The notes under the pieces: model-generated
The model's database searches: none
The model's input: only the letters and a program-made list of their open reading frames with translations
Told to the model about the DNA's origin: nothing
In this document: positions 1-32,000 of the stretch, one piece after another
Layout of the letters: the number at the start of each line of letters is the position of its first letter
How positions within the stretch are numbered: position 1 is the stretch's first letter
DNA from: Amphibacillus sediminis NBRC 103570
GTDB lineage: Bacteria; Bacillota; Bacilli; Bacillales; Amphibacillaceae
Direction: 5' to 3'
DNA: 32,000 nucleotides
Assembly: GCF_001552275.1 (NCBI RefSeq)
Contig: NZ_BCQW01000001.1
Span: forward strand, 366,800 to 398,799
Made by a program: the position numbers and the translations under genes

Positions 1-267
1 TACACTAACACGTTTGCGATCACGACCTACACGCTCAAAGCGAACAATTCCGTCAGCTTTTGCGTATAATGTGTCATCACCACCACGACCCACATTTACA
101 CCTGGATAAATTTTTGTACCGCGTTGACGGTAAAGAATTGATCCACCTGTAACTACTTGGCCATCAGCACGTTTAGCACCAAGACGTTTTGATTCTGAAT
201 CACGGCCGTTTTTTGAACTACCTACACCTTTTTTTGATGCAAAAAATTGCAAGTCAAGACGTAACAT
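1..267 (-). CDS. rpmA: 50S ribosomal protein L27, 3' end runs off the window start
   Basis: Translation from ATG 267..265 gives [37 protein letters not shown]...[20 protein letters not shown]. The Firmicute-type propeptide ends in FFA before SKKG. SD GGAGGTG lies 7 nt upstream. The rplU-prp-rpmA order is conserved. Confidence 0.93.
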
Positions 268-281
268 CGGTTTGCACCTCC

Positions 282-614
282 TTATTTGTCAGAGATGGAT
301 ATATATTGACCATAGTCGCGCTCGATGGTTAATAAGGATACAAGCATACCTTCCAATAAAACAGCAGCTTTCTTAAGCTGTGCTGCTGTAATAGAGTGTG
401 GTAACTCCACCCTTAAATAACCACCTTCGCCACCTTGATCAATAATTGGCTCAATCTCAGTTAACTTTATCAATGCATTAGTCATTCCAAAAGCAACTGC
501 TGAAACAGCAGCACAGACCAAATCGTGTCCGTTCGGGCCACTATCAGCATGACCAGTAATCTCAAAAGCTGTTATATTTGTTTGTTGATCACGAAAAATC
601 GTAGCATAGATCAT
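282..614 (-). CDS. prp: Ribosomal-processing cysteine protease Prp (YsxB family), removes the L27 propeptide
   Basis: 110 aa ORF between rplU and rpmA. It contains the GHA...G.D.VCAAVSA motif typical of YsxB/Prp. Confidence 0.85.
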
Positions 615-625
615 ACCAATCAGCC

Positions 626-934
626 TTAAGCATTAATTTTTTCAATCGTTACTTTTGTGTATGGCTGACGGTGTCCTTGTTTACGGTGATAATTCTTCTT
701 AGGCTTGAACTTGTAAACCGTAATTTTCTTTTGACGTCCTTGCTTTTCAACTTTAGCTGAAACAGAAGCCCCTTCAACAAATGGAGTACCGACTTTAACT
801 TCGTCACCACTTACAAAAAGAACTTTGTCAAAAGTAACGGTATCACCAGCCTCACCAGCTAATTTCTCAACGTAGATCTCTTGACCTTCTTCTACTTTGA
901 TTTGTTTACCACCAGTTTCAATAATTGCGTACAT
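626..934 (-). CDS. rplU: 50S ribosomal protein L21
   Basis: [18 protein letters not shown]... is the canonical L21 N-terminus. ATG at 934 is preceded by SD GGAGGTG (941..948). The 36-codon upstream extension in the ORF track is leader RNA, not coding. Confidence 0.93.
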
Positions 935-940
935 CCTACT

Positions 941-1050
941 GCACCTCCTTAAATAACTCAGACTCGCCATTACAGGTGTGAGCGGTCGCTCCCTTATAAC
1001 CTGTTCTGCGCGGTTGTAGCAACAGGTGCTACTTATTTGCATAACATTAA
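941..1050 (-). promoter_or_regulatory. Structured 5' leader of rplU operon (candidate L21 ribosomal-protein leader)
   Basis: About 100 nt between the RNase gene stop and rplU. It has nested helices on the minus strand (CACCUGUU...AACAGGU; GAGCG-ACC-GCUC). An L21 autoregulatory leader is known at this position in Bacilli. Not checked against a covariance model. Confidence 0.5.
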
Positions 1051-1064
1051 GATAATATCATGAA

Positions 1065-2513
1065 CTAAATAATCTTGTCAATGTTTCGAGGGGTTTTTTC
1101 CGCTAGATATGTATCAATCATCATAGACGATCCACTACGAACAAGGCGATAATGCTCCACACCCTTTGTTTCAATAAAATAAACAGAACAAGTTACATAG
1201 CGCGAAAGCCTATCGACTTGAATTAATCTTTGCCAGTGTTGTTTAAATGCTTTAGTCACATGAATGACGACGGCTTCATCCGTCATGCTCATTAATAACC
1301 GTTCAAGTTGATAGACCAAGCTCGCTAATGATGGTTTGTTAAGCTGCGTTGTCTTTTGACTCAGCATCAACTGGTGCATAGGCGCCTCTCGCTTTCTAGT
1401 CAGTTCCAGCAAACCTAATCGAGTAAAACCAACCACCTCTGTCCGTATCGGATCATCTTTCAAATGTTGTGACAGCATATCGATAATCGTCTTTTGATCT
1501 CGTTGTTTTTTCATTCTAATAAAGTCAATTAATATAATGCCTGACAGGTTACGTAGTCGCAACTGTCGGGCAATCGCTTCAGCCGCAATTTTATTTACTT
1601 GAAAAGCAAAATTCTGCTGATCAAGTTTTCCTGTATAACCTGCTGAGTTAACATCAATAACCGTTGCAGCTTCAAGCTGATCAATTGAAATCGTCACACC
1701 ATGCCGACAGTTTACCACTGGGTCAAGTAAAGATTGAAATAGTTGCTCCAATGGGATAGGTAATTGATTAAGTAAATCTTTTTGCCATTTCACTACCGAG
1801 CTTAATCCAGGAAAGCGTTTTTTTAGGTTATTTGCTGTTTCAACCTTGTCGCAAATAATCGATTTAATTGAATGATGAGGTAAACGACGGATAAAACGAT
1901 CTGTCACCGCATGATCATACCACAAACATTTAGGCTTAGTGGCTGAGTTGGCGATTATCTCAATTTCCTGCCATAGCTTACGCAACTGTTCTAGCTGCCC
2001 GATCAACTGTTCAATCGAAAGTAAGGCTGCTTGTGTTCGCACAATCACACCTTCTTTCTGTTGACATGCATCAATAAATAATTGTTTATATTGTTCACGC
2101 TGATTGGTATTAAGCTTTTTCGAAACAGCGACATAGTTCCCAAATGGTAAATATACAACTGCTTCACCTGGTATAGTAACATTCGCTGTTAAACGTGCGC
2201 CTTTTTCTTGATAAGCTTCTTTGATGACTTGTACAATGATCAGCTGACCTTGATCGATAAGAGACGCAATCCGCTTAGCTTGTTGCTGCTCTTGAGGTAT
2301 TTGTTTAAGTTCTAGATAACCTAATCGCTCTTGGCCAATATCAATAAAGGCAGCTTGCAAACCCTGATCAATTTTTGAAACCTTTCCAAGAAAGATTGAG
2401 CCAACTGATTGTGGATAGTCGGGTCGATCGAGCATTAAGTCAATAATTTGATTGTTTTTAAAGGCCAAGCCCATCTTTTCAGTCGGTTTTGTGATAATGT
2501 TTAGTTCAAGCAT
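1065..2513 (-). CDS. rng: Rne/Rng-family ribonuclease (RNase G-like) with N-terminal S1 domain
   Basis: The N-terminus VGSIFLGKVSKIDQGLQAAFIDIG is the S1-domain signature of RNase E/G. Likely start is ATG 2513 (MLELNII...) behind SD GTGAGG, rather than GTG 2525. Confidence 0.8.
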   Translation of the reverse strand: MLELNIITKPTEKMGLAFKNNQIIDLMLDRPDYPQSVGSIFLGKVSKIDQGLQAAFIDIGQERLGYLELKQIPQEQQQAKRIASLIDQGQLIIVQVIKEAYQEKGARLTANVTIPGEAVVYLPFGNYVAVSKKLNTNQREQYKQLFIDACQQKEGVIVRTQAALLSIEQLIGQLEQLRKLWQEIEIIANSATKPKCLWYDHAVTDRFIRRLPHHSIKSIICDKVETANNLKKRFPGLSSVVKWQKDLLNQLPIPLEQLFQSLLDPVVNCRHGVTISIDQLEAATVIDVNSAGYTGKLDQQNFAFQVNKIAAEAIARQLRLRNLSGIILIDFIRMKKQRDQKTIIDMLSQHLKDDPIRTEVVGFTRLGLLELTRKREAPMHQLMLSQKTTQLNKPSLASLVYQLERLLMSMTDEAVVIHVTKAFKQHWQRLIQVDRLSRYVTCSVYFIETKGVEHYRLVRSGSSMMIDTYLAEKTPRNIDKII

Positions 2514-2528
2514 AAGAACCCTCACTTT

Positions 2529-3374
2529 TTATTGCTTAATTAAGTCAGCTAGTTTGGCGTGATAATAACCTGTTTGAAAATAGTAATTCAAGCAAGTCTG
2601 CTCGTTCGTTAAAACATGCTGATCTTCAATTAGAATAGGATGAAAACAGCCAGCATAGAAGCGGGAAAATACTTCAATCATACTCGTCTGACTAGGAAAA
2701 CTTAAAGGAAGGAGCTTCTGGTTATCCTGATTTTGCTCCATCCGCTTAAGCAAAAAACGTTGAAAAACATAAAAGCGTTGCTTCCATTCTAGACGATTTT
2801 CCCAAATAAGAAAAGTAATGACGATAATCGCATTCAACAAATTATATTGATAGTAAAGTTGTCCAATCAAAAGTCCGAATAAGATTAGCATCGATAAAAT
2901 TAAGGTATAGTCATATGCTTTTTTAAATGGCAAACACTCACTCAGACCAATATGTAGGAGCTTCCCTCCATCTAAAGGCCAGGCCGGAATGAGGTTAAAG
3001 GCCAAAATAGCAAAGTTGTAACGTAAAGCAAACAAAATTAAATCTGTAGGTAAAAGGCCTATATAATGGATCCATAATAAAAGAAGATAGATAAACGCAT
3101 GCTGGATTGGACCAGCTACCGTAACAATAAGCTGCTCAATCATTGGTTTATGACCATGTTCTTCTGTTTCCATTACGCCTCCAAACAACCATATTGTGAC
3201 TCGAACAATCTTCCAATTAAAGAGCCGAGCAGCAATAAGATGACCAGCTTCATGCCAAATGACGATAATAAAAATGATCGAAACCTCGACAAACATACCT
3301 GTCAATAAAGAAACGACTATCGTCAACCAGATGGATGGATGTAAATGAATATGCTCTAACCATTTAATTGTCAT
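2529..3374 (-). CDS. spoIVFB: Stage IV sporulation pro-sigma-K processing metalloprotease SpoIVFB (M50 site-2 protease)
   Basis: HEAGH (HExxH) lies in a TM segment and is followed by NLIPAWPLDGG. The protein has multiple TM helices. It aligns along its length with my recollection of B. subtilis SpoIVFB and overlaps the spoIVFA stop. Confidence 0.88.
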   Translation of the reverse strand: MTIKWLEHIHLHPSIWLTIVVSLLTGMFVEVSIIFIIVIWHEAGHLIAARLFNWKIVRVTIWLFGGVMETEEHGHKPMIEQLIVTVAGPIQHAFIYLLLLWIHYIGLLPTDLILFALRYNFAILAFNLIPAWPLDGGKLLHIGLSECLPFKKAYDYTLILSMLILFGLLIGQLYYQYNLLNAIIVITFLIWENRLEWKQRFYVFQRFLLKRMEQNQDNQKLLPLSFPSQTSMIEVFSRFYAGCFHPILIEDQHVLTNEQTCLNYYFQTGYYHAKLADLIKQ

Positions 3375-4104
3375 CTACTGGTATAACCTCAATTGGATCA
3401 ATATATTGATTATTTTTTTGTAATGAAAAGTACAAATTACCATTATTACCTTCAGCTACTTGACCAATTTTCTGATTAGCATAAACAAATTGATATGGTG
3501 TAACATCAATTTGATCAAGAAAGCCATAAATAGATTTCGTTCGATCAGGGTGCTGAATAATCACTGTTTTTTCTGTTTGACGGTCATTCCCAGCAAAAAT
3601 AACAGTACCTTGCTCAATTGAAAATACTTCTGGTTGGTCATCTACTTGAATAAGTACACCTTGTCCATTTGTATTAAATGGTTGTGATACAGTTCCACTT
3701 ACCGGAAATGCTAATTGACCATATGTTGGTACAGTTGACTGATCAACAAAGAAGCCAAAGGGAACACCAAATTGCTCCTGGTACCAGACATTTACGGTTG
3801 CAAATGGAAAATCCTCAACAAGTTGTGTATACAGCCAACTTCTTGACTTCTCGAATTGATTCGAGTCAGATTGCAAAAACATCACAGTAAAGAGAAAAAA
3901 AGCCGACGCAATAAGTAGCTGTTTAACAAATAATGGCGTTCTCGATTTGATTTGGTCTTGATGACTAGGCTTCTGAGTCGAATGAACTGATGGACGTTCA
4001 GTCTCTTCGACTCGATTGGGGATCTGGACGGTCTTGAGGCGTTGCTGTTTTCGTTTTATGATGTCCTTCCTAATTTGATCTAAATCTTTTTTCATGTTTC
4101 TCAC
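3364..4104 (-). CDS. spoIVFA: Stage IV sporulation protein FA (M23/LytM-like, membrane anchored)
   Basis: Basic N-terminus (DQIRKDIIKRKQQR), one TM segment, and a C-terminal degenerate M23 fold ending IDPIEVIP as in SpoIVFA. Position is immediately upstream of spoIVFB. Confidence 0.8.
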   Translation of the reverse strand: MRNMKKDLDQIRKDIIKRKQQRLKTVQIPNRVEETERPSVHSTQKPSHQDQIKSRTPLFVKQLLIASAFFLFTVMFLQSDSNQFEKSRSWLYTQLVEDFPFATVNVWYQEQFGVPFGFFVDQSTVPTYGQLAFPVSGTVSQPFNTNGQGVLIQVDDQPEVFSIEQGTVIFAGNDRQTEKTVIIQHPDRTKSIYGFLDQIDVTPYQFVYANQKIGQVAEGNNGNLYFSLQKNNQYIDPIEVIPVDDN

Positions 4105-4130
4105 AACCTTCTACGATTAGCATTTGTACA

Positions 4131-4158
4131 AGTTTATGAGAAAATAAATGATTTATGA
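4131..4158 (-). promoter_or_regulatory. Candidate sigma-E-type promoter for spoIVFA-spoIVFB
   Basis: On the minus strand, TCATAAA, 13 nt, CATAAACT resembles the sigma-E consensus (ATATT ... CATACA-T). It lies about 30 nt upstream of the spoIVFA start, downstream of the minD terminator. AT-rich context, so it could be chance. Confidence 0.3.
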
Positions 4159-4285
4159 TTACCTCAAGATGGATTGCGAAGTGAAAGACAGCCAATCTTT
4201 TAGCAGCTTTATTTTGGTTTAGAAAAGATGAGGCTATTACTATAGAAATACCACTGACTATTAGATCTCTACCTTTGCGAGAAAA

Positions 4286-4320
4286 CAAAAATTGAGTAGG
4301 AGATTGACACCCTACTCAAT
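4286..4320 (-). terminator. Rho-independent terminator after minD
   Basis: Perfect 10-bp stem ATTGAGTAGG/CCTACTCAAT with a 10-nt loop, followed on the minus strand by UUUUUG. It sits 6 nt after the minD stop. Confidence 0.75.
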
Positions 4321-4325
4321 GTTAA

Positions 4326-5123
4326 TTAATGACGTAAACCTAAAAACTTTTTAACTTTTGAAAGAACACTTTTATCTTCGTCAAAGGATTGTAACGGTAC
4401 GGATTCACCTAGTATCCTTCTCGAAATGTTTCGATAAGCGATTGAAGCTTTGGTATTGGGTTGAAAGGCAACAGGCTCACCATTATTAGAGGCTTTGATG
4501 ACTTCATCATCATCTGCAATAATACCCAATAGGTCGATCGATAAGACTTGAATAATCTCATCAATGGACATCATATCACCATTTTTCATCATATGGTTTC
4601 GAATCCGATTAATAACAAGTCTTGGAGGCTCGACATTTTCTTGCTCTAATAAACCAATAATCCGGTCTGCATCACGCACACTCGACTTCTCTGGTGTTGT
4701 CACAACAATAGCTTTATGCGCACCTGCTACAGCATTTTTATAACCTTGCTCAATTCCCGCCGGACAATCAATTAAAATATAGTCAAACTCTTGCTTTAAT
4801 TCGGTAATCATTTCAACCATAGCCTCTGGAGTTAAATCATTCTTATCACTTGTTTGAGCAGCTGGTAGTAAAAATAAATAATCAAATCGCTTATCTCTTA
4901 TTAAGGCTTGCTTGAGCTTGCAACGACCTTTTGTTACATCAATAATGTCATAAATGATTCGATTCTCTAACCCCATCACGACATCTAAATTTCGAAGACC
5001 AATATCTGTATCCATTAGACAAACCTTTTTGTTCATTAAAGCTAACGCTGTTCCTAAATTAGCTGTCGTTGTGGTTTTACCAACGCCACCCTTTCCAGAA
5101 GTAATGACTATTGCTTCAGCCAT
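4326..5123 (-). CDS. minD: Septum site-determining ATPase MinD
   Basis: MAEAIVITSGKGGVGKTTTTANLG deviant Walker A motif. Start ATG 5123 lies behind SD GAGAGGAG and overlaps the minC stop by 8 nt. Confidence 0.95.
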   Translation of the reverse strand: MAEAIVITSGKGGVGKTTTTANLGTALALMNKKVCLMDTDIGLRNLDVVMGLENRIIYDIIDVTKGRCKLKQALIRDKRFDYLFLLPAAQTSDKNDLTPEAMVEMITELKQEFDYILIDCPAGIEQGYKNAVAGAHKAIVVTTPEKSSVRDADRIIGLLEQENVEPPRLVINRIRNHMMKNGDMMSIDEIIQVLSIDLLGIIADDDEVIKASNNGEPVAFQPNTKASIAYRNISRRILGESVPLQSFDEDKSVLSKVKKFLGLRH

Positions 5124-5796
5124 TGATAACACTCCTCTCAAAAGCATTTAACTGTGGTCTTTTTCTTGCTACTGCCTGTAAACGATCAATCACGATTTTC
5201 CCTGAATCATCAACATAGCCACATTCCAAATAAACGCCATCAGAATTGTAATCAGGAGACCGGCTATATAGTCCTGCAATCCGCAATTGAACAGGATCCA
5301 TGTATGATGCTGCAATAATGGCTTCTTTATTACCTAAATAACCTGCGTGAGCAATCCCTCTTAAATTCCCCATAATAAACACGTTACCTGTTGCTTTAAC
5401 TGTAGCACCTGGATTAACATCACCGATTAACAGTAAGTCTCCCTTCACCTCAACAACTTGTCCAGATCGAACCGTTTTAGTAATCGTCCGAACATCACTT
5501 TCCTCTTTTAGCTCTAATGCCTGCTGTTTTAGAATGACGTTCGACTCTATATTTTGCACGACCATTTTATTCTTCTTTCTAATCAACGCACGTAGCGTCT
5601 CTTCTTGATCATTATGTAAATAGCGATTACCTAGCTGAACAGTGAGTGTAATCATTTGCTCTTCATCAAGATCATCCTGCGAGAGTGTGCGGTCGAGCTC
5701 TTCAAGTAGGTCGTCAAAGGAACACGAATCATCAAGATAGAGTGTTAAGCCTTCACGTGTTCCTTTTATTGTGACATATTGTTTTTTAGTGATCAT
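5116..5796 (-). CDS. minC: Septum site-determining protein MinC
   Basis: C-terminal beta-helix segment GDVNPGATVKATGNVFIMGNLRGIAHAG is typical of MinC. Start ATG 5796 lies behind SD GGAGGTG. Position is between mreD and minD. Confidence 0.9.
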   Translation of the reverse strand: MITKKQYVTIKGTREGLTLYLDDSCSFDDLLEELDRTLSQDDLDEEQMITLTVQLGNRYLHNDQEETLRALIRKKNKMVVQNIESNVILKQQALELKEESDVRTITKTVRSGQVVEVKGDLLLIGDVNPGATVKATGNVFIMGNLRGIAHAGYLGNKEAIIAASYMDPVQLRIAGLYSRSPDYNSDGVYLECGYVDDSGKIVIDRLQAVARKRPQLNAFERSVING

Positions 5797-5837
5797 ATCC
5801 GACACCTCCTATCAATCCGATTACATTCGCTGTTAGT

Positions 5838-6380
5838 TTAGTTCGTCGAACGTTTCGGATCAAATCGATCGTTCGACCATTTGACCAGCTTGCGTTTGAA
5901 AATCAGATAGAAAATAAGAAATACTAAAAGATTAACGAATAACGTAGGCATTAATCTATGAGATAGGTAATCAGCTATCCCCATATTTGTAACACCAATA
6001 AATTGATATATAAAATAGAGCAGAGAATCGACTAAGCCAACACCAATGATCATTAAAATTAGCGCAACATAGAAGTTTGCATGAAGAAGTTTGCGCATGC
6101 CATGGAAAAAATAGGTGATGATAGCATAGCTAAACATATACACACCGATAATACTTGTATATACGATATCAATTAACAAGCCTGACAAAATGGCAAAGAA
6201 CAAGGCATAATAGGTATCCTCTAAATCATAAAACATGACAAGTAAGAGTAAAAACAAAAATACAGAATGAATGACAATGATCAAGCCAGCTTCTGAGATA
6301 CTAGCAGGAATTAGCAAGCTAACCCCTCCTTGCAAAATGAGAAGCAGTAGCAGGATTAAAGGAGGAGCAATTCTAGACAT
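5838..6380 (-). CDS. mreD: Rod shape-determining protein MreD
   Basis: 180 aa polytopic membrane protein directly after mreC, with a TAATG stop/start overlap at 6378..6382. Confidence 0.85.
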   Translation of the reverse strand: MSRIAPPLILLLLLILQGGVSLLIPASISEAGLIIVIHSVFLFLLLLVMFYDLEDTYYALFFAILSGLLIDIVYTSIIGVYMFSYAIITYFFHGMRKLLHANFYVALILMIIGVGLVDSLLYFIYQFIGVTNMGIADYLSHRLMPTLFVNLLVFLIFYLIFKRKLVKWSNDRFDPKRSTN

Positions 6381-7279
6381 TAATCTTCCTCCTCACTCTT
6401 ATCATCGTCATCCTCAGTATCATCAGGCGTGTGGTCGGTTACCATAGTTCTATCTACAACAATGACATGATTAAGATTCTCCATATCCGCGGAAGGCTGG
6501 ACATAGGCAATCTGTGTTAATCCGTATTGATCGGTCGTTACTTCCTCAATTGTCCCAATTTCTAAACCTCTAGGAAATATACCACCTAATCCTGATGAAA
6601 AGACAGATTCACCTTCAGGGATTTCATCATAATACTCAGTAAACTCTAAGATAAGCTGTTCACGTTCTTCATTAAAGCCCATAATAAAGCCCTGTGCCTC
6701 TCCTCCATCTTCAGTTAGCATAACAGTTACTGCAATTCGATTAGATCGATCAAAACCATTTAATAGTAGAACAGATGAGGTAAACTGAGAAGCGGATTGA
6801 ATCTTCCCAATCATGCCATCAGCAGTAATAACTGCCATATCCTGACTAATACCGTCTTGTTTACCTTTATTTATCGTAACTTGCTTGAACCACTGTTCTG
6901 GACTTCTAGCAATGATTGAGGCTTGAATCGGTGTATAATCTCTAATGCTTTCAGTTTTCTTTAATAGTGCCATCAGTTCCTCATTATCGTTTCTTAGCTC
7001 CTGCACTTCATACAAAACGCGTTGATATTGAGCCAAATTCTCTTTCAAAACTTGATTTTCGTGGTACATGTTAATCATACCATCAATATTATCAACGACT
7101 TTTGTTATATAATTAAAGGGCGCCAAGAAGGCCTGCTGTGTCCAGCCAAATACGTCTTGAAAAAATTCCTCAACAGCAGAAAGTTCATCTCGATCACTGA
7201 GCGAGTAGCCGATCAAACCTACCATTATAATGAGCCCTAGTAAAATTGAGAACAGTCGTTTTCTACGAAAAAAAGACAT
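6380..7279 (-). CDS. mreC: Rod shape-determining protein MreC (with acidic C-terminal tail)
   Basis: N-terminal TM segment, a coiled-coil segment, and a C-terminal beta domain (IGKI..., GGIFPRGLEIGTI). Start ATG 7279 lies behind SD GGAGGA. The tail is DDTEDDDDKSEEED. Confidence 0.9.
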   Translation of the reverse strand: MSFFRRKRLFSILLGLIIMVGLIGYSLSDRDELSAVEEFFQDVFGWTQQAFLAPFNYITKVVDNIDGMINMYHENQVLKENLAQYQRVLYEVQELRNDNEELMALLKKTESIRDYTPIQASIIARSPEQWFKQVTINKGKQDGISQDMAVITADGMIGKIQSASQFTSSVLLLNGFDRSNRIAVTVMLTEDGGEAQGFIMGFNEEREQLILEFTEYYDEIPEGESVFSSGLGGIFPRGLEIGTIEEVTTDQYGLTQIAYVQPSADMENLNHVIVVDRTMVTDHTPDDTEDDDDKSEEED

Positions 7280-7293
7280 AGACAATCCTCCAA

Positions 7294-8334
7294 TTAATCC
7301 ATAGTTGATCGAGAAGCAATGTTCGGATGTGATTTAAAATGTTCAATATAGGCTAGAGCTTTACCGGTTCCTATTGCTACACTATCAAGAGGTGCATCAG
7401 CCACAAAAACAGGCATTTTTGTTTCTTCTGAGATAACCTGATCTAGCCCTCGCAATAAAGCTCCCCCACCAGATAGAACAATACCACGGTCCATCACATC
7501 AGCGGAAAGTTCAGGTGGTGTTTTCTCCAAGGTATTTTTCACCGAATCAATAATAGCTGTGACCGTATCCTTAAGAGATTGGGCAATTTCTTCTGCTGTA
7601 ATTGTAATAGTTTTAGGTAGGCCAGTTAATAGATCTCGACCACGAATATCCATGGATTCATTGTCGAGGCTATGCCCGGCTGAACCAATATCCATTTTGA
7701 TTGATTCCGCAGTACGCTCACCAATCATCAAACTGTATTTCTTGCGAATATACTGAATGATCGCATCATCCATATCGTCACCGGCAGTACGAATCGATTG
7801 ACTTGTCACAATGCCGCCTAATGATATTACGGCTACCTCTGTCGTTCCTCCACCAATATCTACAATCATACTTCCGGTTGGTTCCCAGACCGGTAATCCA
7901 GCACCTATTGCCGCTGCAAACGGCTCAGCAATAGGAAAAGCTTCTTTTGCCCCTGCCTGCTTTGTCGCATCAATGACAGCACGCTCTTCAACCATTGTAA
8001 TACCAGAAGGCACACAAACCATAACATTCGGTTTTCTTGCTAAAGCAGAACGATTCCGTTGAGCTAAACGAATATAATATTTCATCATAGAAGCTGTTGT
8101 ATCATAATCAGCTATAACTCCATCCTTCATTGGTCGAATAACAGAAATATTTCCTGGTGTACGCCCGATCATATTTCTTGCATCACTACCAACTGCTTCA
8201 ATTTCACCGGTTGAATTATTCTTAGCCACAACAGATGGCTCTCTAACCACTATTCCTTTTCCTTTAATATAAACTAAAGTATTAGCTGTCCCCAAATCAA
8301 TACCTAAATCCTGTGTAAAACTGAATTTTGCCAC
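7294..8334 (-). CDS. mreB: Actin-like rod shape-determining protein MreB
   Basis: [14 protein letters not shown]..., [16 protein letters not shown] and [15 protein letters not shown] are actin-fold phosphate/adenosine motifs. Probable start is GTG 8334 behind SD GAGAGG. The ORF-track TTG at 8358 is less likely. Confidence 0.95.
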
Positions 8335-8837
8335 TTCAATCGTCCTCTCTATACTCAAAAAATTCTCTATAATATCTTATAAGATGTTTTAAAAGCTGTT
8401 ATCTTATATCTTACCATAATTAAGAAGCGCCTACGTAAGATTTTTCTCTCAGTAGGTCGCTTTCAATTTGATAACTCACCTTTTTAATTATACGAGAATT
8501 TATCAAAAATAGATAGTCTTATTATGTGAACCTTTTTCATTTAGGAATAGATCATCACAACACTCCCGATAAAATGATCTAAAAGTTCTATTATAGATCT
8601 CTATAATTCTTTCACATTAGCACACAGCAAAGGAACTGATCGAAATCAAGCACCAAGTTCTAGCAGGGTGTAATAATGGTCGGGTGCTTTTTTTGTTAAA
8701 AATGTTAGATTCAGCTCCAGATATTGAAATGTAAAAATCATTTAATGCTGTTCCTAACTTTTTTAAAAAACAGGTGAAAAAACCTGATAAATCTCGTATA
8801 ATATCAGGGAATGTTTTTGAAAACAGGAGGGTTACAT

Positions 8838-9440
8838 ATGAAGTTTAAATTACTAATCATGCTCTTATCTACTTATTTTATATTAAGTGGTTGTGGGTCC
8901 GTTTTTAGAGATATTGCTGGCAGTAAGCCTACAGAGGAACCACCAACAACTGTTGTTGACGATGATACTATAGAGGAAAATGACGTGGATAATCAACATG
9001 TTGTCGAGAGTGATGAATCAGATCAACAAGATGTAGAGGATAAATCAGTAGAGGGAGAATACTTAATCGAACTTAATCAGCCAATAGCCGATAATGAGGA
9101 CTTCTCAGCAACTTTAGTTAGTATTGAGAAAATAATCGATGAATATTGGGATGAAGAAAGAATCGAAGTTACCTTTGATGTTCATAATAAAACAGACGAA
9201 ACTGTTACCTTTCAAGCTCGTGATGTGTCTGTTGATGGTAGAATGGTGAATGAACGAATATTATACATGAGTCAGGATGTAGCGAGTGGCAAATCAGCAT
9301 ATGCGGTCTTGACTATAGAAGACTATAATGGTGGTAAACTACCTGCATTTGAAACTGATTTTGAAATGCGTTTACATGTTTTTTCATTTGAAAATTACGA
9401 CTATGAAAACAGCGCTGATGTTCGGGTCGTATTTGATTGA
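8838..9440 (+). CDS. Putative lipoprotein with acidic linker and C-terminal beta-rich domain of unknown function
   Basis: MKFKLLIMLLSTYFILSGCGS contains a lipobox (LSGC). SD AGGAGG lies 8 nt upstream of ATG 8838. A D/E-rich linker is followed by a domain of about 120 aa. It is the only sizeable plus-strand gene in this part of the window. Confidence 0.75.
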   Translation: MKFKLLIMLLSTYFILSGCGSVFRDIAGSKPTEEPPTTVVDDDTIEENDVDNQHVVESDESDQQDVEDKSVEGEYLIELNQPIADNEDFSATLVSIEKIIDEYWDEERIEVTFDVHNKTDETVTFQARDVSVDGRMVNERILYMSQDVASGKSAYAVLTIEDYNGGKLPAFETDFEMRLHVFSFENYDYENSADVRVVFD

Positions 9441-9574
9441 TGACGGAAACAAATACTAAGGATTAAGTTGTTTTTGAACTCCCCCCCACTTAACACGCTT
9501 GAAGCGGGAGTGTTCACAACTATTTAAGATAAAAACTTGAGAGAAAGCTTTGGCTTACCCTTTAGGTTTTTTAG

Positions 9575-9609
9575 CAGTCAGATGGCTAGATAAGGCTATC
9601 TGACTTTTT
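9575..9609 (+). terminator. Rho-independent terminator, plus strand (lipoprotein transcription unit)
   Basis: AGTCAGATGGC/GCTATCTGACT forms an 11-bp stem (one G-U pair) followed by TTTTTT on the plus strand. Confidence 0.7.
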
Positions 9610-9752
9610 TCTATATAAAGCAGAGAAAACCACCCGTTCACAAACTGCAGCCCAATTATTAGACACACAACTTACAATTGGAGGTGCAATTCACTCATGG
9701 ATGGCTTTTATTTTCGATATGTTTACCTACGAGCTTTTGATCTAAAGGCAAA

Positions 9753-9774
9753 GGTCGTTGCCAGTTAACGAACC
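9753..9774. terminator. Candidate bidirectional hairpin terminator downstream of radC exon 2
   Basis: GGTCGTT/AACGAACC stem (7 bp plus one bulge), T-rich on both sides (minus strand UUUGCCUUU, plus strand UCUUUCAACUUUAUUUUU). It lies about 70 nt after the radC stop. Confidence 0.35.
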
Positions 9775-9841
9775 TCTTTCAACTTTATTTTTATAGGAAT
9801 AGGATTAAAAGCATTAAAGGAGACATGGCTATTAGAGTATT

Positions 9842-9982
9842 TTAAACATACCCCTTCTCTTTTAAAGAAACAAATTTATGGTCACCTATAATTAAATGGT
9901 CTAACAGCTCTATTCCAATCATTTTTCCACACTCGACTAATCTCTTTGTTACATATATATCTTCTTGTGATGGTGATGGATC
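9842..9982 (-). CDS. radC: RadC-family JAB/MPN-domain protein, exon 2 (46 codons plus stop)
   Basis: The minus-strand translation is [46 protein letters not shown]. This is the canonical RadC C-terminus and completes the JAMM motif begun in exon 1. There is no start codon or SD of its own. Confidence 0.9.
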
Positions 9983-10019
9983 GTAGGGTCGATCTGTCCA
10001 TAGCGACAAACCTCCCTCA

Positions 10020-10053
10020 GAACCGTACGTACACCTTTCAATGTATACGGCTC
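10020..10053 (-). ncRNA. Group II intron catalytic domain V
   Basis: The minus-strand sequence is GAGCCGUAUACAUUGAAAGGUGUACGUACGGUUC. It has the AGC triad, a 2-nt bulge and a GAAA tetraloop, and is near-identical in its helices to my recollection of Ll.LtrB domain V (GAGCCGUAUACUCCGAGAGGGGUACGUACGGUUC). Confidence 0.9.
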
Positions 10054-11174
10054 GCCAGTTGATATGTGTCTACATGAAAACTAAACAGAGCAGGTTGTTT
10101 CGGCAAACGAATCGGCTTATATCCCTGTTCCTTCAGCCATTTGCCAGCCTTCGTTACGGAGCAGCCTTTCTTTAAGGCGATCGTTCTTAGTAAACTAAGT
10201 TGGGCAAAATAAAACAATTGGCCTAAAAAGCTATAGTTATCAGCATACTTAAATAAACAAGCAACTACAAAGCATTCTCTAGCATAGATATTAGCAATCT
10301 GATCAATAGGTAAATGAATAAGCGCTCCTCGGGGATATGGTTTTTTATTACACATACTTCCATACTGATGTAATTGCGCGATGTGTTCGAGGGCTTGCTT
10401 GGTAATTTCAAATCGGATACAGTTATGACGCTGGGAATAACGTATTGAATACCCTGCTAAGCGAATCGGCTTAGAGAAGTGATGGAAGTGAATACTATAA
10501 TCGGAGGCCAATTTTTCTTTCAATCTTTCAACTAATAATAGCGTAGAATTTTTATTGCAGATTAAAGCTAAATAAACTGTTTGGTTGGAGAAGCAATAAA
10601 AACAAGATGAGGAAGTGATCGGTAAAGCCTGAGGATATATAACATGCTGCGATAGTTGGATGGCCAAGCATAAGCCGTTAAAGCGTTCCTTTTGTGACTG
10701 TTGCAGGTGAGAGAAAAAAAGGCTAATTAATTTAATGAACCTTTGATCATCAATTAAGTGGCAAATCCGATTAGTAAAGGTATTTGGTCTAGATTGATAA
10801 CGAAGCTTGATTACCCAATGGACATTTTCCCAATTGGCCTTAATGTGGTTAAGACTTTGTTCTGGGCTTGAGTGATAAGCAGATCTTAAGCAAGGTGAAA
10901 TAAAAAGAAGCTCGATTACATAAATTAAACTTTCCATAACCCATGTACGTTTGATCATTTGAGCAATTGTTCCCCAATTGCTGGATCTCAATGCAAATAA
11001 AAGTTTGCTTAAATCATGATTCCTTGATCGTTGCCAGCTTTTAGTATGATAACTGGTCCGAAGCTCCTGCCAAAGCTCTCTTTGATATAATAAACGATAA
11101 CAATCCTTAATAAATTTCCCCTGTTTTAACCGTTCATGTAAGACTGAAAATTGATTAATCGGCTTAACTGTCAC
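10038..11174 (-). CDS. Group II intron-encoded protein: degenerate RT plus maturase (X) domain, no D/En domain
   Basis: It aligns with LtrA at RT0 ([11 protein letters not shown] vs LYRYLLRPDIY), at RT2a-4 ([11 protein letters not shown]...WVIKL...[14 protein letters not shown]), at the RT7/thumb region (VERLKEKL...RLAGYSIRY vs IKEQLKLF...RFLGYDIRV), and at domain X ([56 protein letters not shown]). YADD is replaced by YLAL. The start is GTG. Confidence 0.85.
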
Positions 11175-11401
11175 CTTCGTGACGCCCCCAATCCTTTTTC
11201 ATCTATCAACCTGCCTCCCTTCCCCCTGCTAAGCAGATTACCCGCAAACGTTGAGTACTATGGAGACTCCGTTACCCTATAGCAATCGCTACTTAGGTAA
11301 TCCCTACCTATCTGTTCAAAAAAGATACGTGATGGTTAGGTACTCCTTTTGACTGTTTCTCCAACTAGGAGATTGGTAGGTAGACCCTATCATAATCTAA
11401 G

Positions 11402-11407
11402 TCTGAC
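11402..11407 (-). other. Candidate EBS1 of the intron
   Basis: Minus-strand GUCAGA pairs with IBS1 UCUGGC, the last 6 nt of exon 1 (5 Watson-Crick pairs plus 1 G-U). Confidence 0.6.
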
Positions 11408-11455
11408 GAGCTTAGCTTATTCTACCTAAATAACACAAATGTTATCATGCATCCC

Positions 11456-11461
11456 CATCCA
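11456..11461 (-). other. Candidate EBS2 of the intron
   Basis: Minus-strand UGGAUG pairs perfectly with IBS2 CAUCCA (exon positions -12..-7). It lies about 50 nt upstream of EBS1 in the RNA, as expected for domain I of IIA/IIB introns. Confidence 0.6.
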
Positions 11462-11639
11462 TAAGTCTAGAGTTCAAGCAGTATAGCCTTTACCATACAT
11501 CACTTGACCAAGCCAATAGCTTTACACCATGCTCTTGTCCTCCATTATGTTTCCATTAGAAGTAAGGTGCTGGTCATAGAATCTGATAAGGAATTCTAGA
11601 TCTAATTGATCACTTTTATGAACAGCTTTGTAGGCGCAC

Positions 11640-12188
11640 GCCAGATGGATGATTGTGAACACAGATAATGGATGCTGCTGATCGTTTGACAGCTTCTCGA
11701 AATACCTCTCGTGGGTGCACTATACTTGAATTAAGGCTACCAATAAAGACAGTTTGACGATGAATAATTTGATTTTTTGTATTTAAGAAGAGGGCAACAA
11801 AATGCTCTTGCTTTAATAATCGCATATCTTCCATAACAAACTCAGCACCATCTTCAGGGCACCTGACTACATAACGTTCATTTGCAATTAGCCTATTCAT
11901 ACGATTTCCTAACTCAATGGTAGCAAGTATGCCCACTGCTTTTACCTGCCCGATTCCCTTAATGGCCATTAACTCTTCTAACGTTGCATCACGTAAAAGC
12001 TCAATCCCTTCAAAATGCATATAGACTCGTTTGGCTAATTCCTGTACACTCTCCTCTCTCGTCCCACTTCCGATGATAATCGCTAAAAGTTCTTGAAAAG
12101 ATAGGTGTGATGCCCCGTGTTCAATGAGTCTTTCCCTTGGTCTGTCTTTTTTCGGGATATCCTTCATTTTTAAATGAAGATTGGGCAT
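11640..12188 (-). CDS. radC: RadC-family JAB/MPN-domain protein, exon 1 (183 codons)
   Basis: MPNLHLKMKDIPKKDRPRERL...HhH-like LLAIIIGSGTREESV...GIGQVKA...CVHNHPSG. The ORF-track product continues VRLQSCS* into the intron. Spliced, the product is 229 aa, the normal RadC length. Confidence 0.92.
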
Positions 12189-12341
12189 AAATTACCTCCT
12201 CTCTTTATAAGATAGTTTCATTGTAATCTAAAAAAATAAAGCTGCAACTCAATTAAATTAATAAACAATTGATGATACATCTATAAATTTGTTTTTTAAA
12301 AGATACTTCCATTAAAACTTTTCTTGAACCTTAGATAATTT

Positions 12342-13175
12342 TTAATGGTTAAGATTCTGATAAGCTTGCCACATTTCAAGTAATCGTATAGGTCGGTTAT
12401 TGGCTTCCATTTCATTAAAATGCTGAGTAATTTGTTGATAAAAGGCCTGCATCGACTGTGAAAAACTGTTTTTATCAATTTCAAGCCAGGTTGCCCAACT
12501 CTGCTTTTGATCATCATTGAAGTCCACTAATGCCTGCTCCCAAAGTTTAGAGAATTGAGATAACCATTCATGTTCTTGATCAGAAAGGTCAAGTGACCGT
12601 TCATCACCGTGCCATTGTCGGACATATGAATCGAACCCTGCTTCATTTAACCCTGTTTCATTTGCTTTAGCCTCTTCTTCTGTTGAATAGACACCAATAA
12701 AAGCCCGGTAGCCTTCTTCTGTATCCCATAAAACTGATGAGAATCCTTCTTCAGATAGCGCGCTCTGATACTGCTCAGCTTGTTCACTTGTTTGAAAGAC
12801 CCCCGCTTGAATAACATAGCCGGACAATGGTGCCAATGTGTAGTCATTACTTGTATCACCAGTTTCAGCGGTTGATACAGCATTTTGGTCACTAATCTCA
12901 TTTACTTGGTCATAGTCTTGATCAGCTCCTTGCGCAAAAATGTATAATAATGTGAGACCAAAACCTACTCCTATGACCACAGCAAGCAAACCCGTAATGG
13001 CAAACTTAATCCATATATTATTTCGCGTCGTGTTCTTATTTGAAGGTGGTGAAGCATAGACAAATGGTTCTACGTCAGACATACCGGCAGCCTGTTCATC
13101 ATGCAATAAGGCATCAAGTTTATCGTTCTGTTCTTCGTTATTTAATTTATAAGAAATTTGTTTTTTTGACTCCAC
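12342..13175 (-). CDS. SPOR-domain bitopic membrane protein (SpoIIB-like by position)
   Basis: One TM segment (IWIKFAITGLLAVVIGVGFGLTLLYIF) is followed by a SPOR-like repeat, YVIQAGVFQTSEQAEQYQSALSEEGFSSVLWDTEEGYRAFIGVYSTEEEAKA. It occupies the slot of spoIIB, between comC and maf-radC in B. subtilis. GTG start behind SD AGGAGTGG. Confidence 0.65.
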   Translation of the reverse strand: MESKKQISYKLNNEEQNDKLDALLHDEQAAGMSDVEPFVYASPPSNKNTTRNNIWIKFAITGLLAVVIGVGFGLTLLYIFAQGADQDYDQVNEISDQNAVSTAETGDTSNDYTLAPLSGYVIQAGVFQTSEQAEQYQSALSEEGFSSVLWDTEEGYRAFIGVYSTEEEAKANETGLNEAGFDSYVRQWHGDERSLDLSDQEHEWLSQFSKLWEQALVDFNDDQKQSWATWLEIDKNSFSQSMQAFYQQITQHFNEMEANNRPIRLLEMWQAYQNLNH

Positions 13176-13226
13176 TTTTTTCCACTCCTATCTACTCTGT
13201 CCTATTAACTCTAGCATGATAGAATT

Positions 13227-13262
13227 AAAAAAAAAGACGACCCATGTCTATCAGAGCCGTCT
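13227..13262 (-). terminator. Rho-independent terminator ending the pilus operon
   Basis: Minus-strand AGACGGCUC...GGGUCGUCU forms a 9-bp stem (2 G-U pairs) followed by a run of 8-9 U. It starts 26 nt after the pilO stop. Confidence 0.8.
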
Positions 13263-13287
13263 AATGTTCCAAAAAAAATGATATATA

Positions 13288-13848
13288 CTAATTGATTAAG
13301 ACATTTTCATTATAAAAAATACGAATTGTGACATTCCCCTCGATAAGATTATCGGAAATTTGTTGATAATCTAGCTGTGTGATCTCGGTATGCCGCTCGA
13401 TCTGATCTAGCTGAAAAATAAAATCTCGGAAAGCCTGACTTGACTGTGCCTTAAAGATAAGTTGATATTGAACTTGGTTAATCGACTCAGGATAGGAACT
13501 TAGTTCAGCAAAAGAGCTGTCATCTGTCAGTTTCATAATCTGTTGAATTGTAACGTCTTGATCTTCTTCAAGACTATTTATTGCAATAAGAACTTGATCA
13601 ATATTTTGCTCGGTAGGCAATTGGTACTGAATAGACTCTGCTACTTCAACCCAATCTGTTGCTGTCTGGTTTGCCTGATCAGTATGAATTAATTGATCAT
13701 AATAGTTTAAGGTCCTTTTTGTTTCATTTAACTTTTCTCGATGTGGACTAAGCATAAATTCACTACCGTAATACCATAGCATAATCTGTCCTAATATGAT
13801 GACAATTAGATATAGGATGTGCTTTCTTTTCCATTTAGTCACCATCAC
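13288..13848 (-). CDS. pilO: Type IV pilus assembly protein PilO-like
   Basis: 186 aa with an N-terminal TM segment, then a coiled-coil and an alpha/beta domain. It overlaps the pilN stop by 14 nt and occupies the third position of a pilM-pilN-pilO trio. The call rests mainly on architecture and context. Confidence 0.6.
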   Translation of the reverse strand: MMVTKWKRKHILYLIVIILGQIMLWYYGSEFMLSPHREKLNETKRTLNYYDQLIHTDQANQTATDWVEVAESIQYQLPTEQNIDQVLIAINSLEEDQDVTIQQIMKLTDDSSFAELSSYPESINQVQYQLIFKAQSSQAFRDFIFQLDQIERHTEITQLDYQQISDNLIEGNVTIRIFYNENVLIN

Positions 13849-14386
13849 TCATCACCTCAAGTAACCCGTTATGATTTATCTCTATTTTCATCTCAGCTTG
13901 ATAGTAAGCTTTATCCTCATTTGTCAATTCAATTAACTCAAGCTCAACTGAATTAATATAGGCTAATTGAAGCAAAGCACGATCAAGTTCTGCCACTCGA
14001 TCAAGACCTTCCAATTGTAGCGATATGTACAATCGCTCCCCTAGTGAATAGTGAAAGTGAGACAAAATCGTGGCATCATGTTTCAGGAGTACAGATTGAA
14101 TCGCATCATACAAGTAGATCGTCGGAAATTTATTTTGCTCCAGTTGATCTAATTGGGCTGAGAGCTTGCTAACCTGATCTGCCATTAAATTAATTTGTTC
14201 AATTTCAGCTACTATTTTTTCCTGTTGTTTAATTCGGCTTAAGTTATCCGTATACTGAGAATTTAATTGCTTTGTAGCAATAATCAGATAACTTACAAGG
14301 ACTAAGCTAGATATAATTGCAACAGCTAATAGTAAATAAGGGACGCTATTCTTTTTCTTTTGTTCAAAAAAATTAATCTCGATCAT
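13835..14386 (-). CDS. pilN: Type IV pilus assembly protein PilN
   Basis: N-terminal MIEINFF (an INLLP-type PilM-binding peptide), followed by a TM segment and a coiled coil. 183 aa, directly after pilM. Confidence 0.7.
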   Translation of the reverse strand: MIEINFFEQKKKNSVPYLLLAVAIISSLVLVSYLIIATKQLNSQYTDNLSRIKQQEKIVAEIEQINLMADQVSKLSAQLDQLEQNKFPTIYLYDAIQSVLLKHDATILSHFHYSLGERLYISLQLEGLDRVAELDRALLQLAYINSVELELIELTNEDKAYYQAEMKIEINHNGLLEVMSDGD

Positions 14387-14408
14387 TTGGTCGTCCCCCT
14401 CCCCCTTA

Positions 14409-15377
14409 TTACGACTTATCTGTAAAGTTCTCGTTCTTTAAACAAAGACCAAAAAGTGGAGCATAGGCCATGGGAAGCTTAAAGGGCAAGTTAAGTGACT
14501 TAGGTGTTAATTCAAAGCGTTTGCTAAGTTGTTGATAAATAAGCTCTAGCTCAGGAAAATCTCCTACAACTAAACACGACGTGATTTGTGCTTCTCCATT
14601 CATAATTGAATATTGATAGAAATCCATGAAACGCTCGATTGACAATAATTGATCTTCCACAAATGCTGACAAATCCGCTTGAGACGATTGCCAAGATAAC
14701 TGTTGCGTTTGTGGATCTTTCTTCCAGTTCAATCTAGAGCCCGCAAAACGCATGTGCCGATTAAAGCGTGGGATATCTTCATTAAATACCGTTAGAATAA
14801 GATCATTAATGTTCCACTGAATAACCAATAAGTGCTCATGAGGCTCAGATAAATCTGCCTTTAGATAACTACGATAAAGACTTAGGAAAGAAAGATCAGC
14901 TACCTTTGGCTGCAAAGTTAACTTCTCAAAAAGATCATAATAAGGTAAAAGGCGATCGGATGGATAAGCAAATAACAAAACCCGGTGATGCTCGACACCT
15001 TCTTCAAGAACTTGAAAATCGAGTATTGGATTTTTAAAGGGTAATCGAATGCTGCCATCTAGCTGGAGCTTAATAAACGACTTCGCCTCTTCCTTATCCA
15101 ACTGAGCTGGAATTTGTTCTTCACGTAAAGTAACGAAGCTATCTGGAACAATAAAGCTGATTTTATGACGTTTCCAGTTCTTTTGTTCGATCAGTTGTTT
15201 TAAAGTAGTCGTTAACTGTAATTGATCAATGATTCGTCCATCTTCAATAATAGAATGATCAAAAATAATTTCGCCAAAATCAGTGACCTGTACAGATTTA
15301 CGACTGGAAAAAACAAGGTAACGTATAACTCGGTCAGTAAAAATTAAACAAACAGCTTCTCTATTAAAGAGTGGCAT
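14409..15377 (-). CDS. pilM: Type IV pilus assembly protein PilM-like (actin-fold ATPase family)
   Basis: About 322 aa, cytoplasmic, positioned between pilD and pilN. Probable ATG 15377 lies behind SD GAGGGGG. The sequence is divergent, so the call rests on size and context. Confidence 0.6.
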   Translation of the reverse strand: MPLFNREAVCLIFTDRVIRYLVFSSRKSVQVTDFGEIIFDHSIIEDGRIIDQLQLTTTLKQLIEQKNWKRHKISFIVPDSFVTLREEQIPAQLDKEEAKSFIKLQLDGSIRLPFKNPILDFQVLEEGVEHHRVLLFAYPSDRLLPYYDLFEKLTLQPKVADLSFLSLYRSYLKADLSEPHEHLLVIQWNINDLILTVFNEDIPRFNRHMRFAGSRLNWKKDPQTQQLSWQSSQADLSAFVEDQLLSIERFMDFYQYSIMNGEAQITSCLVVGDFPELELIYQQLSKRFELTPKSLNLPFKLPMAYAPLFGLCLKNENFTDKS

Positions 15378-15418
15378 AGCATTCACCCCCTCAGCTTTAA
15401 ATTATTTAACAACTGCTT

Positions 15419-16174
15419 TTAAAAAAATAACTCAATATACCATGTGATAAGGGCTTCTCCCCAAAATAAAACCGTTAGTGTAGCTAAACTGATATAGGGG
15501 CCAAAGGGAATCTTTGACCTACGTGTCACCTTTCCCAGCACTAGCAAAATCAGATTAATCAATGCGCCAAAGAAAGTAGCTAGTAAAAAGACTAAAAGAA
15601 TCCCTTGGTACCCAAAAGCAATCCCAAGTACACCAAAATATTTCATATCTCCAGCCCCCATACCACCTTTGCTAGCTACAATAATGACGAGAATTAAGCT
15701 AAAGCCTATAACTGCACCAGCAATCGGTGACCACCAGGGATCAACTGGAATAATCAGGCGCAATAAAATGAACCATGGCAGGAAAAAAAGTAAAATACGA
15801 TTTGGAATCAGATATGTACTCAGATCTGTGACAATGACAATAACCGCTAACGATGTGATCACTAACGCAAAAATCAGATCAATCGTTAATCCGAAGTGCC
15901 AATAGCATAAGACAAAGGATACCCCTGTAAGAAGCTCTATAAGAGGATAAATGATACTAATTGAGTGCTGACAACCTCGACACTTTCCCTTTTGAAGAAT
16001 ATATGAATAAATCGGTATCAATTCATACCAGTTCAAAGTCTTTTCGCATTTGGGACAAATTGATCGTTCTGACTGTAGAAAGATCTTTCGTGGCACACGT
16101 AGCCCAACGACATTGTAAAATGATCCAAATACTGTACCTAAAATAAAAAAGATGATGACATTAAATAATTCCAT
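15419..16174 (-). CDS. pilD: Prepilin peptidase / N-methyltransferase (A24 family; ComC/PilD)
   Basis: A CxxC...CxxC zinc motif (CPKCEKT...CRGCQH), polytopic TM helices, the catalytic GAGDMKYFGVLG motif and C-terminal PFGPYISLA. Confidence 0.9.
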   Translation of the reverse strand: MELFNVIIFFILGTVFGSFYNVVGLRVPRKIFLQSERSICPKCEKTLNWYELIPIYSYILQKGKCRGCQHSISIIYPLIELLTGVSFVLCYWHFGLTIDLIFALVITSLAVIVIVTDLSTYLIPNRILLFFLPWFILLRLIIPVDPWWSPIAGAVIGFSLILVIIVASKGGMGAGDMKYFGVLGIAFGYQGILLVFLLATFFGALINLILLVLGKVTRRSKIPFGPYISLATLTVLFWGEALITWYIELFF

Positions 16175-16258
16175 CTCGATCTCCTATAGTATAAAGTGGC
16201 TGGACAAATGAACAATCTACCGAGCAAGCACATTCCCATACTTCCTGCTACGTTATAT

Positions 16259-16287
16259 GACTAGGCAAGGGTAAAGCTTGCCTAGTC
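16259..16287 (-). other. Perfect 11-bp stem-loop 3' of pilA without a U-tract
   Basis: GACUAGGCAAG-CUUUACC-CUUGCCUAGUC, followed by AUAUAACG. It lies 60 nt after the pilA stop and upstream of pilD. Confidence 0.6.
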
Positions 16288-16346
16288 CACGTCCATCATC
16301 GCATGATTTTGATTTTCTTGATCCCTGTCCAATCTCGTATTTCATA

Positions 16347-16670
16347 CTAATTAAATTCTAATTCTCCGTTCTCATTTCGGCTTACCGTACCTTGAGGTGC
16401 ATCCCCTTGGCGAATATCTAAATAACCGCTCTCAATTAGGGTATCAACATCAACCGGAAGACTATTTTCTTCCTGAATTTCATAAAGTCTAGCAGCGTCT
16501 AAAATTAATGCTACCTCTTGCTCGTCCGCATCATTACGTGCTTTGTCAACAATATTACTGATAGCTGGGATCGCAATTGCTACGATAATCCCCAAAATAA
16601 CGATAACCGCAAGTAATTCAACCAGAGTGAATCCTTTTTCACCTTTGATAAGTTTTTTAATGTTTGCCAT
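16347..16670 (-). CDS. pilA: Type IV major pilin (prepilin with class III signal peptide)
   Basis: MANIKKLIKGEKG|FTLVELLAVIVILGIIVAIAIPA has the G/FTLxE cleavage-methylation motif. The product is short (107 aa). Strong SD AAGGAGGA. It has its own flanking regulatory hairpins. Confidence 0.88.
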   Translation of the reverse strand: MANIKKLIKGEKGFTLVELLAVIVILGIIVAIAIPAISNIVDKARNDADEQEVALILDAARLYEIQEENSLPVDVDTLIESGYLDIRQGDAPQGTVSRNENGELEFN

Positions 16671-16748
16671 TTTTATCCTCCTTGACTAATAAAAATAAAT
16701 TGTAACTTTTACCAATCAATATGAGCCAATGTTCTGAATTATGAACAC

Positions 16749-16789
16749 AAAAAAAGCTCACAACATAAATAATCTTTTATGATGTCAGC
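16749..16789 (-). terminator. Intrinsic terminator in the pilC-pilA spacer (pilBTC terminator or pilA leader attenuator)
   Basis: Minus-strand GCUGACAUCAUAAA-AGAUUA-UUUAUGUUGUGAGC (14 stem positions, 2 mismatches) is directly followed by UUUUUUU. It lies about 80 nt upstream of the pilA ATG. Confidence 0.7.
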
Positions 16790-16871
16790 CGGTTGCACTA
16801 CTTGCTCCAAATTACCAAAGTGCCCAAATAAGGTAATTTATCATCGCATCTGAAATTGATTTTATAAAACT

Positions 16872-16899
16872 ATTATACTAGCTATGGAAATTATGTCTA
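16872..16899 (-). promoter_or_regulatory. Candidate sigma-A promoter for pilA
   Basis: On the minus strand, TAGACA, 16 nt, TATAAT. It lies upstream of the terminator hairpin, implying a leader of about 195 nt. Confidence 0.45.
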
Positions 16900-16937
16900 G
16901 TCCTTTGGTTGTAAAATGATACTTTTGGCTTATTTTG

Positions 16938-18143
16938 CTATGAGATAGAATCAAATAAATTAAACATAGGAATGACAATAGCAAGAACAATAGCGCCAAC
17001 CACAAATGATAGAAAAATAATCATGATCGGCTCAATCAAAGCCTTTAACTTACTAGACGCTTCCTCAAGCTCCTGTTCATAAAAGTCAGCTACCTTCTTA
17101 AGCATCTCATCCATTGCCCCTGTAGCCTCACCCACCGCTATCATCTGAGAAACAAGCTTCGGAAATACCCAGTGATTGGTCATGGGAGTTGCCAGTGATT
17201 TTCCTTCCTCTAACGCGTGTTTGCTTTCCTTTAATACCTGCTTGATTACACGATTATTGACGACACGTTCAGTAATCTCAACAGCTTCTAAGATAGGAAT
17301 TGAGCTGCTTAATAATGAACTTAATGTTTGCGTCATCCGAGCTAACAATGTTTTTTGAGTAAACAGCCCAAAAATCGGCATTTTTAATTTAAACAAATCA
17401 AATAAATAAGCAAATTGTTGTTTTTTTGTGAGTAGCTTCACAGTCAAGACAACTAAACAGATAACGAGTAATATCACCCACCAAAATTGTTGAAAAAAAG
17501 CACTAATACGCAAAATCATGGCGGTATATGCTGGTATCTCCTGGTCAAAAGACAGGAACATATTAGTGAAAACCGGCACGATATAAGCAAACAAAAACAT
17601 GGTTATCAGTAAAGCCAAGACACCTATTACAGCTGGATAAGTGAGTGCTGTTACAATCTTTTGCTTTAGTTGATATTGTTTTTCATAATAGGTAGCCATC
17701 CGATCCATAATTTCATCGAGTCGACCGCTTACTTCACCTGCATGAATCATCTGAATAAATAGCTCAGGAAAAAGTTTGGGATAAGCAGCTAAAGCCTGCG
17801 AAAGTGATTCACCCGACTGAATCTGCTCTTTAATTCCAGCCAAAGCCTGCTTGAGTGCTTTACTATTGGATTGTTCAGCTAAAATATCGATCGCATCGAC
17901 CAGTGTAATGCCCGCATCAATCAATGTCGAAAACTGGCGTAAAAATATAACAAAGTCTTTAGGTTTAATTGCCCGTCCAATATAGATATCTTGATAGAGA
18001 ACAGGATTAAGCTTTTTTATTTGATAAACAAGTAAGCCGATTCGACTTAATTCTGCTAAGACATCTTTTTCAGTCTCAGCTTCCAACTTTCCTTTCTTTA
18101 CTTTCCCGTCTATTGTTTTAGCTTGATAGGCATATAAAGCCAC
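16938..18143 (-). CDS. pilC: Type IV pilus platform protein PilC (GspF family)
   Basis: 401 aa with two repeated GspF domains and three TM segments. The N-terminus YAYQAKTIDGKVKKGKLEAE is typical of PilC. Confidence 0.92.
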   Translation of the reverse strand: MALYAYQAKTIDGKVKKGKLEAETEKDVLAELSRIGLLVYQIKKLNPVLYQDIYIGRAIKPKDFVIFLRQFSTLIDAGITLVDAIDILAEQSNSKALKQALAGIKEQIQSGESLSQALAAYPKLFPELFIQMIHAGEVSGRLDEIMDRMATYYEKQYQLKQKIVTALTYPAVIGVLALLITMFLFAYIVPVFTNMFLSFDQEIPAYTAMILRISAFFQQFWWVILLVICLVVLTVKLLTKKQQFAYLFDLFKLKMPIFGLFTQKTLLARMTQTLSSLLSSSIPILEAVEITERVVNNRVIKQVLKESKHALEEGKSLATPMTNHWVFPKLVSQMIAVGEATGAMDEMLKKVADFYEQELEEASSKLKALIEPIMIIFLSFVVGAIVLAIVIPMFNLFDSIS

Positions 18144-18164
18144 CCGTGCTCACCCCCTTAAAAA

Positions 18165-19199
18165 TCAAACCGACTGGATTAGATATGGCTCAGCATCCAC
18201 CTGACTAATCAACCCATTTTTTACTTTTTCACGAATATCCATTTCAAGTGTGTGCATTCCTTGTTCCTTAGAAGTTTGTATCGTATTAGGAATTTGGTGC
18301 ATCTTCTCATTACGAATTAAATTTTTAATGGCTGCATTATTAATTAAAATTTCAGTCGCGGCAATTCGTCCATTCTGATCGATAAGAGGGAATAACCGCT
18401 GAGAAATAATTGCCTCAAGGACATTCGCTAATAAAATGCGGATGTGATCCTTTTGATGCAACGGAAAAACGTCAATCACTCGATCCATCGTAGAGGAAGC
18501 ACTCTGTGTATGTAATGTTCCTAATACTAAATGTCCTGTTTCTGCTGCTGTAATAGCTGTCGAAATGGTTTCTAAATCACGCATTTCGCCAACTAAAATA
18601 ACATCTGGGTCTTGCCTTAAGCAGGCTCGTAGACCTTTCTGAAATGAAGTCGTGTCAAGACCAATTTCTCTTTGATCAATAATGGATTGATCATGCTGAT
18701 GCACATATTCAATTGGATCCTCCAATGTGATAATATGTCGTTTCATCGTTCGATTCATATAATCAATCATTGAGGCAAGTGTTGTACTCTTCCCACTCCC
18801 CGTTGGGCCTGTTACTAACACTAACCCGTGTGGTCTCTTGGCAATCTGTTTAAGTACCTCAGGTAAGCCTAGATCGTCTAGCTTAGGAATCTGAGTTGGG
18901 ATTGTTCTTAATGCGATCGATAAATTCTGACGTTGATAAAAAAGATTAACACGAAAGCGTGAAAGACCGGTGATTTGATATGACCAATCCAGTTCTCGGT
19001 CAACTTCTAATCGATGCCACAAATCATCAGTCACGATTGATCTTGCCATCTCCTCCGTATCATTGGGTTCTAATCTCTCCCCACGATAAGGAACGAGTTG
19101 ACCATCAATTCTAAAGATTGGAACCGAACCGACAGTAAGATGAATGTCCGAAGCATTCATTTGATAAGCAGCGGTCAAAAGTTTTGTTAATCGGTCCAT
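18165..19199 (-). CDS. pilT: Twitching-motility retraction ATPase PilT
   Basis: 344 aa with ASDIHL, Walker A GPTGSGKSTT, the Asp box, Walker B and His box (GHLVLGTLHT), and no N-terminal extension domains. Confidence 0.92.
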   Translation of the reverse strand: MDRLTKLLTAAYQMNASDIHLTVGSVPIFRIDGQLVPYRGERLEPNDTEEMARSIVTDDLWHRLEVDRELDWSYQITGLSRFRVNLFYQRQNLSIALRTIPTQIPKLDDLGLPEVLKQIAKRPHGLVLVTGPTGSGKSTTLASMIDYMNRTMKRHIITLEDPIEYVHQHDQSIIDQREIGLDTTSFQKGLRACLRQDPDVILVGEMRDLETISTAITAAETGHLVLGTLHTQSASSTMDRVIDVFPLHQKDHIRILLANVLEAIISQRLFPLIDQNGRIAATEILINNAAIKNLIRNEKMHQIPNTIQTSKEQGMHTLEMDIREKVKNGLISQVDAEPYLIQSV

Positions 19200-20833
19200 A
19201 TCAGCTTCCTCCTATTCATCAATGCAATGCGCATCACTTCTTCAAGTGTCGTAAGGCCCTGTTTTACTTTCTGTAAACCATCATCGATTAAGAAGTCCAT
19301 ACCATGTTGTCGGACATATTGTTTTATTTCTGATAGACTCGCTCGGCTCATCATCATGCTCTTTATCTCCTCATCAATGACTAGCAATTCATGAATAGCC
19401 ATCCGTCCGCGGTAGCCTGTCCCGCGACAACTATCACAACCACTACTATCCATTATCTGGTCGATTTCGATTTGCCGTTTATTAAATACTTCCTGCTCTA
19501 ACGGTGTCGCCTTTCGTTGATATTGACAGTCCTTACATACCCGTTTAACTAAACGTTGAGCCATGACTCCAGTTAAAGCTGAAACCACCAAATATGGTTC
19601 TATACCCATATCAAAAAGTCGCGGGATAGCATCAATCGCACTGTTTGTATGTAAGGTACTAAAAACCAGGTGTCCAGTTAACGCCGAACGAATCGCAATC
19701 TCCGCTGTTTCTTTGTCTCTAATCTCCCCAACCATTATAATATTTGGGTCTTGGCGTAAGATTGAGCGTAAACCTGTCGCAAAGGTTAAACCAACTGATG
19801 AATTAACCTGAACTTGATTAATTCCTTCAAGTTGATATTCTACAGGGTCTTCAACCGTAATAATATTAACATCCTCTCGATTCAACTCATTAATCGAGCT
19901 ATATAATGTAGTCGTTTTTCCAGACCCAGTCGGACCTGTTAACAAAATAAGACCGGATGGACGTGAAATCACTTCCTGATATTTGGTTAACGTATCCTGA
20001 ACCAAGTTCAGCTCTGTTAACTTTTTCAAAATATTCGTCAAATCAAGAATCCGAATAACCACCTTCTCACCAAATACGGTAGGTAAAGTGGATACACGTA
20101 AATCAATGGGTTTTGCATCGATCACTAATCTAATTCTTCCGTCCTGAGGCATCCGTGTTTCTGTAATATTAAGGTTAGCGAGGATTTTCACTCGGGCAAT
20201 AAGTGCATTTTGGATTCGCTTAGGAAGGACCCGCTCATTCCTAAGCATACCATCAACACGATAGCGCACTGCGATCTTTGCTTCGCTAGGATCTAAGTGG
20301 ACATCGCTTGCTCTTAATGTCACACCTGTTTGTAGAATTTGATCAAGAATTCGAACAGCTGGTGCATGCTCATCACTTGCATCAGCCTCAAAGTCCTCAT
20401 CTAGATCATAATACTTATTAATGGCTTGCAATATATCATCTTTTGTCGCCAGCACCGGTTTAATTTCAAAACCAGTAGCCAGCTCTAAATCATCAATCGC
20501 ATAATAATCTAATGGATCGTTCATTGCTACCGTTAAACTATTCTCGTGCAGTTCGATCGGCATTAAAATATTCGCCCTTGCCACTTCTTTTGGGATTAGC
20601 TCAATTAGCTGTTCATTGATTGGGAAACGGTATAATGAGACACTAGCAATCTTCAAATGAACCTCTAAAACTTCCAATAATTGTCTCTCAGTTAAATAGC
20701 CTTGTTCTACTAAGACATCACCAAGCTTTTGCCTTTCCTTCTTATGCTCAAGCGCTTGAATAATTTGCTCTTCAGTAATTAGGCCCGCTTCCTTAAGTAG
20801 ATCACCAAGTTTACGTTTCTTTTGGATAGCCAT
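19187..20833 (-). CDS. pilB: Type IV pilus extension ATPase PilB (GspE family)
   Basis: N-terminal tandem T2SSE_N/MshEN-like repeats, Walker A GPTGSGKTTT, a tetracysteine motif (CKDC...CDSCRGTGYRGR) and a His box (GHLVFSTLHT). Confidence 0.93.
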   Translation of the reverse strand: MAIQKKRKLGDLLKEAGLITEEQIIQALEHKKERQKLGDVLVEQGYLTERQLLEVLEVHLKIASVSLYRFPINEQLIELIPKEVARANILMPIELHENSLTVAMNDPLDYYAIDDLELATGFEIKPVLATKDDILQAINKYYDLDEDFEADASDEHAPAVRILDQILQTGVTLRASDVHLDPSEAKIAVRYRVDGMLRNERVLPKRIQNALIARVKILANLNITETRMPQDGRIRLVIDAKPIDLRVSTLPTVFGEKVVIRILDLTNILKKLTELNLVQDTLTKYQEVISRPSGLILLTGPTGSGKTTTLYSSINELNREDVNIITVEDPVEYQLEGINQVQVNSSVGLTFATGLRSILRQDPNIIMVGEIRDKETAEIAIRSALTGHLVFSTLHTNSAIDAIPRLFDMGIEPYLVVSALTGVMAQRLVKRVCKDCQYQRKATPLEQEVFNKRQIEIDQIMDSSGCDSCRGTGYRGRMAIHELLVIDEEIKSMMMSRASLSEIKQYVRQHGMDFLIDDGLQKVKQGLTTLEEVMRIALMNRRKLIWTD

Positions 20834-20850
20834 AATGAAGCCCCCTTTCC

Positions 20851-22347
20851 CTAGTTTTGCTCTCTAATTGGCTGACCAATGATCAGGTCATCACGACCAA
20901 TTCGATCATCTCGATTCGGAATTTGAAATGGAAATTCCTCGAGATTAACTTGCTGATACTCCACTGAAACCCCTCCAGTTCCATTTAAGCTATCTGCAAT
21001 TAAAGCGCCAGAGACATTAGCACCGCCTATTAAATTAACCTCAGCATAGGGGGCAATCACAAACGAATTCGCATGTGCACCTCCTTGATAGGTGATTTGT
21101 TTCCCTCCACTTAATAAATACCCTTTAATTCTAGCACCTTCTTCAATTACCATATCCGCTTGCCGGCTAAACAGTGATCCATTGATTGCTTGACCTCCTC
21201 CTAAAATAATGGTCTCTTGTCCTCCATAATAGAGATTTAACTGAGAAATCACACCTGAATAATTTAATTGACTAGCGCTACCAAACGTTAGTTTGTTTTT
21301 AATAAAGAAATTGACTGTTCCCCCACCTATTAATTGAATATGTCCATTACTGGCATCTAAATGATCAAGTACGATGTTCCATTCAGCTCCCTGGGTGTCT
21401 ATAATCAACGTGTTATTTGATCCCAACACAATTTGATTAAAGCGAAGGTGATTAGCTAGTTTCAAAACATAGTTATTCGCCTGCCAACTATTTATATAAA
21501 GGCTACCATTGTTAATAACTTTAAATTCATTATATTCATTACCAATTGTCTGATCAGCTGGATAATCGTATGAAGGAAAATCAGGAAAGCTATCAGCTAG
21601 CTCCTGATAAATATCCCAAGGGATTTGCTCTTGCATCGCGTGAACATCTGGATGATCGTCTGGATAATAATCTGGTTTATTTACAACACGATCATCAGCA
21701 TTGGCTGGTAAGAAGGTTTTACCTTGATTCATTCGAGCATTTCCGTTAAGCATTAGTGCATTCGCTTCGATAGAGTCCAAATAAACATCCCCTACAATCC
21801 TAGGACCATTCGTTAAATATAACCGATTTCTTAGCATAACAGCCATACCATGCGCTATCGGAAGCCGTCCTCCTTGATTTTTATCAATCCAGCGGATCGA
21901 AAAATCTTTTTCAACCGTCCGGCTGCGTTGACCTAATTTACCTTTTGCAGTCAGACGATATCCCCTCGGATTATCATGGTCAAGCTGTTCAATGGTAATG
22001 CTGACCTGTGGCTGTTCGCCAAATTGTTTCTCGAAATCTTGATCAATCGATTGATCGATTTCACTGATAAAGATATGATCAAGTGTGCTAAAAAAGCTAG
22101 TTTGATCATCACGTAATTGATAGACCTGCTCAACCACTGTCGTGATTTCGTTAAAGGCTTGGTTTGCACCCGCTTCGGCAATATAGTAGGTTGATTGATA
22201 ATCGCGATCCGTGACCGTTAATTTAACATGAGCAAATGAAACAGTGGCAATCGCCGTCCCTAAAATAGATAGTACAAGTAAAGTCATTAAAACGAGAAGT
22301 AGACTAGCGCCACGCTCATTTCTAAGCCATTTCAAGATTTTGCTCAT
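20851..22347 (-). CDS. PilX_N-domain pilus protein with large C-terminal Gly/Asn-rich repeat module (candidate tip or adhesin subunit)
   Basis: N-terminus LRNERGASLLLVLMTLLVLSILGTAIA...YYIAEAGANQA resembles PilX_N (no Glu5). The C-terminal ~300 aa contain short repeats such as GGGTVNF, GGGQAINGSLF, GGANVSGALIA and GTGGVSV, suggestive of a beta-solenoid. Confidence 0.65.
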   Translation of the reverse strand: MSKILKWLRNERGASLLLVLMTLLVLSILGTAIATVSFAHVKLTVTDRDYQSTYYIAEAGANQAFNEITTVVEQVYQLRDDQTSFFSTLDHIFISEIDQSIDQDFEKQFGEQPQVSITIEQLDHDNPRGYRLTAKGKLGQRSRTVEKDFSIRWIDKNQGGRLPIAHGMAVMLRNRLYLTNGPRIVGDVYLDSIEANALMLNGNARMNQGKTFLPANADDRVVNKPDYYPDDHPDVHAMQEQIPWDIYQELADSFPDFPSYDYPADQTIGNEYNEFKVINNGSLYINSWQANNYVLKLANHLRFNQIVLGSNNTLIIDTQGAEWNIVLDHLDASNGHIQLIGGGTVNFFIKNKLTFGSASQLNYSGVISQLNLYYGGQETIILGGGQAINGSLFSRQADMVIEEGARIKGYLLSGGKQITYQGGAHANSFVIAPYAEVNLIGGANVSGALIADSLNGTGGVSVEYQQVNLEEFPFQIPNRDDRIGRDDLIIGQPIREQN

Positions 22348-22355
22348 TTAATCAC

Positions 22356-22775
22356 CTACTTTCGAAAATAAATGGTGGTAGCCAGCTTGCTTTCAATATG
22401 GCGCAGATTAGCTGTACTCTCAATACTTACTTCAATCCCTTCTGCTAAAAGCACGACATCGAACGTGCTAATCTCGTTACTTAACACTTGCCCATTTCGA
22501 TAAACCGTTTGATTTTCAAACTGATACGTATTCGTTCCTACTGCCAATGCATCTTGATCAATCGAGATCGACTCTGCAGAAACAGCACGAATATCTGTCG
22601 TCAACTGACTCATGAGCTGACGTACCTCTGCCATCTTATCGATCTCATCTATTTGATAGATAAATTGCTTCTGCCCGAAAAGATGAGTAGAGCCAATTAA
22701 GGTAATAACGACAGATATGATTGCCAAAACACCGAGTAACTCAACTAGTGTTATTCCACGCTCATCCTTAACCAC
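22356..22775 (-). CDS. Type IV minor pilin / pseudopilin
   Basis: The prepilin motif is KDERG|ITLVELLGVLAIISVV. The best start is GTG 22775 behind SD AGGAGG (alternative ATG 22793). It overlaps the upstream minor pilin stop. Confidence 0.8.
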   Translation of the reverse strand: MVKDERGITLVELLGVLAIISVVITLIGSTHLFGQKQFIYQIDEIDKMAEVRQLMSQLTTDIRAVSAESISIDQDALAVGTNTYQFENQTVYRNGQVLSNEISTFDVVLLAEGIEVSIESTANLRHIESKLATTIYFRK

Positions 22776-23229
22776 TCGTATCTCCTCCTGCATGCACCAC
22801 CAGCTTTGTTTCGATTTGGGCTTGCTTAACATTTTGTTGATCATAGGTCTTGACTAATACCCTATATAAATCTACCAATCTATTATTTTCTTGATCAATG
22901 ACAGGTTCAATTAACACGTCCATGCGGTATCCGGCATAGCTAACAGTCATTTGATCTGCTTGACTTGTGCGATGAAACTGATCTGCCTCTAAACGTAATT
23001 GTTCAATCCATGCTTGATAGTCGACATCAATGGATTCATGATAGACAGTTTCAACATATCGTTGAGTGGCATAGGTGGCATCCATCATTTGTTCAGAAAC
23101 CTTGGTGGACTTAGCAGATTGAATAAAAAAAGCTAGAAATGTCATAATCACAATCGACAATATCGTAATTGAGCCTAGCAATTCAATTAAGGTTAGGCCG
23201 GTTTCATTCTTAATCCACGTTCTCTCCAT
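22768..23229 (-). CDS. Type IV minor pilin / pseudopilin
   Basis: The prepilin motif is KNETG|LTLIELLGSITILSIVIMTF. 153 aa, first gene of the pilus cluster. Confidence 0.8.
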   Translation of the reverse strand: MERTWIKNETGLTLIELLGSITILSIVIMTFLAFFIQSAKSTKVSEQMMDATYATQRYVETVYHESIDVDYQAWIEQLRLEADQFHRTSQADQMTVSYAGYRMDVLIEPVIDQENNRLVDLYRVLVKTYDQQNVKQAQIETKLVVHAGGDTSG

Positions 23230-23583
23230 TTTTTTGCACGCCTTTCCTATTAGTAACTAAACGCTTACGTTCATTTAGTATGTCAAACAACAATCAAATG
23301 CGGCTTAGCGTATTTGCGCCCAGATCTTATCGAGCGAAGTTCGATTATTTTTCTTTGAAAATCTGTGGCATCCACCGGAGGCTTTAACTTTATTCAGACG
23401 GGATTTTCCCTCCATTGAATGGCATACAATAGACATTGATCTCACCACTTATAAAAGTGGGAGACTGCTGCTGAATGAAGTTAAACAAAATTACCCATCA
23501 TTAAGTATTGTAACCTCAATCTGATCAAGGTAGCTATGTAGTATTCACCGATACGTTATATCCTTAGTCTTTAGTATAGTGTT

Positions 23584-24885
23584 TTACTTCGAACTAGGCA
23601 ATACCATTGTCTCAATATATTCCCTTACTTTTCCAACGAAAGCGAGTGAACCAGAGACAAAAGTCACGACGTCGTTATCATCTGCTAAAAGCGTTCGCTT
23701 AATATATGCCTGCCAATTCTCTTCTTTTGTCTTAAACGGGTGATCCGACAATTGATAGAGTGCGTCCGTTGTCATAGCTCGCTCATGCTCAAAAGTCGTG
23801 AATGTTATCTGATCAAAAGATTGATCAAGTTGTTGAACCATTGCTGTTAATGGTTTATCTTTGAATGCTGCAAATAGTAACTGTTTGCGATCGTTAGCAA
23901 ATTGTGATTCAGCCGTCTGCACAAATGCTTTGATACCTGCTACATTATGCGCGCCATCAAGAATAATGGTTGGATTCGTGTGAATCGTTTCAAATCGAGC
24001 AGCTAACGTTGCCTTAACTAGTCCGGTTTGGATCTGCTGATCTGTAATAACAAATCCTTGATTTTTCAATAAAAATAACGTTTGTACGGCCAAGGCCGCA
24101 TTCTCTACCTGATGCTTACCAGCTAGTGCTAGTTGAAAAGCTAAACGATCTTGGCTATCTTTAGTTTCAAAAAGGAAAACATTATCATGATTTTGTTTTA
24201 CCTGAAAATCCTCATGAAGTGAATAGCATTTTGCCGCTTGATTCAAAGCTTCACTGTTGATGACCCGCATTGCTTCTTCTGGCAATGCCCCGACTACAAC
24301 CGGACAGCCGGGTTTGATAATACCTGCTTTATGATATGCAATCGATTCGAGTTGATCCCCTAAAAAATAAGTATGATCATAGTCGATTGAGGTGATGATT
24401 GAGACAACAGGTATTAAACAGTTTGTCGCATCCATTCGCCCACCCATACCGGCTTCAACCAACACTACATCGGTTGAATCAGCAAAATACTGGTAAGCAA
24501 TGGCAACTAAAATTTCAAAATTGCTAGCAGGATTTCCATGGCAATCTAGTTGTTCAATGACAGTTGCTAAACGATTCGCATACTTCAGATAATCTTTATC
24601 TGAGATGTATGCATGATTGATCGAAATCATACCCTGCCGGTTAGTTAAACTTGGCGACATAAATGTACCAACATTGTATCCCGAGCAAATTAATACCGAT
24701 GCTAAATAGGTAACCGTTGAACCCTTTCCATTTGTTCCAGCAACATGAATCGCTTTAAGTTTTTGTTCGGGGTGATTGACTGCATCTAACAATATCTCCA
24801 TTCGTTCTAATCCAGGTTTAATTCCGAGTTGATCACGTTGATTGAGAAAATGTTCAAAAGCTTGCTTTGTTTTAAACACGATCAT
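23584..24885 (-). CDS. folC: Folylpolyglutamate synthase / dihydrofolate synthase
   Basis: HVAGTNGKGST P-loop and a Mur-ligase fold. 433 aa, downstream of valS as in B. subtilis. Confidence 0.93.
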   Translation of the reverse strand: MIVFKTKQAFEHFLNQRDQLGIKPGLERMEILLDAVNHPEQKLKAIHVAGTNGKGSTVTYLASVLICSGYNVGTFMSPSLTNRQGMISINHAYISDKDYLKYANRLATVIEQLDCHGNPASNFEILVAIAYQYFADSTDVVLVEAGMGGRMDATNCLIPVVSIITSIDYDHTYFLGDQLESIAYHKAGIIKPGCPVVVGALPEEAMRVINSEALNQAAKCYSLHEDFQVKQNHDNVFLFETKDSQDRLAFQLALAGKHQVENAALAVQTLFLLKNQGFVITDQQIQTGLVKATLAARFETIHTNPTIILDGAHNVAGIKAFVQTAESQFANDRKQLLFAAFKDKPLTAMVQQLDQSFDQITFTTFEHERAMTTDALYQLSDHPFKTKEENWQAYIKRTLLADDNDVVTFVSGSLAFVGKVREYIETMVLPSSK

Positions 24886-24939
24886 CCACTCCTGTCTCTA
24901 TCATCATAATAGGTTTTGGCGGGTCTTCTATTTCACGAG

Positions 24940-25100
24940 ATAAAGTGAAACTTTCGTTCAGTGGGGTTTCGACGCATAGGATGTGCTCGTGCAGACGTTG
25001 CGACACGACGTCGCGAGCCTTAGTCAGCTTCCTCTTCGCACACTGAACGTTAGTTGAACCAATCGGGCCGTTACTGGCTGTTGGATCTCCTACTTAGACA
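24940..25100 (-). ncRNA. Candidate structured RNA element, unclassified, in the folC 5' region
   Basis: Local G+C jump (36/60 in 24961..25020 versus 20/60 in 25101..25160, by my count). A 9-bp long-range helix (25038..25046 with 24952..24960) encloses a hairpin at 24983..25014 (CUCG-C-GACGU...ACGUC-UGCA-CGAG). A further hairpin lies at 25056..25081. There is no ORF. Strand is assigned only from context. Confidence 0.35.
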
Positions 25101-25154
25101 TGACATGTTCCCTTATACTTTAACAGCTTGAATCAGCTTAGGATATAGTATACC

Positions 25155-25189
25155 AGCAAAAAACTCAAATGGATGCTTCGCACCCATTT
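25155..25189 (-). terminator. Rho-independent terminator after valS
   Basis: CTCAAATGG/CCATTTGAG forms a 9-bp stem followed on the minus strand by UUUUUU. The stem begins 11 nt after the valS stop. Confidence 0.85.
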
Positions 25190-25199
25190 GAGCTAATCC

Positions 25200-27848
25200 T
25201 TAATTATTTTTCAATTCTTCTAGGCGAGCCATCACCTTTGCCCGCTTATCTAAATAGTCAGCTTCTTTTTGCTTTTCTTCAGCAACAACTTTTTCTGGGG
25301 CTTTCTTGATAAAACCTTCATTGCTTAACTTTTTCTGAACCCGATCCACTTCTTTATTTAACTTTTCTAGCTCAGCTGTTAAGCGTTCAATCTCCTTCTC
25401 AACATCAATTAATCCTGCCAGTGGTAAATAGAGCTCTGCTCCAGTTACAATAGCTGACATTGACTTCTCTGGCACTTCACTATTGAGATGAATCGTTAAT
25501 TCGTTTGTGTTACAGAAGCGCTCAATATAATGACGGTTAGACTCAAGCTGCTCAGCGATATCTGCATGATCTGGCTTTATCACAAGAACAATAGGCTTTG
25601 ACAATGGGGTATCCACTTCTGCTCGAATATTTCTTACTGAACGAATAATTGCAACAAGACGTTGCATCTCTGAAGCAGCTTGTTTATTCGTATAGGCTTC
25701 GTTAACTTTTGGCCATACCGCTTGGGTAATCGACTCACCTTCATGTGGAAGGTGCTGCCAGATTTCCTCTGTTACAAATGGCATAAATGGGTGGAGCATA
25801 CGTAAAATCTGATCCAATACATAGACAAGAATGGATCGTGTTGACTGTTTAGCCGCCTCATCATCGCCATAGAGCGGCAGCTTAGCCATCTCAATATACC
25901 AATCACAGAAATCATCCCAAATAAAGTTATACAAATAACGTCCAGCTTCACCAAAATCATAACGATCGGTATGACGATTAACTTGATTAATGGTCTCATT
26001 TAGGCGTGTTAGAATCCAATGATCGGCAACATTTTTATCCAATGTAAGATCGATATCCTGCAAAGTCATACCTTCAGTATTCATTAAAACAAATCGAGAA
26101 GCATTCCAGATTTTATTGATAAAGTTCCACGTTGATTCTACCTTTTCCCAATGGAAGCGCAAGTCCTGACCTGGTGTAGAGCCAGTTGCCAGGAAATAAC
26201 GTAATGAGTCTGCCCCATATTTATCGATGACATCCATAGGATCAACACCATTGCCTAATGACTTACTCATTTTCCGCCCTTCTGCATCGCGGACTAACCC
26301 GTGAATTAACACGTCATCAAATGGACGCTGGTTGGTAAAGTGCTTAGATTGAAAAATCATTCGAGCTACCCAGAAGAAAATGATGTCATAACCAGTAACC
26401 AGTGTACTAGTAGGGAAATAACGATTAAATTCTTTATCCTCTGTATCTGGCCAGTTTAATGTTGAGAACGGCCATAATGCCGAAGAAAACCAAGTATCCA
26501 AAACATCTGTATCTTGCTCCCAATGATCAAAATCAGCCGGTGCTTCTTTGCCAACATAAATCTCACCAGTATCCTTATGGTACCAAGCTGGGATGCGATG
26601 TCCCCACCATAATTGACGAGAAATACACCAATCTCTAATATTATCCATCCATCGTAGATAGGTGCCTTCAAACCGCTCGGGAACAAAGTTTACTTTTTCC
26701 GCTTGATTTTGTTGAAGCTTTACCGCTTCGTCTGCTAACGGCTGCATTTTTACAAACCACTGAGTCGATAAATAAGGTTCAACAACAGCTCCACTACGTT
26801 CAGAATGACCAACTGAATGAACGTGCTCTTCGATTTTAAATAAAACGCCTTGCTCTTGGAGATCTTGAACAATCTGTTTTCGGCACTCAAAACGATCCAT
26901 TCCCTCGTATTTGTCAGCATTTTCGTTCATTGTACCATCTTCATTCATCACCAATATACGTTCTAAATCATGACGGTTGCCAACTTCAAAGTCATTTGGA
27001 TCATGAGCTGGCGTAATTTTAACGACACCAGAACCAAACTCTCTATCAACATAGTCATCAGCAATAATCTCGATTTCACGACCGACAATAGGTAAAATCA
27101 CTTTCTTGCCAATTAGGTGTTGATAGCGCTCATCTTTTGGATGAACAGCTACAGCTGTATCGCCCAACATCGTTTCTGGACGTGTTGTTGCAATTTCAAT
27201 ATGTCCTGAGCCATCTTTTAATGGGTACTTCATATGGTAGAAGTGACCTGTCACTTCTTTATGAATAACTTCTATATCAGATAAAGCTGTTTGGGTTACA
27301 GGATCCCAATTGATAATATATTCACCACGATAAATTAACCCTTCTTGATAAAGTTGGACAAATACTTCTTTAACAGCTTCTGATAAGCCCTGATCAAGCG
27401 TAAATCGCTCTCGAGAATAGTCTAAGCCCAAACCTAGCTTCTCCCATTGCTTGCGAATAAATGAGGCATATGACTCTTTCCATTCCCAAGCTTTTTCCAG
27501 AAACTTTTCTCTACCGAGATCATAACGACTCGTTCCTTCTTCCCGTAGCTTTGCTTCCACTTTTGCCTGTGTCGCTATTCCTGCATGATCCATCCCTGGA
27601 AGATACAAAACATCATAGCCTTGCATCCGTTTGATTCTTGTAATAATATCTTGTAACGTCCCGTCCCACGCATGACCAATGTGGAGTTTCCCTGTTACAT
27701 TTGGTGGTGGGATCACGACAGTATAAGGCTTTTTATTAGGATCATGCGTTGCTTGAAAAAACTTGCCTTCTAGCCAAAATTGGTAGCGTCCTGTCTCAAT
27801 AGTGCTTGGATCATACTTCGGTGGTAAATTATGACCTTGATCATTCAT
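25200..27848 (-). CDS. valS: Valine--tRNA ligase
   Basis: 882 aa with a HIGH motif ([12 protein letters not shown]), a KMSKS motif ([10 protein letters not shown]) and a C-terminal coiled coil. Confidence 0.97.
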
Positions 27849-27964
27849 TTCATCTTCCTCCTTTATTCAATAAACACAAGTCTAGCTTAGCTAAATCTCC
27901 TTTTTCAGCTTCTTTATAAATCAAGTTAGAACATTTTGACATAGCTGAATATGCCGAGCCATTC

Positions 27965-28250
27965 AAAATAAAAAACCCTTTTCGTCCTATAAAGGACGAA
28001 AAGGGTTGAGCAATCCGTGGTACCACCTTTGTTTATAGCCTATCATTGACTATACACTTCATTTTGATAACGGCTTTAACCGGTTTAACCTAGTAGTCAT
28101 TGTAATATGACGTTCAGTAAAACTACATCCAAGGCTACCTTCCACTGTCAGTGACTTAGAAATCTTCCAGCTAGTGATTTCCTCTCTGTCAAGTGTAAAC
28201 AATGTACTCTTCCTCTTCATCGTATTTTATTCGTTTCATTTCGTTTTGAT
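27965..28250 (-). promoter_or_regulatory. T-box riboswitch leader of valS (candidate GUA valine specifier)
   Basis: Stem I elements are present: a K-turn-like AUGAAGAGGAAGAGUA, the AG bay AGAGAGG and the distal loop GCUGGAAG. The specifier-loop GAAGGUAGCC has GUA at 28136..28138; the register is ambiguous with GGU. The T-box sequence AAAGGUGGUACCACGG is at 28015..28030. The terminator AACCCUUUUCGUCC/GGACGAAAAGGGUU plus a U-tract is at 27965..28007. Confidence 0.88.
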
Positions 28251-28257
28251 ATCGTTT

Positions 28258-28287
28258 ATTTTATCCAAAAACAAGTTAAAAAGTCAA
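28258..28287 (-). promoter_or_regulatory. Candidate sigma-A promoter of the valS T-box leader
   Basis: On the minus strand, TTGACT, 18 nt, TAAAAT, just upstream of stem I. Confidence 0.4.
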
Positions 28288-28367
28288 CAGGGATTTAACA
28301 ATTAAATGCTACATCCACAAACATGATGCATATAATACACCAAAAGGCGAATAAGAGAGGTGGACAT

Positions 28368-28556
28368 ATGGCTCGCTTTTATCGTTATCGGTTGCCACCA
28401 TGGTGTCAAAAGTGGCTAATCATAATTGAGCGTTGTTTAATTCCAATTATCGTTGTACAAGTGATTCGGACCTTGCTCTTCCCAACGACACTTGACGTTT
28501 TTTTGACTGGCCTGTTTATCGGTATTTATGTTGCTTTTTATCTTAAATGGATTTAA
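28368..28556 (+). CDS. Small hydrophobic protein, two predicted TM helices, unknown function
   Basis: MARFYRYRLPPWCQKWLIIIERCLIPIIVVQVIRTLLFPTTLDVFLTGLFIGIYVAFYLKWI. ATG 28368 lies behind SD GAGAGGTGG. It is divergent from valS. Confidence 0.5.
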   Translation: MARFYRYRLPPWCQKWLIIIERCLIPIIVVQVIRTLLFPTTLDVFLTGLFIGIYVAFYLKWI

Positions 28557-28603
28557 TTCAATAAGCTCATCCACACTATCCTAGATGATTAGCTAAGGCA
28601 TGC

Positions 28604-28636
28604 AAAAAGCCAATTCAACGAGCTCTTGAATTGGCT
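28604..28636. terminator. Hairpin terminator, better U-tract on the minus strand
   Basis: AGCCAATTCAA/TTGAATTGGCT is a perfect 11-bp stem with a 7-nt loop. On the minus strand it is followed by UUUUUG, on the plus strand only by UCUAUC. It lies about 50 nt after the plus-strand small ORF. Confidence 0.55.
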
Positions 28637-28962
28637 TCTATCATGTCTTTCATCTCTAAAGTAAATCATTGTACAACTTTCTACTTAACGTTTTTTAAAT
28701 AAATAAAGGGAGAAAAAAGTATTTTAAAAAGACCCTCTTACCACTACGTCCGTTACATCGTAGTATCCACATCTTAAGTCTTCGGTGATTATGATTACTA
28801 TTCTGAATCTAATATATTGCACAAATCTTCCCCTCAGATTTGAATTGATAAGCGATGATATCGGATGCTCTATACGATCATCATCAACTTCTATAATCAT
28901 ACACCTATTCTTGAAGATAGTTTTTTTAGTCAATTATCAACAGCTAGCTTTAACAAGCTTTC

Positions 28963-28995
28963 AAAAAACACCAAAAGATTCAGTGCCCTTTGGTG
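28963..28995 (-). terminator. Rho-independent terminator after spoVID
   Basis: Minus-strand CACCAAAG-GGCACUGAAUC-UUUUGGUG followed by UUUUUUG. It starts about 50 nt after the spoVID stop. Confidence 0.75.
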
Positions 28996-29045
28996 AATTT
29001 GCAAAAGCCCAAGTTAAGTTTAACTTGAGCTCTATTATGATTAAA

Positions 29046-30524
29046 TTAGTTTGGTACATAAATGACTTGCCCCTGATAAACCGAAGTGGTCTCTAATCGA
29101 TTAGCTTCTTGAAGCTGAGACAAGTTCAACCCATAACGATCAGCTATTACATCTAATGTGTCATCATTTTGAACAATATACATTTTCATTTGTGAATAAC
29201 GTTGTTCATCCTCTTGATCATCATCAAACAAATCTAATAAATAAGTTGGTCGATCTAGCTGATCTTCTTGATTGTCAGTGCCTTCTTCCGCATCCTGTTG
29301 CTCGTGTTCCCTTTTAGCTGAAGCTTGCTTGCTGTTGTGACTAACATTAGCTTTCGCTTCTGATTGGGATTTTTCTTGTTTTTTTCCTACTACTACTTCA
29401 AGTTGGGCATCTTTATTAGCTTCTTCGATAGTGTCTTCAGGTTGAGCGTCCTGTTCTTCTTTCTCGATTCCCAATTCAGAATGATCATTTCTATCATTAT
29501 TTTCGTTTGCTGATTCAGGGTGGTCACTTCTATCATTTTTCTCAATTCCCGATTTAGATTGGTCACTTCTGTCATTTTTTCCGGTTATTGGTTCAGCCTG
29601 ATCACTTTTATCGTTTTTCTCAATTCCCGATTCAGATTGGTCACTTCTGTCATTTTTTTCGGTTATTGGTTCAGCCTGATCACTTTTATCGTTTTTCTCA
29701 ATTCCCGATTTAGATTGATTACTTCTTTCATTTTTTTCGGTTATTGGTTCAGGCTGATTACTTTTATCGTTCTTCCCGACTATCGTTTCAAGTTGTTTTT
29801 CTCGATTATTTTTCTCAACTGTCGTTTCTGATCGATCATCTTTTTCAGTTACTAGTTCAACTTCCGCTGAGTTATTACTTTGCACGCTATTTTGATTTTC
29901 GCTAGCCTCTACTTCTTGCTGATCCGCTTTTTCCCGTTTAATATCTGCAGCGACAGGCTGTGTATCCTCTTTATATTTTATATCAAATTCAAATGGTTCA
30001 TCTTCAGACAGATCTTTTTGATCAAACGGTTCTGTATTGTCTTCCTTATCTGTATGGGGCAACTCTTCTTTAATCCGCTTCGTTGGTTGATGCTCTAATC
30101 CATGAATCAACACCGTTGCTTCTAATTCTAATTTACAGGCGTCTGGAAGGCGATAATCAAAGCTATCGATACTTACAGATAGATCATCGAGCCGCTTGAT
30201 ACGTTCATGCGGAATCGAAATATCAACGGGGAAATGATGAACAAATTCAAAAATACCATCCTCATCATGTTCAACTCTTTTCATATAACGAGCATTAGCC
30301 ATTTCAGGTTTATTAATTGTGTCCTGGGAATCTAAATCTGCTGGTAAATATTCCCCGGTTAATACAATAATTCCTCTTATCGAAATATAATCGGGATAAC
30401 TCTGGATGGTGATTTCTGGATCAAGTCCGATGCCAAGCATCTCTGCGACGCCTTCATTCTGTCGAAGCGCTAACGTTTCACATAGCTCAAATTGAAAAGC
30501 GCTATTATCTTCTTGTGCAGCCAT
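29046..30524 (-). CDS. spoVID: Spore coat morphogenetic protein SpoVID (N-terminal SpoVID domain, repetitive acidic middle, C-terminal LysM)
   Basis: The C-terminus YIVQNDDTLDVIADRYGLNLSQLQEANRLETTSVYQGQVIYVP is a LysM domain. The N-terminal ~150 aa resemble the SpoVID N-domain. Position is next to hemL as in B. subtilis. ATG 30524 lies behind SD AGGAGG. Confidence 0.8.
   Translation of the reverse strand: MAAQEDNSAFQFELCETLALRQNEGVAEMLGIGLDPEITIQSYPDYISIRGIIVLTGEYLPADLDSQDTINKPEMANARYMKRVEHDEDGIFEFVHHFPVDISIPHERIKRLDDLSVSIDSFDYRLPDACKLELEATVLIHGLEHQPTKRIKEELPHTDKEDNTEPFDQKDLSEDEPFEFDIKYKEDTQPVAADIKREKADQQEVEASENQNSVQSNNSAEVELVTEKDDRSETTVEKNNREKQLETIVGKNDKSNQPEPITEKNERSNQSKSGIEKNDKSDQAEPITEKNDRSDQSESGIEKNDKSDQAEPITGKNDRSDQSKSGIEKNDRSDHPESANENNDRNDHSELGIEKEEQDAQPEDTIEEANKDAQLEVVVGKKQEKSQSEAKANVSHNSKQASAKREHEQQDAEEGTDNQEDQLDRPTYLLDLFDDDQEDEQRYSQMKMYIVQNDDTLDVIADRYGLNLSQLQEANRLETTSVYQGQVIYVPN
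29358..29861 (-). repeat. In-frame tandem repeat array, 39-bp (13-aa) unit with 78-bp higher-order periodicity, about 12 copies
   Basis: Units include IEKNDKSDQAEP / ITEKNDRSDQSESG. The core copies (29508..29789) are near-identical and the flanks are decayed (VTEKDDRSET, VEKNNREKQLE, IEKEEQDAQPE, VGKKQEKSQSE). Confidence 0.9.
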
Positions 30525-30564
30525 TTCCTTTCCTCCTTTCAACTCAACAAGTCCTCTCCTAACA

Positions 30565-30592
30565 GTTATATGTTTATTCTAAGAGAATATGC
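30565..30592 (-). promoter_or_regulatory. Candidate sigma-E-type promoter for spoVID
   Basis: On the minus strand, GCATATT, 13 nt, CATATAAC, about 40 nt upstream of the spoVID start. B. subtilis spoVID is sigma-E dependent. Confidence 0.35.
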
Positions 30593-30704
30593 CAAGTTGT
30601 CAGTGGTCGAGCTATGGCTAACACCTTACATTAAGCTAATTTAACTTTGTTCAATTGAGCAACCATTATACTAATTTTGCATTCAAAAAACATCATTTAT
30701 ACAA

Positions 30705-32000
30705 CTATAAAGCTGCTTTTATTTTTGCAAAAGCACGATCAGCAGCTACAATAGTTAACTCAATATCTTCTTTCGTATGAGCCGTCGATAAAAAGACTCC
30801 TTCATACGGCGATGGCGGTAAAAAGATACCTGCCTCAATCATAGCCTGATAGTACTTTTTGAAATAATCATGATTAGATTGTTGCGCTATCTGGTAATCT
30901 GTCACAGGTTGTTCATTAAAGAAAAAGCCCACCATTGAACCTGCACGATTAACTTGAAGTGAAATCTGATGTCGCTTTGCAGCTTGCTGATAACCCTTAA
31001 CCAACTGTTCAAGCCGTTGATTTAAGATCTCATATGCCTGTTTGTCAAGTGCGGAAAGTGTCGCAAGTCCAGCGGTCATCGCTAATGGATTTCCCGATAA
31101 AGTACCTGCTTGATAGACACTGCCTACTGGCGCTACCCATTCCATTATATCGCGTCTGCCGCCATAAGCTCCAACCGGTAGCCCGCCTCCAATTACCTTC
31201 CCGAGACAAGTTAAATCCGGAGTGACATTATAGTGACCTTGAGCACTATGGTAACCGACCCGAAAACCTGTCATTACCTCATCAAAAATAAGTAAACTTC
31301 CAGCATCACGTGTTAGCGTTCTTAGCTCCTCCAAAAACCCAGGGTTTGGTGGGACAACGCCCATATTTCCAGCTACAGGCTCAACAATGACTGCCGCAAT
31401 GTCTGAATTAAATTGGTCAAAGGCATAACGAACACTTGCTAAATCATTATACGGAACAGTAATGGTTTGCTCTGCAACACTTTTAGGAACACCAGGACTG
31501 TCAGGAAGTCCAAGCGTCGCAACACCCGAACCTGCTTTAATTAGTAAAGAATCGCCATGGCCATGATAACAACCGACAAATTTAATGATTTTAGAACGAC
31601 CCGTATACCCTCTTGCTAAACGTAACGCACTCATTGTGGCTTCTGTACCAGAATTGACCATTCTAACCATTTCAATTGAAGGTACACGTTCAATAATTAG
31701 TGAAGCAAGCTCATTTTCTAACCGTGTCGGGGTACCAAAGCTTGTCCCGCCTTCCACAGCCATTTTAAGCTTTTCTACCACATGAGGATGAGCATGACCA
31801 AGAATTAGTGGTCCCCAACTTAATACATAATCAATATAGCTTTGCCCGTCAATATCGGTAATGCGTGAACCTGACCCTCTTTCCATAAAGATTGGATTCA
31901 TTCCTACGGCTTTAAAAGCACGCGCAGGTGAATTAACACCACCTGGTAGTAATTCTTTAGCCGTTTGATAGGCTTGGATCGATTCGTTAAATACCTTCAT
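30705..32000 (-). CDS. hemL: Glutamate-1-semialdehyde 2,1-aminomutase
   Basis: [29 protein letters not shown]..., a class III aminotransferase with the PLP lysine context LGKVIGGG. 431 aa. The ATG falls exactly at the window end (32000..31998). Confidence 0.95.

Follow-up and report, generated by a model that had tools for sequence, protein, structure and literature searches.

A group II intron encoding a degenerate maturase-like protein interrupts radC of Amphibacillus sediminis within its metal-binding motif

In bacteria, group II introns have been described as selfish retroelements, which keep out of housekeeping genes and seldom part with their reverse transcriptase (RT) (PMC4424553). The closest described system is O.i.I2 of Oceanobacillus iheyensis, a group II intron in radC whose degenerate protein of the mitochondrial-like (ML) class lacks YADD yet is free of stop codons (Simon et al. 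2008, as described in PMC4424553); the same 2015 review considered a degenerate protein of this type to be the only known bacterial example (PMC4424553). In the Bacillus cereus group, too, a group II intron has been reported from a radC-family gene, at an unstated site (PMC2504315). The recA intron of Geobacillus kaustophilus (Chee & Takami 2005, as cited in PMC4424553) likewise lies in a conserved chromosomal gene of DNA metabolism in Bacillaceae, although the gene is a different one.

We analysed a 32,000-nt stretch of Amphibacillus sediminis NBRC 103570 (contig NZ_BCQW01000001.1, positions 366,800 to 398,799; hereafter the window), in which the radC exons, the intron and its parts lie on the minus strand. 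The database record places a truncated 190-aa 'RadC family protein' and a 'hypothetical protein' at this locus. The 190-aa open reading frame (ORF; 11616..12188) reads as RadC up to CVHNHPSG, continues with VRLQSCS and then stops. According to the original prediction, made from the sequence alone, radC is interrupted in phase 0 within its JAMM motif by a group II intron, and its C terminus is encoded 1,657 nt downstream at 9842..9982; the break proved correct to the base. Exon 1 (11640..12188) ends in CVHNHPSG and encodes the UPF0758_N/HhH region together with the JAB domain's first half, in which HxH lies; as the exon's 549 nt make up 183 codons, the break falls in phase 0. Exon 2 (9842..9982), with 46 codons and a stop, begins DPSPSQED and supplies the JAMM residues Ser and Asp. 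Joining 11640 to 9982 yields a 229-aa RadC that matches HxHx7Sx2D in a regular-expression search, as had been foreseen, and its alignment to Pfam RadC (PF04002, positions 2-120 of 121, E = 1.9e-48) bears out exon 2 as the RadC C terminus; UPF0758_N (PF20582) is matched with E = 2.8e-28.

The host gene around this break appears to be in good order. Aligned with RadC homologues, the joined protein is 83% identical, at 100% coverage, to the uninterrupted 229-aa RadC of Paraliobacillus, from the sister genera. Intron-less radC alleles therefore exist among relatives, and their RadC runs full length, which excludes orthologues that naturally end at HNHPSG. Both A. sediminis exons are intact and in frame, with all JAMM residues present, and dN/dS on radC exons is 0.01-0.05, the single estimable A. 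sediminis pair (versus A. jilinensis) giving 0.05. The neighbourhood is chromosomal and conserved, in the order valS-folC-T4P-SPOR-radC-(plus-strand ORF)-mreBCD. That RadC should depend on splicing, as was also proposed, is supported insofar as full-length RadC would require the exons to be joined. The predicted ligated junction reads CATCCATCTGGC followed directly by GATCCATCACCA, or HPSG/DPSPSQ at the protein level (here and below, a slash marks the insertion point).

The interrupting element (9983..11639; 1,657 nt) has the conserved termini of a group II intron (5' GUGYG, 3' AY), with GTGCG at 11639..11635 and CCCTAC ending at 9983. The Rfam model of domains V and VI, RF00029, matches 10055..9983 over model positions 1-77 with 61.1 bits, compared with a gathering score of 40, and the match ends exactly at the predicted 3' splice site. 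Domain V (10020..10053; GAGCCGTATACATTGAAAGGTGTACGTACGGTTC) agrees with the family consensus. Domain VI (9983..10019) is shorter than in full-length copies but carries, at 9989, a bulged branch-point A that is conserved in 40 homologues and has the 3' splice site 7 nt away. None of the Rfam D1-D4 families was significant in the intron, whether judged by gathering threshold or by E-value, and only weak matches to plastid models were seen. RNAalifold nevertheless folded 57 homologous 5' halves into a multi-helix domain I-III structure with 107 pairs, 88 of which showed compensatory changes. By its termini, domains V and VI, domain I loops and covariation, the element is a group II intron, as originally predicted, and the splitting of radC at its metal-binding motif by such an intron is confirmed, far beyond chance. 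The A. sediminis ribozyme lacks peripheral helices that are present in full-length copies.

Pairing between the intron and exon 1 can be traced at two sites. IBS1 (TCTGGC, 11640..11645) forms the final six bases of exon 1 and pairs 6/6, with one G-U, with EBS1 (GTCAGA, 11402..11407), which lies in domain I at the terminal loop of a hairpin. A candidate EBS2 (GGATG, 11450..11454) in a second domain I terminal loop was assigned from its alignment position, that of the family's TGGGTG loop, and from its 5-bp complementarity to a putative IBS2 (CATCC, 11647..11651) in exon 1. Across relatives, EBS1 follows synonymous changes in the Ser-Gly codons of the exon. Full 6/6 pairing was found in 29 of 32 degenerate or ORF-less introns compared with 4 of 18 full-size copies (Fisher p = 1.6e-6), and 14 of 17 distinct IBS1/EBS1 combinations paired fully, compared with a shuffled mean of 4.2; these statistics leave aside seven introns with misaligned EBS1 columns (L096, L066, L020, L086, L085, L103 and L052). 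As EBS1 tracks silent exon changes throughout the family, selection for splicing is the only sensible reading that we see.

Domain IV holds an ORF of 378 aa with a GTG start (10038..11174). It encodes a degenerate RT/maturase that keeps an N-terminal RT0-like region and, apparently, the X/thumb region; the prediction was silent on this degeneracy, which is the more unusual aspect of the locus. The protein aligns collinearly with 629-aa proteins (RVT_1, Intron_maturas2 and HNH) encoded at the same radC site in other Bacillaceae; in this alignment the RT catalytic aspartates are lost, with KLRYQ in the region of the motif 3 Asp and FSNQ in place of YADD. RVT_1 had no Pfam match in the ORF, and the C-terminal DNA-binding and HNH endonuclease domain is absent, as the ORF stops about 40 residues past the X domain; an AI2M-like HNH domain was found only in 15 full-length relatives. 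Intron_maturas2 (PF01348) was matched below threshold (aa 267-337, E = 0.013, 16 bits versus 20.8), although 48 of 55 aligned homologues match it. To judge from these alignments, the intron protein is RT-dead, the ribozyme's own protein having lost both the RT active site and the endonuclease domain.

What remains of the protein is conserved unevenly. Conserved positions cluster in the N-terminal and X/thumb regions, and near-invariant residues of the homologue alignment fall almost entirely in the X/thumb, at aa 258-335. An AlphaFold2 model of the protein had an RT-like fold (pLDDT 81.5), and its best structural match was a group II intron RT chain, 8h2h_D (599 residues, E = 5e-9), which we take to be LtrA. 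In sequence, the nearest protein relative among 5.8 billion sequences was only 30% identical; a word-indexed search returned one relative and a profile search 13 matches. Because protein annotation evidently misses most degenerate ORFs, we took relatives from DNA loci instead.

These features invite comparison with two well-described proteins. The model IIA/ML intron of Lactococcus lactis, Ll.LtrB, shares with the A. sediminis intron the 5' GUGCGCC, an ORF in domain IV and EBS1/EBS2 pairing; its protein LtrA, however, has active RT, maturase and endonuclease (En) functions and serves a mobile intron on a conjugative element, whereas the A. sediminis intron has lost RT and En and resides in a core gene of the chromosome. 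MatK, from the chloroplast trnK intron, may be a counterpart of the A. sediminis protein: it is a degenerate group II RT that keeps domain X and acts as a splicing factor for an immobile, vertically inherited intron in an essential or conserved gene (PMC4424553). MatK is organellar, in contrast, and serves several introns, and its sequence kinship with the A. sediminis ORF extends to the shared PF01348 family only; the resemblance would be a functional analogy, and we claim no orthology.

The HNHPSG/D site of radC was occupied in at least 80 other genomes in a genome scan, nearly all of them in the Bacillus family. From the 120 pattern matches listed we left out about 23 that are uninterrupted RadC proteins naturally reading HNHPSGVR (Proteobacteria and Bacteroidota) and about 17 that arose by chance. 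An intron-split radC is thus not new as a kind, O.i.I2 having been published and same-site introns being widespread. The prediction had considered such an interruption rare, citing the Geobacillus recA intron and some cyanobacterial cases; a conserved chromosomal gene is indeed interrupted, but the claim of rarity does not hold for radC, an already published host (PMC4424553). No survey of radC introns came up in the literature that we searched. Among the matches listed, same-site introns range from apparently mobile copies of about 2,535 nt, through copies without an RT active site, to ORF-less relics. Three of the last kind, L061 (552 nt), L009 (706 nt) and L047 (1,067 nt), lie in intact radC, so a cis-encoded protein is not strictly required for an intron to persist at this site. 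Some species carry second introns at other radC sites.

Full-length copies (for example L012, L059 and L070) encode 629 aa with RVT_1, YADD, X and HNH, and occur in many genera; one was seen in a Calditrichia metagenome-assembled genome (MAG). The A. sediminis intron shares their insertion site and has a homologous ribozyme and protein, but is shorter and lacks YADD and HNH. The proteins of the full-length copies are more alike than the host RadC proteins (median 82% versus 70%), and these copies look recently mobile, judging by short tree branches and imperfect EBS1-IBS1 pairing. Two B. cereus-group loci, L088 and L104, also carry an intron at the same site. At an Oceanobacillus kimchii/ISL-74 locus (L123), an intron of 1,928 nt encoding 427 aa sits at exactly the same HNHPSG/D site, with radC then mreBCD in its neighbourhood, and the cluster of its protein also contains an entry named only 'MULTISPECIES: Oceanobacillus'. 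Compared with L123, the A. sediminis intron (1,657 nt, 378 aa) additionally lacks a domain I stem of about 50 nt and has a shorter domain VI, and the two proteins are about 20% identical. We infer from this close relative, rather than from the sequence of O.i.I2, that O.i.I2 probably occupies the same site. As O.i.I2 is described in PMC4424553, the A. sediminis intron fits its type, with an insertion in the same host gene, radC, and an ML-derived ORF that lacks YADD yet stays open, free of stops.

Within the genus, introns at the same site and in the same synteny were found in A. marinus, A. jilinensis and an Amphibacillus MAG. In the ribozyme tree the four Amphibacillus introns form a clade adjoining Halolactibacillus, with A. 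sediminis on a long branch, and one domain I stem is absent from the introns of both genera; site, synteny and tree thus speak for vertical descent. In all four Amphibacillus introns domain IV is taken up by one uninterrupted ORF of 359-392 codons, at only 31-35% amino acid identity; the ribozymes are 71-79% identical, compared with 47-51% for ORF DNA. Degenerate ORFs gave dN/dS of 0.23-0.36 in closer species pairs, a class-level value drawn from pairs other than those of A. sediminis. For the A. sediminis ORF itself, dS was saturated in two of three comparisons with other Amphibacillus and near saturation in the third, and pN was 0.46-0.48 versus pS of 0.74-0.75, so that selection on the 378-aa ORF is read from pN versus pS and from retention of the ORF. 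Together, EBS1 co-variation and dN/dS on degenerate ORFs indicate an immobile intron that is probably spliced.

Three other readings of the locus were weighed against this evidence. The intron might be spliced while its ORF is a functionless, decaying remnant, splicing then being autocatalytic, host-aided or dependent on the intact maturase of another intron elsewhere in the genome. The ORF-less introns in intact radC, the very fast evolution of the ORF within one genus and the sub-threshold maturase score are all compatible with this, and ORF-less introns of bacteria are mostly accompanied by intact relatives, the proteins of which may serve them in trans (PMC4424553); the analysis covered 32 kb of the A. 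sediminis genome, and such a maturase may be encoded outside it. Neutral AT-rich sequence of 359-392 codons would, however, be expected to gather stops, so an ORF open in four of four Amphibacillus despite about 50% nucleotide divergence counts against a remnant. The dN/dS of degenerate ORFs wherever dS is measurable, the concentration of conservation in the N-terminal and X/thumb regions and the confident RT-like model argue in the same direction, and we consider a mere remnant unlikely.

It is considerably less probable that radC is a pseudogene disrupted by a dead intron, with no functional RadC made. radC is dispensable in B. subtilis and non-essential in model Bacillota, so poor splicing may carry little selective cost, and the ribozyme lacks the peripheral helices of full-length copies. 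Against a pseudogene stand the intact, in-frame exons with their complete JAMM residues and low dN/dS, the consensus domain V, the branch-point A, the full EBS1-IBS1 pairing and the tracking of silent exon changes by EBS1 across the family. An active mobile element that arrived recently by retrohoming, as the related YADD- and HNH-bearing copies of about 2,535 nt at this site in many genera (and in the Calditrichia MAG) and their unusually similar proteins might suggest, is effectively refuted: no RT catalytic aspartate and no En domain is left in the A. sediminis protein, its nearest relative is remote, and the intron sits on a long branch inside a genus-specific clade.

We regard as probable, instead, a vertically inherited, immobile and spliced ML/IIA-type intron whose ORF is kept as a splicing-only maturase. 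An intron of this mitochondrial-like type would have retrohomed into the HNHPSG/D coding site of chromosomal radC and then been inherited vertically in the Amphibacillus/Halolactibacillus lineage, becoming immobile in A. sediminis with the loss of its RT catalytic residues, DNA endonuclease domain and peripheral helices. Transcribed within the radC pre-mRNA, it would recognize the last approximately 12 exon bases through EBS1 and EBS2 of domain I, and domain V and the branch-point A of domain VI would carry out lariat splicing, with phase-0 ligation giving a 229-aa RadC whose JAMM motif is intact. As proposed for MatK, the 378-aa protein would most likely bind to the intron by way of its N-terminal and thumb/X regions. 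For the family as a whole we give about even chances to a broader course, in which a radC-homing intron was repeatedly fixed in Bacillaceae, lost RT and endonuclease many times independently, persisted at genus to family level as a vertical splicing-only intron with its fast-evolving protein a dedicated maturase under purifying selection, and finally became ORF-less.

The correct annotation of the locus would accordingly be a 229-aa RadC made by splicing, together with a maturase-like intron protein. With its at least 80 relatives, the locus presents a graded trajectory opposite to the selfish-element view (PMC4424553), and the evolution of splicing-only introns and MatK-like maturases becomes testable in culturable bacteria. 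If the broader course proves true, a degenerate protein deemed the only known bacterial example in the 2015 review is common at the radC locus, and A. sediminis offers one snapshot of a bacterial counterpart of organellar intron domestication. radC would then offer a natural setting in which to follow how a retroelement turns into an intron that depends on its host.

Across 9700..12400, read on the minus strand and checked against the ORF listing, the 190-aa radC ORF (11616..12188, minus strand) terminates in ...CVHNHPSGVRLQSCS*. Exon 1 (12188..11640, minus strand; 549 nt) comprises 183 whole codons, placing the break in phase 0, and exon 2 (9982..9842, minus strand) is a start-less stretch that encodes the RadC C-terminus; between them lie 1,657 nt (11639..9983, minus strand) with GTGCG at the start and CCCTAC at the end. 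Joining the exons gives a 229-aa product with the HxHx7Sx2D motif, confirming the original prediction that radC is split inside its JAMM motif. The joined protein matches Pfam RadC (positions 2-120 of 121, E 1.9e-48) and UPF0758_N, and shares 83% identity along its full extent with an uninterrupted 229-aa RadC of Paraliobacillus; among the matches listed, intact RadC proteins of Aquibacillus, Virgibacillus, Oceanobacillus, Halobacillus and others are 72-83% identical to it. Thus, intron-less alleles exist in sister genera, and a RadC that naturally ends at HNHPSG is ruled out by the intact 229-aa homologues. Strong purifying selection acts on the RadC exons (dN/dS 0.01-0.05; 0.05 between A. 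sediminis and A. jilinensis), and the predicted joined protein of A. sediminis behaves like a normal RadC.

The surroundings are core chromosomal, with the gene order valS, folC, a type IV pilus cluster, a gene for a SPOR protein, radC, a single plus-strand ORF, mreB, mreC and mreD. That ORF (8811-9440, plus strand; 209 aa, acidic), between radC and mreB, has a lipoprotein-like N-terminus (...LSGCGS) and no Pfam match; at an Oceanobacillus kimchii/ISL-74 locus (L123), the space from the intron ORF to mreB has no called gene. Inside the pilus cluster, which includes PilM and a prepilin peptidase, a cyclic-di-GMP-II riboswitch (16778-16860, minus strand, 76 bits) immediately precedes a 107-aa ORF resembling an N-methyl pilin (16347..16670). 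Rfam also placed a T-box leader (27989-28229, minus strand) upstream of valS (25200..27848), a Bacillaceae-1 sRNA (24973-25038, minus strand) between valS and folC, and an L21 leader (950-1025, minus strand), all of which are ordinary in Bacillaceae. In public databases, the 190-aa fragment is entered as 'RadC family protein', the intron ORF (10038-11174) is a 'hypothetical protein' and exon 2 is no part of the radC annotation; the records for A. marinus and Oceanobacillus repeat this mis-annotation.

As proposed, the 1,657 nt between the radC exons are a group II intron. Rfam RF00029 (domains V/VI) matches 10055..9983 with 61.1 bits, where the gathering score is 40, and the match ends on the predicted 3' splice site. 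Domain V (GAGCCGTATACATTGAAAGGTGTACGTACGGTTC) occupies 10053..10020 (minus strand), and domain VI has an unpaired A at 9989 (minus strand), 7 nt from the intron 3' end, that is kept in 40 homologues. An RNAalifold consensus of 57 aligned 5' halves contains 107 pairs, with compensatory changes in 88. A domain I stem-loop of ~50 nt present in full-length copies is absent from the Amphibacillus, Halolactibacillus and B. coahuilensis introns (window 11385-11470; columns 212-258 and 331-419 of the A2 alignment), the helices beside it are shortened in the same introns, and domain VI is shorter in at least those of Amphibacillus and Halolactibacillus; the ribozyme, like the ORF, has been trimmed. Amphibacillus ribozymes share 71-79% identity with one another, compared with only 47-51% for the ORF DNA.

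Our scan covered 185,579 species-representative genomes and looked for HNHPSG codons directly before GTGCG; at least 120 loci matched, all counts being lower bounds. At least 56 loci have an intron (552-2,538 nt) with an identifiable exon 2 after it, and at least 24 more have the same intron start (GTGCGCCT...), where the fetched stretch ended before exon 2. The other matches, either RadC proteins naturally reading HNHPSGVR or chance matches, were discarded. Among the matches listed, nearly every intron-bearing host belongs to Bacillaceae sensu lato (Oceanobacillus, Virgibacillus, Gracilibacillus, Halolactibacillus, Robertmurraya, Ureibacillus, Cerasibacillus, the B. cereus group, A. jilinensis, an Amphibacillus MAG and Pelagirhabdus among them), one host is a Calditrichia MAG, and three introns (552, 706 and 1,067 nt) are ORF-less. 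A. marinus carries a 1,591-nt intron at the identical radC position with the same synteny. Bacillus sp. FJAT-22090 has two radC-family paralogues (L049 and L079; ...REAVKRSAASIICAHNHPSG and ...KQLIRRSCASVIVAHNHPSG) with an intron start at the same site in each.

Group II introns in radC or radC-family genes have been published before. O.i.I2 of Oceanobacillus iheyensis, whose exons encode RadC, has a still open ORF for an ML-class protein without YADD and other motifs, described as the only known bacterial degenerate intron-encoded protein (Zimmerly & Semper 2015, PMC4424553), and a B. cereus-group gene of the radC family is listed as carrying a group II intron (Tourasse & Kolsto 2008, PMC2504315). 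A 427-aa protein cluster (P0124) from O. kimchii, Oceanobacillus sp. ISL-73/74 and 'MULTISPECIES Oceanobacillus' is encoded between a truncated radC and mreBCD, in a 1,928-nt intron that shares the exact HNHPSG/D site. The A. sediminis intron therefore belongs to an already known kind and, with the scan loci added to the published cases, the expectation that such an interruption would be rare was overstated for radC. The breadth of the family and its graded decay series were not found in the searchable literature, although parts may be catalogued in the primary O.i.I2 paper or the Zimmerly database.

radC seems to be a hot spot for group II introns. In Bacillus sp. 123MFChir2, Niallia tiangongensis and Bacillus sp. 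491mf (loci L076, 2027-4911, minus strand; L070, 1359-1785; and L032), exon 2 reads ...LDHSVRCS* and another group II intron, of a different type, starts ~90 nt past the first. The second intron has an Rfam group-II-D1D4-5 match in L076 and L070 and an RF00029 match at its 3' end in L076 only; in L032 it is deduced from translation alone. In Gracilibacillus marinus radC (L009:5441-5598), an extra RF00029 (domain V/VI) match ends at 5535 and is followed by in-frame YREAIKRAAASIICLHNHPSG; another intron appears to lie here, 21 codons upstream of the HNHPSG site, besides the 706-nt ORF-less one.

The intron ORF (11174..10038, minus strand; 378 aa) gave no RVT_1 match in Pfam and an Intron_maturas2 match below threshold only, and a word-indexed search returned a single relative, a 359-aa A. 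marinus ORF (30% identity). An alignment that included the longest ORFs from 54 other radC introns showed it to be collinear with the 629-aa proteins encoded in ~2,535-nt introns; these proteins carry RVT_1, YADD, Intron_maturas2 and an AI2M-like HNH domain and are of the mitochondrial-like class; PF01348 was matched in 48 of the 55 ORFs, RVT_1 in 22 and HNH in 15. The A. sediminis ORF has large fingers and palm deletions, KLRYQ in the motif-3 aspartate region, FSNQ in place of YADD and no HNH domain. Its best-kept regions are the N-terminal RT0-like segment and thumb/X, with near-invariant residues nearly all within aa 258-335, and an AF2 model from an 11-sequence alignment (pLDDT 81.5, pTM 0.73) has group II intron RTs as its closest structures (8h2h_D first, E 5e-9, TMq 0.57, then 8t2r, 6ar3 and 6me0). 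Degenerate ORFs with unsaturated dS show dN/dS of 0.23-0.36 (L024/L037, 0.33; L033/L105, 0.24; L071/L064, 0.25; L020/L086, 0.27). Because dS is saturated or nearly so for the A. sediminis ORF, the argument for selection there draws on pN of 0.46-0.48 against pS of 0.74-0.75 and on a 359-392-codon frame that is open in all four Amphibacillus introns. The N-terminal/RT0 region and thumb are the main intron-RNA contact surfaces of LtrA, and from their retention we infer a maturase-only role for the 378-aa protein. The best-supported mechanism, which we consider likely, is a spliced, immobile IIA/ML-type intron with such a protein. The main rival explanation, in our judgement an unlikely one, is that the ORF is a functionless remnant.

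Pairing with the exon bears on splicing. The EBS1 loop GTCAGA (11407..11402, minus strand) pairs at 6/6 positions with the last six exon bases, TCTGGC, and a plausible EBS2 loop, GGATG (11454..11450, minus strand), is complementary to CATCC just upstream. Across relatives, EBS1 tracks synonymous third-position changes in the Ser and Gly codons (exon/EBS1 TCAGGT/ACCTGA, TCAGGA/TCCTGA, TCCGGT/ACCGGA, TCTGGT/ACCAGA and TCAGGC/GCCTGA). EBS1 pairing is full in 29 of 32 degenerate or ORF-less introns, whereas only 4 of 18 full-size copies pair fully (Fisher p 1.6e-6), and 14 of 17 distinct IBS1/EBS1 combinations do so against a shuffled mean of 4.2. We read these statistics as a sign that resident introns have long co-evolved with their exons, with splicing under selection, and that mobile copies probably still bear the donor's EBS1. 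The EBS2 candidate, purifying selection on the exons and greater conservation of the ribozyme than of the ORF DNA seem to point the same way, and we think that the A. sediminis intron is spliced.

Full-length intron proteins are 74-95% identical to one another (median 82%), exceeding host RadC identity in 93% of pairs; the median for degenerate proteins is 27%. In a neighbour-joining tree of ribozymes, full-length copies, with several just-broken ones among them, form a tight, short-branched cluster over many genera; degenerate copies sit on long branches grouping by host genus, and the four Amphibacillus introns form a clade adjoining Halolactibacillus. The copy in the Calditrichia MAG is full-size and occupies the same site in radC (L102:254-2812; 2,538 nt, 661-aa YADD ORF), with only ~40% identity to Bacillaceae in RadC and ~62% in the intron protein, which suggests transfer between phyla; the copy may instead be MAG contamination. 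The simplest reading of the series is a cycle in which a mobile radC-homing intron would invade, become fixed and then lose RT and En, persist vertically for long as a splicing-only intron and finally lose its ORF, with the A. sediminis intron at the maturase-only stage. The importance of these findings comes mainly from this comparative series of radC introns rather than from the single A. sediminis locus.

Follow-up and report, generated by a model that had tools for sequence, protein, structure and literature searches.

The element which interrupts the radC gene of Amphibacillus sediminis NBRC 103570 is, judging from its sequence, very probably a splicing-competent but immobile (domesticated) group IIA intron of class ML, belonging to the homing family of the radC HNHPSG|D junction, i.e. 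the family of O.i.I2. As a retroelement it is decayed, since it possesses neither an RT active site nor an endonuclease. It would thus exemplify once more a state that is rare but already published, namely that of a bacterial intron which sits in a chromosomal gene and has kept splicing alone. The element resides within a stretch of 32,000 nucleotides (positions 366,800 to 398,799 of contig NZ_BCQW01000001.1, hereafter called the window), to which all coordinates refer.

The insert comprises 1657 nt of the minus strand (11639..9983), with GUGCGCC at 11639 forming its 5' end and CUAC at 9983 its 3' end; the coordinates given in the initial annotation all hold. The following features, all on the minus strand, were located:

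11640..12188: radC exon 1, 183 aa, ending ...VHNHPSG (Pfam UPF0758_N, HHH, RadC positions 2-76; NCBIfam RadC)
11640..11651: IBS2 CAUCCA (11651..11646) and IBS1 UCUGGC (11645..11640)
9983..11639: group IIA (ML class) intron, 1657 nt, phase 0
11303..11634: Domain I, basal stem CCUAC/GUAGG, from pair checks and constrained fold
11591..11585 and 11391..11385: alpha and alpha', pairing 7/7
~11553..11550: GAAA loop of Ic1
11497..11493: zeta receptor UAUGG, with CCUAA at 11340..11336
11456..11461: EBS2 UGGAUG
11397..11415: single Id3 hairpin with delta C11408 and EBS1 GUCAGA (11407..11402)
11213..11300: DII (11300..11272), J2/3 CGGA (11271..11268) and DIII (11267..11213)
10038..11174: degenerate intron-encoded protein in DIV, 378 aa, lacking YADD and HNH but keeping domain X; its stop codon overlaps DV
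10020..10053: Domain V, with AGC triad and GAAA tetraloop
9985..10017: Domain VI, branch A9989 (-7), flank A10013.G9990
9842..9982: radC exon 2, 46 aa, DPSPSQED...GYV stop, its first base G9982 being delta'

Assignment to group II follows from the DV hairpin with its AGC triad, the branch adenosine of DVI and the GUGYG...AY ends of a segment whose removal restores the host frame; EBS1 and EBS2, the delta-delta' pair, a branch adenosine 7 nt from the end and the YAY ending place the element in subgroup IIA. A match to RF00029 (10055..9983) reaches 61.1 bits (gathering threshold 40) and includes DV, and DV together with DVI folds from this region with a z-score of -4.3. The D1D4 models of Rfam, in contrast, gave no match to the intron even at E 10 and are uninformative; DIII is overlain by a weak Rfam match. 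Compared with lactococcal introns of the Ll.LtrB type (pAH82, p3107C), 5 of the 34 positions of DV are different, all of them in the distal helix and loop, in line with the initial annotation. Its placement of the branch site at A9989 is likewise correct, although the flank of this adenosine is an A10013.G9990 mismatch, common to the whole clade, instead of the G.U found in RT-intact relatives. Pair checks and a constrained fold, using element names from established IIA models, recover the stems of DII to DIV, J2/3 and the zeta receptor and with them the six-domain secondary structure, while an unconstrained MFE fold puts the Id stems in the wrong place. The asserted full set of ribozyme hallmarks is nevertheless not entirely present. 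DV/DVI, both EBS elements, delta, alpha-alpha' and the zeta receptor are there, but fold and pair checks reveal no beta-beta' complementarity between the Ic2 and Id2 loops of the window intron, and its DII loop, GAUU, is not recognisable as a GNRA eta loop. In full-length relatives a beta-type complement is visible. Both contacts are peripheral and do not define subgroup IIA. Since they are apparently lost and the branch site is flanked by A.G, protein-free self-splicing may be weak. Candidate motifs for the epsilon, lambda, kappa and theta contacts are present.

EBS2 pairs with CAUCCA in six of six Watson-Crick positions, and nothing else within the 5' 470 nt matches this hexamer 6/6. EBS1, situated in the loop of the hairpin CUAAG/CUUAG, matches UCUGGC in all six positions, one of them G-U. 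The annotated pairing of 12 out of 12 exon positions thus stands, as do its places in the intron, and it is extended to 13 out of 13 by delta C11408, overlooked before, which pairs with G9982 at position +1 of exon 2. An equivalent arrangement of EBS2 and delta-EBS1 arises by chance in 45 of 20000 shuffles. Upon transcription of radC the intron RNA would fold such that exon positions -12 to -1 are bound by EBS2 and EBS1 and position +1 by delta, whereupon DV would catalyse lariat splicing from A9989 to yield a 229-aa RadC. The RT-dead protein, presumably retained for its maturase domain, would most likely aid the folding of the RNA.

Host gene and intron-encoded protein

The insertion point is located in phase 0 within the JAB motif of RadC (HNHPSG|DPSPSQED). 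Removal of the intron leads to a 229-aa RadC whose JAB motif is intact, while the unspliced frame runs into a stop 7 codons into the intron. The interrupted gene is the only radC copy of the genome and lies between mreB and a SPOR-domain gene that is itself located downstream of a type IV pilus cluster. Exon 2, compared with relatives, exhibits pN values of 0.04-0.09 at pS values of 0.67-0.97, indicating strong purifying selection, which is hard to explain without splicing as this exon lacks its own start codon. If, instead, the intron were a dead remnant which no longer splices, radC would be a pseudogene and the exon pairings inherited leftovers. The loss of all RT catalytic motifs from the protein and a stop-bearing insert in exon 1 of a close relative (G066) would agree with such a situation. 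We regard it as highly improbable, however, because the exon 2 protein is 85-90% conserved despite saturated synonymous sites, the 378-codon ORF remains open (none of 2000 shuffles matches it) and the covariation of EBS and IBS persists.

Alignment of the window protein with full-length relatives reveals that it has lost PQG, YADD and the HNH domain while retaining domain X. A mobile retroelement carries an RT with YADD and an HNH endonuclease, both of which are missing here. A full-length relative, L142, to which the window protein aligns, carries RVT_1, maturase and AI2M-HNH domains and has LtrA as its best PDB match (E 6.6e-130, the next being 2e-42), which places the family in class ML. 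Splicing of radC could also proceed without the intron's own protein, by self-splicing or with the help of host chaperones or a maturase acting in trans, the ORF being kept for another reason. Three ORF-less introns at the very site of the window intron, L022 (706 nt), L046 (1067 nt) and L058 (552 nt), each with a perfect EBS1 and a delta-EBS1 pairing of 7/7, speak for this, as does the Pfam maturase match of the window protein, which is weak and below cut-off (E 0.013). We nonetheless deem it improbable, as all RT-dead pairs tested show purifying selection on domain X (dN/dS 0.13-0.35 within the clade of the window intron, the values for pairs of the window copy with relatives being rough since their dS is near saturation) and the only other RT matches in the genome are one frameshifted intron ORF and one fragment.

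The intron family at the radC junction

A search of GTDB with the junction pattern returned 88 records, 84 of which are true introns; the pattern matches L032, L043, L066, L089 and L124 turned out not to be introns and were dropped. In the host's own family the intron is present at the radC junction in 41 of 246 genomes (one false match removed) and the junction is uninterrupted in 187. Among 72 distinct complete introns, 22 retain YADD (~2530 nt) and 50 do not, and the series found at this single site extends from YADD forms via RT-dead ones to ORF-less forms of 552-1067 nt. No relative of the intron was found in a search of viral contigs. The window intron falls within a clade of 11 RT-dead introns from Amphibacillus, Halolactibacillus and Streptohalobacillus, in which intron distances follow RadC distances (rho 0.62, p 0.0005, 10 of the 11 tested); the clade co-diverges with radC, arguing for vertical inheritance. 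RT-intact introns, on the other hand, show no such relation to RadC (rho 0.01), and their divergence is much lower than that of their hosts (0.11 vs 0.39), as expected for horizontal spread. Parsimony (4-7 changes) suggests multiple independent losses of the RT; yet one common clade of all RT-dead introns is not rejected by AU tests (p 0.105 and 0.131), and repeated independent loss was not retained as a finding.

To count matches between guides and exons, EBS1 candidates were chosen blind to the exon of the respective intron. Of 49 RT-dead introns, 45 have an EBS1 that fits their own exon in all six positions (permuted mean 12.7, maximum 21), compared with only 8 of 25 among RT-intact introns; related introns are not independent, so that these counts overstate the number of events, although the matches cover many exon variants and lineages. 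Opposite exon position -10, where the His codon has C or U, EBS2 forms a Watson-Crick pair in 34 of 39 RT-dead copies (A-U in 15, G-C in 19), while the RT-intact introns keep a G which reads both. Delta changes from C to U where exon 2 begins with A (L031, L076 and L071). In a few members of the clade (L057, L105) EBS2 is not recognisable. Across the relatives EBS1, EBS2 and delta evidently covary with synonymous exon changes. This covariation is the decisive support for the initial view that the intron is able to splice at this junction rather than being a decayed remnant, a view further backed by the purifying selection on exon 2 and on the maturase domain and by the lack of another radC.

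An ML-class radC intron with an open protein lacking YADD has been published: O.i.I2 from Oceanobacillus iheyensis, reported by Simon et al. 2008 and summarised in the review PMC4424553, according to which no other bacterial intron has a degenerate protein. This single example compares with 50 complete RT-dead copies found here at the radC junction. The window intron, sharing with O.i.I2 the radC site and an open RT-dead ML protein, is of the same type. Our relative L127 we take to be O.i.I2 of O. iheyensis HTE831. It has an identical radC junction and an open RT-dead protein 25% identical to that of the window (E 5e-21), but measures 1948 nt with an AGY-type EBS1, compared with 1657 nt and a TCN-type EBS1, and stands apart from the 11-member clade. 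With Ll.LtrB of Lactococcus lactis the window intron has in common the GUGCGCC start, contiguous IBS2 and IBS1, recognition of the 3' exon via delta-delta', the adenosine at -7 and 29 of 34 positions of DV; Ll.LtrB, however, is mobile (RT, X, D, En) and lies in a plasmid relaxase gene, whereas the window copy is RT- and En-dead and chromosomal. The chloroplast trnK intron with MatK is likewise a IIA intron in a conserved host gene whose RT-degenerate protein conserves domain X (PMC4424553). It works alike but shares no membership, the window intron being bacterial and independently derived, and there is no evidence that its protein serves other introns in trans. The radC series from mobile via maturase-only to ORF-less introns, along which exon pairing becomes tighter, makes an organelle-like path of domestication testable in culturable bacteria.

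Two EBS1-like loops in mobile relatives

In all 25 alignable RT-intact (YADD) relatives Id3 is forked into two hairpins, each of which harbours a delta and an EBS1-like hexamer. One loop of the Ser-TCN and one of the Ser-AGY type occur in 18 of them, two TCN variants in 4, and one decayed loop in 3. A Calditrichia copy also has both loops. Most RT-dead copies have lost the spare hairpin by deletion, and in most of the others it is decayed, the survivor being either loop a or loop b; the window intron has one loop only, with an EBS1 of the TCN type. We give even chances to the idea that in the mobile ancestors two interchangeable EBS1 loops enabled one RNA to splice from, and home into, radC targets of both the TCN and the AGY type, and that, once mobility was lost, the idle loop decayed while the active one was perfected. 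Accordingly, the mobile ancestor would have covered both serine codon types of its target by alternative EBS1 hairpins, and the vertically inherited window copy would have lost the spare one and been selected for a perfect match with its resident exon.

As an alternative, the second loop may be a non-functional duplicate or have another partner, only one loop ever having acted as EBS1. Tandem duplication could account for the likeness of the two loops, single-sequence folds do not always yield both hairpins, and the stem covariation of the hairpins traces partly to one lineage. We still consider this alternative rather unlikely. Which loop fits the resident exon differs between introns, being loop a in some and loop b in others, and in one group the loop types are swapped between the two positions. 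All seven introns with an AGY exon pair via their AGY loop (5-6/6), the other loop attaining at most 4/6. The idle loop fits some Ser-Gly target 6/6 in 22 of 25 introns (4.7% for random hexamers), and in 18 of 25 by Watson-Crick pairs only (chance 0.6%), while no conserved alternative partner was found for it in the exons or the intron.

Ll.LtrB is described with one EBS1 loop. The arrangement of two interchangeable loops appears to be an undescribed design: literature searches for two, duplicated or alternative EBS1 loops gave nothing relevant, though Simon et al. 2008 and the group II intron database may mention a second loop; “EBS1a/b”, considered as a precedent, proved to be mutant names (PMC3753933). 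What is new is the proposed collapse of a two-loop ancestor into a single tuned loop, the window element itself being a further O.i.I2-type member. The share of family exons matched in at least five of six positions is 0.72 with two loops vs 0.55 with the best single loop. Provided that both loops are functional, the guide for the 5' splice site can be duplicated and switched inside one ribozyme, which would have a bearing on the structure of group II introns and the design of targetrons.

Further introns in radC and other elements of the window

A second break in radC, HPREV|F/Y, is located 60 nt upstream of the junction in L139/L015 (G036), L057, L022, L146, L046, L054, L067, L078, L080, L092 and L108 as well as in a plasmid JAB gene (L157). 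In the copies read, L015 (~730 nt), L057 (~510 nt), L146 and L157, the break is due to another group II intron of ML-like type, ORF-less or decayed in L015, L057 and L146. The two radC introns leave a 60-nt exon between them; the HPREV|F/Y intron is absent from the window. L148 (G064) and L150 (G061) carry a third intron, starting with GUGCGACACG, whose insertion point lies 8 nt upstream of that of the resident intron. The copy in L148 comprises 1011 nt without a long ORF and leaves an 8-nt exon, splitting IBS2, so that ordered splicing would be needed; that of L150 ends at a contig break. At the end of radC exon 1 of L147 (G066), two tandem copies of ~57 nt with an in-frame stop lie between IBS2 and IBS1, reflecting either a broken radC or an assembly artefact. 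The radC gene of L007/L021 (Gracilibacillus dipsosauri) has a further interruption close to residue 150, formed by unrelated DNA that is probably an integrated element.

The genome of the window has another group II intron (G000:C18, ~2050-3368, L018), whose RT ORF is frameshifted and which adjoins an IS66-like ORF. Scans for promoters and terminators and for repeats stayed at chance level. A T-box leader (27989..28229), an L21 leader (950..1025) and a Bacillaceae-1 RNA (24973..25038), all on the minus strand, are ordinary. Between radC and mreB lies a lone plus-strand gene (8811..9440), coding for a lipoprotein-like protein of 209 aa (weak DUF5067). Within the type IV pilus cluster, a c-di-GMP-II riboswitch (16778..16860, minus strand) is found just downstream of a pilC-like gene, and the PilB of this cluster exhibits an MshE-type c-di-GMP motif.

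What the first reader, a model, noticed from the sequence alone, without database searches (positions are those of the whole stretch)
10038..11174. The intron-encoded protein looks like a reverse-transcriptase-dead, endonuclease-less, maturase-only protein
The 378-aa ORF aligns with LtrA-type proteins, but the catalytic positions are gone. The RT3 GDIKGCFD region reads KLRYQSRPN. The RT5 GTPQGG region reads NGLCLA. RT5/6 YADD reads YLAL. The RT1/2 region (PK...RPLGIP) is largely deleted, and nothing follows domain X, so there is no DNA-binding or HNH domain. The thumb/X region is well conserved, and the frame stays open for 378 codons in an AT-rich genome, which suggests selection for maturase function only. 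This parallels organellar MatK/MatR-type degeneration. As far as I know it is uncommon for a bacterial intron fixed in a housekeeping gene.
Basis: partly seen in the sequence, partly recalled or inferred. Interest (0 to 1): 0.7.

Follow-up and report, generated by a model that had tools for sequence, protein, structure and literature searches.

The report
RT-dead maturase in radC intron
The 378-codon gene sits inside a self-splicing group II intron in the radC gene; it has lost every reverse-transcriptase and nuclease feature but is still kept by selection, most likely to help splicing, and it matches the one bacterial case already published (O.i.I2 of Oceanobacillus iheyensis).

Summary
Window 11639-9983 (- strand) is a 1657-nt group IIA intron. 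It splits the radC metalloprotease motif HNHPSG|DPSPS of Amphibacillus sediminis.

**The protein.** The 378-aa ORF is collinear with the intact 629-aa protein found at the same radC site in other Bacillaceae.
- RT1, RT4 (GTPQGG), the RT4a insertion and the DNA-binding/HNH region are deleted.
- The catalytic Asp of RT3 is Arg, and YADD is SNQT.
- No Pfam RVT_1 match, yet AlphaFold gives pLDDT 91 and the best structural match is LtrA.

**Selection.** Degenerate relatives have dN/dS of 0.24-0.33, against 0.07 for intact ones. At least five Amphibacillus species keep an open ORF at about 30% identity.

**The ribozyme and host gene.** Domain V, the branch-point A and EBS1/EBS2/delta are intact. EBS1 covaries with synonymous exon changes. 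The spliced RadC is complete.

**Novelty.** This is not new in kind. It is the ortholog of O.i.I2 of Oceanobacillus iheyensis, called the only known bacterial example in a 2015 review.

**What may be new.** More than 40 species carry an intron at this site, ranging from mobile forms to X-domain-only and ORF-less forms. Similar degenerate cases occur in soj/parA and hbs.

Maturase activity is inferred, not shown.

The parts
11640..12188 (-). radC exon 1, ending ...CVHNHPSG. IBS2 is CATCC (11651-11647) and IBS1 is TCTGGC (11645-11640).
   Evidence: Joined to exon 2 it gives a 229-aa RadC with a full RadC-like JAB domain (Pfam 1.9e-48, profile positions 2-120 of 121).
9983..11639 (-). Group II intron of class IIA (mitochondrial-like, ML lineage), 1657 nt, running from 5' GTGCG to 3' CCTAC. 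It is the ortholog of O.i.I2.
   Evidence: The same insertion site is used in A. marinus, Oceanobacillus sp., O. iheyensis HTE831 and more than 40 other species.
11456..11460 (-). EBS2 (GGAUG), complementary to IBS2 (CAUCC) in exon 1.
11402..11409 (-). Delta (UC, 11409-11408) followed by EBS1 (GUCAGA, 11407-11402). EBS1 pairs with IBS1 (UCUGGC). Delta pairs with GA, the first two bases of exon 2.
   Evidence: In other species EBS1 changes together with synonymous changes in the exon (ACCAGA with TCTGGT, ACCTGA with TCAGGT, TCCTGA with TCAGGA).
11170..11189 (-). Shine-Dalgarno-like GGGGG (11189-11185) followed by a small hairpin, GUCAC-GAAG-GUGAC (11183-11170), that contains the GTG start codon. 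It is a candidate domain IVa-type binding and autoregulation site.
   Evidence: The hairpin is kept through double compensatory changes: GUUAU/AUAAC in A. marinus and GUCAU/AUGGC in full-length introns. The GTG aligns with the second ATG of the ancestral ATGAATATG.
10038..11174 (-). Intron-encoded protein ORF, 378 aa. It is RT-dead and lacks the endonuclease.
10401..11174 (-). RT-derived scaffold (aa 1-258). RT0 ([12 protein letters not shown], aa 24-35) is kept. RT1, RT4 and RT4a are deleted. The RT3 Asp is Arg (aa 120-130, [11 protein letters not shown]). YADD is SNQT (aa 196-199).
   Evidence: AlphaFold keeps the palm beta-hairpin (strands 191-196 and 199-204) with N197/Q198 at the turn. 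The equivalent region of relatives has dN/dS of 0.26-0.39.
10125..10400 (-). Domain X / thumb (aa 259-350), including YG at aa 271-272 and [15 protein letters not shown] at aa 326-340.
   Evidence: This is the most conserved part of the protein (43% identity to A. marinus).
10020..10053 (-). Domain V, with the AGC triad, a 2-nt bulge and a GAAA loop. The ORF stop codon TGA (10040-10038) lies at the loop, so the last 7 codons overlap the 5' strand of domain V.
   Evidence: Domain V is invariant across the 28 introns aligned, but those loci were selected by a domain V sequence pattern, so this invariance is partly by construction. The stop position, 16 nt into domain V, is shared with the intact 629-aa proteins.
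9983..10017 (-). Domain VI, shortened relative to the full-length introns, with the bulged branch-point A at 9989 and a 3' terminal AC.
   Evidence: Nine of the 27 predicted domain V/VI pairs, all in domain VI, show compensatory changes across species.
9842..9982 (-). radC exon 2, encoding [15 protein letters not shown]...KGYV plus the stop codon.

Best explanation
This is an immobile, vertically inherited group IIA intron in the chromosomal radC gene of Amphibacillus sediminis. It is the ortholog of O.i.I2 of Oceanobacillus iheyensis.

Its protein descends from a 629-aa reverse transcriptase / maturase / HNH-endonuclease that is still intact at the same site in other Bacillaceae. Deletions and substitutions have removed polymerase and nuclease function. 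What remains is an RT-shaped RNA-binding scaffold plus the thumb (domain X).

Proposed mechanism:
1. The protein is translated from the unspliced radC transcript. Translation starts at a GTG that lies in a small hairpin.
2. By analogy with LtrA, the protein binds its own intron RNA at that hairpin and at the catalytic core, and stabilises the active fold.
3. The ribozyme then carries out branching at A9989 and exon ligation. EBS1, EBS2 and delta guide the reaction.
4. Splicing restores the HNHPSGDPSPS motif of a 229-aa RadC.
5. Without RT or endonuclease the intron cannot retrohome.

**Shown here:** the anatomy, the loss of catalytic motifs, the retained fold, purifying selection, an intact and co-evolving ribozyme, and intact exons.

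**Inferred, not shown:** RNA binding, dependence of splicing on the protein, and translational autoregulation.
For: **Identity and site**
- The window protein is 100% identical to an A. sediminis protein.
- An intron occupies the same HNHPSG|DP.PS site in A. marinus, Oceanobacillus, Halalkalibacter, Gracilibacillus, Virgibacillus and others.
- O. iheyensis HTE831 OB2055 lies in radC at that site with an identical domain V. It is 25% identical to the window protein over its full length, E 4e-21.

**Ancestry**
- The intact relative has RVT_1 (2e-34), AI2M-like HNH (1.6e-15) and Intron_maturas2 (6e-12). The window protein reaches none of these.
- The collinear alignment shows the specific deletions and substitutions.
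- The stop codon inside the domain V loop is shared with the intact proteins.

**Fold**
- The AlphaFold model has pLDDT 91 and pTM 0.85.
- The best PDB match is LtrA in its ribonucleoprotein (8h2h_D, E 3e-9), followed by other group II intron RTs.

**Selection**
- dN/dS is 0.07 for intact proteins and 0.24-0.33 for degenerate ones.
- Both the RT remnant and domain X are significantly below 1.
- The open reading frame is kept across A. jilinensis, A. xylanus, A. sp. MSJ-3, A. marinus and A. sediminis.

**Vertical inheritance**
- For the three close degenerate pairs, host radC dS is about equal to the protein's dS.

**Working ribozyme**
- Domain V is invariant and domain VI shows compensatory changes.
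- EBS1 tracks synonymous exon changes.
- The spliced RadC gives a complete JAB domain.

**Literature**
- The same reading was given for O.i.I2 in PMC4424553.
Against: - No experiment or transcript data were available, so neither splicing nor its dependence on the protein is demonstrated.
- The protein evolves fast. It is 32% identical to the A. marinus ortholog, while RadC is 81% identical. For that pair dS is saturated, so no reliable dN/dS exists for the window ORF itself.
- The domain X match to Pfam is below the gathering threshold.
- Related introns persist with only a 141-aa X-domain ORF (L078) or with no ORF at all (L007, 706 nt). The protein is therefore not indispensable in every lineage.
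- The rest of the A. sediminis genome could not be checked for another group II protein acting in trans.
Confidence: 0.75

Rival explanations
1. The ORF is a decaying relic with no function. The intron either self-splices or is spliced by a host factor or by a maturase encoded elsewhere in the genome.
For: - An ORF-less intron (L007, 706 nt) and an X-domain-only intron (L078, 141 aa) exist at the same radC site.
- The protein diverges fast (32% identity against 81% for RadC).
- Pfam maturase score is below threshold.
Against: - The chance of 378 open codons is about 5e-12, and the ORF is open in at least five Amphibacillus species whose synonymous sites are saturated.
- dN/dS is 0.18-0.47 in close degenerate pairs.
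- The AlphaFold model is confident (pLDDT 91).
- The start-codon hairpin is kept through compensatory changes.
Confidence: 0.1
2. The protein has been recruited for a different or wider role. It might act as a general maturase for other introns, as MatK does, or as an RNA-binding regulator of radC or mreBCD expression.
For: - The RT-derived scaffold is under purifying selection although catalytically dead.
- The review cited describes MatK as binding several chloroplast introns.
Against: - Only one group II domain V is present in the 32-kb window.
- Every family member that was located sits in its own intron.
- Nothing points to other targets.
Confidence: 0.08
3. The intron no longer splices and radC is a split pseudogene in Amphibacillus.
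For: radC is not known to be essential (own knowledge). No expression data were available.
Against: - The exons are intact, in frame, and 81% identical between two species whose synonymous sites are saturated.
- The spliced product gives a complete RadC domain.
- EBS1, EBS2 and delta still match the exons, and EBS1 covaries with the exon across species.
- Domain V and the branch-point A are intact.
Confidence: 0.05
4. The protein keeps polymerase activity through a non-canonical active site or a different alignment register.
For: A. marinus has Y-L-D-D at the RT5 position if the alignment is shifted by one residue.
Against: - The window protein has no Asp or Glu in aa 120-131 or aa 192-204.
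- RT1 and the dNTP-binding RT4 block GTPQG are deleted in both species.
- None of 33 family members matches RVT_1.
Confidence: 0.02

Closest known systems
O.i.I2, the radC group II intron of Oceanobacillus iheyensis HTE831 (protein OB2055). Source: Simon et al. 2008, as cited in Zimmerly and Semper 2015 (PMC4424553).
   Same: - Same host gene and exactly the same insertion site (HNHPSG|DP.PS).
- Identical domain V.
- A homologous, collinear ML-class protein that lacks YADD and the endonuclease but has an open frame.
   Different: - The window version is more reduced: 378 aa against 438 aa, and 1657 nt against 1948 nt.
- It has an extra deletion of a domain I hairpin and a shortened domain VI.
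- It uses a GTG start.
- It keeps the ancestral stop codon inside domain V. In the closely related Oceanobacillus sp. ISL-73 intron the ORF stops about 40 nt upstream of domain V.
- The two proteins share only 25% identity.
Full-length mobile radC intron of other Bacillaceae (629-aa protein; for example Peribacillus cavernae L036 and Niallia L045).
   Same: - Same insertion site.
- Alignable ribozyme.
- Same start-codon region and same stop position in domain V.
   Different: - It has all RT motifs, the RT4a insertion, the DNA-binding region and the HNH nuclease.
- Its dN/dS is 0.07.
- Its dS is about 1.2 between hosts whose radC is saturated, which suggests horizontal spread.
Ll.LtrB / LtrA of Lactococcus lactis
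   Same: - Same intron class.
- LtrA is the best structural match (8h2h_D) and the only PDB sequence match to the profile.
- The full-length radC intron shares about 65% DNA identity with ltrA over about 540 nt.
- Both have the start codon inside a hairpin. That this is true of LtrB domain IVa is from own knowledge.
   Different: LtrA is an active RT and endonuclease. Ll.LtrB is mobile and sits in a relaxase gene on a conjugative element.
MatK (chloroplast trnK intron) and MatR (plant mitochondrial nad1 intron 4)
   Same: - IIA-lineage proteins that lost RT motifs but kept domain X.
- They sit in immobile introns of host genes and are retained as splicing factors (PMC4424553).
   Different: - They are organellar.
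- According to that review, MatK serves several introns.
- No direct sequence relationship to them was tested here. This is an analogy, not membership.

Membership tests
Group II intron (ribozyme) | 5' GUGYG, 3' AY, and a domain V of about 34 nt with the AGC triad and a 2-nt bulge | tested here: met
   GTGCG at 11639 and ...CCTAC ending at 9983. RF00029 scores 61 bits against a gathering score of 40. The domain V pairs are listed.
Group II intron (ribozyme) | Domain VI with a bulged branch-point A 7-8 nt from the 3' end | tested here: met
   A at 9989, position -7. The domain VI helix is supported by compensatory changes.
Group II intron (ribozyme) | EBS1-IBS1 and EBS2-IBS2 pairing with the 5' exon | tested here: met
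   GUCAGA pairs with UCUGGC, and GGAUG with CAUCC. EBS1 covaries with the exon across species.
Class IIA / ML (mitochondrial-like) lineage | Delta immediately 5' of EBS1 pairs with the first bases of the 3' exon; the protein is of LtrA/aI2 type | tested here: met
   UC at 11409-11408 pairs with GA of exon 2 in all species examined. The intact relative has AI2M-like HNH and Intron_maturas2. The best fold match is LtrA. The full domain I-IV secondary structure was not modelled.
Active group II intron reverse transcriptase | RT1-7 motifs with the catalytic Asp in RT3 and YADD in RT5 | tested here: not met
   No RVT_1 match. RT1 and RT4 are deleted, the RT3 Asp is Arg, and YADD is SNQT.
Group II intron endonuclease (DNA-binding region plus HNH) | C-terminal DNA-binding region and HNH motif | tested here: not met
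   The 104 aa that include CEACG...HHV...CFKCHHDHH are deleted.
Group II intron maturase (domain X / thumb) | Match to Intron_maturas2 or GIIM, and a thumb-like helical domain following the palm | tested here: inconclusive
   The window protein scores 16 bits, below the 20.8 cut-off. The A. marinus ortholog scores 27.6 bits, and 25 of 33 family members match. A two-sequence profile hits LtrA residues 334-483. The AlphaFold model has the helical thumb. Homology is clear; maturase activity was not tested.
O.i.I2-type radC intron | Inserted in radC, with an ML-class protein that lacks YADD but has an open frame | tested here: met
   Same site, same domain V and a homologous protein in O. iheyensis HTE831. 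The description of O.i.I2 is taken from PMC4424553. The original 2008 paper could not be read.
MatK / MatR | Organellar trnK or nad1 intron protein | not tested
   This is a bacterial chromosomal locus. The resemblance is functional analogy only.

The most novel reading that the evidence does not exclude
The radC intron is not a one-off. It appears to be a long-lived, domesticated intron lineage across Bacillaceae that preserves every stage of decay at one site:
- a mobile form with a 629-aa RT/X/endonuclease protein that seems to spread horizontally;
- proteins with single YADD lesions;
- RT-dead proteins of 350-460 aa;
- an X-domain-only ORF of 141 aa;
- a 706-nt ORF-less intron.

Parallel degenerate-protein introns occur in soj/parA of Clostridium and in hbs (HU) of a Thermoactinomycetaceae genome.

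If this is real and not yet described, bacteria reproduce the organellar route from retroelement to splicing-only intron. [quoted passage not shown]
Probability: 0.5. Interest if true: 0.6.

Novelty: new member of a known kind. Interest (0 to 1): 0.4.

Why it matters
Group II introns are thought to be the ancestors of spliceosomal introns. The step from selfish retroelement to host-dependent, splicing-only intron has been documented almost entirely in organelles.

The window adds a second genus, and a more reduced form, to the single bacterial precedent (O.i.I2). The related loci provide a natural deletion series of one protein at one site. That series could be used to map which parts of a group II intron protein are needed for maturase function as opposed to reverse transcription and mobility.

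For this window alone the result is confirmatory, not surprising.

Tried and rejected
**Searches that gave nothing**
- A single-sequence search against PDB sequences found no group II protein.
- NCBIfam gave no match.
- Rfam at permissive thresholds gave no domain I-IV family match, only domains V/VI.
A domain V DNA pattern was used instead.
- Exact look-ups of P0024 and P0112 found no contig.
- The original O.i.I2 paper (Simon et al. 2008) is not held, so its content is cited only through the 2015 review.
- No plasmid carries a close copy of the full-length intron. The best match has 66% identity over a third of the query.

**Ideas considered and rejected**
- Class IIC was considered because the part of the intron 5' of the ORF is short (465 nt). 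It was rejected for four reasons: EBS2 and delta pairings are present, the intron lies inside a coding sequence, the intact relative carries an endonuclease, and LtrA is the best match.
- A shifted register that keeps the catalytic Asp residues was considered. No acidic residue lies near either position in the window protein. A. marinus has YLDD at RT5 but lacks RT1, the RT3 Asp and RT4.

**Limitation**
- A direct dN/dS for the window ORF is not usable, because dS against its only available ortholog is saturated.

Full report
**What is at the coordinates**

The 378-aa ORF (11174..10038, - strand, GTG start) lies inside a group II intron. Rfam places domains V/VI at 9983-10055 (RF00029, 61 bits).

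Reading the - strand, radC exon 1 ends ...CAT CCA TCT GGC (HPSG) at 11640. The intron starts with GTGCG at 11639 and ends with ...GACCCTAC at 9983. Exon 2 starts with GAT CCA TCA CCA TCA (DPSPS) at 9982.

The intron is 1657 nt long. It splits the JAMM motif HNHPSG|DPSPS. Joining the exons gives a 229-aa protein with a complete RadC-like JAB domain (Pfam 1.9e-48).

The ORF product is 100% identical to a hypothetical protein of Amphibacillus sediminis. The chance of 378 open codons at this base composition is about 5e-12.

**Checking the motif claims**

On its own the protein matches no RVT_1 model. It gives only a sub-threshold Intron_maturas2 match (16 bits against 20.8). It matches nothing in NCBIfam or among PDB sequences.

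The decisive comparison came from relatives. A scan of one genome per species with the domain V sequence returned 75 loci. In 31 of them (30 loci from that scan plus the window itself) both splice junctions could be located at the same radC site. Several carry a 2.53-kb intron with a 629-aa protein. That protein has RVT_1 (2e-34), Intron_maturas2 (6e-12) and an AI2M-like HNH domain (1.6e-15).

The window protein is collinear with this intact form (A4):

| Region | Intact 629-aa protein | Window protein |
|---|---|---|
| RT0 loop | present | deleted |
| RT1 | IPKSNGKKRPLGVP | deleted |
| RT3 | EGDIKGFFD | KLRYQSRPN (catalytic Asp is Arg) |
| RT4 | TYHKTYSGTPQG | deleted |
| RT4a insertion | 68 aa | deleted |
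| RT5 | YADD | S196-N-Q-T199 |
| DNA-binding + HNH | 104 aa | deleted |

No acidic residue lies in aa 120-131 or aa 192-204.

'NGLCLA' aligns with SPLLAN, which follows GTPQGG, and that motif is RT4. 'YLAL' corresponds to VIGI, five residues after YADD. Neither correction changes the conclusion.

**A degenerate family, and the precedent**

An exhaustive profile search found 111 related cluster representatives, about 50 of them with E below 1e-10. Many are 350-450 aa long and match over their full length. Of 33 such proteins, none matches RVT_1 and 25 match Intron_maturas2.

The closest clade is within the genus: A. marinus, A. jilinensis, A. xylanus, A. sp. MSJ-3 and metagenomic relatives. Each is only about 30% identical to the window protein.

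The 2015 review by Zimmerly and Semper states that degenerate intron-encoded proteins are rare in bacteria. It names O.i.I2 of Oceanobacillus iheyensis as the only known example: an ML-class protein lacking YADD, with an open frame, in an intron whose exons encode RadC (PMC4424553).

I located O. iheyensis HTE831 OB2055 (438 aa). It lies between the two halves of radC, at the same HNHPSG|DPTPS site, and has an identical domain V. It aligns with the window protein over its full length (25% identity, E 4e-21).

The window intron is therefore the Amphibacillus ortholog of O.i.I2.

**Is the dead protein kept by selection?**

| Comparison | Protein dN/dS | Protein dS | Host radC dS |
|---|---|---|---|
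| Intact 629-aa proteins | about 0.07 | about 1.2 | saturated |
| Halalkalibacter pair (degenerate) | 0.24 | 0.24 | 0.16 |
| Robertmurraya / Bacillus sp. MAG pair (degenerate) | 0.33 | 0.27 | 0.33 |
| Oceanobacillus pair (degenerate) | 0.33 | 0.58 | 0.46 |

(Values.)

When the degenerate proteins are split by region, both the RT remnant (0.26-0.39) and domain X (0.18-0.47) are significantly below 1.

For the window against A. marinus, dS is saturated. Even so, non-synonymous differences are significantly rarer than synonymous ones in both regions (p 2e-6 and 1e-9). Second codon positions are the most conserved.

In the degenerate pairs host radC dS is about equal to the protein's dS. This fits vertical co-divergence. 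Between carriers of the intact intron, host radC is saturated while the protein's dS is only about 1.2. This fits horizontal spread of the mobile form.

**Fold**

With the 33-sequence alignment, AlphaFold gives pLDDT 91 and pTM 0.85. The palm beta-hairpin is retained, with N197/Q198 at its turn, followed by a helical thumb. Foldseek ranks LtrA in its ribonucleoprotein first (8h2h_D, E 3e-9), then other group II intron RTs.

The protein is therefore an RT-shaped scaffold without a catalytic centre. It is not a bare X domain.

**Ribozyme**

- Domain V is invariant across 28 introns, although those loci were selected by a domain V pattern. The branch-point A is present at 9989. Domain VI shows compensatory changes (9 of 27 predicted pairs).
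- EBS1 (GUCAGA, 11407-11402), EBS2 (GGAUG, 11460-11456) and delta (UC) are complementary to the flanking exons. Across species EBS1 changes together with synonymous exon changes. This argues for continuing selection for splicing.
- Compared with the full-length intron, the Amphibacillus introns lack a domain I hairpin and the distal part of domain VI.
- The GTG start aligns with the second ATG of the ancestral ATGAATATG. It lies in a 5-bp hairpin that A. sediminis and A. marinus each maintain through double compensatory changes. This resembles the start-codon-containing domain IVa site bound by LtrA (own knowledge).
- The stop codon lies in the domain V tetraloop, as in the intact proteins.

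**Mechanism and verdict**

The most likely reading is an immobile intron whose protein is retained as a cis-acting maturase (confidence 0.75).

The main rivals are these:
- a functionless relic, with the intron splicing on its own or with help in trans;
- recruitment of the protein to another RNA-binding role;
- a non-splicing radC pseudogene;
- cryptic RT activity.

Each is disfavoured by the evidence above. None is excluded experimentally.

In kind this is already known, so I rate it a new member of a known kind.

What goes beyond the literature I could search is the breadth of the lineage, the complete decay series at one site, and the parallel cases in soj/parA and hbs.

Noticed in passing
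L036, L045, L020, L025, L057, L065, L008, L058 and L052 (radC loci of Peribacillus, Niallia, Oceanobacillus, Salimicrobium, Virgibacillus and others): A full-length 2.53-kb intron with an intact protein of 625-629 aa (RT/X/HNH) occupies exactly the same radC site. The protein's dS between hosts is about 1.2 while host radC dS is saturated. This suggests that the mobile form spreads horizontally and homes to this conserved motif.
   Followed up: partly
L078 (Gracilibacillus halophilus, intron 5647-6614) and L007 (G. marinus, intron 5599-6304): These are extreme reductions at the same radC site. One is a 968-nt intron whose only ORF is a 141-aa free-standing domain X (Intron_maturas2, 25 bits). 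The other is a 706-nt ORF-less intron.
   Followed up: partly
L062, L048, L033, L029 and L034: These look like early stages of decay of the radC intron protein. They carry single lesions in YADD (YAED, YAGD, YADI, FEDE, YHNH) and truncated endonuclease regions.
   Followed up: no
L006 (Clostridium algidicarnis) and L063 (C. simiarum): An intron of about 2.0 kb with the same domain V splits the Walker A motif of soj/parA (KGGVG|KTTT). Its protein of about 447 aa has no RVT_1 match and only a weak Intron_maturas2 match. The spliced product gives a complete AAA_31 domain (1.3e-68). This looks like a second housekeeping-gene intron with a degenerate protein.
   Followed up: partly
L014 (Thermoactinomycetaceae MAG): A 2010-nt intron lies in the HU gene hbs (LIGFG|NFEVRER). 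Its 427-aa protein still matches RVT_1 (53 bits) but has YLDT in place of YADD, has lost RT1 and has no endonuclease. The spliced HU matches only profile positions 1-65 of 90.
   Followed up: partly
window 10038-10061: The last seven codons and the stop codon of the ORF overlap the 5' strand and the loop of domain V. The same overlap is present in the intact 629-aa proteins (QLASRIR). These residues are therefore conserved because of an RNA constraint.
   Followed up: yes
window 11170-11183; also L001 and the full-length loci: A hairpin containing the start codon is maintained through compensatory substitutions. It is a candidate site for protein binding or translational autoregulation.
   Followed up: partly
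L033 (Mesobacillus stamsii), 5' part of the intron: A tandem repeat of about 19 nt (TAGACATTGGTCTATGAAA, several copies) is inserted in the region just upstream of the conserved domain III-like block.
   Followed up: no
L032, L044, L046, L051, L059 and L075 (Streptococcus); L018, L019, L023, L024, L031, L037, L061, L077 and L079 (Clostridia); L027, L038, L064 and L073 (Sinanaerobacter): Introns with an identical domain V lie outside radC. Where enough upstream sequence was held, nearly all carry proteins of 601-651 aa with YADD and HNH-like C-termini (the L075 ORF looks truncated; L044 had too little sequence to check). The Sinanaerobacter copies sit at several contig ends and their proteins were not examined. 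All are probably mobile relatives.
   Followed up: no
window 8811-9440 (+ strand): A 209-aa lipoprotein-like ORF on the opposite strand lies between radC exon 2 and mreB. In the Oceanobacillus loci (L003, L080) radC is followed directly by mreB.
   Followed up: no
window 27989-28229, 16778-16860, 950-1025 and 24973-25038 (all - strand): Rfam matches above the gathering score: a T-box leader, a c-di-GMP-II riboswitch, a ribosomal protein L21 leader and a Bacillaceae-1 RNA.
   Followed up: no
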